A stretch of DNA of 64,000 nucleotides, from NCBI GenBank assembly GCA_963698465.1, contig CAVOQY010000004.1, forward strand, positions 227,609-291,608, given 5' to 3'. The stretch's first letter is position 1, and each line of letters opens with the position of its first letter. Shown one piece after another: positions 1 to 64,000 of this stretch. The position numbers and the translations under genes are program-made. The DNA comes from an uncultured delta proteobacterium. GTDB lineage: Bacteria; Desulfobacterota; Desulfobacteria; Desulfobacterales; UBA2156. A model generated the notes under the pieces. The model did no database searches. It worked only from the letters and a program-made list of their open reading frames with translations, and was not told the origin of the DNA.

Positions 1-822
1 GAACATCGCCCGAACCTGATCATCTTCGGCAAGAGCATGACCCTTTACCGCGAGCCCGTCGCCCAAATCAGGGAAAGGGTGGACGCCATGGGTCTGGACT
101 GCATCATTTTGTACGACATGGCCCATGTTCTGGGGCTGGCAGGACCTCTTTTCCAGGAACCCTTCGCGGAGGGGGCGGATCTCGTCACCGGATCCACCCA
201 TAAGACCTTTTTCGGAACCCAGAGAGGTATCATCGCCTCGGACTTCACCCTTGAGGACCCCCGCTACGAATTCTGGGAGGCGGTCCAACGCCGCACCTTC
301 CCCGGCAGCACCAGCAACCACCACCTGGGGACCCTCCTGGGGCTCCTCATGGCTACCTACGAGATGAACCATTTCAAAAAACCCTACCAGGCCCAGGTGT
401 TTGCCAACGCAAAAGCATTCGCCCGGGCCTTGGCGGACTGTGGCCTGGACGTGGCCGGCGATCCCGGGATTTCCTTTACCGAGACCCACCAGGTGATCCT
501 CAACGTGGGATATGCCAAGGGGCCGGAAATCGCCCGGCGCCTGGAGGAAAACAACATCATCGTGAATTACCAGGCCGGCCCCCTGGATGAGGGGTTCACC
601 GCCTCGGGATCCCTCCGCACGGGCGTCCAGGAAATGACCCGTTTCGGGATGAAAGAGCCTGATTTCCATCAGTTGGCTCAGCTCTTTTCGGATGTCGTCA
701 TCCGGAATCGATCCGTGAAGGATGAGGTGGTCCGGTTCCGGAAAGCCTTCCTGGACATGCACTTCACCTTTTCCCCGGACCGTTTCAATGGCCTGGCCAA
801 ACAGCTCTTTTCTTTAATGTGA
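1..822 (+). CDS. glyA: Serine hydroxymethyltransferase, C-terminal part (5' end outside window)
   Basis: Frame open from base 1 (EHRPNLIIFGKSM...); YDMAHVLGL, PLP-lysine motif TGSTHKTFFG, TETHQVILNV, SLRTGVQEMTRFGMKE. Confidence 0.85.
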   Translation, partial: EHRPNLIIFGKSMTLYREPVAQIRERVDAMGLDCIILYDMAHVLGLAGPLFQEPFAEGADLVTGSTHKTFFGTQRGIIASDFTLEDPRYEFWEAVQRRTFPGSTSNHHLGTLLGLLMATYEMNHFKKPYQAQVFANAKAFARALADCGLDVAGDPGISFTETHQVILNVGYAKGPEIARRLEENNIIVNYQAGPLDEGFTASGSLRTGVQEMTRFGMKEPDFHQLAQLFSDVVIRNRSVKDEVVRFRKAFLDMHFTFSPDRFNGLAKQLFSLM

Positions 823-844
823 GGCCCTTTTCCCAACCGACCCT

Positions 845-1876
845 ATGGATGCCCCCAGGAGGCTGAAAACCGTTTCCGTTGCCGTTTTTCTGGGCTATCT
901 TGCCTTTTGCGTGGGCGTGCTGTTTTTTCTGGAGATCCGCCACTTTTCCATGACGCCGGCCGGATTGAACGCCGACGTTAAATCCTTTACCGTCCGAAAG
1001 GGGGAGACTTTCAAAACCGTTGCCGGACGGCTTTACCGGGAAGCCTTCGTCCGAAGTGCATTGAAACTGCGCCTTTATGCCCGCCTCACCGGAGACGCCC
1101 GCCGTATCCGAGCCGGCGAATACGCCCTGTCCGCGGCAAAGACGCCCGCCGCCCTCCTGGAGGTCCTGACCTCCGGGAGGGTGATCCAGCACCGGGTCAC
1201 GATTCCTGAAGGATACTCCCTTTCCCAGATCGCCGGGCTCCTGGAAGACGCAGGGTTGGCGGACAGGAAGGCCTTCATCAAGGCCGCCACCGATCCTTTG
1301 ACCACCGCCGCGCTCGGCATCGAGGCCCCTTCCCTCGAAGGCTACCTCTTCCCCGAGACCTATTCCTTTCCCCGCCCGGTTTCACCGGAAAAGATCCTTT
1401 CCGTCATGGTGGAGGCTTTTCAAAAAGCGATCCCCTCCCGGTGGCAGGAAGATGCGGCCAAGGCCGGCCTCTCCCTGCACCAGGTTGTCACCCTGGCTTC
1501 CATGATCGAAAAGGAAACGGGCGCCGCCTTCGAGCGACCCGTCATCTCTTCGGTCTTTCACAACCGACTTAAAAAGAAGATGCGCCTGGAAAGCGACCCC
1601 ACGGTGATCTACGGCATCGAGAACTTCGACGGAAACCTCACGCGGGAACATCTCAGCCGGCCCACCCCCTACAATACCTACCGGATCTTCGGCCTGCCCC
1701 CCGGGCCCATCGCCAATCCGGGGGCAGGCGCCCTCGAGGCGGCCGTTTATCCCGCCAAGACGCGATTCTTGTATTTCGTTTCCAAAAACGACGGAACCCA
1801 CCACTTTTCCGAAGACGTCCGGGAGCACCTATCGGCGGTCCGCCGGCACCAGCTCAAAAGGAAAAAAGCGCCATGA
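845..1876 (+). CDS. mltG: Endolytic transglycosylase MltG (YceG family)
   Basis: N-terminal TM; VTIPEG, LEGYLFPETY, LASMIEKET, LESDPTVIY, YNTYRIFGLPPGPIANPG. Confidence 0.95.
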   Translation: MDAPRRLKTVSVAVFLGYLAFCVGVLFFLEIRHFSMTPAGLNADVKSFTVRKGETFKTVAGRLYREAFVRSALKLRLYARLTGDARRIRAGEYALSAAKTPAALLEVLTSGRVIQHRVTIPEGYSLSQIAGLLEDAGLADRKAFIKAATDPLTTAALGIEAPSLEGYLFPETYSFPRPVSPEKILSVMVEAFQKAIPSRWQEDAAKAGLSLHQVVTLASMIEKETGAAFERPVISSVFHNRLKKKMRLESDPTVIYGIENFDGNLTREHLSRPTPYNTYRIFGLPPGPIANPGAGALEAAVYPAKTRFLYFVSKNDGTHHFSEDVREHLSAVRRHQLKRKKAP

Positions 1877-2889
1877 GCCTTTCCCCATCCGATTCGATCC
1901 TGGCCGGTATTCGAATCATGGCCGGTTTCGACGGCACGGCCCTCGATGCGGACCTGAAGCACCTAATCCGCGATATCGGGATTTCGGGTCTTATCCTGTT
2001 TAAAAAAAACATCGTCACACCGGGACAGATCCGGGAACTGACCCGGTCGGTCCAGGAATACGCCGCTTCCTGCGGAAAGAGTCCCCTGTTCATCGCCGTG
2101 GATCAGGAGGGGGGGGAAGTGGCCCGACTGAAGAAGCCTTTCTTTACGGAATTTCCGGGAAACCCCCACGTCGCAAATCTCGAGGAGGCGCGCCGCTTCG
2201 CCGAGGTGACCGCTTCCGAGCTTCGGGGCGTGGGGATCAACATGGATATGGCGCCGGTGCTGGATGTGGTCCCCGCCGGGATCGGCGGCGTCATGCGGGG
2301 AAGGGCCTTCGGGGATGACCCCGTTCGGGCGTCGCATCTGGGCCGGGTGGTCATCGCCCATCTGCAGCAAAGCGGTGTTCTCGCGGTGGCCAAGCATTTT
2401 CCGGGGATGGGCCGGGCCGTCAAGGACCCCCACCTCGACTCCACCGGCATCGATGCTTCCCTTCCGGAAATGGAGGCCTTTGACCTGCTCCCCTTTAAAG
2501 AGGCCATCGCCGGGGGTGTCTCCGGGATCATGCTCTCCCATCTCGTCTATGGTGGGATCGATCCGGATTGGCCCGCCAGCCTCTCGACGGTTCTCGCCCG
2601 GGACCTCCTGCAGCGTCGGATGGCCTTTTCAGGACTCGTCATCACCGATGATCTGGACATGGGAGCCGTCGACGGGCACTACCCCGTGGAACTCCTGGCC
2701 GAACGGATCCTCGAAGCGCACATCGATATCGCCCTGATCTGCCACCGAACCGGAAAGATCGAGAAGTTCTTTACGGCTGCTTTAAAGATCCTCCGCGAGT
2801 CCCCCGGCGTCAGGGAATCGTGCATCGCCGCTCACGAAAAGATCGCCGGGATCAAACGCGCCCTCTTAAAGCCTTCGTCCGTGCCCTGA
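1873..2889 (+). CDS. nagZ: Beta-N-acetylhexosaminidase (GH3)
   Basis: IAVDQEGGEVARL, APVLD, KHFPGMG..DPH, VITDDLDMGA; ATGA overlap with mltG. Confidence 0.9.
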   Translation: MSLSPSDSILAGIRIMAGFDGTALDADLKHLIRDIGISGLILFKKNIVTPGQIRELTRSVQEYAASCGKSPLFIAVDQEGGEVARLKKPFFTEFPGNPHVANLEEARRFAEVTASELRGVGINMDMAPVLDVVPAGIGGVMRGRAFGDDPVRASHLGRVVIAHLQQSGVLAVAKHFPGMGRAVKDPHLDSTGIDASLPEMEAFDLLPFKEAIAGGVSGIMLSHLVYGGIDPDWPASLSTVLARDLLQRRMAFSGLVITDDLDMGAVDGHYPVELLAERILEAHIDIALICHRTGKIEKFFTAALKILRESPGVRESCIAAHEKIAGIKRALLKPSSVP

Positions 2890-3897
2890 CGTCTGGTCCT
2901 CAACCGGCCGTTTTCTGGAATAGACGTCGTCTTTCAACCCGCTCGATTCGCCTCTCTTCAGCCGATGGTATCCCGCGTGGGCGATCATGACCGCGTTGTC
3001 CCCGCACAGGGTTACAGGCGGGATGCATACGGCGATCCCTTTTTCCTTTGCTTCGTTTTGCATCCGTTCCCGGAGCCGGGAGTTCGCCGCCACCCCGCCC
3101 ACCAGGGCCAGGTGTGTGCATCCTGTCTCCTGGGCCGCGCGGATGGCCTTGGCGACCAGGACCTCCACCACCGCTTCCTGGAATCCGGCGGCGATGTCTG
3201 GCAGGGCGCTTGGATCATCGTGATGGGCATGGATATGCCGGTTCACCGCAGTCTTGACGCCGCTGAAACTGAAATCGAAGGAAGACGGATCCAGAAAGGC
3301 CCGGGGGAAGCGGTAAACATCAGGATCCCCCTTTCGGGCGGCCCGGTCGATGGCCGGCCCGCCTGGATACCCGAGCCCCAACATTTTGGCTACCTTGTCG
3401 AAGGCTTCCCCGGCGGCGTCATCCCTTGTTTTTCCCAACAGGCCGTAGTCGAGGAAATGCTCCACCCGGTACAGCGCCGTGTGCCCCCCTGATACCAGTA
3501 AGGCGACGAAGGGAAACGACGGGGGCTCTTGGGCGAAAAAGGCGCTGTGGATGTGTCCTTCCAGGTGATCCACGCCCACCCAGGGGAGACCGCAGGCATA
3601 GGCCAGGGATTTGGCAAAGGAAAAACCCACCAGCAGGGATCCCACCAGGCCCGGACCCTGGGTCACCGCCACCCCGTCGAGCGCATCGATGGCGACCCCC
3701 GCTTCCTTCAGGGACTCCCGTACCACGTCCACGACAGCTTCCAGGTGCTTCCGGGAGGCCAGCTCCGGGACCACACCCCCGAAGGGATGGTGCACCGCTA
3801 TCTGCGAGGCCACCACCGAGGACAGGATCCGCAGTCCATCCTCCGTCACGGCGGCTGCGGTTTCGTCGCACGAGGTTTCGATTCCCAGTACGATCAT
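2866..3897 (-). CDS. tsaD: tRNA N6-adenosine threonylcarbamoyltransferase TsaD
   Basis: Start moved to MIVLGIETSCDET (3897); GGVVPELASRKH, HLEGH, LLVSGGHT, GEAFDKVA, DNAVMIA. Confidence 0.95.
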   Translation of the reverse strand: MIVLGIETSCDETAAAVTEDGLRILSSVVASQIAVHHPFGGVVPELASRKHLEAVVDVVRESLKEAGVAIDALDGVAVTQGPGLVGSLLVGFSFAKSLAYACGLPWVGVDHLEGHIHSAFFAQEPPSFPFVALLVSGGHTALYRVEHFLDYGLLGKTRDDAAGEAFDKVAKMLGLGYPGGPAIDRAARKGDPDVYRFPRAFLDPSSFDFSFSGVKTAVNRHIHAHHDDPSALPDIAAGFQEAVVEVLVAKAIRAAQETGCTHLALVGGVAANSRLRERMQNEAKEKGIAVCIPPVTLCGDNAVMIAHAGYHRLKRGESSGLKDDVYSRKRPVEDQTSGHGRRL

Positions 3898-3911
3898 GAA
3901 GTCGCCTCCGC

Positions 3912-5768
3912 TCAGGCCGGCTTTTCGGCAGGACTTCTTTCGGTGGCCTCGAGGCTCATCTCGTCCAAATGGACGGAAAAGCGCCTCAGGAAGAGGGCAT
4001 TCGTCCTGCAAAACGCCTTGACCGCGTCAATACGGGATGGTTCGGCGTCGGTAAAGGAGAGAAGCAGCCCGCCCGCCGGGTGCTTCTTCAGGATTGTCTC
4101 CAGATCGCTGAAAGAACCGAGGATCGGATACCCGTTGAGTTTCCGTCCGGTTTTCAGGGGATCGTCGTCGATGAACCCGATGGGCCTGATGTGCAGGTCC
4201 TGGTTGTTGAGGATCTCCCTCAGCAGAATTTCTCCGCCGCGGCCGGCGCCGTAAATGAGAACGGCGTCTCCGACCAGGGCCTTCCGCCGCAGGGTGTCCC
4301 TGAAGAGGCGGAAGGAGCTCCGGGTCCCCATGAGCAGCCCTGTGATGAGAATCCAGTCGATGACAAAGATCCCTTTCGAAAAATCCTCGAACCGGAAAAT
4401 GAAGGTGACCGCTGCCACGGACAGCATGGTCCCTGCGGCGGTGGCCTTGAGATAGACGAACACATCGCTGGAGCTCATATACCGCCAGATGCCCCGATAG
4501 ACACCGAGGGTGAAAAAGGCCAGGAACTTGCAGGCGATCACCGCCGGAAGCGACCGGAGAAAGACCCTGAAATAGAGGTCGAAGGCATCGGTATCGAAAC
4601 GGAGGCGGTACGAAAGGTAATAGGCAAAGGAAATGAGACCGAAATCAAGGATCACCAAAAGGATTTGGCGCTTGTAGGTCAGCTCCACCAGAATCGGCGT
4701 GTACGACCGGCCCCGGAGCAGGGAAAACTCCTTTTCAGGATAAACCCGGATCTGGGCGAGATAAACGCCCATCAGGATCATGGAAAGCGCCACCGGAAGG
4801 ATCACGCCCGGAGAGGTGAGCGTATCGCTGCGATCCACGAAGACGGCGGCAAAGCCGGACACCGCGCCGATGGTACACAGGAAGAAGACTGCACCCCGTT
4901 CGGACAGCCCCATGAGCACCAAACGGTGGGAGGTGTGATCCTTTCCCCCGATGGAGGCTTTCCGTCCACTCAAGATCCGGATCAGGGTCACCAGAGTGGT
5001 GTCCAGGATAGGGACCATCAGGATCATGACCGGAACGGCGTAGGCCGAAACCCGGTTTCCGGAGCCATTTTGAGTATAAAGCATCGCCAGCATGGCAAGA
5101 AAAAAGCCGATGGAAAGGCTTCCGCTGTCACCCATGAAGATGGAGGCCGGGTTGAAGTTGTAAACCAGAAACGCGGCCAGGGCTCCTGCCAGAATCAGGG
5201 CCATGAAAAAGGGGCGTTCCGACGTGCCGAAAAACAGGACCGCAAGCGCCAGCGCCGCCACCAGACCAACGCCCGCACACAGACCGTCCATGTTGTCCAG
5301 GAGGTTGAAGGCATTGGTGATTCCGACGACCCATACGATGGTCACCATCGTATCCAGGGTCAAAGAGACGAACCAGTTCAGCCTAAAGCCCAAAAAGGCG
5401 ATAAAGGAGGCCACCACGATCTGGCCCATGAGCTTGGTGTGGGGCTTGATCTTGATGAAATCGTCCAAAAGGCCGAGCAGAAAGAGGGCGGTGACCCCCA
5501 GCCAAACGGCCGCCCCCGGAGAAGCGGGCAGATTGACGACGGCCGACCGGGCCATATGAGGAAGAAGGGTGGCAAAGTCGGACATAAAAAAAAGGGGCAG
5601 GGAGATCCCGGCATAGATGGCGATCCCGCCGAGCATGGCCGTGGGCTTCTTGTGCCACCGCTCCTGGGAAGGCTGTGCCATCCAGCCCTTTCCGAGGGCC
5701 GCCTTCCGGACCAGCGGCGTCAATACCAGGCACAGAAAAAAAGAAGCACCGAAAAGGCCGTATTCCAT
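3912..5768 (-). CDS. MraY/WecA-family polyprenyl-phosphate sugar-1-phosphate transferase fused to a C-terminal 4TM + Rossmann-like module
   Basis: GLLDD, NAFNLLDNMDGL, FMGDSGS, DHTSHRL; C-terminal YRGIWRY, VLIYGAGRGG, GFIDDDP; start taken at MEYGLFG (5768). Confidence 0.85.
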   Translation of the reverse strand: MEYGLFGASFFLCLVLTPLVRKAALGKGWMAQPSQERWHKKPTAMLGGIAIYAGISLPLFFMSDFATLLPHMARSAVVNLPASPGAAVWLGVTALFLLGLLDDFIKIKPHTKLMGQIVVASFIAFLGFRLNWFVSLTLDTMVTIVWVVGITNAFNLLDNMDGLCAGVGLVAALALAVLFFGTSERPFFMALILAGALAAFLVYNFNPASIFMGDSGSLSIGFFLAMLAMLYTQNGSGNRVSAYAVPVMILMVPILDTTLVTLIRILSGRKASIGGKDHTSHRLVLMGLSERGAVFFLCTIGAVSGFAAVFVDRSDTLTSPGVILPVALSMILMGVYLAQIRVYPEKEFSLLRGRSYTPILVELTYKRQILLVILDFGLISFAYYLSYRLRFDTDAFDLYFRVFLRSLPAVIACKFLAFFTLGVYRGIWRYMSSSDVFVYLKATAAGTMLSVAAVTFIFRFEDFSKGIFVIDWILITGLLMGTRSSFRLFRDTLRRKALVGDAVLIYGAGRGGEILLREILNNQDLHIRPIGFIDDDPLKTGRKLNGYPILGSFSDLETILKKHPAGGLLLSFTDAEPSRIDAVKAFCRTNALFLRRFSVHLDEMSLEATERSPAEKPA

Positions 5769-6029
5769 GATGTCTTGCCGTTTTACTTCGCGGGTGCCGG
5801 CGAATTCCAACCGCCTGCCATCGGGCTTGTCGAAGGCACAGTCTTGCGGATCAGGGCACCCGCCCGGTGCCCCTCGGACCGACCCCTCAGGCTTTGCACC
5901 AGGCTTTGTCCCGACTCCCTCTTTCGAGCCATTTCAGGAAAGACAGAAACGGGACCGCCATTCTTCGCGCCACGGAAGGCTTTGTTTCGGGCGCAACGGA
6001 TTCTTCTTCCGTTTTACCTTTAAAACCCG

Positions 6030-7073
6030 CTATCGCCATCGGACCCTCTGCCCGTCTTCCGAACGCTTGACGACCTCTCCGATGACGAACCCTTTCTCAT
6101 TCAATCCGCTCAGCCGGACCAAAACATCCTGGACGGCCTCGTCCGGGAGGATCGCCACCATGCCGATGCCGTTGTTGAAGGTTTTCAGCATTTCCGCCTC
6201 GGACAGCTCCCCGGCCTCTTTCAGGAAGGAAAAGATCGGTGGCACCTCCCAGCTGTCCTTGTCAAAGACAACGCCGCAGGCTTCAGGAAGGATGCGCGGC
6301 ACATTCCCTGTGAGGCCCCCGCCCGTGATGTGGGCCAGGCCGTGGATGGGGCAGTCCTTCATGAGGGCCTGGACCGTCTTGACATAAATCCGCGTGGGGG
6401 TCAGAAGCGCCTCTCCCAGCGGTTGTCCCAGGCGGGAAACGGCGTCTTTGACATTCAGATTCAACACCTCGAAGCAGATCTTTCGCGCGAGCGAAAATCC
6501 GTTGGAGTGCAGTCCGCTGGATGCGATCCCCACCAGTTTATCCCCCACAGCGATCTCGCTGCCGTCGATGACTTTCCGGTTGTCCACGATGCCTACGGCA
6601 AAACCGGCCAGGTCGTACTCGTTTTTTTGATACAGGCCCGGCATCTCCGCGGTCTCTCCTCCCAGCAGAGCGCACTGGGCCTCCTGGCATCCCACGACGA
6701 TCCCTTTCACGATGGCGGTGGCGGTCTGTGGATCGAGGGTCCCCATGGCGATATAGTCCAAAAAAAACAAGGGTTTGGCTCCATGGACGACGATATCGTT
6801 GACGCACATGGCCACCAGGTCGACCCCCACGGTGTCGTGGGTTTGAGTTAAAAATGCGATTTTGAGCTTGGTGCCCACCCCGTCGGTGGAGCTCACCAGG
6901 ACCGGGCTTGTGATGTTTTGAAGGTTGAGGGAATAAAGGCCTCCGAAACCGCCGATTCCGCCGATCACCCTGGAATTGGACGTCTCTTTGGCCATTTCCT
7001 TGATCCGGTCCACGAAACGGTCGGCTTTTTCGATATCCACACCCGCATCCGCATAGGTCAACGGCTTGGTCAT
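6030..7073 (-). CDS. purM: Phosphoribosylformylglycinamidine cyclo-ligase (AIR synthetase)
   Basis: LTYADAGVDI, STDGVGTK, GGETAEMPG, SSGLHSNGFSL, AHITGGG. Confidence 0.97.
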   Translation of the reverse strand: MTKPLTYADAGVDIEKADRFVDRIKEMAKETSNSRVIGGIGGFGGLYSLNLQNITSPVLVSSTDGVGTKLKIAFLTQTHDTVGVDLVAMCVNDIVVHGAKPLFFLDYIAMGTLDPQTATAIVKGIVVGCQEAQCALLGGETAEMPGLYQKNEYDLAGFAVGIVDNRKVIDGSEIAVGDKLVGIASSGLHSNGFSLARKICFEVLNLNVKDAVSRLGQPLGEALLTPTRIYVKTVQALMKDCPIHGLAHITGGGLTGNVPRILPEACGVVFDKDSWEVPPIFSFLKEAGELSEAEMLKTFNNGIGMVAILPDEAVQDVLVRLSGLNEKGFVIGEVVKRSEDGQRVRWR

Positions 7074-7127
7074 CGTCTTGTCCTAAAACTTTTTTTGTTC
7101 CAGATGAAAACGCTTAAAGGCCCGAAA

Positions 7128-7156
7128 AAGCTATCTGCAAAGCCTTTGAAAGTCAA
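7128..7156 (-). promoter_or_regulatory. Putative sigma70 promoter for purM
   Basis: Minus strand TTGACT-17 nt-TAGCTT about 55 nt upstream of purM. Confidence 0.5.
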
Positions 7157-7241
7157 AAGCTTTTTTTTTGACAAGCCCTTTATCCTATTGTAAGGAGGGT
7201 TTTTTATGTGTCTTTTCGAGAACCTGGAATAGGTGAAAATC

Positions 7242-8444
7242 ATGTCCCGTTTTGCGCGCTTGGACCGGCTCCCGCCCTATGTCTTTGCTTCGGTGAACCG
7301 GATCAAGATGGAGGCCAGGCAGGCCGGAGAGGACATCATCGACCTGGGAATGGGGAACCCCGACCTGGGAACGCCGCCGCACATCGTCGACAAGCTCGTC
7401 GAAGCCGCCCGGAAACCCCACAACCACCGGTATTCGGCTTCCATGGGAATCACCAAGCTCCGTTCGGCCATCTCCAGCTGGTACAAGCGGCGCTTCGACG
7501 TGGACATCGACCCGGAAGCCGAGGCCATCGTCACCATAGGCGTCAAGGAAGGGATTTCCCACCTGATCCTGGTGACCATCCGGCCGGGGGATGTGGTCTT
7601 CGCACCGAACCCCACCTATCCCATCCATCCTTACTCGGCCGTCATCGCCGGGGGAGACGTGCGGGGAATTCCAACAGGGCCCGACGAGGATTTTTTCGAC
7701 AATCTCATGCGCGCCACCAAGCAAACCTGGCCCAGGCCGAAAATCCTCATCCTGTCTTACCCCCACAACCCCACGACCCAGGTCGTGGAGCCGGCTTTCT
7801 TCGAAAAGATCGTGGATTATGCCAAGGCCCACGACATCATGGTCATCCACGACTTTGCCTACGCCGATCTGGTCTTCGACGGCTACAGGGCGCCCAGCTT
7901 CCTCCAGGCCAAAGGGGCCAAGGAGGTCGGCGTCGAGTTTTTCTCCCTTTCCAAGAGCTACAACATGCCGGGCTGGCGCGTGGGGTTCTGCGTGGGAAAT
8001 CCCGAGATCGTGGCCGCCCTGCGCCGGATCAAGAGCTACCTGGACTACGGCGTCTTCCAGCCCATCCAGATCGCCTCCATCATCGCCCTGAACGGGGAAA
8101 ACGAAATGGACCTCAAAAACGACCTCCGGGATCGGCAGCCCTGCGTGGAGAAGATCGTGGAGGTCTACCGCCGCCGCCGTGACGCCCTGATCGCCGGACT
8201 GGAGCGGGTCGGCTGGCACGTCCCCTCCCCGAAAGGCACCATGTTCGTCTGGGGCAAGCTCCCGGAAAAATACGAGAAAATGGGATCCGTCGCCTTCTCG
8301 GAAATGCTGATCCGCAAGGCACGGGTCGCCGTATCCCCCGGGCTGGGATTCGGGGAATACGGAGATGAGTATGTCCGTTTCGCCCTCATCGAAAACGAGA
8401 TGCGCATCAACCAGGCGGTGAGGGGAATTCGAAAAATCCTCTAG
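7242..8444 (+). CDS. alaC: PLP-dependent class I/II aminotransferase (AlaC/YfdZ-like)
   Basis: [56 protein letters not shown]; upstream of hom. Confidence 0.8.
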
Positions 8445-8456
8445 GGGGAATCGTCC

Positions 8457-9776
8457 ATGAAAACCATTCAAGTGGGCCTTTTGGGGTGCGGAACCGTGGG
8501 TACCGGGGTCGCCCGGATTCTAACGGAAAAAGAGGCCTTGCTGAAAGCCCGGGTGGGAGCGAACATCCACCTCAAGAGCGTGGCGGAAATCGATCTGAAA
8601 AAGGACCGGGGTATCCGCTTCAAGAAGGGCGTTTTGACCCCGGATGCCTTCGGGGTCGTCGATGACCCTGACATCGACATCGTCGTGGAGATGATCGGAG
8701 GCCAGAAGGTCGCCAGGGACCTGATCCTGCGCGCCATCGATAACGGCAAGCATGTGGTGACGGCCAACAAGGCACTGCTGGCCACACACGGAAACACGCT
8801 TTTTCTGGCCGCCCTGAAAAAAAAGGTGGACCTGGCTTTCGAAGCCAGCGTCGGAGGATGCATGCCCGTCATCAAGGCCATCCGGGAATCCCTGGTGGGC
8901 AACCGGATCCAGTCCATGATCGGCATCCTCAACGGGACCTGCAACTACATCCTCACCCGGATCACCCAGGAAGGGGCCACCTTCCAAGAGGCGCTGGCCC
9001 AGGCCCAGGAGCAGGGGTACGCCGAGGCCGATCCGACCCTGGACGTGGAAGGCCTGGACACGGCCCACAAGCTGGCGATCCTGTCGGCGATTGCCTACGG
9101 GATGAAGGTCAACCTCAAAGACATCTATGTGGAGGGGATCTCCGGGATCACGCCCCTTGACATCGATTTCGCCCGCCAGTTCGGGTACACGGTGAAGCTT
9201 CTGGCCATCAGCAAGAACCTCACGGACCGCGTGGAAGCCCGGATCCACCCCACCATGATCCCGGAGGACAACCTCCTTTCCAGCGTGAGCGGCGCGGTCA
9301 ACGCCGTGACCCTCACCGGGGACAGCGTGGGAGATGTCATGCTCTACGGGTACGGGGCAGGGATGATGCCGACGGCCAGCGCCGTAGTGGCGGACCTGGC
9401 GGACCTGGCGCGGAACCTGATCTCCGGAAGCCGCCCCCTTCGGGTCCCCATGCTCTCGTATCAAAAAACCCGCATCCGGGCGATCCCGGTGGTTCCCATC
9501 GGGGAGATCTCCACCCACTATTATTTTCGGTTTTCAGCCCTCGACGAGCCCGGAGTGCTCTCCAAAATCTCCGGCGTGCTGGGAAAATACGGCATCAGCA
9601 TCCGGTCCGTCCAGCAGAAGGGAAGAAAGGCCAACGGCTCCGTCCCGGTGGTGATGCTCACCCATCGCGCCCGGGAAAAGAACGTGACGCGCGCCCTGTC
9701 GGAAATCAGTACCATGGAGGTGGTGGACACCAAGCCGATCCTCATCCGCATCGAGGAGGAAGAGTCTAAGGAATGA
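8457..9776 (+). CDS. hom: Homoserine dehydrogenase with C-terminal ACT domain
   Basis: GCGTVG, HVVTANK, FEASVGG, GILNGTCNYIL, GYAEADP, GAGMMPTASAV; ACT DEPGVLSKI. Confidence 0.95.
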   Translation: MKTIQVGLLGCGTVGTGVARILTEKEALLKARVGANIHLKSVAEIDLKKDRGIRFKKGVLTPDAFGVVDDPDIDIVVEMIGGQKVARDLILRAIDNGKHVVTANKALLATHGNTLFLAALKKKVDLAFEASVGGCMPVIKAIRESLVGNRIQSMIGILNGTCNYILTRITQEGATFQEALAQAQEQGYAEADPTLDVEGLDTAHKLAILSAIAYGMKVNLKDIYVEGISGITPLDIDFARQFGYTVKLLAISKNLTDRVEARIHPTMIPEDNLLSSVSGAVNAVTLTGDSVGDVMLYGYGAGMMPTASAVVADLADLARNLISGSRPLRVPMLSYQKTRIRAIPVVPIGEISTHYYFRFSALDEPGVLSKISGVLGKYGISIRSVQQKGRKANGSVPVVMLTHRAREKNVTRALSEISTMEVVDTKPILIRIEEEESKE

Positions 9777-10546
9777 ACGCCAATCATCGGATGAACCTCA
9801 TCTGCACGGACATGGAGGGGATTTTCACCCCCGAGATCTGGATCAACGTGGCGAAAAAGACCGGCATTGACGACCTCAGGCTCACCACCCGAGACGTGCC
9901 GGACTACGACGTCCTCATGAAGCGCCGGCTGGCCATTCTGAGCCGGCACGGCATCACGCTGAAGGATATCCAGAAGGTGATCTCGAAAATGGACCCGCTT
10001 CCCGGCGCCCTGGACTTTTTGAACTGGATGCGTTCCAAGTTCCAAGTCATCGTCGTTTCGGACACCTATGTCGAGTTTGCCGGGCCGCTTCTGGAAAAAC
10101 TCGGGAGGCCCACCCTTTTCTGCCACTCCCTCACGGTGAACTCCAACGGCGCCATCGTCGATTACAACCTCAGGCAACCCGAGGCGAAGAAGAAGACCGT
10201 CCTCTCCCTGAAAAGCCTGAACTACCGGGTCATCGGTATCGGCGACTCGTACAACGACATCCTCATGCTCCAGGCGGCGGACAGCGCCGTCCTGTTCCAC
10301 CCGCCGGAAAACGTGAAAAGGGAATACCCGGAGTTTCCGGTTGCAGAAGCCTACGGAGAACTGAAGGAGATCCTGATCAACCTCACGGACGAAAAACACC
10401 GGGAGCGCTTGAAATGGATGCGGCGCACCGGGCACGCTTCAGGGTCATCTACGGCGACACCGACAAAATGGGGTTCGCCTATTACGGCAACTACCTGCGC
10501 TGGTTTGAAATCGGTCGGACCGAGCTTTTCCGTGCCTGGGGGTTGA
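9773..10546 (+). CDS. thrH: Bifunctional phosphoserine phosphatase/homoserine phosphotransferase (HAD); 3' end doubtful
   Basis: DMEGIFTPEIW, LTTRDVPDYDVLM, IVVSDT, GDSYND; overlaps next gene by 133 nt, homology appears to end near 10400. Confidence 0.85.
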   Translation: MNANHRMNLICTDMEGIFTPEIWINVAKKTGIDDLRLTTRDVPDYDVLMKRRLAILSRHGITLKDIQKVISKMDPLPGALDFLNWMRSKFQVIVVSDTYVEFAGPLLEKLGRPTLFCHSLTVNSNGAIVDYNLRQPEAKKKTVLSLKSLNYRVIGIGDSYNDILMLQAADSAVLFHPPENVKREYPEFPVAEAYGELKEILINLTDEKHRERLKWMRRTGHASGSSTATPTKWGSPITATTCAGLKSVGPSFSVPGG

Positions 10547-10851
10547 CCTACCGGGTCATCGAGGAAAAGGGGGTCTTTTTGCCGGTTTCCGAGGCCTTCT
10601 GCAAATACGCCGCCCCGTTGAAATACGACGAATTGCTGGTGGTGGAAACCCGCCTCGACCCGAAGGTGAAAGGCGGCATCAAGTTCGACTACCGGATCCT
10701 GGATCCGGAAAAAGAAGCCCTGCGCGCCTCCGGATACACCCTGCACGCCTGCATGAACCCGGAGGGCCGGGTGATCCGCCCCCCCGCTTTTCTGACGCAG
10801 TTGATCCGGGAGCAAACTTCTGCAGCGGCGAGCATCGCGGAGGAATCTTGA
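10414..10851 (+). CDS. Acyl-CoA thioesterase, YbgC/FadM (4HBT) family
   Basis: RVIYGDTDKMGFAYYGNYLRWFEIGRTE hot-dog motif. Confidence 0.9.
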   Translation: MDAAHRARFRVIYGDTDKMGFAYYGNYLRWFEIGRTELFRAWGLTYRVIEEKGVFLPVSEAFCKYAAPLKYDELLVVETRLDPKVKGGIKFDYRILDPEKEALRASGYTLHACMNPEGRVIRPPAFLTQLIREQTSAAASIAEES

Positions 10852-11849
10852 AAAAGCACCCGGTTCTTGAAATCGATTTCAGCCGGTTTTCCCAATGCCG
10901 GATACTCGTCGTCGGGGACCTGATGATCGACGAATACATCTGGGGGGACGTGGACCGCATCTCCCCGGAAGCGCCGGTCCCCGTGGTTCTGGTTAAAAAC
11001 GAAAGCTTCACCCTCGGGGGCTCCGGGAACGTGATCCACAACCTGGCCACACTGGGCGCCCGGGTCCGCGCCGTCGGCGTGGTCGGCACCGGAAGAAACG
11101 GCAGCCGGGTCTTGAAGAAACTGGAAGAGCTCGGAGTGGACACCGAAGGGGTCATCCGGGACCCCGAACGCCCCACCATCCAGAAGACGCGGATCATCGC
11201 CGTGAGCCAGCATGTCCTGCGCCTCGACCGTGAAATCCCCAGAGAAGTTTCCCGAAAAACCTGCACGAAGCTGACCGCCGCCATCCGGAAGGCCGTCCCG
11301 GAAACGGACGTGATCCTTGTCTCCGACTATGGAAAAGGCCTGGTCACCGGCACCCTGCTCTCCCAGACCCTGAAGGCCGCCAGGGCGCACAGGAAATTCG
11401 TCATTGCGGATCCCAAAGGGTTCAGCTTCGATAAATACGCCGGGGTCTCCCTCCTGACCCCAAACAAGAAAGAAGCCGGAATCGCCGCAGGGATGGAAAT
11501 CGTGGACCGGCCTTCCCTGAAAAAGGCGGCGGAAAAAATCCTTCAGAGCGTGGACATCGGCAGGCTGCTCATCACGCTGGGAAAAGACGGCATGATCCTT
11601 TTCGAAAAAGGGAAAAAGCCCATGGCCATCCGCGCCCAGGCCCGGCAGGTCTATGACGTCTCCGGTGCGGGGGACACGGTCCTGGCCGTCCTCGGCCTTG
11701 CCATCGCCACCGGGGCGGCCCTCGAAACGGCCATGCGCCTGGCCAACGCGGCGGCCGGCATCGTCGTCGGAAAGGTGGGAACGGCCCCGGTCACCCTGGA
11801 AGAGCTCAGGAACGCGGTCGCTTTACCCACTGCTTCCCATGACCGGTGA
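10848..11849 (+). CDS. rfaE1: D-glycero-beta-D-manno-heptose-7-phosphate kinase (stand-alone HldE kinase domain)
   Basis: VVGDLMIDEY, RISPEAPVPV, SDYGKG, LTPNKKE, VYDVSGAGDT, GKVGTA; TTG start. Confidence 0.92.
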   Translation: MKKHPVLEIDFSRFSQCRILVVGDLMIDEYIWGDVDRISPEAPVPVVLVKNESFTLGGSGNVIHNLATLGARVRAVGVVGTGRNGSRVLKKLEELGVDTEGVIRDPERPTIQKTRIIAVSQHVLRLDREIPREVSRKTCTKLTAAIRKAVPETDVILVSDYGKGLVTGTLLSQTLKAARAHRKFVIADPKGFSFDKYAGVSLLTPNKKEAGIAAGMEIVDRPSLKKAAEKILQSVDIGRLLITLGKDGMILFEKGKKPMAIRAQARQVYDVSGAGDTVLAVLGLAIATGAALETAMRLANAAAGIVVGKVGTAPVTLEELRNAVALPTASHDR

Positions 11850-12183
11850 AGGGCCCCTGGACATCCAGGACTGCCGGACATACCTTCTCTTCAAGGTCCA
11901 CGTCCTTCCGAAATCCTCCAGAAACGCCATAGCCGGAAAGCACCTGGACGCCTTGAAGATCAAGATCACGGCCCCGCCTTCGGAAGGCCTGGCCAACAGG
12001 ATGTGCATCGACTTCTTATCCAGGCAGCTCAAGACTCCGAAGTCCTGTCTTTTCATCGTCTCGGGGCAGACCGGCCGTACCAAACGGATCCGCTTCACGC
12101 CTTCTGCCAAGTCCGATCCGAAATTTGAAATAAAACGCGTCAAAGGGATCGTCATTTCCCTTGCATTCGGAAAAACATCTTGA
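11839..12183 (+). CDS. DUF167 (YggU/UPF0235) family protein
   Basis: VHVLPKSSRNAI, LKIKITAPPSEGLAN, IVSGQTGRTK; start at ATG 11839. Confidence 0.8.
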   Translation: MTGEGPLDIQDCRTYLLFKVHVLPKSSRNAIAGKHLDALKIKITAPPSEGLANRMCIDFLSRQLKTPKSCLFIVSGQTGRTKRIRFTPSAKSDPKFEIKRVKGIVISLAFGKTS

Positions 12184-12208
12184 CATCTATAGGATAAAAA
12201 CCTATTTT
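12180..12208 (+). promoter_or_regulatory. Sigma70 promoter for tRNA-fMet
   Basis: TTGACA-17 nt-TATTTT, 18 nt before the tRNA. Confidence 0.65.
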
Positions 12209-12226
12209 AAGGTTTCGACAAATTGA

Positions 12227-12303
<77 letters not shown>

Positions 12304-12311
12304 AACAAATC

Positions 12312-12349
12312 AAGGGGTTGCGGCGATAAGCCGTAACCCCTTCGTATTT
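12312..12349 (+). terminator. Hairpin after tRNA-fMet (terminator-like, overlaps IHF consensus)
   Basis: AAGGGGTTGCGGC-GATAA-GCCGTAACCCCTT followed by CGTATTT. Confidence 0.6.
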
Positions 12350-12715
12350 ATCTCCGTTAAAATTTTCGTCACTCAACCCGAATTCCGGCCCGATTTGCAG
12401 ACCCCCTGCACTTCTCCCCCGGAACTCTCTGATTATATAGCCGAATCTTTTCGGGGCAGTATCTCCCCTATCGCCATCGAAAATCTGTGTTAAAAGGGCT
12501 GTTTGTTACGCATAGACAGGCACAGTTTTTTCGCGTGAAATGACCAATTTGACCAACTTCACGAAATATGTCATGTGAATATTATTGCTTTCAGAGTCCG
12601 ACTTGAGAATCGGTCGGAATATTGCTTGCTGGATATCAAAGCGCGCTTGCCTTGCACCCGCAAAAAAACACTCTTTTAACCTTTTATAACCACAGACTCC
12701 TGGGTTGGTGAAACG

Positions 12716-13864
12716 ATGGTTATAAAGGATCCAACCTTGATCATCTGCGGAATCGTGCTTTTGTTTTGGTCGGCGATTACCGCTAAATGTATACTGGCAC
12801 AAAAACGCGTTCGTTGGCTTTCTCCTGTGTCCAACTCTGCAATTGTGCCGGAAACCCTCAGTGTCATTATTCCCGCCCGGAATGAAGAGGAAGATATCGC
12901 GGCTTCTCTTTATTCGGTACTGAATCAGGAAGGCGTCGATCTGGAAGTGATTGTCGTAAACGATCACTCCTTCGATCATACGCGCGAAGTTGCAGATCAT
13001 ATCGCCCGATCTGACCCGCGATTGAGGGTTCTCCATGACCCACCTTTGCCCAAAGGATGGCTGGGCAAGTGCAATGCCATGCAGAAAGGAGCTGAAGCTG
13101 CTAACGGAGCCTATCTGCTGTTTGCCGATGCGGACATCCTCCACAGCCCTGCCTGTTTGGCCACGGCGTACAACTTGATGAAAGAAGAATCCTATGATTT
13201 CATAAGCTTATTGCCTTTTCTGGAGAACCGCTCTTTCTGGGAAAATGTGAACATTCCCATCTATTTCTTTGGGCTTGCAAAACTGTTGGCAACGCCCGGG
13301 CTGGAGGATCCTGAATCACCCAACGCACTGGCATCGGGAGCGCTTATGCTCCTCAGCGCTCGGACCTTTCGCGACGTTGGGGGCTTTGAGGACATTAAAG
13401 GCGAGATGCTGGACGACGTCGGATTCGCGCGCCTGCTTAAAAAACACCGCTATCGTGTCGGCTTCAGGATTGCGCCAGAGTGCTTGCGGGTGAGGCTGTT
13501 TAAAAATTCCCGTGACGCCTTTTGGGGTACAACCAAAAATATTTTAACAGCGGTAGAGGGACGGACCTGGCTTGCGATTCCCTTGATGATACTGGGAGTT
13601 TTGGTGCATTGGACCCCATTGCTCGCAGTGGTTCTTGGGACTTTGGATTCCAATGAACTTCTTCTGCTGGCGGGTGTGGCCACTTACGGAATTCAGTACT
13701 TCAGTTTTTTTTCCGTCCGTCGCCTGATGGGTTTTTATCCGCTCAAGCTCCTGTTTTTCCCCTTGGCTGCCCTTGTGGCCTCGTGCTGTATTGTGCGCGC
13801 ACTCTCGTACCACATCAAAGGCACCCTTTTTTGGCGTGGAAGGGAGATAAAAGTCAGGGGATAG
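12716..13864 (+). CDS. GT2 glycosyltransferase, HpnB/CrtQ-like membrane subfamily
   Basis: SVIIPARNEE, VVNDHSFD, PLPKGWLGK, LLFADAD, MLDDVGFAR; N- and C-terminal TM segments; visibly more AT-rich than neighbours. Confidence 0.85.
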   Translation: MVIKDPTLIICGIVLLFWSAITAKCILAQKRVRWLSPVSNSAIVPETLSVIIPARNEEEDIAASLYSVLNQEGVDLEVIVVNDHSFDHTREVADHIARSDPRLRVLHDPPLPKGWLGKCNAMQKGAEAANGAYLLFADADILHSPACLATAYNLMKEESYDFISLLPFLENRSFWENVNIPIYFFGLAKLLATPGLEDPESPNALASGALMLLSARTFRDVGGFEDIKGEMLDDVGFARLLKKHRYRVGFRIAPECLRVRLFKNSRDAFWGTTKNILTAVEGRTWLAIPLMILGVLVHWTPLLAVVLGTLDSNELLLLAGVATYGIQYFSFFSVRRLMGFYPLKLLFFPLAALVASCCIVRALSYHIKGTLFWRGREIKVRG

Positions 13865-13908
13865 GGATAATCATCCCCAGTTACCTTTGAATAATTTCAT
13901 GGGCGCAC

Positions 13909-13977
13909 TCACCCCGGAGAAAGCCGGGGTCCGGTAACTTCAACTACTTCTGGATGCCGGATCAGGTCCGGCATGAC
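13909..13977. repeat. REP-like two-hairpin palindromic element
   Basis: ACCCCGG-AGAAAG-CCGGGGT then ATGCCGGA-TCAGG-TCCGGCAT between convergent genes. Confidence 0.55.
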
Positions 13978-14046
13978 GGAAATTGCCGTTTTTCAAAGGC
14001 CTGCCCCAAACGCAGAAAAACCAGAGCCGAATTTTCATGCCTTTTC

Positions 14047-15774
14047 TTACGTTTCGGTTCTTTTGGCCGTCTCCTCGTCGCGCAGGACGCGGCGAAGGAC
14101 TTTCCCCACAAGGGTTTTGGGGAGGGTATCCCGGAACTCGACTGCAGAAGGGACCTTGTAGCGCGCCATGTTTTCCCTGCACCAGTCGATGATCATCTGG
14201 CCGGTGACGCGGCCGGCGGCACCTTCCTTGAGAACCACAAACGCTTTGAGAGCCTCTCCGACATCCGGGTCCGGAATCCCGACGACCGCCGCCTCAAGGA
14301 TGTCCGGGTGCGAGTAGAGATGGTCTTCGACCTCCTTGGGGAAGACCGAGTAGCCTTTGTGCTTGACGAGATCCCGGGCCCGATCCTTGATGAAGGTCCA
14401 GCCGCGTTCGTCTATATACCCGACATCGCCCGTGTGAAGCCAGCCGTCGCGAAGCGCTTTTGCGGTCTCTTCCGGCCGATTGAGATAACCCTTCATCACC
14501 TGTGGACCCTTCACGCAGATTTCACCCACCTGGTCTTCGCCGATCCCGAGCACCTTCTGCCCGGTTTCCAGGTCCACGATCCTGACGTCGGTGTTCGGAA
14601 AGGGGAGGCCGATGGATCCCATGACCCGCTCCCTTCCTTCCGGCAGGACGAAAGGATTGGCGTGGGCCACCGGTGAGGATTCGCTCAGTCCGTACCCTTC
14701 CACCACCAGGGCCCCGAATTTCTTTTCGAAGGTGACCTGGACCTCCCGGGGCAGAGGCCCCGCTCCGGAAAGGCAGCGCGTAAGCGGACTGAGATCGTAT
14801 TTTTCCAATCCGGGAGTGTTGTTGATCTTGTTGAACAGGACGGCAACGCCGGGCATGCAGAGCCGGGTTCCTTTTCCCCATTTCTCCAGGGTTCGGGCCC
14901 ATTCGTGAAAATCTTCCGGAGGCCTGGGGAACAGAAGCATGAACCCGCCGGTGGCCACGGCGATGTTCATCACACAGGTCATGGCAAAGACGTGGAACAA
15001 GGGGAGCACCCCCACCCAGCCGGCATCCCGGGGAAAATCGGAGCCGATCCAGAACTTGCCGCTGATCGAATTGCTCACGAGGTTCTGGGCCGTGAGCATC
15101 GCTCCTTTTGGGGTCCCGGTGGTGCCCCCGGTGTACTGCAGCACCGCCACATCCTCCACCGGATCGACCTCGACGGCAGGAGGAGTGGGGTCGGCGGCCA
15201 GCAGGTCGGTCAGGCGAAGCGCGGTGGGGGGCATTTTCCCCTGGGGGATCTTCTTGAGCTTTTTGCCGAGGAACACCTTGAAAAAGGAAAACCCGCACAG
15301 GTCCACAATATTGGTGCCGATCACATGCTGGACGGCCGTTCCCTCCAAGGCCTTTCCCACAGCCTCGTATACGGCGTCGAGGACCACGAGGGCCTTGGCC
15401 CCGGAATCCCGGAGCTGGTGACGGATCTCCATCGGCTTGTAGGTGGGATTGATCGCCGTGGCGGTGATGCCGAGCCTCTGGCAGGCATAGAAGGCCACCA
15501 CGAACTGATGGGAGTTGGGCAGCATCATCGCCACCACGTCCCCCTTGCGCAGGCCCAGGGCGTGGAAAGCCGCGGCAACACGGTCGACCAGCTCGTCCAA
15601 CCGCCGGTAGGTCATCACGGTATCCAGAAATACGATGGCCTTGTCATCCGGATAGGCCCGGGCGGTCCGGCGGAGCATCTCAGACAGGCCGTAGTCCGGC
15701 AGGTCGATCATCTGGGGCACGCCCTGCGGCCAGTCGCCGTACCAGGGTCGATCCCCGAGGCTGTTGTTATCCAT
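14047..15774 (-). CDS. Long-chain fatty acid--CoA ligase (FadD-like)
   Basis: LQYTGGTTGTPKGAML, EGYGLSE, GWLHTGDVG, LPKTLVGKVLRR; start after GGAGG RBS. Confidence 0.9.
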   Translation of the reverse strand: MDNNSLGDRPWYGDWPQGVPQMIDLPDYGLSEMLRRTARAYPDDKAIVFLDTVMTYRRLDELVDRVAAAFHALGLRKGDVVAMMLPNSHQFVVAFYACQRLGITATAINPTYKPMEIRHQLRDSGAKALVVLDAVYEAVGKALEGTAVQHVIGTNIVDLCGFSFFKVFLGKKLKKIPQGKMPPTALRLTDLLAADPTPPAVEVDPVEDVAVLQYTGGTTGTPKGAMLTAQNLVSNSISGKFWIGSDFPRDAGWVGVLPLFHVFAMTCVMNIAVATGGFMLLFPRPPEDFHEWARTLEKWGKGTRLCMPGVAVLFNKINNTPGLEKYDLSPLTRCLSGAGPLPREVQVTFEKKFGALVVEGYGLSESSPVAHANPFVLPEGRERVMGSIGLPFPNTDVRIVDLETGQKVLGIGEDQVGEICVKGPQVMKGYLNRPEETAKALRDGWLHTGDVGYIDERGWTFIKDRARDLVKHKGYSVFPKEVEDHLYSHPDILEAAVVGIPDPDVGEALKAFVVLKEGAAGRVTGQMIIDWCRENMARYKVPSAVEFRDTLPKTLVGKVLRRVLRDEETAKRTET

Positions 15775-16083
15775 CGGGCTCTCCTCCATTGTATGCGGTC
15801 TTTGCCGAACCCGCCGCGCGGCCTTCTATCGCCCGGCGGCCGAATAGATCGAACACTCAGATCCCTGACCGGAAAACGGTTTCCGACAGCTGACCCCTCC
15901 CGTTTCCATGCAGGCAAGCTTTCTTTTATTCCAGATAAAATGCGCTGTCAATGTAGTGTTTATCGCTCAATCCAGCTTTGCTGAATGCGTATAATATCGG
16001 CGCGGTATCAAGTCACCTATGGTACTGAAAGGCGTGGCATAAGGTCGGGGTTCCGCCTTTGCTCCTCGAGATTCTTCTTGGAA

Positions 16084-17562
16084 TCAGTCAGTCGACCCTG
16101 TAAGGCTTGTATGTTCCATGTACTGGCGGATGAATTTCTCCGGAACCTCGAGCTTGGAAAATAGGCTTTTAAATGAAAGGGCATTTCTGAGCAGAGTAAA
16201 AAAGCCGATCCTGGATCGTTTCATCAATTGCAGGGCGTAGCAACAATTGTAAACAAACTGAAAAACCGGATTCGGCTTGAGCTTTATAAGCTGAAAGATG
16301 ATGGGCTGAAGAAAGGGAAACCAAACCGCCAGAGGGAAGAATTTCTGCAGATTCATCATTTGGCGGATGTCCTTTTTCTCAGAAACCGACCCTGAAAAGT
16401 AACTGCCTCCGATCTCGTCTACAGGGAGAATCCTTTCGTTTTCCTTTTCGAGTTTCTCTCGTATTTTGGTGCCCGGATAAGGCTGCAAAATAGAACACCA
16501 GGGAAAATCAGGGCGGATCTTTGCATTCATTTTAACAGTCTGAACGGCGTCCTCCAGGGTCTCTCCTGGAAGACACACCATGTTGTAAGTGCCGAATCGG
16601 ATTTTATGTTTTTGAAACAAACGTGCAGCTTCGAATATTTCCTCATCCTTAACCCCTTTTGCCAGTTGACCGTTTCGAATGCTTTGTACTCCTGATTCGA
16701 CACCAAAAACAGTCGAAACACATCCCGCTTTCTTCAAAGCCACCACAAGCGCTTCGTCCACAAGGTTGGCTCGAACCGTGGAAAGAAAGGGAAGCCCGAT
16801 TTCCTTTCTGTATCGATCGAGGAATGGATAAATAAAATCCCTCTTTACGATCAGGATATCATCGGAAAAGCTTACGAAGCGAAGTGGATACCTCTTTTTC
16901 ACATCCTGAATTTCCGCAATGATATCCTCGGGGCTGCGGAATCGGACCCACTTACCCTTGCCGTGGTAAAGCTTCATCAAGGAGTGATTGGCGCAGAAAT
17001 TGCATCGGTAGGAACAGCCCCTGCCCGCCATGAAGTTTTTCGAAGGCTCAGCCCCGGCTATGGGATAAAAATCATAATAAGTCCGATCCGGCCAAGGCAT
17101 ACGGTCCAAATTTTCAATCAGAGGCCGAATCGGGTTCTTGATGACTTCTCCGTCCCTCGCAGTCCATAGGTTTGGGATGAGCAAAAGGTCTCCTTCGCCG
17201 TCCAAGGCTTTTCCCAGTTCATCCGCGGCTTGTTCCCCTTCACCCAGACAAACATAATCCACGTCAGGGTGGTTGACCATTTCGGGGTGAAACGTGGGAT
17301 GAGGGCCGCCAAAGATTGAAATGGTTTCAGGGTAGACCTTTTTGTACCGATGGGCAAAAAAGACCGCTTTCAAATGCATGCCCGTCGTGCAGGAAAAACC
17401 TATAACCTGAGGATTATAGGCAGCCACACCTGAAAAGGCGCTGGCTCTGTCATCGTCAATGAATATTCTGGCCTCATGACCTGCGCGCCTGAGGTAGGCG
17501 CTTATGGACATCAATCCCAGATTTTCGGTGTGAATGTTTTGTATGAGGGCAAAACGAGCCAT
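16084..17562 (-). CDS. Cobalamin-binding radical SAM protein
   Basis: B12-binding N-terminus (LGLMSISAYL, GGPHPTF, GEGE); GRGCSYRCNFC; FGVESG; start at MARFALIQ; AT-richer than flanks. Confidence 0.88.
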   Translation of the reverse strand: MARFALIQNIHTENLGLMSISAYLRRAGHEARIFIDDDRASAFSGVAAYNPQVIGFSCTTGMHLKAVFFAHRYKKVYPETISIFGGPHPTFHPEMVNHPDVDYVCLGEGEQAADELGKALDGEGDLLLIPNLWTARDGEVIKNPIRPLIENLDRMPWPDRTYYDFYPIAGAEPSKNFMAGRGCSYRCNFCANHSLMKLYHGKGKWVRFRSPEDIIAEIQDVKKRYPLRFVSFSDDILIVKRDFIYPFLDRYRKEIGLPFLSTVRANLVDEALVVALKKAGCVSTVFGVESGVQSIRNGQLAKGVKDEEIFEAARLFQKHKIRFGTYNMVCLPGETLEDAVQTVKMNAKIRPDFPWCSILQPYPGTKIREKLEKENERILPVDEIGGSYFSGSVSEKKDIRQMMNLQKFFPLAVWFPFLQPIIFQLIKLKPNPVFQFVYNCCYALQLMKRSRIGFFTLLRNALSFKSLFSKLEVPEKFIRQYMEHTSLTGSTD

Positions 17563-17853
17563 AGCTTTCAAGTTTCCTTCAGCGCTGTTGTGTATGCTAA
17601 ATGCGGGATTTAACAGTGCGATCCTGTTAGGGGATTTTAACCGCGAATTGTGCGAAACGGAGCGAATTCTAATAAAAAACGAATAGGGCAACAGAGATAG
17701 GATCGCAGTTGAACAGCAATTTTCTATCATCTTCAAGATCGGCACGCAAGACTTTTTTAGGAAATTTGGTTGTCGGATCCCTTGCGTTTCTGATCCGGCT
17801 TCCTTAATTTAAGAAACAAACACCATGAAAGGCTAAATGGACCCTCTCCCATT

Positions 17854-19083
17854 ATGATCACCATCACAAGTTTTTTCCACAGAAACACGGTCAAAGATCT
17901 GATCTCCAGGTGGATGTACAACGCTCCCCAACCCTCGGATGCCGATGCCCTCGGGCGCCTGGTGCATTTCAACAGGGCCGCTATACAGCGCTATCTCGGG
18001 GCATTTTCTGAAACGATTTTCGGCTTGTTCCACGAGGCCCCGCTGAGAGTGCGACGGGCCTTGCGCAAAGGGGACCTCAAAGACGTGATCGTGGAAAACC
18101 TCCCTCACTGCAACCCGAGAATCGATGCCATGGTGTCGGCCTACCGGTCCGAGCCCGGCGCATACTATAGAGAAACCCCTTTCAACGGAATGCTTTATTT
18201 CGTGGACGAAGCCGGCGTCCCCCGCTATGTCGGCGCCAACCGCATCAAGCGCTCGAGGCGGCTGGCGGAAAAAAGCGCCCGCCGCATCATCGACCGGATG
18301 TTCACCGACATCAAAAAGCGCGCCGATCTTCTTGCCCAGGAACGGGCCCTGCACATAGGGGTTTCCTTCACCTTCCTGATCACCCCGCCTTCGGAGATGG
18401 TCGAAGAGTTCCTCAAGGCAGAAGGCCGCCTGCTCGACGACTTGAAAAACGGCCGCCCAATCGAAGAAAACCACGGCCTGATCATCCGGGACGTGGCCGG
18501 GTTAAAGGTCATCGTGGACGACGTCCGAACGGAAGCTTTTTTCGAACGCATCGCCGAGACCAAGTGCTGCGAACTGGTGGAAAAGGAGCGGCACAGCGGC
18601 CGGTATAACGCCTCCAATCTGATCGTCCGATACACGCCTGACAAGGAGAGCCTTCTTGAAAAGCCCCTGGACGAACGGACCCTCGCGGCCATGGAAAACC
18701 GGGGCATGGAGGCGGAAAAAGCCCAGTCGGAGTTCCGGGATTTCGTCCTGACGGCCGAAGACAGCGTCGAAGTCGAAGTCATCGTGTGCAATTACCAGGA
18801 AATGCTGGAAAGCGAGATCGGTCGATCCATGCACGAGGAACGCATTCTCCGACAGCGCCTGGATCAGCAGTACACGGGGCAGCTGGCCCGCAACATCGAG
18901 TTTCTACTGGAGTACCTGTTCGCCTTCGCGGAATCGGGAAAAACCGAACTGGCCGCTCTTCCCATCCGGCTCTGGGACCGGTATCTTCCCGACTACTTCG
19001 ATCTGGTCCTGAAAGCCCTTTACGACCCTCCCCGCCGCGATGAAAATAAACTTCCACCGGACACCGACGGGGCATCCGCATAG
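17854..19083 (+). CDS. Hypothetical protein with divergent RelA/SpoT synthetase-like (nucleotidyltransferase) motifs
   Basis: 409-aa ORF; ordered motifs RIKRSRRLAEK, DVAGLKVI, GRYNASNLIV, EVEVIV, SEIGRSMH; CDS solid, function tentative. Confidence 0.6.
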   Translation: MITITSFFHRNTVKDLISRWMYNAPQPSDADALGRLVHFNRAAIQRYLGAFSETIFGLFHEAPLRVRRALRKGDLKDVIVENLPHCNPRIDAMVSAYRSEPGAYYRETPFNGMLYFVDEAGVPRYVGANRIKRSRRLAEKSARRIIDRMFTDIKKRADLLAQERALHIGVSFTFLITPPSEMVEEFLKAEGRLLDDLKNGRPIEENHGLIIRDVAGLKVIVDDVRTEAFFERIAETKCCELVEKERHSGRYNASNLIVRYTPDKESLLEKPLDERTLAAMENRGMEAEKAQSEFRDFVLTAEDSVEVEVIVCNYQEMLESEIGRSMHEERILRQRLDQQYTGQLARNIEFLLEYLFAFAESGKTELAALPIRLWDRYLPDYFDLVLKALYDPPRRDENKLPPDTDGASA

Positions 19084-19102
19084 GCTTGTCCCAAGCATTC
19101 CA

Positions 19103-19131
19103 TTGACCGCCCACCATTTTACTGATAAGCT
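19103..19131 (+). promoter_or_regulatory. Sigma70 promoter, likely leaderless start for the rhodanese gene
   Basis: TTGACC-17 nt-TAAGCT with extended TGn; ATG follows after 6 nt, no SD. Confidence 0.5.
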
Positions 19132-19137
19132 TTTTCC

Positions 19138-19968
19138 ATGAATAAGCCTATCAAAAAAATGGAAGCAGAGAAGGCAAAGGAATACCTGGAAAAGCGCTCC
19201 TCCCACGATTTTTCCCTGGTGGATGTCAGGGAGCCCTGGGAGTACGAGGAATTTCACCTTCCCGGCGCGAAACTGATCCCGCTGGCACAGCTCTCAGATC
19301 GCCTGGGGGAGGTTTCCCCGAAAAAACCGGCCCTCGTTTACTGCCGATCGGGCAACCGGAGCGCTTCCGCCGTCTCCCTCATGATGGGACAAGGGTTTGA
19401 AGAGGTCTACAATCTTGTCGGCGGCGTCATGGCCTGGAGGGGTGACTACGCCGTGGGCCCGTGGGATGCTGGGATTTATCATTTCACGGGAAAGGAGACG
19501 CCCCTGGAAATCCTGGGAGTCGCCTTTGCAATGGAGACCAACCTCAAGCTTTTTTACACGGAGATGGCTTCGTCGAAAAAAGGGACAGACTTGCAGGAAA
19601 CCTTTTCCCAGCTGGCGCGGTTCGAAGAGGGTCACCAGGTCCTGTTGGTCAGGATCGCAAAAGACCTGGGCGCGGAAGGAGACATCCGGAAGGACTTGGA
19701 AGCGCGGGGAAATATCACCGCCGTCGAGGGAGGATGGACTCCCGGGGATCTCCTGAAGGAGAGGAACGCTTTCCTCCGGACGGCGCAAGAGGCCGTGGAG
19801 GCCGCCATGATGTTCGAAGCGCAGGCCCTTGACCTTTATCTTCGCACTACCATGCGCATCCAGAATTCCGAAGGTCGAACCCTGCTGAGCCGGCTGGCAG
19901 ACCAGGAAAAAGAGCACCTCAAGGTGCTTGCCAGGCTCCTGGACCGGAAACGCGCTTCAAGCGCCTAG
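19138..19968 (+). CDS. Rhodanese domain + ferritin/rubrerythrin-like domain protein
   Basis: LVDVREPWEY..HLPGA, YCRSGNRS; C-terminal E..FY / EEGH / EAQALDLY / EKEH diiron-type pattern. Confidence 0.85.
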   Translation: MNKPIKKMEAEKAKEYLEKRSSHDFSLVDVREPWEYEEFHLPGAKLIPLAQLSDRLGEVSPKKPALVYCRSGNRSASAVSLMMGQGFEEVYNLVGGVMAWRGDYAVGPWDAGIYHFTGKETPLEILGVAFAMETNLKLFYTEMASSKKGTDLQETFSQLARFEEGHQVLLVRIAKDLGAEGDIRKDLEARGNITAVEGGWTPGDLLKERNAFLRTAQEAVEAAMMFEAQALDLYLRTTMRIQNSEGRTLLSRLADQEKEHLKVLARLLDRKRASSA

Positions 19969-20008
19969 CCTGAATGCACAATCCAGAAAGCACCCCGAGG
20001 TTCGCCAG

Positions 20009-20455
20009 ATGACCGGTATGCGCGCGAAGATGGAGGCGTTTCTGAAAGCCAACGACATGTGTGTCCTGGCCACCTCCTCCAGGGACAGGCCACACTGCTC
20101 TCTCATGGCCTACACGACGAACACTTCGTGTACCGAGGTCTACATGGCGACCTCGGCAAATTCCACCAAGTACGCCAACTTGCTTCGAAACCCGCGCGTG
20201 AGTCTTCTGGTGGACTCCAGGACGAAATCTCATCAGGGACAAGTTCAGGCTCTGACCGTTGAAGGGTTTTTTGAAAATTCCGTCACCCGGCAGGACCCAA
20301 CCGGGATCTTTTCCCTCCTTAAAGCCGCGCATCCGCATCTGACCGGATTTTTAAGCCTTGCGGATACAAAACTTTTGCGCATCCGCATCGTCTCTTTTCT
20401 GCTTCTGGAAGGGATTTCAAAGGCCTTCTTCGAGCAGGCGGAAACAGGCGGCTAA
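20009..20455 (+). CDS. Pyridoxamine 5'-phosphate oxidase-like FMN-binding protein
   Basis: CVLAT..PHCSLMAY, STKYANLLRNPRVSLLVD. Confidence 0.8.
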   Translation: MTGMRAKMEAFLKANDMCVLATSSRDRPHCSLMAYTTNTSCTEVYMATSANSTKYANLLRNPRVSLLVDSRTKSHQGQVQALTVEGFFENSVTRQDPTGIFSLLKAAHPHLTGFLSLADTKLLRIRIVSFLLLEGISKAFFEQAETGG

Positions 20456-20823
20456 GCGCCTGAGCCGACCAGCGGCAGTTGTTTTTCCACATTGAAATAG
20501 ACTAAAAAGCGGACTTCATCCTTTCCGTCGACATACTGGCGACGGCGGAAGCGTGCGATCTTTTCCGGGTCCTCCTCCTCGCGGTCTTTTACCAAGTATA
20601 GCCGGATTCCTTTGTACCCTTTCCCCTGTTCCATGAAAAGGTACGCGGCCCTGGGGTTGGATTGGAGGTTGAGGTGGGTCAGGCGATCCCGCATGATGAA
20701 GGCCAGGGAGCCATCTTCCATGACATGGGGCCTTGCGTAGAGGGCCGCGTTGACGTTTCCCTGACCGTCGGATGTGGCCAGAATCCCCACTCCTGAAGTG
20801 TTCTCGAAGTAGTCCTTGTTCAT
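20452..20823 (-). CDS. Pyridoxamine 5'-phosphate oxidase-like FMN-binding protein
   Basis: GILATSDGQGNVNAA, LTHLNLQSNPRAAYLF, YKGIRL; AGGAAGGA RBS. Confidence 0.8.
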   Translation of the reverse strand: MNKDYFENTSGVGILATSDGQGNVNAALYARPHVMEDGSLAFIMRDRLTHLNLQSNPRAAYLFMEQGKGYKGIRLYLVKDREEEDPEKIARFRRRQYVDGKDEVRFLVYFNVEKQLPLVGSGA

Positions 20824-21063
20824 GTCTCATCCTTCCTTTTGGGTTTGGTCTTCGTTTGGTGTGTTCTAAGTTGGCTTCGCGTTCCTGTGGTCCGCGGCGG
20901 TCCATTTCAAAGCGTCAAAAAGGTAACACCGAGAAAGTAGGTCGTCAAACCCCCTCGCAGCGCATCCCCCATATTCCGCAGCGCTTCCTGTAAAATCGAG
21001 TCTTTTACATTGTATCCAATTCAAGTACAATTGATCAACTACACACCCGAAGGAGAAACGACG

Positions 21064-21447
21064 ATGGAATTGCCGGGAAAGGGTGAAGTGGTCTCCCTGG
21101 AGAAGATCCGCGAAATTTGTAACCACTTCGGCCTTACGGATTTGTGGGACAAAATCGAAAAAGACGTCCCGGAAAAGCCTTTTAAAAGCGATGGGTGTTC
21201 CCTTTGGTTTGATACTTGGAAGGGGATCGACCTATATCCGGCGTGTTTTCTGCACGACCTGAAGTACTGGGCCGGGTATCCCGAGGAGGTGGTGGAGCGG
21301 CTCGTTGCGGACGCCGAACTCATGATCGCCGTCGCAAGGCTCTTGGGAACTACGGCCATGGCCGAAACCATGTTCCTTGGGGTTCGTCTAGGCGGTCACG
21401 AAAGGTTCAAACGATCCTTCTCATGGGGTTTCGGCCGGACGGCGTAA
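21064..21447 (+). CDS. Small protein with prokaryotic phospholipase A2-like motif
   Basis: AAGGAG RBS; SDGCS..ACFLHDLKY..RLVAD..FLGVRLGG. Confidence 0.65.
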   Translation: MELPGKGEVVSLEKIREICNHFGLTDLWDKIEKDVPEKPFKSDGCSLWFDTWKGIDLYPACFLHDLKYWAGYPEEVVERLVADAELMIAVARLLGTTAMAETMFLGVRLGGHERFKRSFSWGFGRTA

Positions 21448-23580
21448 GGCGCTATCCTCTTTTTTATCATCCAGGATCTCCCGCAGCTTCTGAGAAAGGG
21501 CCTCCAGACCGAACGGCTTCTGAATGAAGCCGCTGCATCCTTTTTCCAGAAGCGCCCCGGCCTGGTCATCGATGCTGTACCCGGAGGATAAGAGCACCCG
21601 GACTTCCGGGTTCATGCTCCACAGGCCTTCGCAAACTGCTTCCCCGCCCATTCCCGGCATGATGATGTCCAGGATGACGAGATCGATTGTTTTCCGGTGC
21701 CTTTCGTAGATATTCAGGGCCTCCCTCCCTCCGTTGGCCCGGAACACCTTATTCCCGAGCCGGACCAACATGGCCTCCCCTACATCCAGAACCATCTCCT
21801 CGTCGTCCACCAGGAGGATCGTCTCGGAGCCCTTCAAAAGTGCCGGAACCTTTGGAGCTTCCTTGACCGCGGCCTTCGGGGAGGCCGGAAGATGGATGGA
21901 AAAGGTGGCCCCCTCCCCCGGATTGCTTTCGACAGTGATGAATCCCCCGTGATTTTTCACGATGCCGTAAACGGAAGCAAGCCCAAGCCCCGTACCCCGC
22001 CCCTTTTCCTTGGTGCTGAAAAAGGGGTCAAAGACGCGCTTTTGAGTCTCTTCGTCCATACCGACCCCGGTATCGGTCACCGCCACCTTGACGAAACGCC
22101 CCGGAGTCACACCGAAAGGCCCCACGAATCGACCGTCCAAATCCACGTTTTGGGTCTCCAGAAAAAGATCGCCGCTTCCGCTCATGGCCTGCCAGGCATT
22201 CACCAGGAGATTCAGGAGTACCTGCTCCATCTGGGATCGATCCGCTTCCACCGCCCAGATATCTTCCTGTAAACGCTTGTGGATCTGGATCTCTTTTTGG
22301 ATCCTTCCGAACATGTCGGTGCTCTTTTCGATGATTTCGTTCAGGTCCTGGGGTCTGACCTCGTATTTGCCTCCCCGGGCCAGCCCCAGGAGTTGGCGGG
22401 TCAGGCCGGCCGCGGTTTTCACATGCTCCTCGATGCCTTTCAGGTTTTCATGCAAGGGGTCATCCGGTCGAAGTTCCATGGCCGTGAGCGTTGCCCTTCC
22501 CTGGATGCCCATGAGGAGATTGTTGAAGTCGTGGGCGATCCCGCCGGCCAGCGTCCCGATGGCCTCCATCTTTTGGGCCTGGAGAAGCTGGGCCTCCAGA
22601 GTCTTATTGGCCGTGAGATCCAGCACGACGCCCCGAAGTCCCACCGGTTCCCCGCCCCTGAGGATCCCTGTCGCCTGGACGGCACCCGGAAACCGGCTTC
22701 CGTCTTTTCGGAGCATTTCGTATTCGGAAACACCGACCGGTTGACCGGTCAGGATCCTCTCCAATTCCTGTCGTGTCCGGTCTCGCTGCTCCGGTACCAC
22801 CATGTCCAGTACATACAACCCTTTTGCAAAATCCTCGGACGTATATCGATACTGCTCGAACGCGGCCCGGTTGACAAAGGTGAGCCTTCCAGCGGGATCC
22901 GATTCAAAGATGACGGAAGGGAAGAGCTCTGCCGTCTCGTGGAATCGGGTTTCGCTGGTCTTGAGGGCCTTTTCGGCCTCCTTCTCCTTGCCTGAAGCGA
23001 CCTGAAGCCCCTTGAGAAGCACCGACACAGTAACCGACACCAAAGCGTTGGCAAACATGAAGGTGGCACCCGCTGCGATCATACGCCCTGTCGAAGGGAA
23101 CAAGGCATGGGGTTCGAAAGGGCCCGATGCCGGCAACCAGAAGCCGACCCCATAGAGTGTAACCGCGTTCATGAGCAGGGCGATGAGGGCGGCGGGAAGC
23201 CCCATGAGAATCCCGGCCAATACCGCGAAGGTGAAAAGCATAGCCGGGCCGCCGCTCAAGATCCCCACGGAAAAAAGAAGCCAGGTCCCCACCGCATAGA
23301 CAACCAAAAGAGTCAGGGCGGTCCGGAGATTGTGGGGGAGATCCTTTTTGAAAAGCAGCACCCCCCCCGCCGTCATGGCGAGGGTGTCTACGATCCCCAG
23401 GCTCCAGAATCGTTCTTTGAAGACCATAACCATTCCGGGGATGTAGGCGAAAAGTCCGATGAGGAGCCCGGCGACCAGGATGGCGTTCAGGATGCGCTCC
23501 CTCCAAAACTGGAGAGAGTCCTTGCTCTCTTTTCCCGAGGGAGAAAGAAGCTTCTCGACGAGTTTTAGCACTGACTGCAT
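21421..23580 (-). CDS. Membrane-bound hybrid sensor histidine kinase (PAS-HisKA-HATPase-REC)
   Basis: Several TM helices; QAQKMEAIGTLAGGIAHDFNN, NLLVNA, DTGVGM, FDPFFSTK, GTGLGL; receiver LLVDDE..DIIMP..KPF. Confidence 0.95.
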   Translation of the reverse strand: MQSVLKLVEKLLSPSGKESKDSLQFWRERILNAILVAGLLIGLFAYIPGMVMVFKERFWSLGIVDTLAMTAGGVLLFKKDLPHNLRTALTLLVVYAVGTWLLFSVGILSGGPAMLFTFAVLAGILMGLPAALIALLMNAVTLYGVGFWLPASGPFEPHALFPSTGRMIAAGATFMFANALVSVTVSVLLKGLQVASGKEKEAEKALKTSETRFHETAELFPSVIFESDPAGRLTFVNRAAFEQYRYTSEDFAKGLYVLDMVVPEQRDRTRQELERILTGQPVGVSEYEMLRKDGSRFPGAVQATGILRGGEPVGLRGVVLDLTANKTLEAQLLQAQKMEAIGTLAGGIAHDFNNLLMGIQGRATLTAMELRPDDPLHENLKGIEEHVKTAAGLTRQLLGLARGGKYEVRPQDLNEIIEKSTDMFGRIQKEIQIHKRLQEDIWAVEADRSQMEQVLLNLLVNAWQAMSGSGDLFLETQNVDLDGRFVGPFGVTPGRFVKVAVTDTGVGMDEETQKRVFDPFFSTKEKGRGTGLGLASVYGIVKNHGGFITVESNPGEGATFSIHLPASPKAAVKEAPKVPALLKGSETILLVDDEEMVLDVGEAMLVRLGNKVFRANGGREALNIYERHRKTIDLVILDIIMPGMGGEAVCEGLWSMNPEVRVLLSSGYSIDDQAGALLEKGCSGFIQKPFGLEALSQKLREILDDKKEDSALRRPAETP

Positions 23581-23684
23581 CCCGGTCTCTCTTGGACGTC
23601 ACTGAAGTTGCTGCATTTTAACTTGAAGCTGAAAGAAAGGCAAACTTTAAAAACAGCGACCAGAAAGGGAATTTTTGCTGAGAG

Positions 23685-24380
23685 TCAGCGGAAGAGGTTG
23701 TATTTGAGGATGCACCTCAAGGCGGAAATCCCGTCCTTCCAGCCGATCTTCTTTCCCTCCTTGTAGGTACGGCCGCTGTAGGAGATCCCCACTTCGTAGA
23801 TGCGACAGTCCAGCTTGGAAACTTTTGCGGTGATTTCAGGTTCGAAACCGAAGCGGTCCTCTTCGATGGTGATGGACTGGATGATTTCCTTCTTGAAGAC
23901 CTTATAGCAGGTTTCCATATCCGTGAGGTTGATGTTGGTGAGCATGTTGGAAAGGGTTGTGAGAAACCAATTCCCCACCATGTGCCAGTAGTACACCACC
24001 CGATGGGGATCGCCCCCGCTGAATCGAGACCCGAAGACCACATCTGCACGGCCATCCAGAATGGGTTGGATCAGCTTTGGATAATCGTCGGGGTCGTATT
24101 CAAGGTCAGCATCCTGAACGATGACAATCTCTCCGGTGGCTTCTGAGAACCCGCTCCGGAGGGCGGCACCCTTGCCCCGGTTTTTTTCGTGGCAGATCAC
24201 TTTTAGTGAAGGCTTGTCTGGCGCGATTTTTCGAAGGATTTGTTCCCGGGTCCCATCGGTGGAGCCGTCATCGACGAGGATGATTTCCTTGTCCGAAAAC
24301 GGGGCTTGTTCGACCCGATCGATAAGGGTCCCTACTGTGCTGACCTCGTTGTAACAGGGAATGATCACCGAAAGCTTCAT
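23685..24380 (-). CDS. GT2 glycosyltransferase, DPM1-like
   Basis: SVIIPCYNE, VDDGSTDGT, NRGKGAA, QDADLEYDP, TDMETCYK, FGFEPEIT. Confidence 0.9.
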   Translation of the reverse strand: MKLSVIIPCYNEVSTVGTLIDRVEQAPFSDKEIILVDDGSTDGTREQILRKIAPDKPSLKVICHEKNRGKGAALRSGFSEATGEIVIVQDADLEYDPDDYPKLIQPILDGRADVVFGSRFSGGDPHRVVYYWHMVGNWFLTTLSNMLTNINLTDMETCYKVFKKEIIQSITIEEDRFGFEPEITAKVSKLDCRIYEVGISYSGRTYKEGKKIGWKDGISALRCILKYNLFR

Positions 24381-24544
24381 GGCGTCTCTTTGGATAGAAA
24401 AAACGCTGTCATTTAAAACGGTCTTCATCGAAAAAAAGCGCAGCTTAAAAAAACTTCCCTGTTGCTACCCTAGCAGGGTTCACGCTGTCAATAATTTCAA
24501 GACACCTGTTTCCGGTTGCCCTCTGTCGGCCCTATTTCCCGCCG

Positions 24545-24573
24545 TTGACACACCCGCCCATAACGATTATGCT
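24545..24573 (+). promoter_or_regulatory. Putative sigma70 promoter of the NlpC-GNAT-hypE-apbE-rimO cluster
   Basis: TTGACA-17 nt-TATGCT. Confidence 0.55.
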
Positions 24574-24584
24574 CCCCCGGTAAT

Positions 24585-25181
24585 ATGAAGTCTTCTTTTC
24601 ACCGGCCGTTTTTCGAATTTGGCACCCCCGCATCGGAACGCGCGAAGCGGATCTTCGTTTTGTTCTTCGGCGCAGCCCTCTTGGCCGGCGGCTTCCTCGT
24701 TGTCATGACAGGTTGCTCCACCCTTCCCCCCTCCAGCCGTTCCTCCTACTATCCCGGAGCCCGGAAGACCGTGGATCCGGTCCCCTTCACACGATCCCAG
24801 ATCCGGGCCAGGCTCATGGCCCAATTCGAAGAATGGAAGGGGACCGATTACCGCCTGGGCGGGATGTCCCGCAGGGGGGTCGACTGTTCCGGATTCGTCC
24901 ATCTTACTTTCAGGGATCGCTTGGGGCTCCAGTTGCCCCGGTCGACCGATGCGCTATCCGAAACGGGAAATCGCATCTCCCCCCAGGAACTGGCTGCAGG
25001 AGACCTGGTTCTGTTCAAGACAGGGCTTTTTGCCAGGCATGTGGGCATTTACATCGGCGGCCGACGCTTCATCCACGCCTCCGCGTCGGAGGGGGTCGCC
25101 CTGTCGAGACTCTCGGACAAATACTGGGGGCCGCGCTTCTGGATGGCCAGGCGGGTGGCCTCTCCCGCCCCCAGTGATTGA
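24585..25181 (+). CDS. NlpC/P60 (C40) peptidoglycan endopeptidase, probable lipoprotein
   Basis: Lipobox-like MTGC; YRLGG, GVDCSGF, GDLVLF, HVGIY, FIHAS. Confidence 0.9.
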   Translation: MKSSFHRPFFEFGTPASERAKRIFVLFFGAALLAGGFLVVMTGCSTLPPSSRSSYYPGARKTVDPVPFTRSQIRARLMAQFEEWKGTDYRLGGMSRRGVDCSGFVHLTFRDRLGLQLPRSTDALSETGNRISPQELAAGDLVLFKTGLFARHVGIYIGGRRFIHASASEGVALSRLSDKYWGPRFWMARRVASPAPSD

Positions 25182-25204
25182 TCGGTAAACCCAAGGCAGC
25201 GTCC

Positions 25205-25750
25205 ATGGATCTGCTCGTCAGGCTTTATGAAATCGAGGATGATTGGGGCTTTTTGGATCTGCTGCGCAGACAGAAAACCGTTGTCCGCAAACCCATCGGG
25301 ACGGAAAGGCACCTTTTGCTCGAATGGGTGGGCCGGAACTTCAGCAGGGCATGGGAAAGTGAAACCGCCGCTGCCCTGACGCACACCCCTGCAACCTGTT
25401 TTACCGCCGTATACCAGGGGAAATTCGTGGGATTCGGATGCTTCGATGCCGCCGCTCTGGGCTTCTTCGGTCCTTTAGGTGTACTCAAGGCCCATCGGGA
25501 AAAAGGCATCGGAAGGGCCCTTTTCCTTTCCTGCCTTCTGGAGATGAAACTCAAGGGGTACGGATACGCCGTCATCGGCATGGCGGACCGGGAAGGCTTC
25601 TACCGTCACTGCGCGGGTGCGACGCGCATTTCCAGATCCTCGGGAAGCATCTGGAAAACATGGGTGCGGGAAAGACACCGGAGCCCAAAGGAGACCTCAC
25701 GTGCCAATCGGGTTGCCCCACAGAAACGGCCGGGGAGGCGGAGCACATGA
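25205..25750 (+). CDS. GNAT family N-acetyltransferase
   Basis: FFGPLGV..HREKGIGRAL acetyl-CoA motif; GYGYAVIG..FY; start uncertain (25178 or 25205). Confidence 0.8.
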   Translation: MDLLVRLYEIEDDWGFLDLLRRQKTVVRKPIGTERHLLLEWVGRNFSRAWESETAAALTHTPATCFTAVYQGKFVGFGCFDAAALGFFGPLGVLKAHREKGIGRALFLSCLLEMKLKGYGYAVIGMADREGFYRHCAGATRISRSSGSIWKTWVRERHRSPKETSRANRVAPQKRPGRRST

Positions 25751-26757
25751 AAAGCGGGATCGTTTTGCTGGATCACGGAAGCGGCGGAAAGATATCTCAT
25801 CGCCTTATTTCGGAAATGCTTGTCCCCCGGTTCGACAATCCCATCCTTTCACGCCTCGATGACGGTGCGGTGTTCGAGCCGCCTCCGGGCCGGCTGGCGT
25901 TTTCCACCGACACCTACGTGGTGGATCCCATTTTCTTTCCCGGTGGAAGCATCGGAGACCTGGCGGTCAATGGAACGGTTAACGATCTGGCCATGTGCGG
26001 CGCGACGCCCCTGTACCTTTCCGTGGGCCTGATCCTTGAGGAAGGTTTTTCTCTGGAGGACCTCAAGATCATCTGCAGCCACATCCAGGAAGCCTCCGTG
26101 CGGGCCGGCGTCACCGTGGTCACCGGGGACACCAAGGTGGTTCCCAGGGGATCGGCGGACAAGATCTTCATCAATACGTCTGGGATCGGGGCTATTCCGG
26201 CTCACGTGAATGTTTCGGGGCGATACGCAAAAGCCGGAGACCGCATCCTTCTCAGCGGAAGCATCGCCGAGCACGGGGTCGCCGTCTTGGCCAAGCGGGA
26301 AGGCCTCGAATTCGACGTCCCGGTGGTCAGCGACACCGCCCCTCTCAACCATCTGGTGCGGCGCATGCTGGAAACCGGCCGGGAAATCCACGCCCTCAGA
26401 GACCCCACCCGAGGCGGGGTGGGCTCGACCCTGAACGAGATTGCCCTCGCTTCCGGGGCCGGCATCTTGATCCACGAAGAACGCATCCCGGTCAAACCGG
26501 AAGTCCGAGGCCTATGCAATCTTCTGGGGTTTGACCCCCTCTATGTGGCCAACGAGGGAAAGCTTCTGGCTTTCCTCCCGGAACCAGCCTGCGATACGGT
26601 ATTGGAGGCGATGCATCAAGACCCTGCCGGAAAAGACGCGTGCGTCATTGGGGAGGTGACCGAAGCATATCCGGGAAAAGTGGTCATGAAGACCTCCATC
26701 GGCGGGAGCCGGTTCGTGGACATGCTGACCGGCGAGCAGCTGCCCAGAATCTGCTGA
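25747..26757 (+). CDS. hypE: Hydrogenase maturation carbamoyl dehydratase HypE
   Basis: HGSGG, FFPGGSIGDLAVNGTVNDLAM, TGDTKVV, RDPTRGG, ANEGK, C-terminal LPRIC. Confidence 0.95.
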   Translation: MKSGIVLLDHGSGGKISHRLISEMLVPRFDNPILSRLDDGAVFEPPPGRLAFSTDTYVVDPIFFPGGSIGDLAVNGTVNDLAMCGATPLYLSVGLILEEGFSLEDLKIICSHIQEASVRAGVTVVTGDTKVVPRGSADKIFINTSGIGAIPAHVNVSGRYAKAGDRILLSGSIAEHGVAVLAKREGLEFDVPVVSDTAPLNHLVRRMLETGREIHALRDPTRGGVGSTLNEIALASGAGILIHEERIPVKPEVRGLCNLLGFDPLYVANEGKLLAFLPEPACDTVLEAMHQDPAGKDACVIGEVTEAYPGKVVMKTSIGGSRFVDMLTGEQLPRIC

Positions 26758-26803
26758 TCCCCAAAAAGCGGCAGAAAGGCCCTTTCAGGGAAAAACACCG
26801 CGC

Positions 26804-27832
26804 ATGAAAAAAATCTCGGGTTTGTTTCTCTTTTTGTCCCTGCTCTTCCCCGGAATCCCGGCGACGGCCGGCTCCGAAAGCCTCGAGTTTTCGGGCAGGA
26901 CCATGGGGACCACCTATCGCGTCAAGGCTTTTGCCGAATCGGGCACGAAGGTCAGCGGCCTGGATACCAGGATCCGGGAGCGGCTTGATGCCATCAACCG
27001 GAGCATGTCCACCTACCTGCCCGAAAGCGAGATCAACCGTTTCAATATCCTGAAAACCGCGGGGAAGCCCTTCCCTGTTTCTGAAGAATTTCAAAAGGTT
27101 CTGCAGGCCGCACAAGAGGTCTACCGGCTCACCGGCGGTGCTTGGGACGGCACCGTCAAACCGCTGGTGGATCTCTGGGGTTTTGGTCCTCCGGGCGCCA
27201 GAAATGCGCCCCCCGACCCGGAAAAGATCAGGGAGGCCCTTAAAAAAGTGGGATTTCATCGAATCCGAATCTCGGGAAACGGTTATCTCGTCAAGGAAAA
27301 TGCCTCCGTCTCCCTGGATCTGGCCTCCATCGCCAAAGGTTACGGCGTAGACAGCCTTGCCGCGCTGCTGCAAGCAAACGGTATCCGGCGGTTCCTCGTG
27401 GAGATCGGCGGGGAAGTCTTTGCGGCGGGGTTGAAGCCGGACGGGAGCCGCTGGCGCATCGGAATCAACGAACCCACCCCGGGCACCCCTTTGGACCGGG
27501 TGTACAAGGTATTAGCCCTGAAGGACATGGCGCTGGCCACCAGCGGGGATTACCGGAATTTCTTTGAACACGGGGGGATACGGTACGCCCATGTCATTGA
27601 CCCGAGGACGGGATATCCGGTATCCAACGGCGTGGTAAGCGTTTCCGTTCTGGCAAAGACCTGCATGCTGGCCGATGCCCTGGCCACTGCTCTCATGGTC
27701 ATGGGGCCGGAAAAGGGGATGGAACTGGTGGAGCGCCTCGAATCCGTGCAGTGCCTGATCCTCGTGCAAAACAAAGAGACTCCCTTGAAGGAGTTTTTCT
27801 CCAATGGCTTTTACAAAACTGCATCTGATTAG
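26804..27832 (+). CDS. apbE: FAD:protein FMN transferase
   Basis: TMGTTY, DLASIAKGYGVD, EIGGE, ATSGDYRN, HVIDPRTGYP, ADALAT. Confidence 0.93.
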   Translation: MKKISGLFLFLSLLFPGIPATAGSESLEFSGRTMGTTYRVKAFAESGTKVSGLDTRIRERLDAINRSMSTYLPESEINRFNILKTAGKPFPVSEEFQKVLQAAQEVYRLTGGAWDGTVKPLVDLWGFGPPGARNAPPDPEKIREALKKVGFHRIRISGNGYLVKENASVSLDLASIAKGYGVDSLAALLQANGIRRFLVEIGGEVFAAGLKPDGSRWRIGINEPTPGTPLDRVYKVLALKDMALATSGDYRNFFEHGGIRYAHVIDPRTGYPVSNGVVSVSVLAKTCMLADALATALMVMGPEKGMELVERLESVQCLILVQNKETPLKEFFSNGFYKTASD

Positions 27833-29129
27833 CCTGGGATGCCCGAAAAACCGCGTCGACAGCGAAATCATGCTGGGACAGCTGATGGACGCCGGCGTCG
27901 AAATCACCCCGGACCCCAATGAGGCTCATATCATCGTGGTCAACACCTGCAGTTTCATCGAGTCCGCAGTGGACGAGTCCATCGACGCGATCCTCGAGGC
28001 GGCCCGCTGCAAGACCACGGGATTGTGCCGCCGGCTCGTCGTCACGGGATGCCTCCCCGAACGTTTCCGGGAAACCCTTTCCCGTTCGCTCCCGGAGGTG
28101 GATGCCTTCCTCGGAACCGGGGCCTATGAGAGCATCCTCTCCGCCGTCACCGGAGATTTAGGCAAAAATACCTATCTGCTTCCGGATCCCGATACTCGGC
28201 TTCCTTTAAGGGCCGACCAACACCGGATACGGAGCACGGCCCACATGGCCTATCTCAAGATCGCCGAGGGGTGCAACCGGCGATGTACTTATTGCATCAT
28301 TCCCCGTCTCCGGGGTCGGCAAAAAAGCCGCCCCATCCGTTCCATCCTCGACGAGGCCGGGCTCCTTGTCGCAAAAGGCGCAAAGGAGCTGGTCCTGGTA
28401 GCCCAGGAGACCACCGCTTACGGCACCGACCTCTCGCCGGAAATCTCCCTGGAAAACCTCCTGGTACCGCTGGCCGATCTGCCCGGTGACTTCCGAATCC
28501 GATTTCTTTACGGCCACCCGGAAAGCCTGACCGACGCCCTTATGGAAACAGTGGCACGGCACCCCAAGCTTTGCCCTTACTTCGATATCCCTGTCCAACA
28601 TGCCAGCGACCGAATCCTCAGAAAAATGGGCCGGTCCTATACCCGACAAGCCCTTGACCGCCTGTTCGACCAAATCCGGACCAAAGCACCCGGCGCCGCC
28701 CTTCGAACCACCTTCCTAGTCGGGTTCCCGGGGGAAACGGAAGAAGATTTTAAATTGCTGTGCGAATTGGCCCAGGATATCCGCTTCGATCATGCCGGAG
28801 TCTTCACCTATTCCGATGCGGACGACGTCCCGGCGCATCGGTTAGAGGGACAGGTACCCAAATCGACGGCTCAGAAAAGGCGGCGGCGGCTCATGCATTT
28901 ACAATCCAGAATTTCACTTGAAAAAAATCAGGGGCACCTGAACCGGGTCTATCCGGTGCTTTTGGAGAAGAAAGCAAAAAAGGGGCTTTTCAGCGGACGA
29001 ACAGTATTTCAGGCCCCTGAAATCGACGGCATCACTCGGGTCTCAGGCCGAGGCCTCGATACGGGCTCTTTCGTCCGTGTCCGCATCACCGAAGCCGGGA
29101 CTTACGACCTCAAGGGGGTGGCGGTTTGA
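27804..29129 (+). CDS. rimO: Ribosomal protein S12 methylthiotransferase
   Basis: SLGCPKNRVDSE, NTCSFI, YLKIAEGCNRRCTYC, LRTTFLVGFPGET, APEIDG. Confidence 0.95.
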   Translation: MAFTKLHLISLGCPKNRVDSEIMLGQLMDAGVEITPDPNEAHIIVVNTCSFIESAVDESIDAILEAARCKTTGLCRRLVVTGCLPERFRETLSRSLPEVDAFLGTGAYESILSAVTGDLGKNTYLLPDPDTRLPLRADQHRIRSTAHMAYLKIAEGCNRRCTYCIIPRLRGRQKSRPIRSILDEAGLLVAKGAKELVLVAQETTAYGTDLSPEISLENLLVPLADLPGDFRIRFLYGHPESLTDALMETVARHPKLCPYFDIPVQHASDRILRKMGRSYTRQALDRLFDQIRTKAPGAALRTTFLVGFPGETEEDFKLLCELAQDIRFDHAGVFTYSDADDVPAHRLEGQVPKSTAQKRRRRLMHLQSRISLEKNQGHLNRVYPVLLEKKAKKGLFSGRTVFQAPEIDGITRVSGRGLDTGSFVRVRITEAGTYDLKGVAV

Positions 29130-30106
29130 CGAATCTGAAGCAGCGCATCCTGAACAGGGTTTCGGCGGACCTTGCCGAGATCGAAAACGCCATTGCAGAA
29201 AACCTAGATCCGCATCTGGACCTGGTTTCCCGGGTCGCCCGGCACATCCTTTTTTCGGGCGGAAAGCGCCTGAGGCCCCTGCTGATGCTGCTCAGCGCCC
29301 GAATCTGCGGTTATGAAAAACCCGACGCCATCCCTTTTTCCGCCATTTTCGAGTACCTCCACGCCGCCACCCTGCTCCATGACGACCTCGTCGACGGGGC
29401 CGACCTGAGGCGCGGCCGAACAGCAGCACACCACCTCTGGGGAAATCCCACGGCGGTTTTGGTCGGGGATTTCCTTCTTGCGCGATCCCTGAGCCTTGCC
29501 GCAAGGACCGAACGCCCGAAGATCATCGGCACCATCGCAGGAATTACCGAGGCCATGTCACAGGGAGAGATTCATCAGCTCCAGCTCAAGGGAAACCCGG
29601 AGATCACCGAAGCGGATTATATGGAGGTGATCCGCCGGAAGACGGCCGTGCTGTTCGAGGGTGCGTGCCGTTCCGGGGCCCTCCTGGCGGATGCCCCCGA
29701 CGCACAGATATCGGCACTGGCCCAGTACGGAGCCCGGCTCGGCCTGGCGTTTCAGATGGCGGACGATCTTTTGGACTACGTCTCCGACACCCGGATCCTT
29801 GGAAAAACGGTGGGAGCGGACCTGAAAGAGGGAAAGCTAACCCTGCCGGTCATCTCGGCGCTTAAAACGGCCGAAAAAGCACAAAAAAACATGATCTTGG
29901 ACCTGATTTTCAATAAAGATTTTTCTGTTCAACAGTTCGAGGAACTGGTATCAATCCTTCATACCACCGGCGGCATCGCCTACACCAGGACCCTGGCTGA
30001 ACGCAACGTGGATGGCGCAAAAGAGGCTATCGGTATTTTTCCACCGTCGTCGACACGGGAACTGCTCATCGACATTGCCGATTATGCCCTCGCCAGACAG
30101 ATGTAA
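29126..30106 (+). CDS. Long-chain polyprenyl diphosphate synthase (IspB-like)
   Basis: GGKRLRP, ATLLHDDLVD, GDFLL, KTAVLF, FQMADDLLD, DLKEGKLTLP. Confidence 0.92.
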   Translation: MTNLKQRILNRVSADLAEIENAIAENLDPHLDLVSRVARHILFSGGKRLRPLLMLLSARICGYEKPDAIPFSAIFEYLHAATLLHDDLVDGADLRRGRTAAHHLWGNPTAVLVGDFLLARSLSLAARTERPKIIGTIAGITEAMSQGEIHQLQLKGNPEITEADYMEVIRRKTAVLFEGACRSGALLADAPDAQISALAQYGARLGLAFQMADDLLDYVSDTRILGKTVGADLKEGKLTLPVISALKTAEKAQKNMILDLIFNKDFSVQQFEELVSILHTTGGIAYTRTLAERNVDGAKEAIGIFPPSSTRELLIDIADYALARQM

Positions 30107-30115
30107 AACACGGCC

Positions 30116-31408
30116 GTGATGCATAAAAGATCCGCACTCGTTTTTTCGGCTTCGGTAAAACGGCTCCTTGCCCGCAACACAGGGACGCTTCGGATCTGGT
30201 GTCTGCTTTTTTTCCTCGCGGCACCGGCTCTGGTCTTGCTGCATCCCGCGCAGCTTAAGGCTTCGGATTCGGGGAAAAAAGTTCAGGTCATCGGAAGCGC
30301 ACCCGTGGTTAAGGGTGACATTTCGTCGGCCAGAAGCGCGGCTGTCTCCGATTGCCTGAACGCTGCCGTTGACACGGCGGTTCTTGCGATTCTGCCCCGG
30401 GAAGCCCTGGTGAGGCATTTCAAGGCAGCGGGTGAAGCGCTCGCAGGCGATTCCAGCCGGTTCATTCAAGAATACAAGGTTTTCACCGAGACCCTGATCG
30501 GCTCGGAATACCGGGTATTCATCGAAGCCGTTGTCCGGATGGACCGAGTCCGACAGCATCTTTTCGACGCCGGTATCGCCGAGGTTCGGGGAAAGCTCCC
30601 AAAGGTCCTCCTGCTCATCGCCGAACCTCCTCGGACCGGCGGCGACCCGGTCTTCGGATGGCAGGCGGCCGCCGAGGGCAATCCCCCATTCTCCGAAGCC
30701 GGGATTTACGAAGTGATGACGGAAAAGGGGCATCCCGTGGTCCGCCCGTCTGTGGAAATCCCGATATTTCCGGACATCCTTACAGACGGACGCACCGATT
30801 TGAGCGATGCCGACGCCTTGGAGCTGGGAAGACGCCTGGAAGTCGAAGTGGTGGTATTCGGGAAAGGCGTCATCGAACCCGGAATCGAGCCTTCTGCCGA
30901 TGCGGGTTATTCCAGAAAGGGAACCGTGACCGTCCGGGCCTTGAGAGTCGACATCGGGGAAGAAATCGGCAGCGTCCTTGAAAGCTTTACAGCCCAAAAC
31001 CCTGAGGATGCCAAAGCTCAAACAGAGGCGCTGCTGGGCGCCGGACGCCTCGCCGGCGCAGCCGTCTCCGATTCGATTGCGCGACAATTCGCTCAGAAAG
31101 ACCACACCGCCGTTTTGATTTCCCTCGTGGTGAGCGGGACGCACCGCCTGGGAAATTTCGTCGCCTTCCGGCGAGCGCTGGTGGCGCTTCCCGGCGTGAA
31201 GAAGATGCAGATCGAAGAAATACGGGCGGAGGAAGCCGTGATCCGGGTGGCGTTTCTGGGAACGGCTCAGGCTTTGGCAAACGCCATCGCCGCAACCGTG
31301 TTCGAGACCTTCGAGGTGCTCGTCCTGGAAACGACGCCAGAGCAGATTCTCCTGGCGCTCTCTCACCGCGAGCAGGACCCTGTTTTAATCCCCTCTCAGA
31401 CGGAATAA
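30116..31408 (+). CDS. Exported hypothetical protein (N-terminus resembles FlgT_N-like domain)
   Basis: Hydrophobic N-terminal segment; GSAPV..D.SSARSAAVSD; same strand between synthase and CDP-alcohol transferase. Confidence 0.6.
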   Translation: MMHKRSALVFSASVKRLLARNTGTLRIWCLLFFLAAPALVLLHPAQLKASDSGKKVQVIGSAPVVKGDISSARSAAVSDCLNAAVDTAVLAILPREALVRHFKAAGEALAGDSSRFIQEYKVFTETLIGSEYRVFIEAVVRMDRVRQHLFDAGIAEVRGKLPKVLLLIAEPPRTGGDPVFGWQAAAEGNPPFSEAGIYEVMTEKGHPVVRPSVEIPIFPDILTDGRTDLSDADALELGRRLEVEVVVFGKGVIEPGIEPSADAGYSRKGTVTVRALRVDIGEEIGSVLESFTAQNPEDAKAQTEALLGAGRLAGAAVSDSIARQFAQKDHTAVLISLVVSGTHRLGNFVAFRRALVALPGVKKMQIEEIRAEEAVIRVAFLGTAQALANAIAATVFETFEVLVLETTPEQILLALSHREQDPVLIPSQTE

Positions 31409-31412
31409 CAGC

Positions 31413-31988
31413 GTGGTCATCGGTCTTCCGAACATAATCACCGTCATCCGGATCATCTTAACCCCCCTTTTCGTCATCCTGCTCCTCAAGGACATGCAAG
31501 GCTATGCCTTGTTGATCTTCACCCTCGCCGGCATCAGCGACGGCCTTGACGGCTTCCTTGCACGATACACGAACCAGCAGACGACCCTGGGGGCCCACCT
31601 CGATCCGCTCGCCGACAAGCTGCTGCTGACCAGCGCTTACATCTGCCTGGCGGTCATGCGCCTGATCCCCGGCTGGCTTGCCGTTCTGGTGATCACCCGT
31701 GACGTCATCATCCTCATCGGCATCGCCGTATTTTCCATGACAGGGATAAGTGTCAGTATCAAACCCAGCCTGATCAGCAAGTGCACCACGGTTTTTCAGC
31801 TTTCCACCATTTTCTTCAGCCTGCTCCAGCCTCGATTCACCCAGGCCTTCGCCCTCGGCTGGGCCCTGATCTGGATCACCGCCGCCCTCACCATCCTTTC
31901 CGGACTCCACTACATCTACCTCGGGTTGGCCAACATGCAAAACGGCCCTAAACCGGCGCGAAACAAAAACGGATCCGCCCGCTCTTAA
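31413..31988 (+). CDS. CDP-alcohol phosphatidyltransferase (PgsA-like)
   Basis: PNIITVIR, SDGLDGFLAR..TTLGAHLDPLADK. Confidence 0.9.
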   Translation: MVIGLPNIITVIRIILTPLFVILLLKDMQGYALLIFTLAGISDGLDGFLARYTNQQTTLGAHLDPLADKLLLTSAYICLAVMRLIPGWLAVLVITRDVIILIGIAVFSMTGISVSIKPSLISKCTTVFQLSTIFFSLLQPRFTQAFALGWALIWITAALTILSGLHYIYLGLANMQNGPKPARNKNGSARS

Positions 31989-32021
31989 ACCGTCCTTTTT
32001 TCATTCCGGGACACAAAAGCC

Positions 32022-32050
32022 TTGAAAGGATCGGAGTCCTCTGGTAGGAT
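32022..32050 (+). promoter_or_regulatory. Sigma70 promoter for tRNA-His/tRNA-Arg
   Basis: TTGAAA-17 nt-TAGGAT with extended TGn. Confidence 0.55.
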
Positions 32051-32061
32051 ATTCTGACAAT

Positions 32062-32138
32062 GGTGGGTGTAGCTCAGTTGGCAGAGCACCGGGTTGTGGC
32101 CCCGGTTGTCGTGGGTTCAATTCCCATCACTCACCCCA
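32062..32138 (+). tRNA. tRNA-His (GTG), including encoded G-1
   Basis: Acceptor GTGGGTG/CACTCAC, anticodon arm CCGGG-TTGTGGC-CCCGG, TTCAATT loop, C73 + CCA. Confidence 0.95.
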
Positions 32139-32185
32139 TACCGGATCAAAAGCCTCCCGAAATTCAAGTAGGGGGGCTTCTTCGT

Positions 32186-32262
32186 GCGCCCGTAGCTCAG
32201 CTGGACAGAGCGCCGGACTTCGAATCCGTAGGCCGCAGGTTCGAATCCTGCCGGGCGTACCA
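32186..32262 (+). tRNA. tRNA-Arg (TCG)
   Basis: GCGCCCG/CGGGCGT acceptor, anticodon loop CT-TCG-AA, GGTTCGAATCC, ACCA end. Confidence 0.93.
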
Positions 32263-32502
32263 CACCAATCCGGTTCTTTTGTCCCTATTCCAAAACCCCA
32301 CTTTCACACGGCACCGGTTTTTACAGAAATTCCTTTTAAAGAAAGCCTGGGCGTTTTCGGTGGCGTGGCGGATTTGCTTTGCCATCGAAAACCGGAAAGA
32401 CATGATTTCAGCACGGACAGGGTTTGAACAGCAACGGGATTTTTCTTTTCGGGTTTGATCCCGATAACCTTTTGTATTGACGGTTGCCAGGAGAGATTTT
32501 GC

Positions 32503-33618
32503 ATGTCTTTCGATAGCAAGGCCTTGAGGATGCTCTGCGCTCTGCTCGGTTTGATCCTTGCGGGCAGCTGGGAAAGGCCGTCGTTTGCAACGGTTTACAA
32601 GTACAAGGATTCCCAGGGAAACTGGCACTTCACGGACACCCCCCCCGAGGGACAGGGCGTCGAAGAGACCCAAAACGGGAAAACGGACGCGCATCCCGTG
32701 AGTTGGGATCTGAACCGGTACCTGGAAGAGAAACTGCGCCCGAGAAATGTCCTGGAAAAGGCCAGAAATTATACGGTCACCCTCAAAACGCCCATCGGAC
32801 TGGGCTCCGGGTTCTTTATCGACGAAAAGGGGTCCATCGTCACCAACCGGCATCTTTTTGAAGGCGACAAGAACCAAATGGAAGCCGCAAACCAGCTTCT
32901 GAAAAATGAAACTGCCAGGCTGGAAAATTTCAAGAAAGATCTTCTGGCCTTTGCCGCCAACCTGATGGCCTTCGAGCGGCTCGGGGATGAACCTCGACTG
33001 ACCCAAAGCCTGAAAAAGGAGGACCTGGATGCATTTTCGAGGCTCTACAAGGAATTCGACCGTAAAGACCCGGCTTTTTCGATGAACGCCCAGCGCTTCG
33101 ATGCGGCGCTCCAAGACCTTCATCAAAGACAGGAAAAACTCGACAAATTAAAAGAATATCTCCAGGACTTGGAGAGGAAGGCTTCCCACCCCCCCGCCTA
33201 CGTGACCGTTCTTCTGGCCGATAATACCTCCTTCGAAGCCAGATTCATCGCCAAAAGCCCCGATCACGACCTCGCTTTGTTCCGACTGTCCGGCTATCAG
33301 ACCCCCTGCCCGGAATTCGCTGATGTCTTCAGGATCGCGGCCGGCGCGCGCGTCTATGCCATCGGGAGCCCGATGGGGTTGAGCCATTCGGTGACCGAAG
33401 GTATTTTTTCCTCCTTGAGAAGGGACTCTCGAGGGGCGTGGATTATCCAAAGTACCGCCAAGGTGAACAAGGGCAACAGCGGCGGCCCGCTCATCGACGA
33501 AAAAGGAAGGGTTTTGGGCGTCAATACGGCAAAAATGCTGCGCCCGGGCGCCGAAGGAATCAGTCTTTCCGTCTCCATCAACACGGTCACGGAGGCCTTC
33601 AGAAGCGAGCTGAAATAG
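32503..33618 (+). CDS. Exported trypsin-like (S1C) serine protease with DUF4124-like N-terminus and helical insert
   Basis: Signal peptide; YKYKDSQGNWHFTDTPP; GSGFFI..VTNRH, DLAL, NKGNSGGPL; no PDZ. Confidence 0.88.
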   Translation: MSFDSKALRMLCALLGLILAGSWERPSFATVYKYKDSQGNWHFTDTPPEGQGVEETQNGKTDAHPVSWDLNRYLEEKLRPRNVLEKARNYTVTLKTPIGLGSGFFIDEKGSIVTNRHLFEGDKNQMEAANQLLKNETARLENFKKDLLAFAANLMAFERLGDEPRLTQSLKKEDLDAFSRLYKEFDRKDPAFSMNAQRFDAALQDLHQRQEKLDKLKEYLQDLERKASHPPAYVTVLLADNTSFEARFIAKSPDHDLALFRLSGYQTPCPEFADVFRIAAGARVYAIGSPMGLSHSVTEGIFSSLRRDSRGAWIIQSTAKVNKGNSGGPLIDEKGRVLGVNTAKMLRPGAEGISLSVSINTVTEAFRSELK

Positions 33619-34503
33619 ATGGATTTTGGAATGGGAAGAATATCATCGGGAACGGAGGCGCCGCCGGAAAAACTCCCCGGGGGAGGATGCGTCGTGTGTG
33701 GTAACGAACGAGGCCGTGTGTTGACCCGGCACGAGCAGTGGCGGGTTCTGGCCTGTTCGCGCTGCGGCCTCGGCGCTCTCGACCCGCGCCCTGCCGAAAG
33801 CGATCTGCAAAAGCTCTACGAAGCCGACTATTTCTACCAACAGTACGACCGGGGTCTTGATCCCTCATCGGCGGAATTTCAAAAGCGGCTCCGGAGCGAG
33901 GATCACCGGGTCCGATTCGTTAAGAAAGCCGCTTCCGCTGAAAGGCTGCTGGACATGGGGTGCGGATACGGGTACTTCCTCGCCGCAGCACGAAAGGCCG
34001 GATTCGAATGCACGGGCTATGAAATCGCCCCATGGCCCATCCGGTATGCTTCCCAAAGCCTGGAGATATCCATTGCCACCGGCCCCTTGTCACCGGACTT
34101 ATTCGACCCGGAGCGTTTCGACGTCATCTCCATGTGGCATTTCCTCGAACACACGCCGGACCCGAACCTCACCATCGCTTCAGCGGCGTGCTGGCTGAAG
34201 AAAAACGGCGCCCTGGTGATCGACGTCCCCAACTACGAGGGAACGGATGCGGAAAAAAGCGGCAAGACCTGGGTGGGCTGGCAGTTGCCCTACCACTTCT
34301 ATCATTTTTCACCGTCCAGCCTGGAAATGCTTCTGAAAAAACATGGATTTGTCGTTTCCGCTTCCAAGAACTACCACTCGGAGAAAGTCAAAGAAAAAAT
34401 CGGCCGGATCCCTGTCCTCCGCTGGGCCGCCCGCCCCATCGCCAAGCTTTATTCCGGAACCAGCATCGCCGTCATCGCCAAACCCGTGGATTCCCGGCAC
34501 TGA
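33619..34503 (+). CDS. Class I SAM-dependent methyltransferase with N-terminal Zn-ribbon
   Basis: CVVC..CSRC; LLDMGCGYGYFL, FDVISMWHFLEH..P, IDVPN. Confidence 0.85.
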   Translation: MDFGMGRISSGTEAPPEKLPGGGCVVCGNERGRVLTRHEQWRVLACSRCGLGALDPRPAESDLQKLYEADYFYQQYDRGLDPSSAEFQKRLRSEDHRVRFVKKAASAERLLDMGCGYGYFLAAARKAGFECTGYEIAPWPIRYASQSLEISIATGPLSPDLFDPERFDVISMWHFLEHTPDPNLTIASAACWLKKNGALVIDVPNYEGTDAEKSGKTWVGWQLPYHFYHFSPSSLEMLLKKHGFVVSASKNYHSEKVKEKIGRIPVLRWAARPIAKLYSGTSIAVIAKPVDSRH

Positions 34504-34515
34504 AAGGACCCAAGG

Positions 34516-35361
34516 ATGATCATCGACTTTCACACCCATCTTTTTCCCAAAAAAATCCGGGACCACCGGGAGCGTTTTTTCGACGGGGAGCCGGCGTTTC
34601 GGCTCCTCTATGAATCCCCTTCGTCACGGCTTGCCGGGGAGGACGACCTCCTCAAGGCCATGGACCACGACGGCGTCGATGTCTCCGTGGTTTTCGGCTT
34701 TCCGTGGAAGAACCCCGACACGGCGAAGCGTCACAACGATGGCATCCTGGAGGCTGTTTCCGCCCACCCGGAACGGTTCGTCGGCCTGTGCTGCCTGGAT
34801 CCAAATTCGGATCCTTCCGGGCAGGAGGTCCGGCGCTGCCTTGACAGCGGGCTTTCCGGCGTGGGGGAGATCGCCTTTTACGACTCCGAGCTTGATGAAC
34901 GGAGCCTGGACAGTCTGGAATCCATCATGGAAATCTGCAGGAGCCGGGACTTGCCGGTCCTGATCCATGTGAACGAGCCCGTCGGGCACCGTTATGCCGG
35001 CAAGACGCGGATGACGTTTGCCCAGATCGAGGCGCTTTGCCGCCGGTATCCCGAAAATCGCCTCGTCCTGGCGCACTGGGGCGGTGGATTTTTCTTTTTT
35101 TATCTTTTGAAAAAAGAGATGAAAAAAGCCCTTGAAAATATCTTTTTCGACACCGCCGCCTCGCCCTTTCTGTATGATCCCAAAATCTACAGGGTGGCGG
35201 TGGAAATCCTCGGCCCCGAAAAGATCCTTTTCGGAAGCGATTTCCCCCTGATCCGGGCCGAAAGAGGCCTTCAGGAAATGGAAACGGCAGGACTGAACAA
35301 GGAAGCATTAGACCCGATCCGGGGGCTCAATGCCGGAAATCTGTTGAAACTAAGCCTCTAA
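34516..35361 (+). CDS. Amidohydrolase family (Amidohydro_2) metallohydrolase
   Basis: IIDFHTH, GVGEI, LIH, LAHWGGG, FDTAA, ILFGSDFP. Confidence 0.88.
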   Translation: MIIDFHTHLFPKKIRDHRERFFDGEPAFRLLYESPSSRLAGEDDLLKAMDHDGVDVSVVFGFPWKNPDTAKRHNDGILEAVSAHPERFVGLCCLDPNSDPSGQEVRRCLDSGLSGVGEIAFYDSELDERSLDSLESIMEICRSRDLPVLIHVNEPVGHRYAGKTRMTFAQIEALCRRYPENRLVLAHWGGGFFFFYLLKKEMKKALENIFFDTAASPFLYDPKIYRVAVEILGPEKILFGSDFPLIRAERGLQEMETAGLNKEALDPIRGLNAGNLLKLSL

Positions 35362-36024
35362 ATCCAGCCTCTCGAGAAGGGCTTGAACCGGATCCCGATG
35401 CTCCCGGGGGACCTTCAATCGGCGCAAAAGACGGTTTCCGAGGATCCCTTGGCGCGTCGCCCGAAGTTCTGGAAGCACCTCATCAGGAAAAGCGCCTTGA
35501 TGCCCTAATTCCAGAAACACGTCGATTAAGTTTCCCGAAAATCCCTTTGCATCCAGATGTTCGATGACCTGCAAGAGGACGCTGGTGGTGGTAAGGACAA
35601 CGGGTTTTACCGTGGCATATCCCGAATCCCGGCAAGATGCCTCGGAAACCATGGAGCGGCACATGAACGGGCGAACGGCATAGATCGTGCATTTTTCCCC
35701 CTCCAGCAAGGGGCACGGACCCCAGCTGGGGTCTCCTCCCTCTTCGGGGAGATCCCTTCCCGAATCGAGGAGTTCGGCCATCCCGTTCAAGGTGATGGAG
35801 GGCTGGAACCGGGGAAGATCCCTCGAAAAAAGAAGCCGCCGAAAAAGGTCCCGGCGTGAAGGTCCGTTCAGGTTTTCGAGGACCCATCGCCCCTCCAGGG
35901 CGGTCATCGTCACGTTTCGGGTGCAGCAGGCCGTGCATCCGGGTTTGCAGGATTTGGGCTGCCCCTCTACAAACGCATCGAAGAGCCGGTAGATCTTCTG
36001 TAATTGAGCGGACCGTTCATCCAC
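35350..36024 (-). CDS. YkgJ-family cysteine-cluster (CxxGCxxCC) protein
   Basis: CKPGCTACC..CPLL..CTIYAVRPFMCR; GTG start. Confidence 0.8.
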   Translation of the reverse strand: MDERSAQLQKIYRLFDAFVEGQPKSCKPGCTACCTRNVTMTALEGRWVLENLNGPSRRDLFRRLLFSRDLPRFQPSITLNGMAELLDSGRDLPEEGGDPSWGPCPLLEGEKCTIYAVRPFMCRSMVSEASCRDSGYATVKPVVLTTTSVLLQVIEHLDAKGFSGNLIDVFLELGHQGAFPDEVLPELRATRQGILGNRLLRRLKVPREHRDPVQALLERLDLEA

Positions 36025-36086
36025 GGCCGGGTCCAGGTTCGGGAGGGTTTTTTCGGCGCAAGATCATCTGGAAGGTGGGCTTAAAA

Positions 36087-36123
36087 AGTTTCCAAATGGA
36101 AACTGCCGATTTCCATACGGAAA
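36087..36123. promoter_or_regulatory. Tandem palindromic sites TTTCC-N4-GGAAA (putative enhancer for a sigma54 activator)
   Basis: TTTCC-AAAT-GGAAA at 36089-36102 and TTTCC-ATAC-GGAAA at 36110-36123, 21 bp apart. Confidence 0.6.
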
Positions 36124-36190
36124 CAAAGGGGTGTGAATCTGGAGCGCTTCTGTTCTTTCTTCCGGGTTTCCATTAAAGCCTCCGAGATTA

Positions 36191-36203
36191 CAACCATTTG
36201 ATA
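36191..36203 (-). promoter_or_regulatory. IHF consensus site
   Basis: Minus strand TATCAA-ATGG-TTG matches WATCAANNNNTTR, in an AT-rich patch between palindromes and sigma54 box. Confidence 0.6.
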
Positions 36204-36254
36204 TCAAAGTGTAATTTTGTTATATGAGGGCAATCTGCTCCGAGAAAAGAAAAT

Positions 36255-36270
36255 GGGCACGGTATTTGCT
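36255..36270 (+). promoter_or_regulatory. Sigma54 (RpoN) -24/-12 promoter
   Basis: GGGCACGGTATTTGCT: GG(36256-7)-N10-GC(36268-9); one mismatch to TGGCACG-N4-TTGCW. Confidence 0.7.
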
Positions 36271-36280
36271 TCCTCTTAAT

Positions 36281-36343
36281 TGCACGTGCATTTCTTCATC
36301 TTCATTTTCTCCTTAACGGCTGGTCCTTGGGACCGGCCGTTTT
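36281..36343 (+). ncRNA. Candidate sigma54-dependent small RNA with anti-SD/anti-AUG region
   Basis: Predicted +1 near 36281; pyrimidine tract TTCTTCATCTTCATTTTCTCCTT then 12-bp hairpin and T-run; no + strand gene downstream. Confidence 0.6.
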
Positions 36344-36351
36344 CATTTCTT
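36315..36351 (+). terminator. Intrinsic terminator
   Basis: AACGGCTGGTCC-TTG-GGACCGGCCGTT followed by TTCATTTCTT. Confidence 0.7.
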
Positions 36352-37038
36352 AAGCCCTGAAACTTCCTCTTTTGCCAGCTCCATGAACAGCGAATCCGGA
36401 AATTCGGAAAGGATCCGGTTGAGTTTTTCGGATTTGGCCTCGGTGCCACTTGCCGGGTCGGAAAGATGCGCCAAGATAAACAGAGCCTCGTCTTTCAACA
36501 GAGGCTCATCTCCGGAGGCGATCTGCTCGAAGCACCGGACCGCCTGCCCGGAATCCTGCTTTTTTAGGTAGGCATGCCCCAGCCCGCTCAAGATGACGTT
36601 TTTCAGCAGAGGCTGACCCCCGAAATCCTCAATTGCATGCTGGTAAGCCGCGATGGCTGCGTCCAGGTCACCGGTCCGATAAAGGAGATTGGCCAATAGA
36701 ACCCGCCCCATTTTCCCGGAACCGGTGTCGGGGAACTTCTCCACAAAACTCCTCAGCATTTCTTTGACCCGCGCCCGATCTTGAGAGGCGTTTGGATCCT
36801 TTTCGGCCAAGCGATAGGCCGCCATGACCTCTCCGAAGGCGGCAACCGACTGCCTGTTCTGGACCCGCTTATAATAGATCCATCCGGAAAAGGCCGCAGC
36901 AGAAAAAACCGCAGCTGCCACTCCCCAGACGATCCTATCCCTGTTCTGATCGATCCATCGAATTATTCTCGCTGAAATCGTGATAAATTCATCCGGTTCT
37001 TTCAAGAGTTGTTTTCTCGTGACTTTTTTCTTTGCCAT
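36343..37038 (-). CDS. Membrane-anchored TPR protein (YfgM-like)
   Basis: Basic N-terminus RKQLLKEPDEF, one TM, TPR-like helices, FPDS; GGAGG RBS before 37038. Confidence 0.75.
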   Translation of the reverse strand: MAKKKVTRKQLLKEPDEFITISARIIRWIDQNRDRIVWGVAAAVFSAAAFSGWIYYKRVQNRQSVAAFGEVMAAYRLAEKDPNASQDRARVKEMLRSFVEKFPDTGSGKMGRVLLANLLYRTGDLDAAIAAYQHAIEDFGGQPLLKNVILSGLGHAYLKKQDSGQAVRCFEQIASGDEPLLKDEALFILAHLSDPASGTEAKSEKLNRILSEFPDSLFMELAKEEVSGLKK

Positions 37039-37307
37039 CTTTCCTCCGGCTGTCAACACTCCCCGGTTCCTCGCAAGGGAAGCCGTGGGGATCGGTTGAA
37101 CGGGCCTCCTTCAATGGGGCCTTGATTTGGGGGGCGTCTTTACAAATCTTCCGGCATCCTGTATGTCGGGCTGCAAGCCTCATAGGACATTCCGGGGATC
37201 CGGGCAACAAAAAAGAGGCCTGCCCTGCTTTTCCACTTCAGGGCCGGGATCCGCTTGGCCCCGGGAAGCGGCTTGCTTTTTTTCACAAGGTGATTATGGT
37301 CACGGTT

Positions 37308-39057
37308 ATGGAAAAACGATTCGAAAAAATACCCGATCCCAAGGAGCTGGAAAAGGAAATCGGCGAGTTTTTGACCAAGAAGTTCGGGGAGTCGGTCAAG
37401 ATCGCAGGCCCCATTGTCCTGCCCCAGGAGCTTCCCTTCGAAAAGCCGGGACCCGGGAAAAAGAAAAAGAAGATCAATTTCGATCTCAAGCCTGAAGATC
37501 TGATCGCCTATCTGGATCGTTACATCGTCAAGCAGGACAACGCCAAGGCCATTCTGGCAACCAAGATCTGCACCCACTTTAACCGGATCAAGCGTTCCCA
37601 GGACAGCGGGGGCGATATCCCCGATATGGTCGGGCACATAAAAAACAATGTCCTGATGATCGGTCCCACCGGGGTGGGCAAGACCTACATGATCAAGCTC
37701 ATCGCAAAGAAAATCGGGGTCCCTTTCGTCAAGGGGGATGCCACAAAGTTCAGCGAAACCGGTTATGTGGGCGGAGATGTGGAGGACCTGGTGCAGGGAC
37801 CTGGTCCGCGAGGCGGACGGAGACATCGAACTGGCCCAGTACGGGATCATTTACATCGACGAGATCGACAAAATCGCCGCCAGTCGCTACATCCTCGGAG
37901 CCGACGTGTCCCGGACAGGCGTTCAACGGGCGCTGCTCAAACCGTTGGAGGAAACCGAGGTCGACCTGAAAGTCCCCCACGATCCCATTTCCATGATCCA
38001 GGAGATCGAACGTTACCGCAAGACTGGAAAACGCGACAAACGGGGAGTCAACACCAAGAATATCCTGTTCATCGTCAGCGGCGCCTTCACCGACCTCGCG
38101 GAAATCATCCGCAAGCGCATGATCGACCAGAAAATGGGATTCGGGGCCAAAATCCAGAGCACAAAAGAACAGGTGGACATCCTGAAACATGTCAAATCAG
38201 AAGATTTGATCACCTTCGGCTTCGAGACCGAGTTCGTCGGAAGGCTCCCGGTTAGGGCGGTTTTCGAACACCTGACCCGAGAAGACCTTCTGGATATCTT
38301 GAAAAACCCCAACAACCCGATTCTCATGGGGAAGAAATTCGATTTTGCCGCCTACGGCATCGATGTCCGATTCGAGGAAGACCTTCTTGTGCTTCTGGCC
38401 GACCTCGCCTTTCAGGAAAACACCGGGGCCCGGGGACTGGTGAGCGCGGTGGAAAAAGCCCTCCTTCCTTTTGAAAGGCGGCTTCCCTCCACTCAGGTCA
38501 AGGTCTTTCCCGCCACCACCGCCATTGTCGAGAACCCTCAAAAGGCCCTGGAAAAACTCGTCGCCCCGGAAAACCATGAAAGCACCGCGAAAATCCATGA
38601 GGCGCTGCTTACGGCGGAAAAGGAGCGCATCAAAGCCTACTGCCATGCCAACCGGAAGGAACTTTCCGAAAAGTACAACCTGACGCTTTCGCAGTCCCGC
38701 ATCGACAACGTGGCAAGCTGCTACTGCCGTACGATTGTGGACGTGGGAAGCGCCATCGAGAAGGTCAAGACCTTCTACGACGAGATCAAAAAGATCGAAT
38801 TGTACTTTTACAAGAGCCACGACATCAATATTGTTTTGGAAGAAGACGCGGTGGACTACATTATCGAACAACTGATTCATACGCCGCTTGAGATCAAGGA
38901 TTTTTACAAGAAGCTGACCTCGGACTTCGAATTGGGGCTCAAGCTCGTCAGGGAAAAAACGGGAAGGAACCGGTTTTTCATCACCCGGGAAGCCTTGTTG
39001 AATCCGGAATCCCACATCAGCGCTCTCATCAAGGACGAACTCAAACAGGTGAGATAG
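37308..39057 (+). pseudogene. ClpX-like AAA+ ATPase with apparent +1 frameshift near 37794 (possibly assembly error)
   Basis: First frame: KNNVLMIGPTGVGKT, DATKFSETGYVGGDVEDLV; second frame continues RDLVREADGD, IIYIDEIDKI, DVSRTGVQRALLK, MGF, EFVGRLP, TGARGL. Confidence 0.8.
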
Positions 39058-39139
39058 GGCCGGGATTGTTGACCCGCGGTCCGGTAAGGGTTTTTTTGAA
39101 GCCGGACCTGCAAAACCTGAATACAAAGACCTCCTTTCC

Positions 39140-40318
39140 ATGATCGGGATATCCAAACTTTACTGCGATACGGTGGAGCCTTCCGACGCGCTTCGTTACG
39201 GGAGAGACTCTTCCCGCCTGCCGTCCCACTTGCTGCAATTTTCCCAGGACAAACGGCCGGTGGTGGTCTGGAACGTCACCCGGCAATGCAACCTGAACTG
39301 CATTCACTGCTATGCCCGAGCCAGGCATACCCCCACCGAGGACGAGTTGACACTGGAAGAAGGCCGACACCTCATGGATGACCTGGCCCGGTTTGGCGTG
39401 CCGGTCCTCCTTTTCTCCGGCGGTGAGCCCTTGGCCCGAAAAGATCTTCCGGATCTGGCCGCCTACGCGGTGGAAAAAGGGATGCGGGCCGTGATCTCCA
39501 CCAACGGCACGCTCATCACCCGCGAAACAGCCCGAATTTTGAAAGAAATCGGGCTTTCTTATGTGGGAATCAGCCTGGACGGAATGGAAACCGTGAACGA
39601 CCGGTTCAGGGGGGTTGCCGGCGCGTTTCAAATGGCCCTGGAGGGAATCCGGAACTGCCAGGAGACCGGAATCAAGGTGGGTCTTCGATTTACCATCAAC
39701 AAATTCAATGCAAAAGAAATCCAAAAGATCTTTGCCTTGTTGGAGACAAAAGACATTCCCCGGGTCTGTTTCTATCATCTGGTCTATGCCGGCCGGGGAT
39801 CCAAACTCGTGGAAGAGGACCTTTCCCATGAACAGTCCCGGGAAGCGGTGGACCTGATCCTCGATCTGACCCGGGATCTCCATCAACGGGGAAAACCCAA
39901 GGAGGTCCTCACCGTCGACAACCATGCAGACGGACCTTATCTCTACCTGCGGCTTTTAAAGGAGAACCCGAGCCGCGCGGCTGAAGTCCTCGAACTCTTA
40001 AAGATGAACGAGGGCAACAATTCCGGGCGGGGAATCGGATGTATCAGCTGGAACGGAGACGTGCATGCCGATCAGTTTTGGCGGCACCACAGCTTCGGAA
40101 ACGTGAAAGAACGCCCCTTTTCCGAAATCTGGAGCGATCTGTCCGACCCGCTGATGAAAAAATTGAAAGAGAAAAAAAATCACGTCAAAGGACGATGCGC
40201 CCGGTGCAGGTGGCTCGACATCTGCGCCGGCAATTTCAGGGTTCGGGCCGAAGCGGTTACAGGAGATCTATGGGCGCCGGATCCGGCGTGTTACCTCACC
40301 GACTCGGAAATCGCATGA
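39140..40318 (+). CDS. ahbC: 12,18-didecarboxysiroheme deacetylase (radical SAM/SPASM)
   Basis: MIGISKLYC, VVWNVTRQCNLNCIHCY, YHLVYAGRG, EVLTVDNHADG, DPACYL; next to hemB. Confidence 0.9.
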   Translation: MIGISKLYCDTVEPSDALRYGRDSSRLPSHLLQFSQDKRPVVVWNVTRQCNLNCIHCYARARHTPTEDELTLEEGRHLMDDLARFGVPVLLFSGGEPLARKDLPDLAAYAVEKGMRAVISTNGTLITRETARILKEIGLSYVGISLDGMETVNDRFRGVAGAFQMALEGIRNCQETGIKVGLRFTINKFNAKEIQKIFALLETKDIPRVCFYHLVYAGRGSKLVEEDLSHEQSREAVDLILDLTRDLHQRGKPKEVLTVDNHADGPYLYLRLLKENPSRAAEVLELLKMNEGNNSGRGIGCISWNGDVHADQFWRHHSFGNVKERPFSEIWSDLSDPLMKKLKEKKNHVKGRCARCRWLDICAGNFRVRAEAVTGDLWAPDPACYLTDSEIA

Positions 40319-40342
40319 AAGCTTGAAGAAAAGGAAAAACGC

Positions 40343-41317
40343 ATGCTTTTCCCCGACTACAGGCCCCGGCGGCTTCGGCAGCACCCGGCGTTTCGGAAAA
40401 TGATCCGCGAGACCCGGTTGTTCGTGGATGACCTCGTGCTGCCCCTGTTCGCCGCCCACGGCAAGGGAATCCGGGAACCGATCCCCTCCATGCCCGGTCA
40501 GTACCACTTATCCACGGACCATCTGGCCAAGATCGCCGAGGAGGCTTTCGGGCTGGGGATTCCAGCCGTCATCCTTTTCGGAATCCCCAGAAAAAAGGAC
40601 GCCCTAGGCACCGAGGCCTACGCCAAAGACGGCATCGTCCAGAAAGCGGTGCAGGCCGTCAAAAACAAAGTCCCCGATCTGGCCGTGATCACCGACGTGT
40701 GTCTGTGCCAGTACACCGACCACGGACATTGCGGCATCGTCAACAACCAAAAAATCGACAATGACGCCTCCCTGGAGCTTCTGGCCAAAGTCGCGCTTTC
40801 CCATGCCCGAGCCGGCGCCGACATGGTGGCCCCTTCCGACATGATGGACGGCAGGGTGGGGGAAATCCGGGAAACCCTCGACGAGGCGGGATTTGAGCAC
40901 ACCCCCATCATGTCCTATGCCGCCAAGTACTGCTCGGCCTATTACGGCCCTTTCCGGCAGGCGGCCAATTCCGCTCCCAAATTCGGGAATCGACAGACCT
41001 ACCAGATGGACCCTGCCAACGCCCTCGAGGCGCTCCGGGAGGTGACCATGGATATCGAAGAAGGTGCGGACATCATCATGGTCAAACCCGCCCTGGCCTA
41101 TCTGGACGTCATCTGCCGGGTGCGGGAGGAGATCGACCTTCCCGTGGCCGCCTACAACGTCAGCGGCGAATATGCCATGATCAAGGCCGCCGACAAAATG
41201 GGAGTCCTCGACGGCAAGAAGGTCATGATGGAAACCCTCACCGCCATCAAAAGGGCCGGGGCTGACATCATCCTCACCTATTTCGCCCTGGAAGCGGCGG
41301 CGGCGCTCCGGGAATGA
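40343..41317 (+). CDS. hemB: Porphobilinogen synthase
   Basis: [43 protein letters not shown]. Confidence 0.97.
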
Positions 41318-42444
41318 ACCGGCCTCAGGAAAAAAGCGCAGGGCCGGCATCCTCCCCCATGAATGGGCAGACCCACCCGGGGCACGCCCGGCCGGGGGAC
41401 GGCGGCCCCCGCCTGGTGGCCTGGGAGATCACCCGAAATTGCAACCTGTCCTGCGTCCACTGCCGGGCTTCCGCCACCTGCGGGCCCCATGCCGGGGAGC
41501 TGTCCACGGATACAGCCCTGACTCTGGTGGGGCAGATCGCCCAAACGGGAAGCCCCATTGTCATCCTGACCGGCGGCGAACCCCTGTTGCGGGAAGATAT
41601 TTTCGAGATCGCCGATTACGGAACGAAAAAGGGGTTGAGGATGGTCATGGCCCCCAACGGGACCCTCATCACCGGGAAAATCGCCCGAAAGCTTGCCGTA
41701 TCGGGCATCCGGCGGCTCAGTATCAGCCTGGACGGCGCCTCAGCAGAGATCCACGACCGATTTCGAGGTGTGAAAGGCGCATTCGAAGGCGCGCTGCGGG
41801 GAATCCGCCACATCAAATCCGCGGGAATCGAATTCCAGATCAACACCACCATCACCCAGACCAACCTCGATCAGATACCCAAAATCCAGGATCTGGCTGT
41901 CAAACTGGGTGCGGTGGCCCACCATATCTTCCTTCTGGTTCCCACCGGCCGAGGAAAATATATCATTGGCAGCGCCATCTCCGCCGAGCAGTACGAATCC
42001 ACCTTGAACTGGTTCTACGACCAGAGAAGCCGGACTTCCCTGCAGTTGAAAGCCACCTGTGCCCCCCATTACTACCGGATCCTCCGGCAGCGGTCCAAAG
42101 CCGAAGGCATCTCGGTCACGTTCCAGACCCACGGCCTGGATGCCGTCACCCGAGGGTGCCTGGGAGGCATCGGCTTTTGTTTCATATCCCACCGCGGCAT
42201 CGTTCAACCCTGCGGGTTTCTCAATCTCGACTGCGGGGATGTCACCCAAACTTCCTTTCCAAAAATCTGGGAGCACTCCGAAATTTTCCGGTCCTTGCGC
42301 GACTTCGGCCGCCTGAAAGGCAAATGCGGCGTGTGCGGATACCGGAAGGTCTGCGGGGGCTGCCGGGCAAGAGCCTACGAAGCCACCGGCGACTACCTTG
42401 CCGAAGAACCGCTTTGCAGTTACCAGCCGCCCTCCCGCTCCTGA
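41314..42444 (+). CDS. ahbD: Heme b synthase (radical SAM/SPASM)
   Basis: [53 protein letters not shown]. Confidence 0.9.
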
Positions 42445-42606
42445 AGCGTTTGTGCGCACCCCTTTGTTGCGACAACCTTATCCAAGCCCAAACAAAGACT
42501 TGCAATTTTCAAGCCCTTGATGTTTAGTTGTTCCTGTGGCGGCACGGGCAGCCCTGCCTGCTCCGGCCGACCCGGCCCTGAAGCAATCGGAACAAAGGAT
42601 CGTCCC

Positions 42607-43212
42607 ATGAAGATCAGCGAACTGATGATTCCCGATCCCATCACCATCACAGAGGAGGCCTCCATCCAGGACGCCATTTTCCTCATGAAGACCAATTCCA
42701 TCCGGCACCTCCCGGTGGTTTCCAAAGGAAACGTGCTCAAAGGGTTCGTCACCCTGGCGGATCTGAAACAGGGCCTCATCCCTTCCATGGTGGGAAATCT
42801 CTCCCTGTCGGATCTCATGATCAAGGATCCCATCACGGTGGATCCCGACGACGACATCGAAATCGCCGCCCAGCGGATTTACAAGAAGAAGATCGGCGGA
42901 ATGCCGGTTGTAAAAAAGGGAAAGCTGGTCGGGATCATCACCGAAAGCGACATCCTGAGGGCTTTCATCGACATGATGGGCCTTCTCACGGCAAGCTCCC
43001 GGATCGATGTCATGATTGACGACGCACCGGGCCTGTTCCGGAAAGCGCTCGACACCATCAACGATTCCGGGGGGGACATCATCAGCGTCGGAATGGGCGT
43101 TCAGCAAAAAGGAAAAAAAACGTACTACTTCCGTCTTTCCCCATGCAAGACGGGCCCCCTCAAAAGCGCCCTCGAAGCCCAGGGCTTTACGGTCCTTGAA
43201 GCCACGGACTAG
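42607..43212 (+). CDS. CBS-pair + ACT domain protein (AcuB-like)
   Basis: IRHLPVV, IGGMPVV..LVGIITESDI, ACT-like DAPGLF; start at MKISELM. Confidence 0.85.
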   Translation: MKISELMIPDPITITEEASIQDAIFLMKTNSIRHLPVVSKGNVLKGFVTLADLKQGLIPSMVGNLSLSDLMIKDPITVDPDDDIEIAAQRIYKKKIGGMPVVKKGKLVGIITESDILRAFIDMMGLLTASSRIDVMIDDAPGLFRKALDTINDSGGDIISVGMGVQQKGKKTYYFRLSPCKTGPLKSALEAQGFTVLEATD

Positions 43213-43304
43213 AAAGCGCCCTCACCCGGAGCCCACAAAGACCGTCCCTCAGACGTCGAGAAAGATTTCCGCCGGGCAGGAATTGCATCGGCCTTTTGGC
43301 CGCT

Positions 43305-44339
43305 TCAGACATTGAAACGGATTTGGACGACATCTCCGTCTTTGACCGTGTAGGTCTTTCCCTCCAGTCGAACCGTGCCTCGCTTCCGGGCCTCTGGAAT
43401 GGACCCGGCTTCCATCAGGTCCGCGTATGCGATCACTTCCGCTCGAATGAACCCCTTTTTCATGTCGGTGTGGATGGCACCAGCGGCATCCAGGGCGCTT
43501 CCTCCCATTTTCAAGGTCCATGCCCGAACCTCGCCGCTGAGGACCGTAAAAAAGGAAATCAGCCCTAAAAGCGCGTAGGATCGCCGGATGACCCGTTGGG
43601 CGGCAGGCTTGCGGATTCCGAATTCCGACAAGAACTTCAGCGCTTCCGCCTCTTCCATCTGGCTAAGCTCCTGCTCGATCTTGCCTTGGATCACCAGGGA
43701 TTCCTCCTCAAGAACCGACATGGGCGGCGGCGGGATTTCGGAATCGTTTTCCCCGTTGTTGAAGACCGCCAGAACCGGCTTGGCGGAAAGAAGCGCATAC
43801 CCCTTCAGGAGGTCGGCGGAAGCCAGCTCCCGGGACTTCCTCAAGGGCTGTCCGGTTTCGAGCTGCCCGTGGCAGGCCGTCAGCAGAGCCGCTTCCTCAT
43901 CGTCAGGCCTCTTCCCCCGCTTGCGATCCGCCTCCATTCGGTCGATGCGGTTTTCAAGCACCAAAAGGTCGTTCAGCATGAATTCCTGATCCAGCCGATG
44001 GAAGTCTTCATAAGGGCAAGCCTCCGGAAAGCCTGGATCGGAAAAATTTCGGAGCACATGGATCAGGGCGTCGCAATCCCTGATCCGGTTGCAGATCCCC
44101 TGATCGTAAACGCGGTCCGGCTGATGAAGTCCGAGAGAAGGTAAAAAATAGGTGACCTGGGCCGATACGACTTTTTGGGGCTTGAAGATGGCGGCCAGTC
44201 CTTTTAGTCGCTCGTCCGGAACGCTCACCGTCCCCATCCGGTCCTGTCCCTTCTGCCCGTCGTCCGCCCGGGTCTTGGTGAGGGCCTCAAAAACCGTCGC
44301 CTTCCCGGATCCCGGAAGGCCGATGATGCCGATTTTCAT
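43305..44339 (-). CDS. YchF/Ola1-like protein (C-terminal TGS/DUF933) with divergent G-motifs
   Basis: MKIGIIGLPGSGKAT, VSVPDERL, LLSAKP, LISFFT..EVRAW, AAGAIHTDMKKGFIRAEV, RLEGKTY.VKDGD. Confidence 0.85.
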   Translation of the reverse strand: MKIGIIGLPGSGKATVFEALTKTRADDGQKGQDRMGTVSVPDERLKGLAAIFKPQKVVSAQVTYFLPSLGLHQPDRVYDQGICNRIRDCDALIHVLRNFSDPGFPEACPYEDFHRLDQEFMLNDLLVLENRIDRMEADRKRGKRPDDEEAALLTACHGQLETGQPLRKSRELASADLLKGYALLSAKPVLAVFNNGENDSEIPPPPMSVLEEESLVIQGKIEQELSQMEEAEALKFLSEFGIRKPAAQRVIRRSYALLGLISFFTVLSGEVRAWTLKMGGSALDAAGAIHTDMKKGFIRAEVIAYADLMEAGSIPEARKRGTVRLEGKTYTVKDGDVVQIRFNV

Positions 44340-44425
44340 GGCGCAGACCTCCTTTGAGGCTTAGGACGCACCTCCGTCTCCGGCATACCCCATCCCCAAC
44401 GGCAGCGCAAGCCGGCAGCAGGATT

Positions 44426-45475
44426 TCATTTTTTCCAGGAGAAGAGAGCCGCGCCGGCCGAAAGGCATACGGCGGTCATGCACGCCAGCACGGTCATCTC
44501 CACAGCCACTTCTCCTAATCCCGCACCGTCGTTCATCACTTTTCGCGCGGCTTGCACCATGTGCGTCAGAGGGAGTGCCCTGGAAACAACGCGGATCCAT
44601 TCAGGGGCGGTGTCGATGGGAAACCAGACTTCGGATAAAAACATCATGGGCCAGGTGATGAAATTCAGGACACCATCGGTGAATTCTTCGCTGGATCCCC
44701 TGGAGGCGATCAGAAGCCCCAAGGCGCACATGCTCAACCCGCCTGTGAAAAAGACGATGAAAAGATCCAAATACGAGCCTTCCACCGTAAAGGAAAAAAT
44801 CAGGTTGCAACCGATATAAACGATAACGAGGATGAACAACAACAAAAAGATACGGGACAAAATCTGGGCCGAAAGATATTCCAAGGCGGTGAGCGGGGTG
44901 GCGCTCAACCGCTTCAACACTCCGTTTTTCCGGTATCGGACCACGATATAGCCCACGCCCCAAAGCGCGCTGAACATCGTATTCATGGCCAGCACCCCGG
45001 GGAAAAACCAGTCGATATGTCGGATTTTCTTCCCCTGAAAGTTTTGTTTTTGAAGCAGGGCTTCAAGATCCGATTCAATGAGGTTCCCCTTGAACAGGCC
45101 CTCCAGCGCATACCCTTTAGGGGAAGACTCATCGATCCAGTACCGGTAAGGGGGCTGCCCTATTTCAACCATGAGATCGATCCGGTGATGCTTGAGCTTT
45201 TCCAGCCCTTCCTCCAGAGATGCGATGCCGATGAATTCCGCAAACTGCAGACTCTTGAGCCCTGCGGGGATCCCCTCAGACTCGCGGGAAACGGTTTGAG
45301 AGGGATGGGGGAACAGGCCGATCCGGTATTCCTTGAATCCTTTTCCGCTGAAAATCACACCGAAACCGAGCACGATTAAAAACGGGAAGATGAAATTCCA
45401 TCCCAGGGCGCTTCGGTCCCGAAAAAATTCCAGGTTCCTGGCGTAAAATACGGCCCATAAGCGCTTGAAGCTCAT
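44426..45475 (-). CDS. ABC-2 type exporter permease
   Basis: N-terminal TM, extracytoplasmic loop, FFPGVLAM, GVLKRLSATP, C-terminal TM bundle. Confidence 0.9.
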   Translation of the reverse strand: MSFKRLWAVFYARNLEFFRDRSALGWNFIFPFLIVLGFGVIFSGKGFKEYRIGLFPHPSQTVSRESEGIPAGLKSLQFAEFIGIASLEEGLEKLKHHRIDLMVEIGQPPYRYWIDESSPKGYALEGLFKGNLIESDLEALLQKQNFQGKKIRHIDWFFPGVLAMNTMFSALWGVGYIVVRYRKNGVLKRLSATPLTALEYLSAQILSRIFLLLFILVIVYIGCNLIFSFTVEGSYLDLFIVFFTGGLSMCALGLLIASRGSSEEFTDGVLNFITWPMMFLSEVWFPIDTAPEWIRVVSRALPLTHMVQAARKVMNDGAGLGEVAVEMTVLACMTAVCLSAGAALFSWKK

Positions 45476-46365
45476 TTCTCGTTTCTCAATTGGCGGCCGG
45501 TCAGACTTAAAAAGACATCTTCCAGGTTGGGGGAACGGATGACCATTTCATCCAGGCGGACTCCGCCTTGCATCAAAGCGGCCAAACACGCGTTGACGGA
45601 TTCCGTTCGAATGACCAGTCGCTCTTTTATTTTTTGAAACGGCCAGGGGAATTCTTCCGGGATTTCCGGAAATGCGTTTTGGGGCAAGGAGATAGCGGCC
45701 CCCTTGCAATGGACGGAGATCAGGGCCTCCGGCGTTCCCATGGCGATAATTTTGCCGTGGTCCATAATGGCCACCGCGTCGCACAGGTGTTGGGCTTCTT
45801 CCATGTAGTGCGTGGTCAGAATAAGGGTCTTCCCAAGCGCCCTTTGCCTTTCGATGATCTCCCATAAGTCTCTCCGGGCATGGGGATCCAGGCCGGTGGA
45901 GGGTTCGTCCAAAAAAAGCAATTCAGGATCGTTGACCAGGGCGAGGGCCAACAGCAGGCGCTGACGCTCGCCTCCGGATATCCGGTCGTTGTATTGATGG
46001 GCGATCTCTTGAAGTCGGCATTCCCGGATCAGGTCCTCCAGGTTTCGGGTCTTTCGATACAATTGTTGAAAGGTCCGCAGAGTCTCTTTGACGGACAGAA
46101 AGGCGAGCAGTGCGGTCTGCTGGAACTGGATCCCAACTTTTTCACGGAAAAAGCGCGGCCGGGGAAACCCCTGGTACAAGACTTCCCCCGCACTTGCCGG
46201 AAGGATTCCCTCGATGATTTCCAGGAGGGTGGTTTTGCCTGCGCCGTTGGGGCCCAGCAAACCGAAGCAGGTTCCTCTCTCGATGGCGAAGCTGACGCCA
46301 TTCACCGCCGGGAGTTCTCCGTAGCGCTTTTCAATGCCGACAATCTCAAGCAGCGGCTGTTTCAT
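45472..46365 (-). CDS. ABC exporter ATP-binding subunit
   Basis: GPNGAGKTT, ISGGERQR, LFLDEPSTGLDP, TTHYMEEA. Confidence 0.93.
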   Translation of the reverse strand: MKQPLLEIVGIEKRYGELPAVNGVSFAIERGTCFGLLGPNGAGKTTLLEIIEGILPASAGEVLYQGFPRPRFFREKVGIQFQQTALLAFLSVKETLRTFQQLYRKTRNLEDLIRECRLQEIAHQYNDRISGGERQRLLLALALVNDPELLFLDEPSTGLDPHARRDLWEIIERQRALGKTLILTTHYMEEAQHLCDAVAIMDHGKIIAMGTPEALISVHCKGAAISLPQNAFPEIPEEFPWPFQKIKERLVIRTESVNACLAALMQGGVRLDEMVIRSPNLEDVFLSLTGRQLRNEK

Positions 46366-46514
46366 CGAACCCCTCGAATTGCTTTTTGACCCAGGAAGAC
46401 CGCCTGGAACGCTCAGCCGGCCTACTGTGTTCCTTTTCCCCTAGCCTTGTTTCCATTTCTTTTTTTAAGCGATGGAAAGAACCGAAAGCTGAAAAAGGCC
46501 CGTGACGGCCTGTT

Positions 46515-47561
46515 TTACGGGTTTGTCTTTCCTTCACCCGTGTCTTGATCCGGCACCTTCAGGGTTGAAGCCGGCATTTCCAGACCATTGGCGTCGGCAA
46601 GACGCTGGTACAGAACGGCGGACACCGGAACCAGCGCCACCTCTTTGATCAGGCGGGGAAGGCGTGCCTTAAACACACGGTAGGTCGCCTTGTTGGGATG
46701 GGCGATGCCGATGGCCGTGCCCTGTCGCCGGGCAAGCTCCATGAGCCGGTTGATCTGTTTTTCTACAAATTCAGGCTCGGGAACATGGTCCAGAAATACG
46801 TCTCGGTGGGTGAAGTCAAGGTGGGTCTTTTGGGCAGCGGTTTCGGCTGCGCTTCTGGAGGTGGTCCGGCTGTCCAGAAAAAACAGCCCTCTTTCCTTGA
46901 GCACCGAAAAAAGAATCGTCATCCGGTCCCTGTCCGCTGTGATCCGCGACCCCATGTGGTTGTTCACACCCTTGACGGCAGGCAGGGATTCGAGATTATC
47001 CAGGATCTGACGGGTGAAGGCCTCCGGCGTCATGGCCATGAGGAGCGCCCCTGGACCCGGATCCATTTTGGGGTATTCCCGGGGTTCCATGGGAAGATGG
47101 AGCAGGATTTCGTTTCCGCCGGAGATGGCCGCCTCTGCGATTTCCTTTTGGAAAGGGCTGTGCGGCAAAATGGAGAAGGTCAGCTGAACCCCCAGGCCGG
47201 CGAAATCCCGTGCTCTTTGCCGGTCATACCCCAGGTCGTCTATGAGAATGGCCACCTTGGGGATCCGATCGGGAGCATGGATGTCCGGAAGCAATCCCAG
47301 TTCGGTTTCCTGTGCCTCCTCCCCGGAAAAGACCTCGAAGGGAGGCACCGCATCCGAAGGCAACCGCCCTTCGTCCGCCGGGATTTCCAAGGAGGAGGGG
47401 CTCAAGGAGATCGTTCTCTGCCCCACCCGCAACACGTAGAACCCGCATACCCCCACCAGCATCGCGAGCAGGCCCAGGACTGCCAAGAACAACAGCAGGG
47501 TTCTTTTTCGGGACAGCGACCCTTTCAAACCGTCCGGAAAAGGGGTATGCCGTCCGGTCAT
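46515..47561 (-). CDS. Divergent polysaccharide deacetylase (YibQ family)
   Basis: AILIDDLGY, LHLPMEP, GVNNHMGS, FLDSRT, RDVFLD, IGIAHP; follows S41 protease. Confidence 0.9.
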   Translation of the reverse strand: MTGRHTPFPDGLKGSLSRKRTLLLFLAVLGLLAMLVGVCGFYVLRVGQRTISLSPSSLEIPADEGRLPSDAVPPFEVFSGEEAQETELGLLPDIHAPDRIPKVAILIDDLGYDRQRARDFAGLGVQLTFSILPHSPFQKEIAEAAISGGNEILLHLPMEPREYPKMDPGPGALLMAMTPEAFTRQILDNLESLPAVKGVNNHMGSRITADRDRMTILFSVLKERGLFFLDSRTTSRSAAETAAQKTHLDFTHRDVFLDHVPEPEFVEKQINRLMELARRQGTAIGIAHPNKATYRVFKARLPRLIKEVALVPVSAVLYQRLADANGLEMPASTLKVPDQDTGEGKTNP

Positions 47562-47591
47562 CGGAATCCTTTCAAGAAAAGACCGCGCCTT

Positions 47592-48959
47592 TTAACCGCG
47601 GAGATTCTTGAAGATCTCAAAGCTCATGAGGGTCTCGAGCGCCCGGCGGATCTGATAATCCCGTTTCAAGGCGTCGGCATCCAGGGGCCCGAAGCGGGAA
47701 CGGGTCTCTTTCATTTCCTCAAGCCGTTCCTGCATATTTTCCGGTAAGTCCCGACCCCCCGAGGGCTGCCCCGGCGCCGCATCGAGATGGTTTTTCAGGT
47801 CTTTTTCCCTTAGCAGCCCGGCCTCGGAGTCCCCTTTTCCTTTTTCCGGAAAGGCCATGGGCCTGACTTCTATGTCGGGGAGGATGCCCTGGGCCTGGAT
47901 GGATCGCCCGCTGGGGGTGTAATAGCGGGCGATGGTATATTTGAGGCCGTAGCCGTCTCTCAGCGCTTCCACCGTCTGGACCGAACCTTTTCCAAAGGAC
48001 GTCGTCCCCATGATCACTGCCTTCTTTTGATCCTGAAGGGCCCCTGCCACGATCTCGGAGGCGCTGGCACTCCCCTCGTTGATGAGGGCCACGATGGGGT
48101 AACGGCGCGCCAAGGTGTTCCGGTGGGCGTTGTAGACTTTGTTGTGCTTTTTCTGCCGACCCTTGATGGAAACGATAATGCCTTCTTCCAGGAAAAGGTC
48201 TGCCACTTCGATGGCCTGGTTCAACAGCCCGCCGGGGTTGTCCCTGAGATCGAGCACGAGCCCCTTGAATCCGCCGGTATCGGATTCCAGTTCCTTGAGG
48301 GCCTCGATGAGTTCCTTGATGGTGTTTTCGTTGAAATTGGTGATTCGCACGTATCCATATCCCGGGGCCAGGATCTTATGCTTGACGCTTTCGATGGGAA
48401 TGATGTCCCTGACCAGGGTGTACTCTTTGGGCTCCGCCTCCCCTTTCCTCTGGATGGTAATTCGAACGGTGGTCTTCTGGGGCCCCCGCATCTTTTTCAC
48501 CGCCTCCCAAAGCATCATGTCCTTGGTGGGGTCGTCGTTGATTTTGACGATCTGGTCCCCGGCCTTGATGCCTGCTTTGTGGGCCGGAGTCCCTTCGATG
48601 GGCGCAATGACGGTGAGCACCCCTTTTTGAATGGCGATCACGATGCCGACCCCTCCGAATTCTCCGCGGGTGTCGATCTGGAGTTCGTTGAAGGCGTCTG
48701 GAGGCAGGAAAGAAGAATGGGGGTCCAGGCCGTTCACCATTCCTTGGATCGCCTTGTGGATCAGGGCCTGGGACTCCACCGGGTCCACGTAATTTTTTTC
48801 GATGAGGTCGATCACGTCGGAAAAAATTTTAAGACCCTTGTAGGTCTCCTCGCTGCCAGCCGAGGGATTGGGAACCGCGGGCGGAATAATCGCCCAGCAT
48901 ACCGCAACGATTCCGACGATCCAAAGCCATTTCCACCGGCTCATTTTATTGTGGGACAT
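47592..48959 (-). CDS. ctpA: Carboxy-terminal processing protease, S41 family (CtpA-like)
   Basis: LDPHS, PDZ GVGI, LDLRDNPGG, SASASEIVAGAL, FGKGSVQ, YYTPSGRSIQ. Confidence 0.92.
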   Translation of the reverse strand: MSHNKMSRWKWLWIVGIVAVCWAIIPPAVPNPSAGSEETYKGLKIFSDVIDLIEKNYVDPVESQALIHKAIQGMVNGLDPHSSFLPPDAFNELQIDTRGEFGGVGIVIAIQKGVLTVIAPIEGTPAHKAGIKAGDQIVKINDDPTKDMMLWEAVKKMRGPQKTTVRITIQRKGEAEPKEYTLVRDIIPIESVKHKILAPGYGYVRITNFNENTIKELIEALKELESDTGGFKGLVLDLRDNPGGLLNQAIEVADLFLEEGIIVSIKGRQKKHNKVYNAHRNTLARRYPIVALINEGSASASEIVAGALQDQKKAVIMGTTSFGKGSVQTVEALRDGYGLKYTIARYYTPSGRSIQAQGILPDIEVRPMAFPEKGKGDSEAGLLREKDLKNHLDAAPGQPSGGRDLPENMQERLEEMKETRSRFGPLDADALKRDYQIRRALETLMSFEIFKNLRG

Positions 48960-48973
48960 GGAGTTCTCCTTTT

Positions 48974-50395
48974 CTAACTCGCTTTTAGCCAAATCAAGGG
49001 GTCGACGGCCTTTTCATGGCTGCGGACTTCAAAATACAGCTTCCGGCCTTCCCGGGAGCCGGACTCTCCCACCGTGGCGATGACTTCACCGGACTCCACG
49101 CTTTCTCCATTTCCTTTGAACAGTTCCCGGGCACGGGCGTACACCGTAAAAAATCCTTGGCCGTGGTCGATGATGATCAGGTTTCCATAGCCCCGAAACC
49201 AGTCCGAAAAAACGACCTTTCCCCCGAAGACCGCCTTGACGGGGGATCCTTCCCCGGCTTCGATCTCGATCCCGTTGCGCTGGGTTTCCGCGTTAAGCAC
49301 CGCGGATTTGTACACCCCGAACCGTCCCACTATCTTACCCTCAACAGGCATCTCAAGCAACCCTTTCATGGCTGAAAAAGCGCCGTCACTGGGCAACTCC
49401 CGCCCGCCCGGTTTCATTTGATGCCGAAGGGATTTCAGGGTTTCTTCCAGCCGATCGGCCGCCTTGTTGAGATCCTGAAGGGCAGCCAGCTGAAGCCCCT
49501 TCTGCTCCCAAATCGCCTTCAGGAGGCCGGCCCGCTTGTCCTTTTCCGCCGCCACGGCCTGGATTTGAGAGCGGTATGTCTGCTCCAGGGCCTCTTTTTC
49601 CTTTTCCTTTTTCCTCAACTCTCCCAAGGCCTGCCTCAACGCGGCCTTCTTTTCCGAGAGAGCGGAAAGAACCGCTTCATCCTGCTCGAGGATCCGGCCA
49701 AGACCCTCTTCGAGATAGAGGTATTCATGAACGGACCGGGCCGAAACAAGAAAAGGCAATGTTCCCATCCGGTTGAGCTTATAAAGAGCCACCAACCTTT
49801 TCAGGGCATCTTCCTTGAGCGCAGTCACCTGACGGGTCAGCTGGAGCGAATGTTTCTCAAGGGTCTCGACCTTTTTTTTAAGCCCGCCCAATTGGGATTG
49901 GATTCGGATTTGTTGCCTGTCCAAGCGGTTCAGGGAACGTTCCGTCTCGTGGAGCGCATCGAGTACGGCGGCCTCACGCCCGGAGAGGCTGCGCACCTCT
50001 TCCTGCCGCACCTCGATGTCTTTTTCGATTCGCGAGGCCTTTTCCTCCAGGAGTCGAAGGCGGGTTTCCTGCACGTCCTGCCTGACATCGTCCGCAAGGA
50101 CTTGGATGTATTCCGGAAGGCCGCGGACATACCCCGATGTCCGGCCGGAGACCACCTTGAGCCAGCCTTTTTCCCGGCCCAAAATCTTCACACGGGTCCC
50201 GGATTCCAGGATATCCAGGGAAACGGAGTCAAGGCCAGGCCCGCTGCGGAGGTTCAAGCGGTCCGCGATAACAATTCCCATCCGGGCCGTCCCTTCCCCT
50301 CGCGCGGCGGCCGGGTTCGAAAGGACAGCCACGACCAGGAGACAGACGATCAGTGTCGCAGAAATCCTTTGAGTGAGAGATAACATCCGATCCAT
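48974..50395 (-). CDS. envC: EnvC-like murein hydrolase activator with N-terminal SH3 domain
   Basis: SH3b LNLRSGPG..GWLKV; long coiled coil; degenerate M23 domain (NGIEI, GYGNLIIIDHG, LYFEVR); downstream of ftsEX; start may be 50386. Confidence 0.85.
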   Translation of the reverse strand: MDRMLSLTQRISATLIVCLLVVAVLSNPAAARGEGTARMGIVIADRLNLRSGPGLDSVSLDILESGTRVKILGREKGWLKVVSGRTSGYVRGLPEYIQVLADDVRQDVQETRLRLLEEKASRIEKDIEVRQEEVRSLSGREAAVLDALHETERSLNRLDRQQIRIQSQLGGLKKKVETLEKHSLQLTRQVTALKEDALKRLVALYKLNRMGTLPFLVSARSVHEYLYLEEGLGRILEQDEAVLSALSEKKAALRQALGELRKKEKEKEALEQTYRSQIQAVAAEKDKRAGLLKAIWEQKGLQLAALQDLNKAADRLEETLKSLRHQMKPGGRELPSDGAFSAMKGLLEMPVEGKIVGRFGVYKSAVLNAETQRNGIEIEAGEGSPVKAVFGGKVVFSDWFRGYGNLIIIDHGQGFFTVYARARELFKGNGESVESGEVIATVGESGSREGRKLYFEVRSHEKAVDPLIWLKAS

Positions 50396-51228
50396 CCTGC
50401 CAGCATGGCGCCTCCCGCTATGGAGGAAACCATCAGGAAAGAAAAATACCGCCCTCCCCCGACCCCTATGGGCAGATATTCCCCGACGCTGGCCGAAGCA
50501 ACCCGAAATAATCCGTAGAGGACCCCCAGACCCAGGACCCCGCCGAACAAGCCCTGGATCATCCCCTGAAAATAAAAAGGCATTTTAATGAAACGATCCG
50601 TAGCGCCGATGAGCCGCATGATCTCGATCTCCTGCTGCCGGGAATACAGCACCAGACGGATGGTGTTGGCCACGATGAAAACGGCGGCCACGACGAAAAG
50701 CGCTCCCACGGCTACACCCGCGAGCCGGAAGAGGTTCATGAGCCCGGATATCCGGTTCAGCCACACCCTTCCGTAGGAAACCTCCTCGACGGATTCCATT
50801 TTTTCGATCGCCTTGACGATTTCCTCGATCCGGCCTGGATCGAGAGCACTCGCCTCCGGGTTGATCTCGAAGGCATCGGGAAGTGGATTATTTTCCAGAT
50901 CCGCAAGAACCGCTTCCAGGGATCGCACCCGTGCTTTCATCCTTGACAGGCCCTCTTCCTTGGAAACGAACTCTATCCCCGAAACGCCTTCGAGCCGCCG
51001 GATACGGCTCTCGAGAAGCCGGCGGTTTTCGACGGAGGTCTCCGCTTTGAGATAAACCAAAATGCGAACACCGTGCCGCCATTTCTCAATGAGGTCTCCG
51101 AAATTGACGGCGAGCAGTCCGAATGCGCTTACGATCAGCACGGAAAGCGAGATGGTGACGACGGTGACTGTGTTGAGGAATTTGTTGGCTGCGATGTCCC
51201 TCAGGGCCCTTTGCCAGTAACGGTACAT
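50350..51228 (-). CDS. ftsX: Cell division permease FtsX
   Basis: FVSKEE, NNPLPDAF, VANTIRL..RQQEIEIMRLIGAT..FIKMPF. Confidence 0.93.
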   Translation of the reverse strand: MYRYWQRALRDIAANKFLNTVTVVTISLSVLIVSAFGLLAVNFGDLIEKWRHGVRILVYLKAETSVENRRLLESRIRRLEGVSGIEFVSKEEGLSRMKARVRSLEAVLADLENNPLPDAFEINPEASALDPGRIEEIVKAIEKMESVEEVSYGRVWLNRISGLMNLFRLAGVAVGALFVVAAVFIVANTIRLVLYSRQQEIEIMRLIGATDRFIKMPFYFQGMIQGLFGGVLGLGVLYGLFRVASASVGEYLPIGVGGGRYFSFLMVSSIAGGAMLAGWIGCYLSLKGFLRH

Positions 51229-51253
51229 GTGCTTTTTTTAACCGCGCGCCGGG

Positions 51254-51937
51254 TCACCGGTCGGCGGCCAGCCTTCCCCGGTCCAGATGGATCAACCGTC
51301 CGCCGGCGTTTCGAATCAGGTCCCGGTCATGGGTCGCGATGAGGAGTGTGGCCCCCTGCTCCCGGCACCGGTCGAACAGCGCCAGGATGGCGGCCGCGGA
51401 TTCGGGATCCAGGCTTCCCGTGGGTTCGTCCGCCAGGATGATCTTCGGGTCACCCACAATGGCCCGTGCCACGGCTACCCGTTGCTGTTCCCCGCCGGAC
51501 AGGCTCGGCGGCAACGCCTCCATTTTTTCCTCCATTCCCACGATTCTCAACACGCTTTTTACTTTTTTTTCGACAAATCGCCTCTTGTGCCCCGCCGCCT
51601 CGAGAACCAGGGCCACGTTTTCGAATGCTGTTTTATCCGGGATCAGCTTGTAGTCCTGAAAAATGATCCCCATCTTGCGCCTGAGATCAGGGATCCGTTT
51701 CCGGGGAACGCGGGACAGGTTCATGCCGTCCACAAGGACCTGCCCCTCCGTCGCCGGTTCCCCCAGGTAGAGGAGCCTTAAAAGCGTGGTTTTGCCTGCG
51801 CCGCTGGCGCCGCTGACCAGGACAAACTCGTTTTCGGTTATTTCCAGGGAGATGTCGTTGAGTGCTGTCTTGGAGCCGAAACGCTTGTAAACGTGGAACA
51901 GGCGGATGATCGGAAGTTTTTCATCCCCTTCGATCAT
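51254..51937 (-). CDS. ftsE: Cell division ATP-binding protein FtsE
   Basis: GASGAGKTT, LRRKMGIIFQDYKL, LSGGEQQRV, ADEPTG; upstream of ftsX. Confidence 0.93.
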   Translation of the reverse strand: MIEGDEKLPIIRLFHVYKRFGSKTALNDISLEITENEFVLVSGASGAGKTTLLRLLYLGEPATEGQVLVDGMNLSRVPRKRIPDLRRKMGIIFQDYKLIPDKTAFENVALVLEAAGHKRRFVEKKVKSVLRIVGMEEKMEALPPSLSGGEQQRVAVARAIVGDPKIILADEPTGSLDPESAAAILALFDRCREQGATLLIATHDRDLIRNAGGRLIHLDRGRLAADR

Positions 51938-53304
51938 TCCAGAGTTTCCTGGCCCATTGCCCGCTGCAAAGACGCCTTGGCGATCTTGAAAAAATACAGG
52001 GCGCTGTAATAGTTGGTCATCGCCCTGGAAAGAAGCGTCTGGGCGTCGAAGACCTCCAGCGAGGTGGCCATCTGGGCCCCATAGCGCTCCTGGGTGATCC
52101 GGAAATTTTCCTTGGCCTGTTCGATGGCCTTTTGGGCCGTGACGATGGCCTTCTCGGACTCCATGGTCTTGAGGTAGGTGTCCGTCACCTCCAGTCGGAT
52201 CTGATCGAACAGGGCCTCTCTCCGGTGTCTGGCCTGCTGGAGGCGGCTCAGCTTTTCTTTAACCCCGAAATGGGTACGTCCCCACTGCCACAAGTCCCAG
52301 GATGCCGTCGCCTTCACGTTCCAACCGCTGGAATCGCTGTAAAGGCCCGCGCCCCCGCTGGCATCCCAATCGGTCCCTTCCTGGTAATAAGTCCAGCTCA
52401 GGTTCACCATCGGGTAGAAGTCCTTTTCCGCCATCTTCACGTCTTTTTCGGAGAGGTCCACCTCCAGGTCCGCCCGCTTGATCTCCAGGCGGGATGCCTC
52501 CGCCGTCCTGAGGCTCTCCTGAAGATCCAACTTAAAGGAGGTGTAATCCAGGATATCCTCGATTTTGACCGGGGCGGTGACAGGGCGCCTCAAAAGGGTG
52601 TTGAAGTTGGCCTCGGCCACCTCCATCTCATTTTGAGATGCGATCAGCTCCTGACGGGCATTGGCCACTTCCACCTGGGCTTTCAGCAGGTCATTGAGGG
52701 GGGTCATTCCGACCTCATAGAACTGTCGGGCCACTTCCTCCTGGCTTTCGCTTCGAGCCACCGCCTCCCGGGTCACTTCCGTCAGCTTCTGGGTCCGGAG
52801 CAGGTTGAAATAAGCCTTCTTGGCCGCCAGGACGATGTCCTGGCGGGTCAGCAGTTCGGCCGTCTGGGCGACCTCGAGGCGCATTTTTGAAACCTCGTAC
52901 CGGTTGAGAATCGAAAACCCGGTAAATAGGGGTTGGCTGAGTGAGGCGGCAAAGGAATACCTGTCCTGAGGCGTGACGATTCCGAAGCCTTGCAGGGCAA
53001 ACTCCTCGTCGTTGCGCTGGTATTGGTAGGAAAGATTCGCCGCAGGCAAGAAATAGGAGCGTGCAACCTTTTTTGAAGACTCGGCGGCCTGGATTTCGTC
53101 CCGGGAGACCTTCAGGTTCAAATTGACTTCAAGTGCCCGCTCCACGCTCTGCTTGAGGGAAAAGACCTGGTCTTTGCTTTCCGAAGCAGGAGCGGTTCCT
53201 CTGAAAACCCCTGCCCCGGCAAGCATGGACAACCCGAGAAGAAAGGCCTTTCTCCAATGTCGATATCCTGACGCCGAAAATCGATTTTCCATGTCTGCCC
53301 GCAT
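51934..53304 (-). CDS. TolC-family outer membrane efflux protein
   Basis: Signal peptide, two OEP repeats (LSQPLFTG, AYFNLL, YEVG, RYGAQ). Confidence 0.88.
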   Translation of the reverse strand: MRADMENRFSASGYRHWRKAFLLGLSMLAGAGVFRGTAPASESKDQVFSLKQSVERALEVNLNLKVSRDEIQAAESSKKVARSYFLPAANLSYQYQRNDEEFALQGFGIVTPQDRYSFAASLSQPLFTGFSILNRYEVSKMRLEVAQTAELLTRQDIVLAAKKAYFNLLRTQKLTEVTREAVARSESQEEVARQFYEVGMTPLNDLLKAQVEVANARQELIASQNEMEVAEANFNTLLRRPVTAPVKIEDILDYTSFKLDLQESLRTAEASRLEIKRADLEVDLSEKDVKMAEKDFYPMVNLSWTYYQEGTDWDASGGAGLYSDSSGWNVKATASWDLWQWGRTHFGVKEKLSRLQQARHRREALFDQIRLEVTDTYLKTMESEKAIVTAQKAIEQAKENFRITQERYGAQMATSLEVFDAQTLLSRAMTNYYSALYFFKIAKASLQRAMGQETLE

Positions 53305-53503
53305 TTTTTTTAATTGACCCTAGGGTCCGTTGTTGTTATGGGAATGGACGAATGAGGAGTGCCGTCAACGGTTTTCCTTGTTTCACGCCTCCGCTGAAAC
53401 CCAATCCATTGGCTTCTTCCATTTCGGTGGAGGCTTTATTATCCGATCGGGCCTTTTTAATCAACCCTTTCTTGGCAGGGCTCACGTTGAAGGGACTCGG
53501 GGA

Positions 53504-54088
53504 ATGAACGCACTGGATGCAATGAAACAGGAATTGATTCACCTGCTTTGCGATAAATCCTTCCAATACAGCCGGGAACCGAAATTCAGGCTGGTCTCGG
53601 GGAGAATGAGTCGCTTTTACGTCAACTGCAAGCCTGTCACCCTCAGCCCGAGGGGGATGTATCTCATCGGGCATCTGGTATTCGATCACATCAGAACGCT
53701 GTCGGTGGATGCCATCGGCGGCATGACCTTCGGCGCGGACCCCATGGCCTGCGCAGTGGCCTTTGTTTCGGGAATGCTGGAAAATCCCATCAAGGCCTTT
53801 TCCATCCGAAAAACCCAAAAAGATCACGGGATTGTTCGTTGGATAGAGGGTGATGTCACGCCCGGTGAACGGGTGGTGGTCATCGACGATGTTGCGACCA
53901 CCGGGGGATCCACGATCCAGGCCATCGAACGCTCCCGTTCGGAGGGGTTGGAGGTGGTCCGGGCGGTGATTCTGGTAGACCGGCAGGAGGGCGGACTGGA
54001 AAATATCCGGAAAGCCGTTCCGGAAGTCTCTGCCGTCATCTCCCGGGAAGAACTGATGGTCTGCTGGGGTTCCTTGCACCCGGGTTAG
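53504..54088 (+). CDS. pyrE: Orotate phosphoribosyltransferase
   Basis: [27 protein letters not shown] motif [19 protein letters not shown]. Confidence 0.93.
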
Positions 54089-54097
54089 ACGAAACCT

Positions 54098-54478
54098 TTA
54101 GTCTGCAGGCAGGGTATAAGTGGCACAGGCGTCGTCCGACTCCCAGGCGGTAACCCGAGTCACCCGGACGCCTGAGGACCTGAGGGCCTCCTGAAGACGT
54201 TTCGCGATCCAAGCCGCGATGTTTTCCGAAGACGGTGGGAGGCGGTCCTGGAAAGGCTCAAGCTCGTTTAAAAATCGATGGTCCAGTTCTCCGACGATGC
54301 TGGAAAGCCGGGTTTTAACCTCTCCGAAGTCGATTAACACTCCGGCGCTGTTCAGGCGTTCCCCTGCGACGCAGGCCTCTATGGTCCAGTTGTGACCATG
54401 GAGGTTTTCGCATTTTTTTGCCACCAGTTTCAGTTGGTGGGCTGCGGCAAAGCGGGTGGTGACTTTCAATTCATACAC
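54098..54478 (-). CDS. queD: 6-carboxy-5,6,7,8-tetrahydropterin synthase
   Basis: FAAAH, CENLHGHNW, IDF, LDHRFLN, SSENIA, WES; GTG start. Confidence 0.92.
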   Translation of the reverse strand: MYELKVTTRFAAAHQLKLVAKKCENLHGHNWTIEACVAGERLNSAGVLIDFGEVKTRLSSIVGELDHRFLNELEPFQDRLPPSSENIAAWIAKRLQEALRSSGVRVTRVTAWESDDACATYTLPAD

Positions 54479-54549
54479 CGCAAAGGTCCTTTTCTTTTAA
54501 AGGGGTTCTCCTGAAACACGATCCGGGTCATCGCGACTTCCCGCGCGGA

Positions 54550-55677
54550 TCAATTCTGCCTGCCCAAGGCGTCCCCTTTTAAAATATTTTTCAATTTGTT
54601 GGAAAATTTATTGGATTCCAGTTTGGCGAACTCCCTCAGAAGGGACTCCTGCTTCTTGTTCAGGTGGGTAGGGGTTTTCACCAGAACCTGAACGATCTGG
54701 TCTCCACGCCTCCCGTTTCGTAAAGAGGGGATCCCTTCTCCATGGAGCCGGAAAATGTCTCCCGGTTGGGTTCCTTTGGTGATTTCAAGGGATTTCTTGC
54801 CGTCAAGGGTGGGAACCGTGATGGTGGTTCCCAGGGCGGCCTGGACAAAGGAAATGGGAATCTGACAAAGGACGTTCGTGTCCTCCCGGTGAAAAAAGTC
54901 GTGGGGCCTTGTGTGGATGAAGACATACAGGTCTCCCGGGGGCCCGCCATAGGCGCCGGATTCCCCCTCACCCGTAAGACGCAACCGCGAACCATTGTCT
55001 ACCCCAGCTGGAATCTTGACCGAAACTTTTTTCCGGACCCGCTCCTGGCCCGTTCCCCGGCATAGGGTGCAGGGATCCGGTATCGTCTGCCCGTTTCCAT
55101 GACATCCGGGGCAGGCCGTTCGGACAGTGAAGAACCCCTGGCTCCGGGAGACTTGCCCCGATCCCCCGCAGTGCCGGCACGTTTCCGGTTGCGTTCCCGG
55201 AACACACCCGGTCCCTGAACAGGCGGAGCACCCCTGCTGCTTTTCCACCTCGATCTGGGTCTCGATGCCCCGGGCAGCTTCCATGAAGTCAAGTTCCAGA
55301 TCAAAGCGCAGATCCGCACCGCGGTTGGATCTCGAACGGGAGGCCCTGCGTCCTCCGAAACCGAAAAAATCCTCGAAAATGTCCCCGAAGCTCGAAAAGA
55401 TGTCTTCGAAACCGCTGAAACCGGAAAATCCAGACCCTTCGAGACCCCGGTGGCCGAATTGATCGTAGAGGTCCCTTTTTCTCGGGTCCCGGAGCACTTC
55501 ATAGGCTTCAGCCGCTTCCTTGAAGCTCTCCTCGGCCATTTTGTCTCCTGGATTTCGATCCGGGTGATATTTCAGGGCGAGTTTTCGGTAGGCGGCTTTG
55601 ATCTCGTCTTGGCCGGCATGCCGTTCCACCCCCAGTATTTCGTAATAATCCCTTTTGTTACCCATGGTTTCGGTCAT
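54550..55677 (-). CDS. dnaJ: Chaperone DnaJ
   Basis: DYYEILG, HPD, G/F region, four CxxCxGxG repeats; start 55677 or 55665. Confidence 0.97.
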
Positions 55678-55788
55678 CCGGTGTCGTGGGAAGATCAGGC
55701 ATGATCCTTGAAATTAATGCACAAAAAATCCTTGTCAATCGTTTGGGAGCTTTCATTCGGCAGAAGGCGCCTTTGCCCGCAGGCGGGG

Positions 55789-57444
55789 TCATCCCAGGAA
55801 GGACCGTCTCAGGATCGTATCCTTTTTCCATCGAAGATCGTCCTGATGGGGATAGGCGAGGTTGTAGTGGAGCCCTCGGCTTTCCTTGCGATGCGAAGCG
55901 CAGCGGATGATGAGTTCGGCCACCGTGGCGATGTTGCGCAATTCGACGAGATCGGCATCCACCTTGAAGTCCCAATAATAGTCCTGGATTTCTTTGGCGA
56001 TGAGCTCGATGCGTCTTCTGGCCCTGGCCAACCGCTTTTCGGATCTGACGATGCCCACGTAGTTCCACATGAGCCTTCGAATTTCGTCCCAGTTCTGGGA
56101 AACCACGATCCTTTCGTCGCTGTCGGTGGATCCCACCGGGTCCCAAGGCGGCAGGTCCGGGAAGGGCTCCCGGGACGGCGTCGCCTGATCCTGGAGGGCC
56201 TGTCGGGAGGCAGATTGGGCATAAACCAGAGCCTCCAGGAGGGAATTGCTGGCCAGCCGGTTCGCGCCATGGAGGCCCGTGCAGGCCGTCTCGCCGATGG
56301 CGTAAAGACGTTGGATGTCGGTCCTCCCGTACATGTCCGTGACGATTCCGCCGCACATGTAGTGGGCGGCGGGCACCACGGGGATGGGATCCCGGGCCAT
56401 GTCGATTCCGAATTCGAGGCATTTTTGGTAAAGATTGGGAAATCGCTTCCGGATGAAGTCCGGTTCCCGGCTGGTAAGGTCCAGGAAGACGCAATCGTGG
56501 CCGGTTTTTTTAAGTTCTGTGTCGATGGCCCGGGCCACCACGTCCCGGCATGCCAGATCTTTCTGAGGATCGTAGTTTTCCATGAAAGGACGGCCTTCGG
56601 CATCGATGATGACGCCCCCCTCCCCGCGCACCGCTTCCGAGATGAGGAAGTTTTTCGCTTCTGGATGGTAGAGGCATGTCGGGTGAAACTGAACGAACTC
56701 GAGATTGGCCACCGTGGCGCCGGCACGGTACCCCATGGCGATACCGTCCCCCGTGGCGATATCCGGGTTGCTGGTATAAAGATAGACTTTCCCCGTTCCC
56801 CCGGCGGCAAGAACCGTGATCCTTGAGGAAAACGTCTTCACACGCTGGGTCTCGCGGTCTAAAACGTACGCTCCGCAGCAGAAGTCCTCATGAGTGGTGG
56901 TGATGAGCCCCCGTTTCATCCGTGTGGAAACGGTGATGAGGTCGATGGCGATGTGGTTCTCATAAAGGCGGATGTTGGGGTGGCTTTTTGCCAGGTTTAC
57001 GAGCACCTGCTCCACCTCCCTGCCGGTCATGTCGTGGGCGTGAACGATGCGATTCCGGGAGTGTCCCCCTTCCCGCCCCAGATGAAACGGAAGCGGATGA
57101 CCCTTCTCCCTTCCCTCGCTTTCAGATTCGGAGAGGCTGAAGGAGACTCCCATCTCCATCAGTTCCCGGATCCTTTGGGGGCCCTCCGTTACGACCTTCT
57201 CCACCACGTCCGGATGGCACAGACCCGCGCCCGCCGCCAAGGTGTCCTGGATGTGAAGGTCAAAGGAATCCGTTTCCTCGAAGACGGAGGCGATGCCCCC
57301 CTGAGCCAGATTGGTGTTGCTTTCCACCACCGCCTTCTTTGTCACCAGGGCCACCGTTCCGAAATCCGCCACCTTCAAGGCGAAAGAAAGCCCGGCAATC
57401 CCGCTCCCGACGACCAGAAAATCCGATCGGATCTCCCCTTCCAT
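55789..57444 (-). CDS. nadB: L-aspartate oxidase
   Basis: GSGIAGL, AQGGIA, REGGHS..RIVH, QFHPT, LISEAVRGEG, AHYMCGG, LHGANRLASNSLLE, ESRGLHY. Confidence 0.93.
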   Translation of the reverse strand: MEGEIRSDFLVVGSGIAGLSFALKVADFGTVALVTKKAVVESNTNLAQGGIASVFEETDSFDLHIQDTLAAGAGLCHPDVVEKVVTEGPQRIRELMEMGVSFSLSESESEGREKGHPLPFHLGREGGHSRNRIVHAHDMTGREVEQVLVNLAKSHPNIRLYENHIAIDLITVSTRMKRGLITTTHEDFCCGAYVLDRETQRVKTFSSRITVLAAGGTGKVYLYTSNPDIATGDGIAMGYRAGATVANLEFVQFHPTCLYHPEAKNFLISEAVRGEGGVIIDAEGRPFMENYDPQKDLACRDVVARAIDTELKKTGHDCVFLDLTSREPDFIRKRFPNLYQKCLEFGIDMARDPIPVVPAAHYMCGGIVTDMYGRTDIQRLYAIGETACTGLHGANRLASNSLLEALVYAQSASRQALQDQATPSREPFPDLPPWDPVGSTDSDERIVVSQNWDEIRRLMWNYVGIVRSEKRLARARRRIELIAKEIQDYYWDFKVDADLVELRNIATVAELIIRCASHRKESRGLHYNLAYPHQDDLRWKKDTILRRSFLG

Positions 57445-57543
57445 TTCCTGCCCATTCATTTGAACCGCAATAGCGAGCGCATCATAAAAAGCTCCATTCC
57501 TCACGGCAGAAGACTCCCGGCAGCTTGCTGCAGGGAGCTTCAA

Positions 57544-58194
57544 TCATAAGAGCGAAGACCGCCTCCGTTGTCGTTTCGCGCTGAAGCCGATGAGAAACCC
57601 CACGACGAGGACCCCGGCACCGCTTAAAAACCATCGGACATTTTGATGCAGCTGCAGCCGGGTCAGATCCTTTTCGAAACCTTCTGCCCTCTGGGTTACC
57701 TCCTCCAGCGCCGCGGCGGCTTTTTCGTATTTGACCTTCAGGTCCAGATATTCCCCCGACCCCTGTTTCAGGCTTTCATGTTCTGTTTGGAGGGTGGTCA
57801 ATTCGGTCCGGTTCTCTTCAAGCTCTTTCTTCAACTTCCTGGCTTCCTCCGCAAGCCGTGCATTGGCCGTTGAAAGGTCGGCCAGTTTCGTTTTCTGCTC
57901 GGCATTTTCACGCCTGAAGGTTTCCACCAGCAGCACGCTGGGAACATCGGAGGTCAGATGACGGGTCAGGATCCACCCTTCTTTTCCATTGGATACCTGG
58001 ACCTTGGACCAGTCTTCGGCGCGTTCCAGAATTTGCACTTTCTCGCCTGTGCCCACCATGTCGATGACCCGGTAATCCACCCCGGGTCCGGATCTTAAGG
58101 TCACTCGAACGAAATCGTCCACGTAAAGGGTTTCTGCTGAGGCGTTCGGAATGACCAGGAACCCAAGCACAACCAAAATCCCAAGCCTTTTCAT
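57544..58194 (-). CDS. SH3 domain protein (YgiM/TIGR04211-like)
   Basis: Signal peptide, LRSGPG..YRVI..GKEGWI, coiled coil, C-terminal TM WFLSGAGV plus basic tail. Confidence 0.85.
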   Translation of the reverse strand: MKRLGILVVLGFLVIPNASAETLYVDDFVRVTLRSGPGVDYRVIDMVGTGEKVQILERAEDWSKVQVSNGKEGWILTRHLTSDVPSVLLVETFRRENAEQKTKLADLSTANARLAEEARKLKKELEENRTELTTLQTEHESLKQGSGEYLDLKVKYEKAAAALEEVTQRAEGFEKDLTRLQLHQNVRWFLSGAGVLVVGFLIGFSAKRQRRRSSLL

Positions 58195-58411
58195 CGCTCG
58201 TCGGCTCCCTTCGGCCCTCTAGTCTCTATGGGCTTGAATGATATGCTTTTTTTCGTTGACGCGCTTCCCGTTTAGCATTATTATCTTGTCAGGGTCAACT
58301 CCGCTTTTGGAAGCCGGCAGGGCGGGAAAGACGATCCCTTTGGATCGGCAAGAGCCCAGTCTTAGGGGTGCCTCTCGGCCCCGTGAAACCTGACAAACGA
58401 ACCCAACGCGC

Positions 58412-58830
58412 ATGATTATTTTCGACCTTAAATGCTCCAAAGGACACAGCTTTGAAGGGTGGTTCGAAGACACCCGGGCTTTCGACAAACAGTGCCGGGA
58501 AAACCTCGTCACTTGCCCGGTCTGCGAGGATACCGCTGTCTCCAAAGTGTATTCCCCTTTTGCCATCAAATCTTCGTCTGTGCACAAGGATCCTCTCCCG
58601 GAATCCAAGGAAGTGGAACGGATGGGGAAAAAAATCGCCGAATTCGTCGAGAAGAACTTCGATAACGTGGGGTGTAACTTCGCCACCGAAGCCCTTAAGA
58701 TGCATTACGGCGTCATCGAACCGAGAAACATCCGGGGGTGAGCACGGAGCAGGAAGAAAAGACGCTCAAGGATGAGGGCGTCGATTTTTTCAAGCTTCCG
58801 GTGCTGCCCGCGGAAAAGTCGGACGCTTAG
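58412..58830 (+). pseudogene. DUF1178-family protein with apparent 1-base deletion in G run at 58734-58738
   Basis: MIIFDLKC..GHSFEGWF..CPVC..FDNVG..FATEA..MHYG..RNIRG; adding one G gives VSTEQEEKTLKDEGVDFFKLP..stop at 58830. Confidence 0.8.
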
Positions 58831-59399
58831 GACCGAAAGCCTCGGGACAGGATCCACTCCACCGAACCGAAAAGATCCGGTGCCACATAATCGGCCTGGA
58901 TGCCGCTTTCCATCAGACGCTTTTCCGTTTCAAGACCTATGCCCGTGCGCACCAGAACGGCATACCCACACCCCGCGGCCCGGGCACAGTCGATATCCTT
59001 TTGGCTGTCCCCCACCATGACCGCCTTGGAGAGGTTGATCCCGTAACGCCGCCGTGCATCTAAAATCAGGCCGGGTTTCGGCTTCCGGCAGCCACAGCCG
59101 TCCTCCGGAACGTGAGGACAGTAGAAGACACCCCGGATGTTTCCGCCCTGGAGCCGAATTTCGGAAACCATCTTCCGGTGAAGCGATTCCAGTTCCGTCC
59201 GCGTCATCATCTTCCGGTTGATGACCGACTGGTTCGTGATGACGAACAACTCCTTTCCTCCGGTACACAGACGGACGATGGCCTCCAGGCTTTTCGGAAT
59301 GAAGAAGAACTCCTCCCAGCTTTTTACGTAATGGGGGGAATCCTCGTTGATCACCCCGTCTCGGTCCAGGAAGACGACATTGTCCATCAGATGCGCCAT
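58827..59399 (-). CDS. gmhB: D,D-heptose 1,7-bisphosphate phosphatase
   Basis: FLDRDGVIN, ITNQS, CPH..CGCRKPKPG, MVGDSQKD. Confidence 0.92.
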   Translation of the reverse strand: MAHLMDNVVFLDRDGVINEDSPHYVKSWEEFFFIPKSLEAIVRLCTGGKELFVITNQSVINRKMMTRTELESLHRKMVSEIRLQGGNIRGVFYCPHVPEDGCGCRKPKPGLILDARRRYGINLSKAVMVGDSQKDIDCARAAGCGYAVLVRTGIGLETEKRLMESGIQADYVAPDLFGSVEWILSRGFRS

Positions 59400-59402
59400 C
59401 CC

Positions 59403-60170
59403 CTATTCGGCCACCACGAAAGCCCGGGGGAATCCATTTTGAATCAGATAGGCCTCGTACTTGACGGCTTCCTCCAGATCATGGGTCCGGCCGACCCGAA
59501 TCCTGAAAAAGGTGTTTCGGCCGTCAGAATACTCGGAGATGTGAACATTTTTATAGGTCCGTGAAAGGTTTTGCACCAACTGTTCCGCATTCTTCCGGTC
59601 TGTAAATGCTCCGACCTGGACGGTAAAATTGCCCGAGAAATAGTTGGTCTTCACATAAGAAGTCGACGGGGAAGAGGCTGATGATCGAAGCTCAGGTCTT
59701 CCTATAGCGACGATTTCCACGGGCCCGGTTCCCGGGTCGTGGATTCCGATTTCCCTTGCCGCCCGGGTGCTGAGATCAATAACCCTGTCATGGACGAAAG
59801 GGCCCCGGTCGTTGATCCGCACCGTGATCTCCCGTCCGTTTTCCAAATGCTTCACGCGCACCATGGTACCCAGAGGAAGGGTTTTGTGAGCGGCGGTCAT
59901 GGCGTACATGTCGTAAGGTTCTCCGCTGGACGTGCTTTTTCCGTGGAAATCGTCTCCGTACCAAGAAGCGATCCCCCGCTGCTCAAATCCCTTGGCGTCG
60001 GGAAGAGGCTGATACCATTTCCCCATGACCCGGTAAGGCTTTGGGTATCCAGGAGGCGCTTGAGGCGGCGGGGCGGTACCGCAGGCATGAAGGATCAAAA
60101 GCAGAAATACGGCCGATGAAAGGGCCCAAAACCCCCCGGCCGAAACGCCTCTTTTTCGTGGATTCCCCAT
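59403..60170 (-). CDS. rlpA: Septal ring lytic transglycosylase RlpA (DPBB + SPOR), lipoprotein
   Basis: Lipobox LHAC, GIASWYG, TAAHKTLP, VRINDRGP, IDLS; SPOR VQVGAF. Confidence 0.93.
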   Translation of the reverse strand: MGNPRKRGVSAGGFWALSSAVFLLLILHACGTAPPPQAPPGYPKPYRVMGKWYQPLPDAKGFEQRGIASWYGDDFHGKSTSSGEPYDMYAMTAAHKTLPLGTMVRVKHLENGREITVRINDRGPFVHDRVIDLSTRAAREIGIHDPGTGPVEIVAIGRPELRSSASSPSTSYVKTNYFSGNFTVQVGAFTDRKNAEQLVQNLSRTYKNVHISEYSDGRNTFFRIRVGRTHDLEEAVKYEAYLIQNGFPRAFVVAE

Positions 60171-60172
60171 AG

Positions 60173-62515
60173 CTATTTTTGGAGGGCCTGCTTGATCACA
60201 TCCATCATTTTATCGGCGAACTGGAATTGAATCTGACGGTGGACTTTTTTCGGAATGTCCTCCAGGTCCTTCTTGTTCTGCCTCGGCAGGATCACCGTCT
60301 GAATTTTCATCCGATGTGCAGCCAGAACTTTTTCCTTCACCCCCCCTACCGGGAGGACCTGACCCCTCAGGGTGATTTCCCCGGTCATGGCCAGGTCCCT
60401 TTTGACCGTCTTCCCGGTCAGAAGCGATGCTAGGGCGGTAAGCAGGGTGACGCCGGCCGAAGGTCCGTCCTTGGGAATGGCGCCGGCCGGGATATGGATG
60501 TGCAGGTCCATCTTCGCGTAAAATTCCTCGTCGATTCCGAGCTCTGAGGCATGGGTTCGAATGAAACTCAAGGCCGTGGTGGCGGATTCCTTCATGACGT
60601 CCCCCAGGTGCCCGGTGAGAATCAGGCCGCCTTTTCCCTTCATGGCGGTGGCCTCCACGAACAGGATCTCCCCCCCGGTCTGCGTCCAGGCCAGGCCTGT
60701 CGCGACCCCCGGGTTCTGGATCCGGGCGGTTTCTTCGGCCGTGTATCGCGCAGGGCCCAGGTACCGGGAGATGTCTTTGACCCGGACGAAAAGGGACTCG
60801 GACTCCCCTTGGGCAATCCGGGTGGCCACCTGGCGGCAGACGGCGGCGATTTCACGTTCGAGATTCCGCAATCCCGCTTCCCGCGTGTAATCGGAGATGA
60901 TCCGACGGAGGGTCCCCTTGGAAAAAGCGATCTGTTTTGCCGTAAGCCCATGGGCGTCCCGCTGGCGGGGAACCAGATACTTCTGGGCAATTTTAATCTT
61001 TTCGTCCTCCGTGTAGCCGAGCAACCCGAGCACTTCCATGCGATCGAGCAACGGCGGAGGGATGGTATCCAAAATGTTGGCCGTGGTGATGAACATCACC
61101 TTTGACAGGTCAAAGGGGACATCGAGATAGTGGTCCGAAAAGGAAAAATTCTGCTCCGGATCCAGCACTTCCAGGAGCGCCGACGAGGGATCTCCCCTGA
61201 AGTCACTTCCCAATTTGTCGATTTCGTCGAGCATGAAGACCGGGTTGTTGGACTCGCATCGGCGAATCCCCTGGATAATCCGGCCGGGAAGCGCCCCCAC
61301 GTAAGTCCTGCGGTGACCCCGGATTTCCGCCTCGTCCCGCACACCCCCCAGTGAAATCCGGTGAAATTTCCGGCCTATCGCCCTGGCAATGGACCGCCCC
61401 AGGGAGGTCTTGCCGGTTCCGGGAGGTCCGGCGAAGCAGAGGATGGGGCCCTTGGAGTCCGGTTTGAGCTTTCGGACCGCCAGATATTCGACGATGCGTT
61501 TTTTAGCCTTTTCCAGCCCGAAATGGTCTTCGTCCAGGATCTTTTTGGCTTTCTTGATGTCCAGGACATCCTCGGTGCTTTCCCTCCACGGAAGGGAAAC
61601 CAGCCAATCCAGGTAAGTGGAAGCCACCGTATATTCCGAAGAGGAGGGGTGCATGCGGGCCAGACGGTTCAACTCCCGATCGGCTTCCTTCCGGGCTTCT
61701 TGAGGAAGGTTTTTCTCCTCGATCTTGGCCCGGTACTCTTCCACTTCGAACTTGGTCTCGTCCTTTTCTCCCAGCTCCTCCTGGATGGCCTTCAGCTGCT
61801 GGCGCAGGTAATAGTCCCGCTGCTGCTTGTCCATCCCTTCTTTGACCTGGCTTTGAATTTTATTCCCCAGTTCCAGGATGTCTTTCTGGCGGGTGGCCTG
61901 CCGCAAGACCTCCTTGAGCCGCCGCCTCACATCAAGGATTTCCAGGACGCGCTGCTTTTCTTCCAGGGAGGAGTTGATGGTGGAGGTGACCATATCCGCC
62001 AGGGTTCCGGATTCCTGGATGGACTTGGCCATCTGTGCCAGTTCCGGAGGGAGGCCGGGGGAGAGTTCCACGATGCGAAGAAAAAGACCGACGAGGTTGG
62101 CCATCAGAGCCTCGATCTCCTTATCCTTCTTGTTGTCCTCCTGGATGTGCTCGACGCGGGCCTGGAGATACGGCTTTCCTTCAATAAATTCCTTGACCTT
62201 GAACCGTCGCATACCCTGAACCAAAAGCTGCGCCCGGTTCTCGTCGGGTTTGGCCATCTTGAGGATCAGGGCGCTGGTTCCCACCCGGTGGAGGTCTTCG
62301 GGGCCGTATTTGTCTTTGGAGGCCTGCTTGGACACCAGAAGGCCGAAGATGCGGTCATTGGCCATGGCTTCATCGATGAGCCGGATGGAATCCTCCTGCA
62401 TCACCATCAGCGGAAGAACCATCTTCGGAAAAAGGGCGGCATCGAAAAGAGGAAGGATGGGCAGGATTTCGGGCAGCTTGTCGACGTTTACATCAATGGG
62501 CTGTTGTTCGGCCAT
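60173..62515 (-). CDS. lon: ATP-dependent protease La
   Basis: [44 protein letters not shown]. Confidence 0.97.
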
Positions 62516-62725
62516 GATTGCTTCTGATTCGACCTCCAATCGAGTTTCAAGAAAACGACCTCTAACATGAGGATCTTTCCCCGGAGGGGGTGCTTTTCAT
62601 CTGCATCGACTTCGATCCTTGCAATTCCTCTTTTGCCCTGAGGCGATCGAGGTATATCTCTTTACCCTCTCTATCCAATTGTATTCAAAACAGGAAGGCG
62701 GGTTTTTGGATCCCCGGGGGTCACG

Positions 62726-63178
62726 CTATCCTTCCGAGACAGGGACCCTGCGGGTCATGTCCCGGGGGATTTTGGCCAGATGGATCCGAAGCAAACCGTT
62801 GCTAAAGGCTGCACTCACCGTTTCGGTGTCGATGGGCGCCGGAAGGAAAAGGACCCTCTCGAATCGTCCGTACTGGATCTCGGCCAGCCGGTAGGTGCTC
62901 TTGCCAACCCTGGACAGGCACGGTCGGTTCCCATGGATTTTGACGGCCTTGCTGTTGATCTCCACCTCCAGCTGATCCTTTTCCACGCCCGCCAGTTCCG
63001 CCAGAATGATGATTTCTTCGGGGGTCTCGTAGATATCCATCTGGGGAACCCAGCTTCGTTCCGAAGTTCCGAACATGGGGCTGACCTGTCTGGGCCGGAA
63101 AATGTCCTGGAACGCGCTCTCAAAATGGGCGCTCAATCGCTCCAGGTTGTCCCCGAAGCGGATCTTGATGTAGTCCAT
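62726..63178 (-). CDS. Hsp20/alpha-crystallin small heat shock protein
   Basis: AAGGAG RBS; WVPQMDIYET, ELAGV, EIQYGRFER, FSNGLL; upstream of lon. Confidence 0.9.
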   Translation of the reverse strand: MDYIKIRFGDNLERLSAHFESAFQDIFRPRQVSPMFGTSERSWVPQMDIYETPEEIIILAELAGVEKDQLEVEINSKAVKIHGNRPCLSRVGKSTYRLAEIQYGRFERVLFLPAPIDTETVSAAFSNGLLRIHLAKIPRDMTRRVPVSEG

Positions 63179-63416
63179 CCCGTTCTCCTTGCAACCGTCG
63201 AGTCCACAGCATTTAGGTTTTTGATAAAATAGCATCGTTTCAAGGGTTTGTAAAGGAGGACCCGCAAGATAACAGACAAAAGGCTCCTCTTCCCGTGCCC
63301 CTGGGGATGGAAGACTGCACACTGCCAGGAATTTAAACGTCATTGACCCTTCCGGCTTCCAAGCGCCCTCGACCTTCTTCCTTGCATTGAAGAAGAGAAT
63401 GCCGTATCTCCCGGCC

Positions 63417-64000
63417 ATGGATCCTTCCGCATCCGGTTCCGGACGGCTGGCGCTCGGCTTTCAGTATTTCCTTCATTTCGCCGTCATGGGGATTGTGCTT
63501 CCCTATTTCAACCTCTACTGCTTTCACATCGGTTTGACGGGATTTGAAATCGGAACCCTCTCGGCCCTGCGTTCCGTATCCCTGGTCTTGTTTTCACTGC
63601 TTTGGAGCGCATTGGCCGACCGGTATTCGGCGCGAAGGCCCCTGTACATCCTTTGTCTTTTCACCAGCACCGGCATTTGGTCTCTTTACCTGTTCACCAT
63701 CGAATTCTGGAAACTTTTGGCCATCACCCTTCTTTACGGCATTTTCTATTCCCCCGTCATTTCTTTCCTGGAAACCTTCACCCTGGAGGCGCTGGGTGCG
63801 GAAAAAAAGCGCTACGGATCCATCCGGGCCTGGGGTTCCCTTGCTTTTATCGCAGTGGTCGTTTTGATGGGGAAACTCATCGACCGCCACAGCATCGATA
63901 TCATCCTGGTCCTGGTCTTGCTGGGGGCCGGTCTTCAGAGCCTGGCCTCCCTGGGAGTCCCGAAAACCAGAAGGCCCCGACCTCAAGCCGCCGCCTTTTT
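63417..64000 (+). CDS. MFS transporter (HcaT/MFS_1-like), 3' end outside window
   Basis: Not in ORF track; frame from ATG 63417 reads QYFLHFAVMGIVLPYFNLY..IGTLSAL..WSALADR..YGSIRAWGSLAF. Confidence 0.85.
   Translation, partial: MDPSASGSGRLALGFQYFLHFAVMGIVLPYFNLYCFHIGLTGFEIGTLSALRSVSLVLFSLLWSALADRYSARRPLYILCLFTSTGIWSLYLFTIEFWKLLAITLLYGIFYSPVISFLETFTLEALGAEKKRYGSIRAWGSLAFIAVVVLMGKLIDRHSIDIILVLVLLGAGLQSLASLGVPKTRRPRPQAAAF

Follow-up and report, generated by a model that had tools for sequence, protein, structure and literature searches.

The region considered here lies between a YkgJ-like and a YfgM-like gene in the window, i.e. the whole stretch of DNA that was analysed (64,000 nucleotides), and it contains the following features, given by position:

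36088-36103, no strand assigned: upstream activator site 1, a palindrome GTTTCC-N4-GGAAAC read in the sequence (GTTTCCAAATGGAAAC)
36109-36124, no strand assigned: upstream activator site 2, a palindrome ATTTCC-N4-GGAAAC read in the sequence (ATTTCCATACGGAAAC)
36191-36203, minus strand: IHF-like bending site, an exact WATCAANNNNTTR, between the activator sites and the promoter
36256-36270, plus strand: sigma-54 promoter of the form GG-N10-GC, with -24 GGCAC and -12 TTGCT (GGCACGGTATTTGCT)
36281-36349, plus strand: predicted small RNA of ~65-69 nt, its start placed by sigma-54 geometry (11-12 nt past the -12 GC) and its end within the T-run
36290-36314, plus strand: pyrimidine tract, read in the sequence
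36291-36318, plus strand: single-stranded anti-RBS seed, composed of an anti-Shine-Dalgarno CUCC and two anti-AUG CAU triplets, unpaired in the minimum-energy fold
36315-36341, plus strand: Rho-independent terminator hairpin of 12 bp, followed by a T-run at 36342-36351 (TTTTCATTTCTT)
36343-37059, minus strand: YfgM-like gene (Pfam TPR_21), the next gene, convergent to the RNA

The centres of the two palindromes are separated by 21 bp (21-22 bp in relatives). Measured from the -24 box, the sites are at distances of ~165 and ~145 bp on its upstream side, within the 80-200 bp usual for upstream activator sites, and the promoter box itself is close to the consensus TGGCAC-N5-TTGCW. A first-pass annotation of the same DNA had listed these palindromes and their spacing, the GG-N10-GC box, an IHF consensus, and a stretch of about 35 nt of mostly pyrimidines that leads into a 12-bp hairpin with a T-run. 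All of these were recovered, with one correction: the IHF match is exact but is found on the minus strand, where the annotation had placed the elements on the plus strand. It had also reported that no plus-strand gene follows the hairpin at the locus, which agrees with the convergent, minus-strand orientation of the YfgM-like gene. The hairpin has an energy of -23.2 kcal/mol (z -6.1) that is equalled by none of 200 shuffles. Taken together, the region most likely encodes a regulatory RNA of ~65 nt, predicted to be expressed from a sigma-54 promoter and conserved across the Desulfobacterales.

By themselves, neither the promoter box nor the IHF site is significant. The motif GGCAC-N5-TTGC occurs 20 times in the genome versus 22 times in a reversed control, i.e. 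the motif alone is not enriched, and the IHF consensus has 2 matches in the window versus 1.23 expected, which is weak evidence when taken alone. The single pattern TTTCC-N4-GGAAA is present at 30 genome sites versus 14 in the control, and the tandem pair of palindromes is unique in the 3.55-Mb genome (at most 2 mismatches in total; the scan for further pairs that had been proposed thus returned no second one), with 1 pair likewise found in the reversed-sequence control. The significance of the predicted box and site resides in their conservation at fixed positions in related genomes, and it is because of this conservation that we judge the module to be real. In the family alignment 8/8 genomes retain both palindromes, the TGATATCA core of the IHF site, the -24/-12 boxes, the seed and the hairpin; for the IHF core the genera concerned are g1 and g3. 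At site 1, neither the TTTCC nor the GGAAA half varies among the eight aligned genomes of family f1 or in 7/7 of a second alignment, and the promoter box (GGCA-N6-TTGC) is invariant in 11/11 family sequences as well as in 39/39 aligned matches of the covariance model described below. Between genomes of the same genus the conservation runs from the -24 box to just past the T-run (83-89% identity), the most conserved block of the family being TTCATCT...CTCCTTA, and genus g2 has retained the palindromes, promoter boxes, seed and hairpin although the body of the RNA is much diverged there. The relatives therefore keep the promoter box and the seed, and not the hairpin alone, and the layout of enhancer, IHF site, sigma-54 promoter, short RNA and terminator that the annotation had recognised is conserved as a unit. 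When upstream sequences were compared by eye, a TAAC-N4-TGAAA-like element was seen at the equivalent relative position in many loci across the order; three genes of the HU/IHF family are present in the genome.

At a larger scale, a covariance model (R1) composed of promoter, RNA and hairpin gave full-length matches in 104/151 genomes and 74/109 genera of the order (record titles: Desulfobacterales), numbers that carry the bias of including the promoter and of rough E-values. Only 5 matches in the 151-genome phylum sample were in genomes outside the order, and some genomes carry two to four copies of the RNA, in tandem in some cases. An exact 25-nt seed pattern was found in 93 stretches of named genome records, nearly all of them titled Desulfobacterales or its members and including the isolate record of Desulfatitalea alkaliphila.

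A candidate for the protein that acts on the upstream sites is suggested by the genome context of the RNA in other species. In 46 of the 104 RNA-positive genomes a copy of the RNA is situated 100-780 nt downstream of, and on the same strand as, an ortholog of one particular activator (manual comparison of coordinates), and at 10 of the 29 loci that were inspected the first gene met upstream, on the strand of the RNA, encodes a protein with the domains Response_reg, Sigma54_activat and HTH_8. In the genomes G042, G052 and G120 the paired palindromes are located downstream of the activator gene, at ~165 and ~143 nt 5' of the -24 GG. The genome studied here (G000) encodes 16 full sigma-54 activators, among which the ortholog is 69% identical and the other 15 at most 53%, and its activator and sensor kinase are encoded away from the RNA locus:

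G000:C14:677514-678884: NtrC-type response regulator (the activator ortholog), in an operon with the kinase
G000:C14, ~678.9-680.3 kb: two-transmembrane histidine kinase with a periplasmic sensor domain, predicted partner of the activator

A second RNA or palindrome pair was looked for beside this operon and none was found. The recognition helix of the activator reads SGLN(W/Q)KIKK(F/Y) in 7 loci with a GTTCAAAA-TTTGAAC-type site, and SGFSKKIKKY, SGFSKKLKKY or SGFNKKIRKH in 3 loci with GTTTCC-N4-GGAAAC sites; in the ortholog of the present genome it is SVMSKKIKKH. The helix sequence changes along with the kind of upstream site, which makes the protein the candidate cognate activator. Its ortholog is present in 126/151 genomes, compared to 104/151 for the RNA, and many genomes with the activator have no RNA match under the strict filters applied. 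No NCBIfam equivalog name was obtained for the activator, the kinase or the porin introduced below, and the activator scores far under the NCBIfam cut-offs for LuxO (370 vs 800) and GlrR (371 vs 763). With respect to Sigma-54 itself, matches to Sigma54_DBD are found at G000:C13, where the frame of rpoN is broken twice and reads in three frames in this assembly; we assume that these interruptions are indel errors, given that the window contains a ClpX-like gene that is split in the same way.

The pyrimidine tract had been read by the annotation as the reverse complement of a Shine-Dalgarno sequence, an ATG and Met-Lys codons, and it proves to be almost perfectly complementary to the ribosome-binding region of a single gene of the same genome:

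G000:C14:765067-766101: general-porin-like gene, with the RBS/start duplex region at G000:C14:766087-766114

The predicted duplex between the seed and the RBS/start of this gene comprises 28 contiguous pairs, 27 Watson-Crick and one G-U. In a genome-wide scan seeded on sites that share a 9-mer with the seed complement, the gene ranks first with -46.1 kcal/mol vs -35.3 for the next match (~11 better), energies that are inflated by duplexfold and serve for ranking and not as absolute values. No second target in this genome stood out in the seeded scan; for other genes whose start has the form SD-ATGAAGAA, the duplexes predicted are weaker. In 22/22 genomes for which both RNA and target were available, the RBS duplex scored better than dinucleotide-shuffled controls, with z-scores from -2.7 to -10.6; a portion of each z-score is generic, since a tract complementary to the Shine-Dalgarno sequence will pair with many ribosome-binding sites. 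The encoded protein, a single-copy gene product in this genome, starts with MKMKK, has a signal peptide and ends in Phe. Its AlphaFold2 model (pLDDT 91.8) has DcaP, V. cholerae OmpT, PorB and OmpF as top Foldseek matches (probability 1.0, TM 0.6-0.73), and with its signal peptide, C-terminal aromatic residue and modelled beta-barrel fold the predicted target has the features of a general (16-stranded) porin. The protein itself has no Pfam or NCBIfam match; among 120 listed homologs, 3 carry PF13609 and 1 carries PF13505 (precomputed Pfam), and one is named porin family protein by its source. The earlier guess that the RNA acts on exported proteins starting with MKK holds in so far as the protein is exported and begins with MKMKK, and is narrowed from a group of proteins to one gene for a porin-like outer-membrane protein. 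With a single query a porin homolog was found in 13 of 27 RNA-bearing genomes; in G155 and G057 this query found none, and a like leader design precedes another outer-membrane-type protein there (~435 aa) that ends in Phe.

The above suggests a chain of events in which the membrane-bound histidine kinase would sense via its periplasmic domain and phosphorylate the NtrC-type response regulator, which would then bind both GTTTCC-N4-GGAAAC sites ~165 and ~145 bp above the -24 box and be delivered by an IHF-type bend to the sigma-54 polymerase at GGCAC-N5-TTGC, transcription starting near 36281. The resulting RNA would consist of an unstructured 5' part of 35 nt and the terminator hairpin. A duplex of 28 nt may form between the 5' part and the sole general-porin-like mRNA, taking in the Shine-Dalgarno sequence and both start codons, and the extreme 5' end could in addition bind repeated motifs, one to several in number, higher up in the long porin leader. 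Ribosome binding would thereby be blocked and porin synthesis shut off, a direction that we infer from the position of the duplex only. For Hfq, the Pfam model has no match in G000 (98.2% complete), with controls matched in 5 genomes, and with Hfq apparently missing, the great length of the duplex may make up for the chaperone; a duplex of this length would also be a plausible substrate for RNase III. The locus thus probably specifies a two-component, sigma-54-driven and Hfq-independent RNA that blocks porin translation. That the locus is an independent gene whose product is a small RNA acting in trans by base-pairing, with strand, 5' end and regulation as predicted, we consider likely. Desulfobacterales are major sulfate reducers of marine and freshwater sediments, and the circuit deduced here from sequence would lead, in most genera of the order, from a sensor kinase to the main porin, with a sigma-54 activator and a small RNA as the intermediate steps. 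If true, it would be a clear case of RNA-mediated sigma-54 control of outer-membrane permeability.

The association between RNA and porin extends beyond the ribosome-binding site. Over the 16 nt that precede the anti-AUG on its 5' side, the RNAs match the porin leaders of their own genome better than those of others (cognate mean 9.65, non-cognate 6.2), and none of 20,000 permutations reached as high a value, in a test that ignores relatedness and in which only the number of distinct flavours carries weight. At least five flavours of the RNA 5' end appear to differ between lineages: an RNA with CGUGCAUU is accompanied by AAUGCACG repeats in the leader, CCUAAAUCUU by a leader with AAGAUUUAGG, AACAAUUUUUU by AAAAAAUUGUU, CCUAAUAAUU by AAUUAUUAGG repeats, and in G057 AAACCUAACCUA is matched by a (GGUUUA)n array. 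The extra leader sites for the RNA 5' end range from one to at least 15 tandem GGUUUA units. The predicted RNA 5' end and the repeated motifs of the porin leader thus change together across genera, a natural series of compensatory changes in RNA and target that offers material for studying how such a pair evolves without Hfq.

The extra sites also bear on the direction of the regulation. The RNA could be real and sigma-54-dependent without the porin being repressed, namely when the multi-site leader of an abundant porin mRNA acts as a sponge and so determines how much free RNA is left for other targets, or when binding upstream stabilises or activates the porin message. Such a role would fit the one to many extra sites for the 5' end, up to the long array in G057, and the existence of other genes with an SD-ATGAAGAA start, even if their predicted duplexes are weaker. 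Nevertheless, it is at the Shine-Dalgarno sequence and the start codon that the duplex is strongest and best conserved, which is the classical geometry of a translational block, and there is no second outstanding target in this genome, so that we regard this alternative as unlikely. Repression of the porin, the reading we prefer, might be elaborated into a co-evolving multi-site pair, in which decoy arrays in the leader of this very abundant mRNA titrate the RNA and the porin is turned off only above a threshold of the kinase signal, and in which the activator has changed its DNA specificity on at least one occasion, a single GTTCA-type palindrome giving way to paired palindromes of the GTTTCC type, with the RNA target kept. 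This elaboration is conceivable, though on balance we doubt it; if true, the built-in sponge would constitute an ultrasensitive, chaperone-free switch of outer-membrane permeability across an order of sulfate reducers.

A more conventional explanation of the locus dispenses with the RNA: the hairpin would be the terminator of the convergent YfgM-like gene, and the other motifs would be due to chance or serve the YkgJ-like gene. Indeed, the hairpin begins 2 nt from the YfgM-like stop codon, the palindromes are 64-100 bp upstream of the YkgJ-like start, and the -24/-12 motif and IHF consensus are, as noted, not significant alone. However, a terminator scan reported the hairpin on the plus strand only, the T-run is likewise confined to that strand, and in all 39 aligned copies it is found on the strand of the RNA. 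Furthermore, in 5 loci the whole unit is flanked by an amidohydrolase and an MFS transporter instead of the convergent TPR gene. The palindromes keep company with the RNA and not with the YkgJ-like gene: genus g2, which lacks that gene, retains both palindromes and the RNA, contrary to the suggestion that they control only the divergent gene. A terminator alone also leaves unexplained that the stretch from promoter to hairpin is the best conserved part. We regard this explanation as very unlikely. The stem itself shows the covariation for which the annotation had proposed to look: 6 of its 11 pairs are compensatory in 11 sequences, and in 39 sequences all 11 have changed on both sides with 98.1% of cells paired, in an alignment (A4) that was fitted to the model, which favours such counts. 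The observed level of pairing was reached in 0 of 500 shuffles, and slid controls were 7-56% paired.

Conservation of the tract might alternatively reflect coding on the minus strand, where AAGGAG would be the true ribosome-binding site of a small peptide, MKMKKCTCN. A strong Shine-Dalgarno sequence is indeed followed there by an ATG and a short open frame, and SD plus ATG are present in 36/39 family members, but the frames range from 3 to 43 codons with scattered stop positions, 3/39 members have none, and the common part is only MKK(LLG), i.e. the seed itself. Within the genus the peptide varies from CTC to RTRC, and the frame is preceded by the hairpin and by no promoter, the conserved -24/-12 box being on the opposite strand. 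With frames of such varying length and sharing limited to the seed-encoded MKK(LLG), the peptide was rejected as scarcely credible. Equally improbable is that the 28-nt identity is a functionless remnant, left when the porin 5' end was partially duplicated in inverted orientation, for although the antisense of the tract is nearly identical to the porin RBS and first codons (27/28), as in a recent copy, the arrangement is kept across 74/109 genera with many substitutions elsewhere, and RNA and leader change together in several lineages, where a relic would decay and not co-vary. An origin of the RNA through such a duplication is compatible with its being a regulator.

The annotation had not recognised the RNA as a described family, and comparison with Rfam bears this out, as no match at family level was obtained. 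Matches at gathering level in the window are limited to tRNAs, and ten family loci gave no match to Rfam 15 at E <=0.01. The best match in the region is RF00519 (suhB/mmgR), with 22 bits vs a gathering score of 41 and an E-value of 0.035. That family, an alpha-proteobacterial anti-Shine-Dalgarno RNA, is similarly a short RNA in which an unpaired CUCCUCC-like tract is followed by a terminator hairpin; membership was rejected on the score below gathering and on the first hairpin of that family, which is unmatched. The RNA is a new family, of a known kind, which can be added to the databases and used in the annotation of many metagenome-assembled genomes.

In terms of regulation, its closest analogues are the Qrr RNAs, controlled by LuxO and Sigma-54 in Vibrio, and GlmY, controlled by GlrK/GlrR and Sigma-54 in enterobacteria. 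In these systems, too, an NtrC-class response regulator acts on a sigma-54 promoter from which a short RNA with a base-pairing or regulatory role is transcribed; this RNA is often encoded beside the regulator, and several sibling copies occur in some genomes. In contrast, there is no sequence or Rfam relationship, the predicted target here is a porin message, and Hfq was not found. Within the same phylum, two reports on D. vulgaris Hildenborough describe sigma-54-dependent ncRNAs downstream of the response regulators DVU0653 and DVU0679 (Dv_sRNA2) and an RNA of the envelope-stress regulon of DVU1419, with functions given as unknown; orthologs of DVU0653 are described there as limited to a few Desulfovibrio species and those of DVU0679 as present in some Desulfovibrio species and two distant organisms (PMC3333781, PMC4641369). 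As far as these descriptions go, the arrangement is alike in that a small RNA directly downstream of a response-regulator-type activator is its only, or nearly only, target, and unlike in that the present activator is conserved across the Desulfobacterales. In the literature searched we found no described RNA regulator of Desulfobacterales and no description of this RNA in the order, a distant kinship to the Desulfovibrio ncRNAs being possible.

With respect to the target, the RNA resembles the porin-repressing small RNAs of enterobacteria and other bacteria, such as MicF, MicC, MicA, RybB and VrrA, which are expressed from promoters that depend on sigma-E or OmpR or are constitutive, and which mostly require Hfq. 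It differs from these in its predicted sigma-54 promoter, the 28-bp duplex and the extra co-varying leader sites. NcS25 of Burkholderia had been considered as a sigma-54-dependent parallel, but according to its description the RNA is constitutively expressed and the sigma-54-like elements belong to the porin gene (PMC10117139), and the parallel was dropped. What the RNA has in common with MicF and its like, and with NcS25, is that the predicted pairing is between a short RNA and the message of an abundant porin, at its Shine-Dalgarno or start region, that this predicted interaction is conserved, and that the terminator adjoins a neighbouring gene or is used by both.

As far as comparative sequence analysis can tell, the intergenic region at 36087-36351 of the window very probably holds a genuine sigma-54-dependent small-RNA gene. 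The first-pass annotation had proposed an enhancer, IHF site and promoter driving a short RNA (the RNA; here predicted at 36281-36349, plus strand), with no plus-strand gene downstream and a convergent neighbour. On reading 35700-36700 each of the elements that it listed is present, and the neighbouring YfgM-like gene indeed lies on the minus strand:

36088-36103, palindrome 1, GTTTCCAAATGGAAAC (read directly)
36109-36124, palindrome 2, ATTTCCATACGGAAAC (read directly; 21 bp between the centres of the two palindromes)
36191-36203, minus strand, exact IHF consensus, WATCAANNNNTTR
36256-36270, plus strand, promoter box GGCACGGTATTTGCT (GG-N10-GC)
36290-36314, plus strand, pyrimidine tract (read directly)
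36315-36341, plus strand, 12-bp hairpin, then TTTTCATTTCTT (-23.2 kcal/mol, z -6.1)
35350-36024, minus strand, CxxCxxCC (YkgJ-like) gene flanking the RNA locus
36343-37059, minus strand, TPR_21 (YfgM-like) gene, convergent

Between the two palindromes on one side and the IHF-like site on the other there is a third GTTTCC half-site (GGGTTTCCATTAAAGCC, 36164-36180), partly conserved in the genus. A genome-wide motif scan found the tandem palindrome pair to be unique in the window's own genome (G000), whereas GGCAC-N5-TTGC occurs 20 times in that genome versus 22 in a reversed control and the IHF consensus twice in the window versus 1.23 expected; these chance controls cut both ways, and the case therefore rests on cross-genome comparison.

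A DNA search of 41 relatives recovered the region running from the -24 box through the T-run in 5/5 same-genus genomes (83-89% identity), and the palindromes as separate matches. In an alignment of eight genomes the spacers vary, but both palindromes, a TGATATCA core, GGCA...TTGCTT, the hairpin and the tract TTCATCTT...CTCCTTAACGG are all retained; the conserved parts include RpoN box, seed and hairpin, as the proposed unit implied. In genus g2 TTGGCAAGCTTTTTGCA is present, the body of the RNA has diverged and the hairpin differs (13 bp), there also ending at the YfgM-like stop. Covariation likewise bears out the proposed hairpin, with compensatory pairs at 6/11 positions of the stem in an 11-sequence alignment. 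Within the order Desulfobacterales, a covariance model built from that alignment had full-length matches in 104 of 151 genomes, spread over 74 of 109 genera; among other orders (151-genome phylum sample) only 5 matches appeared, which share the RNA's design. Across 39 aligned matches all 11 of the stem pairs show both-sided changes and 98.1% of cells are paired, a level reached by 0/500 shuffles and compared with 7-56% in slid registers, the caveat on these counts being that the alignment was fitted to the model. Named genome records contributed 93 stretches with the exact 25-nt seed pattern, and their titles are almost all Desulfobacterales, Desulfobacteraceae, Desulfatitalea, Desulfosarcina, Desulfatibacillum or Desulfococcus. 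Some genomes carry 2-4 copies, in some cases in tandem and each apparently with its own promoter, an arrangement that resembles sibling small RNAs; examples are locus L045 (G155), G060:C1 (4038534 and 4039032) and G109:C2 (347378 and 350085), and locus L165 has three seed matches inside 1.2 kb. No described family had been recognised at the outset, and Rfam agrees: in a scan of the window tRNAs alone reach gathering level, the best hit of the RNA being suhB/mmgR (22 bits versus a gathering score of 41), and ten loci of the family gave no match at E up to 0.01.

The upstream regions of the 39 matches, read by eye from the printed sequences, share a -24 box that mostly has a T in front (TGGCA), an AT-rich TAAC-N4-TGAAA-like element ~70-80 nt upstream and a palindrome ~150 nt upstream. 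Across these regions (loci L044-L071) the palindrome is of two types, namely two GTTTCC-N4-GGAAAC sites 21-22 bp apart (family f1 and genomes G042, G052 and G120) or, in most other genomes, a single GTTCAAAA-TTTGAAC-like site. The genome of the window has three HU/IHF-type genes and an rpoN outside the window (contig C13, ~40030-41500), which in this assembly is spread over three frames (N-terminal, middle and C-terminal RpoN-box part), implying two frameshifts. These are probably assembly indels, though a real defect could be present; indel error is suspected because the ClpX-like AAA+ gene adjoining the YfgM-like gene (37032-39057, plus strand) is similarly broken, into frames at 37032-38255 and 37738-39057 that overlap. 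The break lies close to the conserved VGGDVEDLV / IIYIDEIDKI region, a position that itself points to assembly indel errors.

Pfam scans around 29 RNA loci placed a gene with Response_reg, Sigma54_activat and HTH_8 domains directly upstream on the same strand at 10 loci, most of these with a convergent TPR gene downstream; at 5 of the 29 the RNA is flanked by genes for an amidohydrolase and for an MFS transporter. None of the 16 such activators of G000 adjoins the window locus. The activator at G000:C14:677514-678884 shares 69% identity with the one linked to the RNA in G120, the rest reaching 53% or less; it is preceded by a histidine kinase gene with two membrane segments around a ~165-residue outside domain and followed by a DUF362 gene. 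Its orthogroup is present in 126/151 genomes (E 1e-130 or better), and by a by-hand comparison of match coordinates 46 of the 104 RNA-positive genomes have an RNA copy 100-780 nt downstream of the ortholog on the same strand. We consider it quite probable that this two-component system regulates the RNA. The HTH recognition helix varies with the type of upstream site, and the G000 ortholog resembles GTTTCC-type helices; DNA specificity appears to have been re-set inside one orthogroup, between paired GTTTCC-N4-GGAAAC and single GTTCAAAA-TTTGAAC-like sites, a match that is no more than suggestive, since the GTTTCC-type genomes may be one clade. NCBIfam has no name for regulator or kinase, the closest models (AtoC/AtoS and ZraR/ZraS) scoring well below cut-offs. 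A DUF362/4Fe-4S gene lies 3' of the RNA in an out-of-order relative (L188, G252) and 3' of the activator operon in G000 (L072, C14), which hints at an older gene order of activator, RNA and DUF362.

The pairing with a ribosome-binding site that had been proposed, with exported proteins starting MKK as possible targets, could be sharpened to a predicted duplex with one gene. In a DNA search the seed (36291-36318) has 27/28 identities with G000:C14:766087-766114. The minus strand of that site holds the Shine-Dalgarno, a pair of in-frame ATGs and the opening codons of a gene for a protein of 345 residues (MKMKKLSVLF...) with a signal-peptide-like start and a C-terminal Phe. The predicted duplex has 28 contiguous pairs, one of them G-U, and in a genome-wide seeded scan this site scored -46.1 kcal/mol, the runner-up -35.3. 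The protein, encoded by a single-copy gene, has no Pfam or NCBIfam family and its homologs are mostly annotated as hypothetical; its AlphaFold2 model (34 sequences, pLDDT 91.8) matched DcaP, V. cholerae OmpT, PorB, Omp32 and OmpF in Foldseek (probability 1.0, TM 0.6-0.73). The leader of this porin-like gene (~150 nt; L019 1516-1690 minus, ~G000:C14:766102-766280) follows a near-consensus TTGACA-N17-TATACA promoter and has a 5' hairpin. Some 100 nt before the start codon it also contains a conserved GAAAGGAGGTGA-like element, a perfect Shine-Dalgarno mimic retained in nearly all porin leaders examined, which may serve for stabilisation, as a standby site for ribosomes or as a further site of RNA binding.

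Porin homologs were taken from 20 RNA-bearing genomes, and all 20 have an RBS region complementary to the genome's own RNA. G155 and G057 yielded no homolog with the G000 porin as query; there a leader of the same design, with the GAAAGGGGGTGA element, AATTATTAGG repeats and a complementary RBS, precedes another ~435-residue outer-membrane-type protein. The resulting 22 RNA-target pairs have z from -2.7 to -10.6 versus dinucleotide shuffles, part of which is generic anti-SD pairing. The 16 nt on the 5' side of the RNA's anti-AUG vary by lineage, and one to three motifs matching them stand upstream of the RBS in the porin leader (cognate mean 9.65 versus 6.2 non-cognate; 0/20,000 permutations reach it, in a test that relatedness inflates). 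These matched changes come in at least five distinct flavours, which we regard as more telling than the RBS duplex z-scores. The G057 leader (L197, G057:C4, upstream of 59071) carries, directly before the RBS, a tandem array of at least 15 GGTTTA units to which the 5' end of the G057 RNA is complementary.

Judged by these alignments, it is probable that the porin message is the RNA's main target and is repressed by it; a sponge or an activator instead of a repressor is also compatible with the sequence alone. Duplication of the porin 5' region may have been the RNA's origin, but a functionless relic of such an event would not be retained order-wide, nor would RNA and leader co-vary. A hairpin serving solely as terminator, with no plus-strand RNA gene, is contradicted by the strand of the T-run, the hairpin being called on the plus strand only in a terminator scan, and by loci that lack the convergent gene. 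A minus-strand small peptide fails, since its frames are 3-43 codons long and share only the seed-encoded MKK(LLG).

In LuxO-Qrr and GlrR-GlmY a response-regulator-type activator acts on the sigma-54 promoter of an adjacent small RNA, and the putative circuit would follow the same logic. This activator logic is shared by the Desulfovibrio vulgaris RNAs that lie 3' of DVU0653 and DVU0679 and are reported to have unknown functions (PMC3333781, PMC4641369). That small RNAs repress porins by occluding the RBS is long established (MicF and others). A further case is NcS25 (PMC10117139). Searches of the literature turned up no description of this sRNA family. The first-pass interpretation is supported and sharpened; new are the RNA family itself and its spread through Desulfobacterales, its proposed assignment to a defined two-component system, the single dominant predicted target, the putative co-varying leader with its multiple sites, and an apparent absence of Hfq.

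On contig C99 of G140 an RNA gene (2337-2435) and a porin homolog (4704-5855) lie on the same strand with ~2.3 kb between them.
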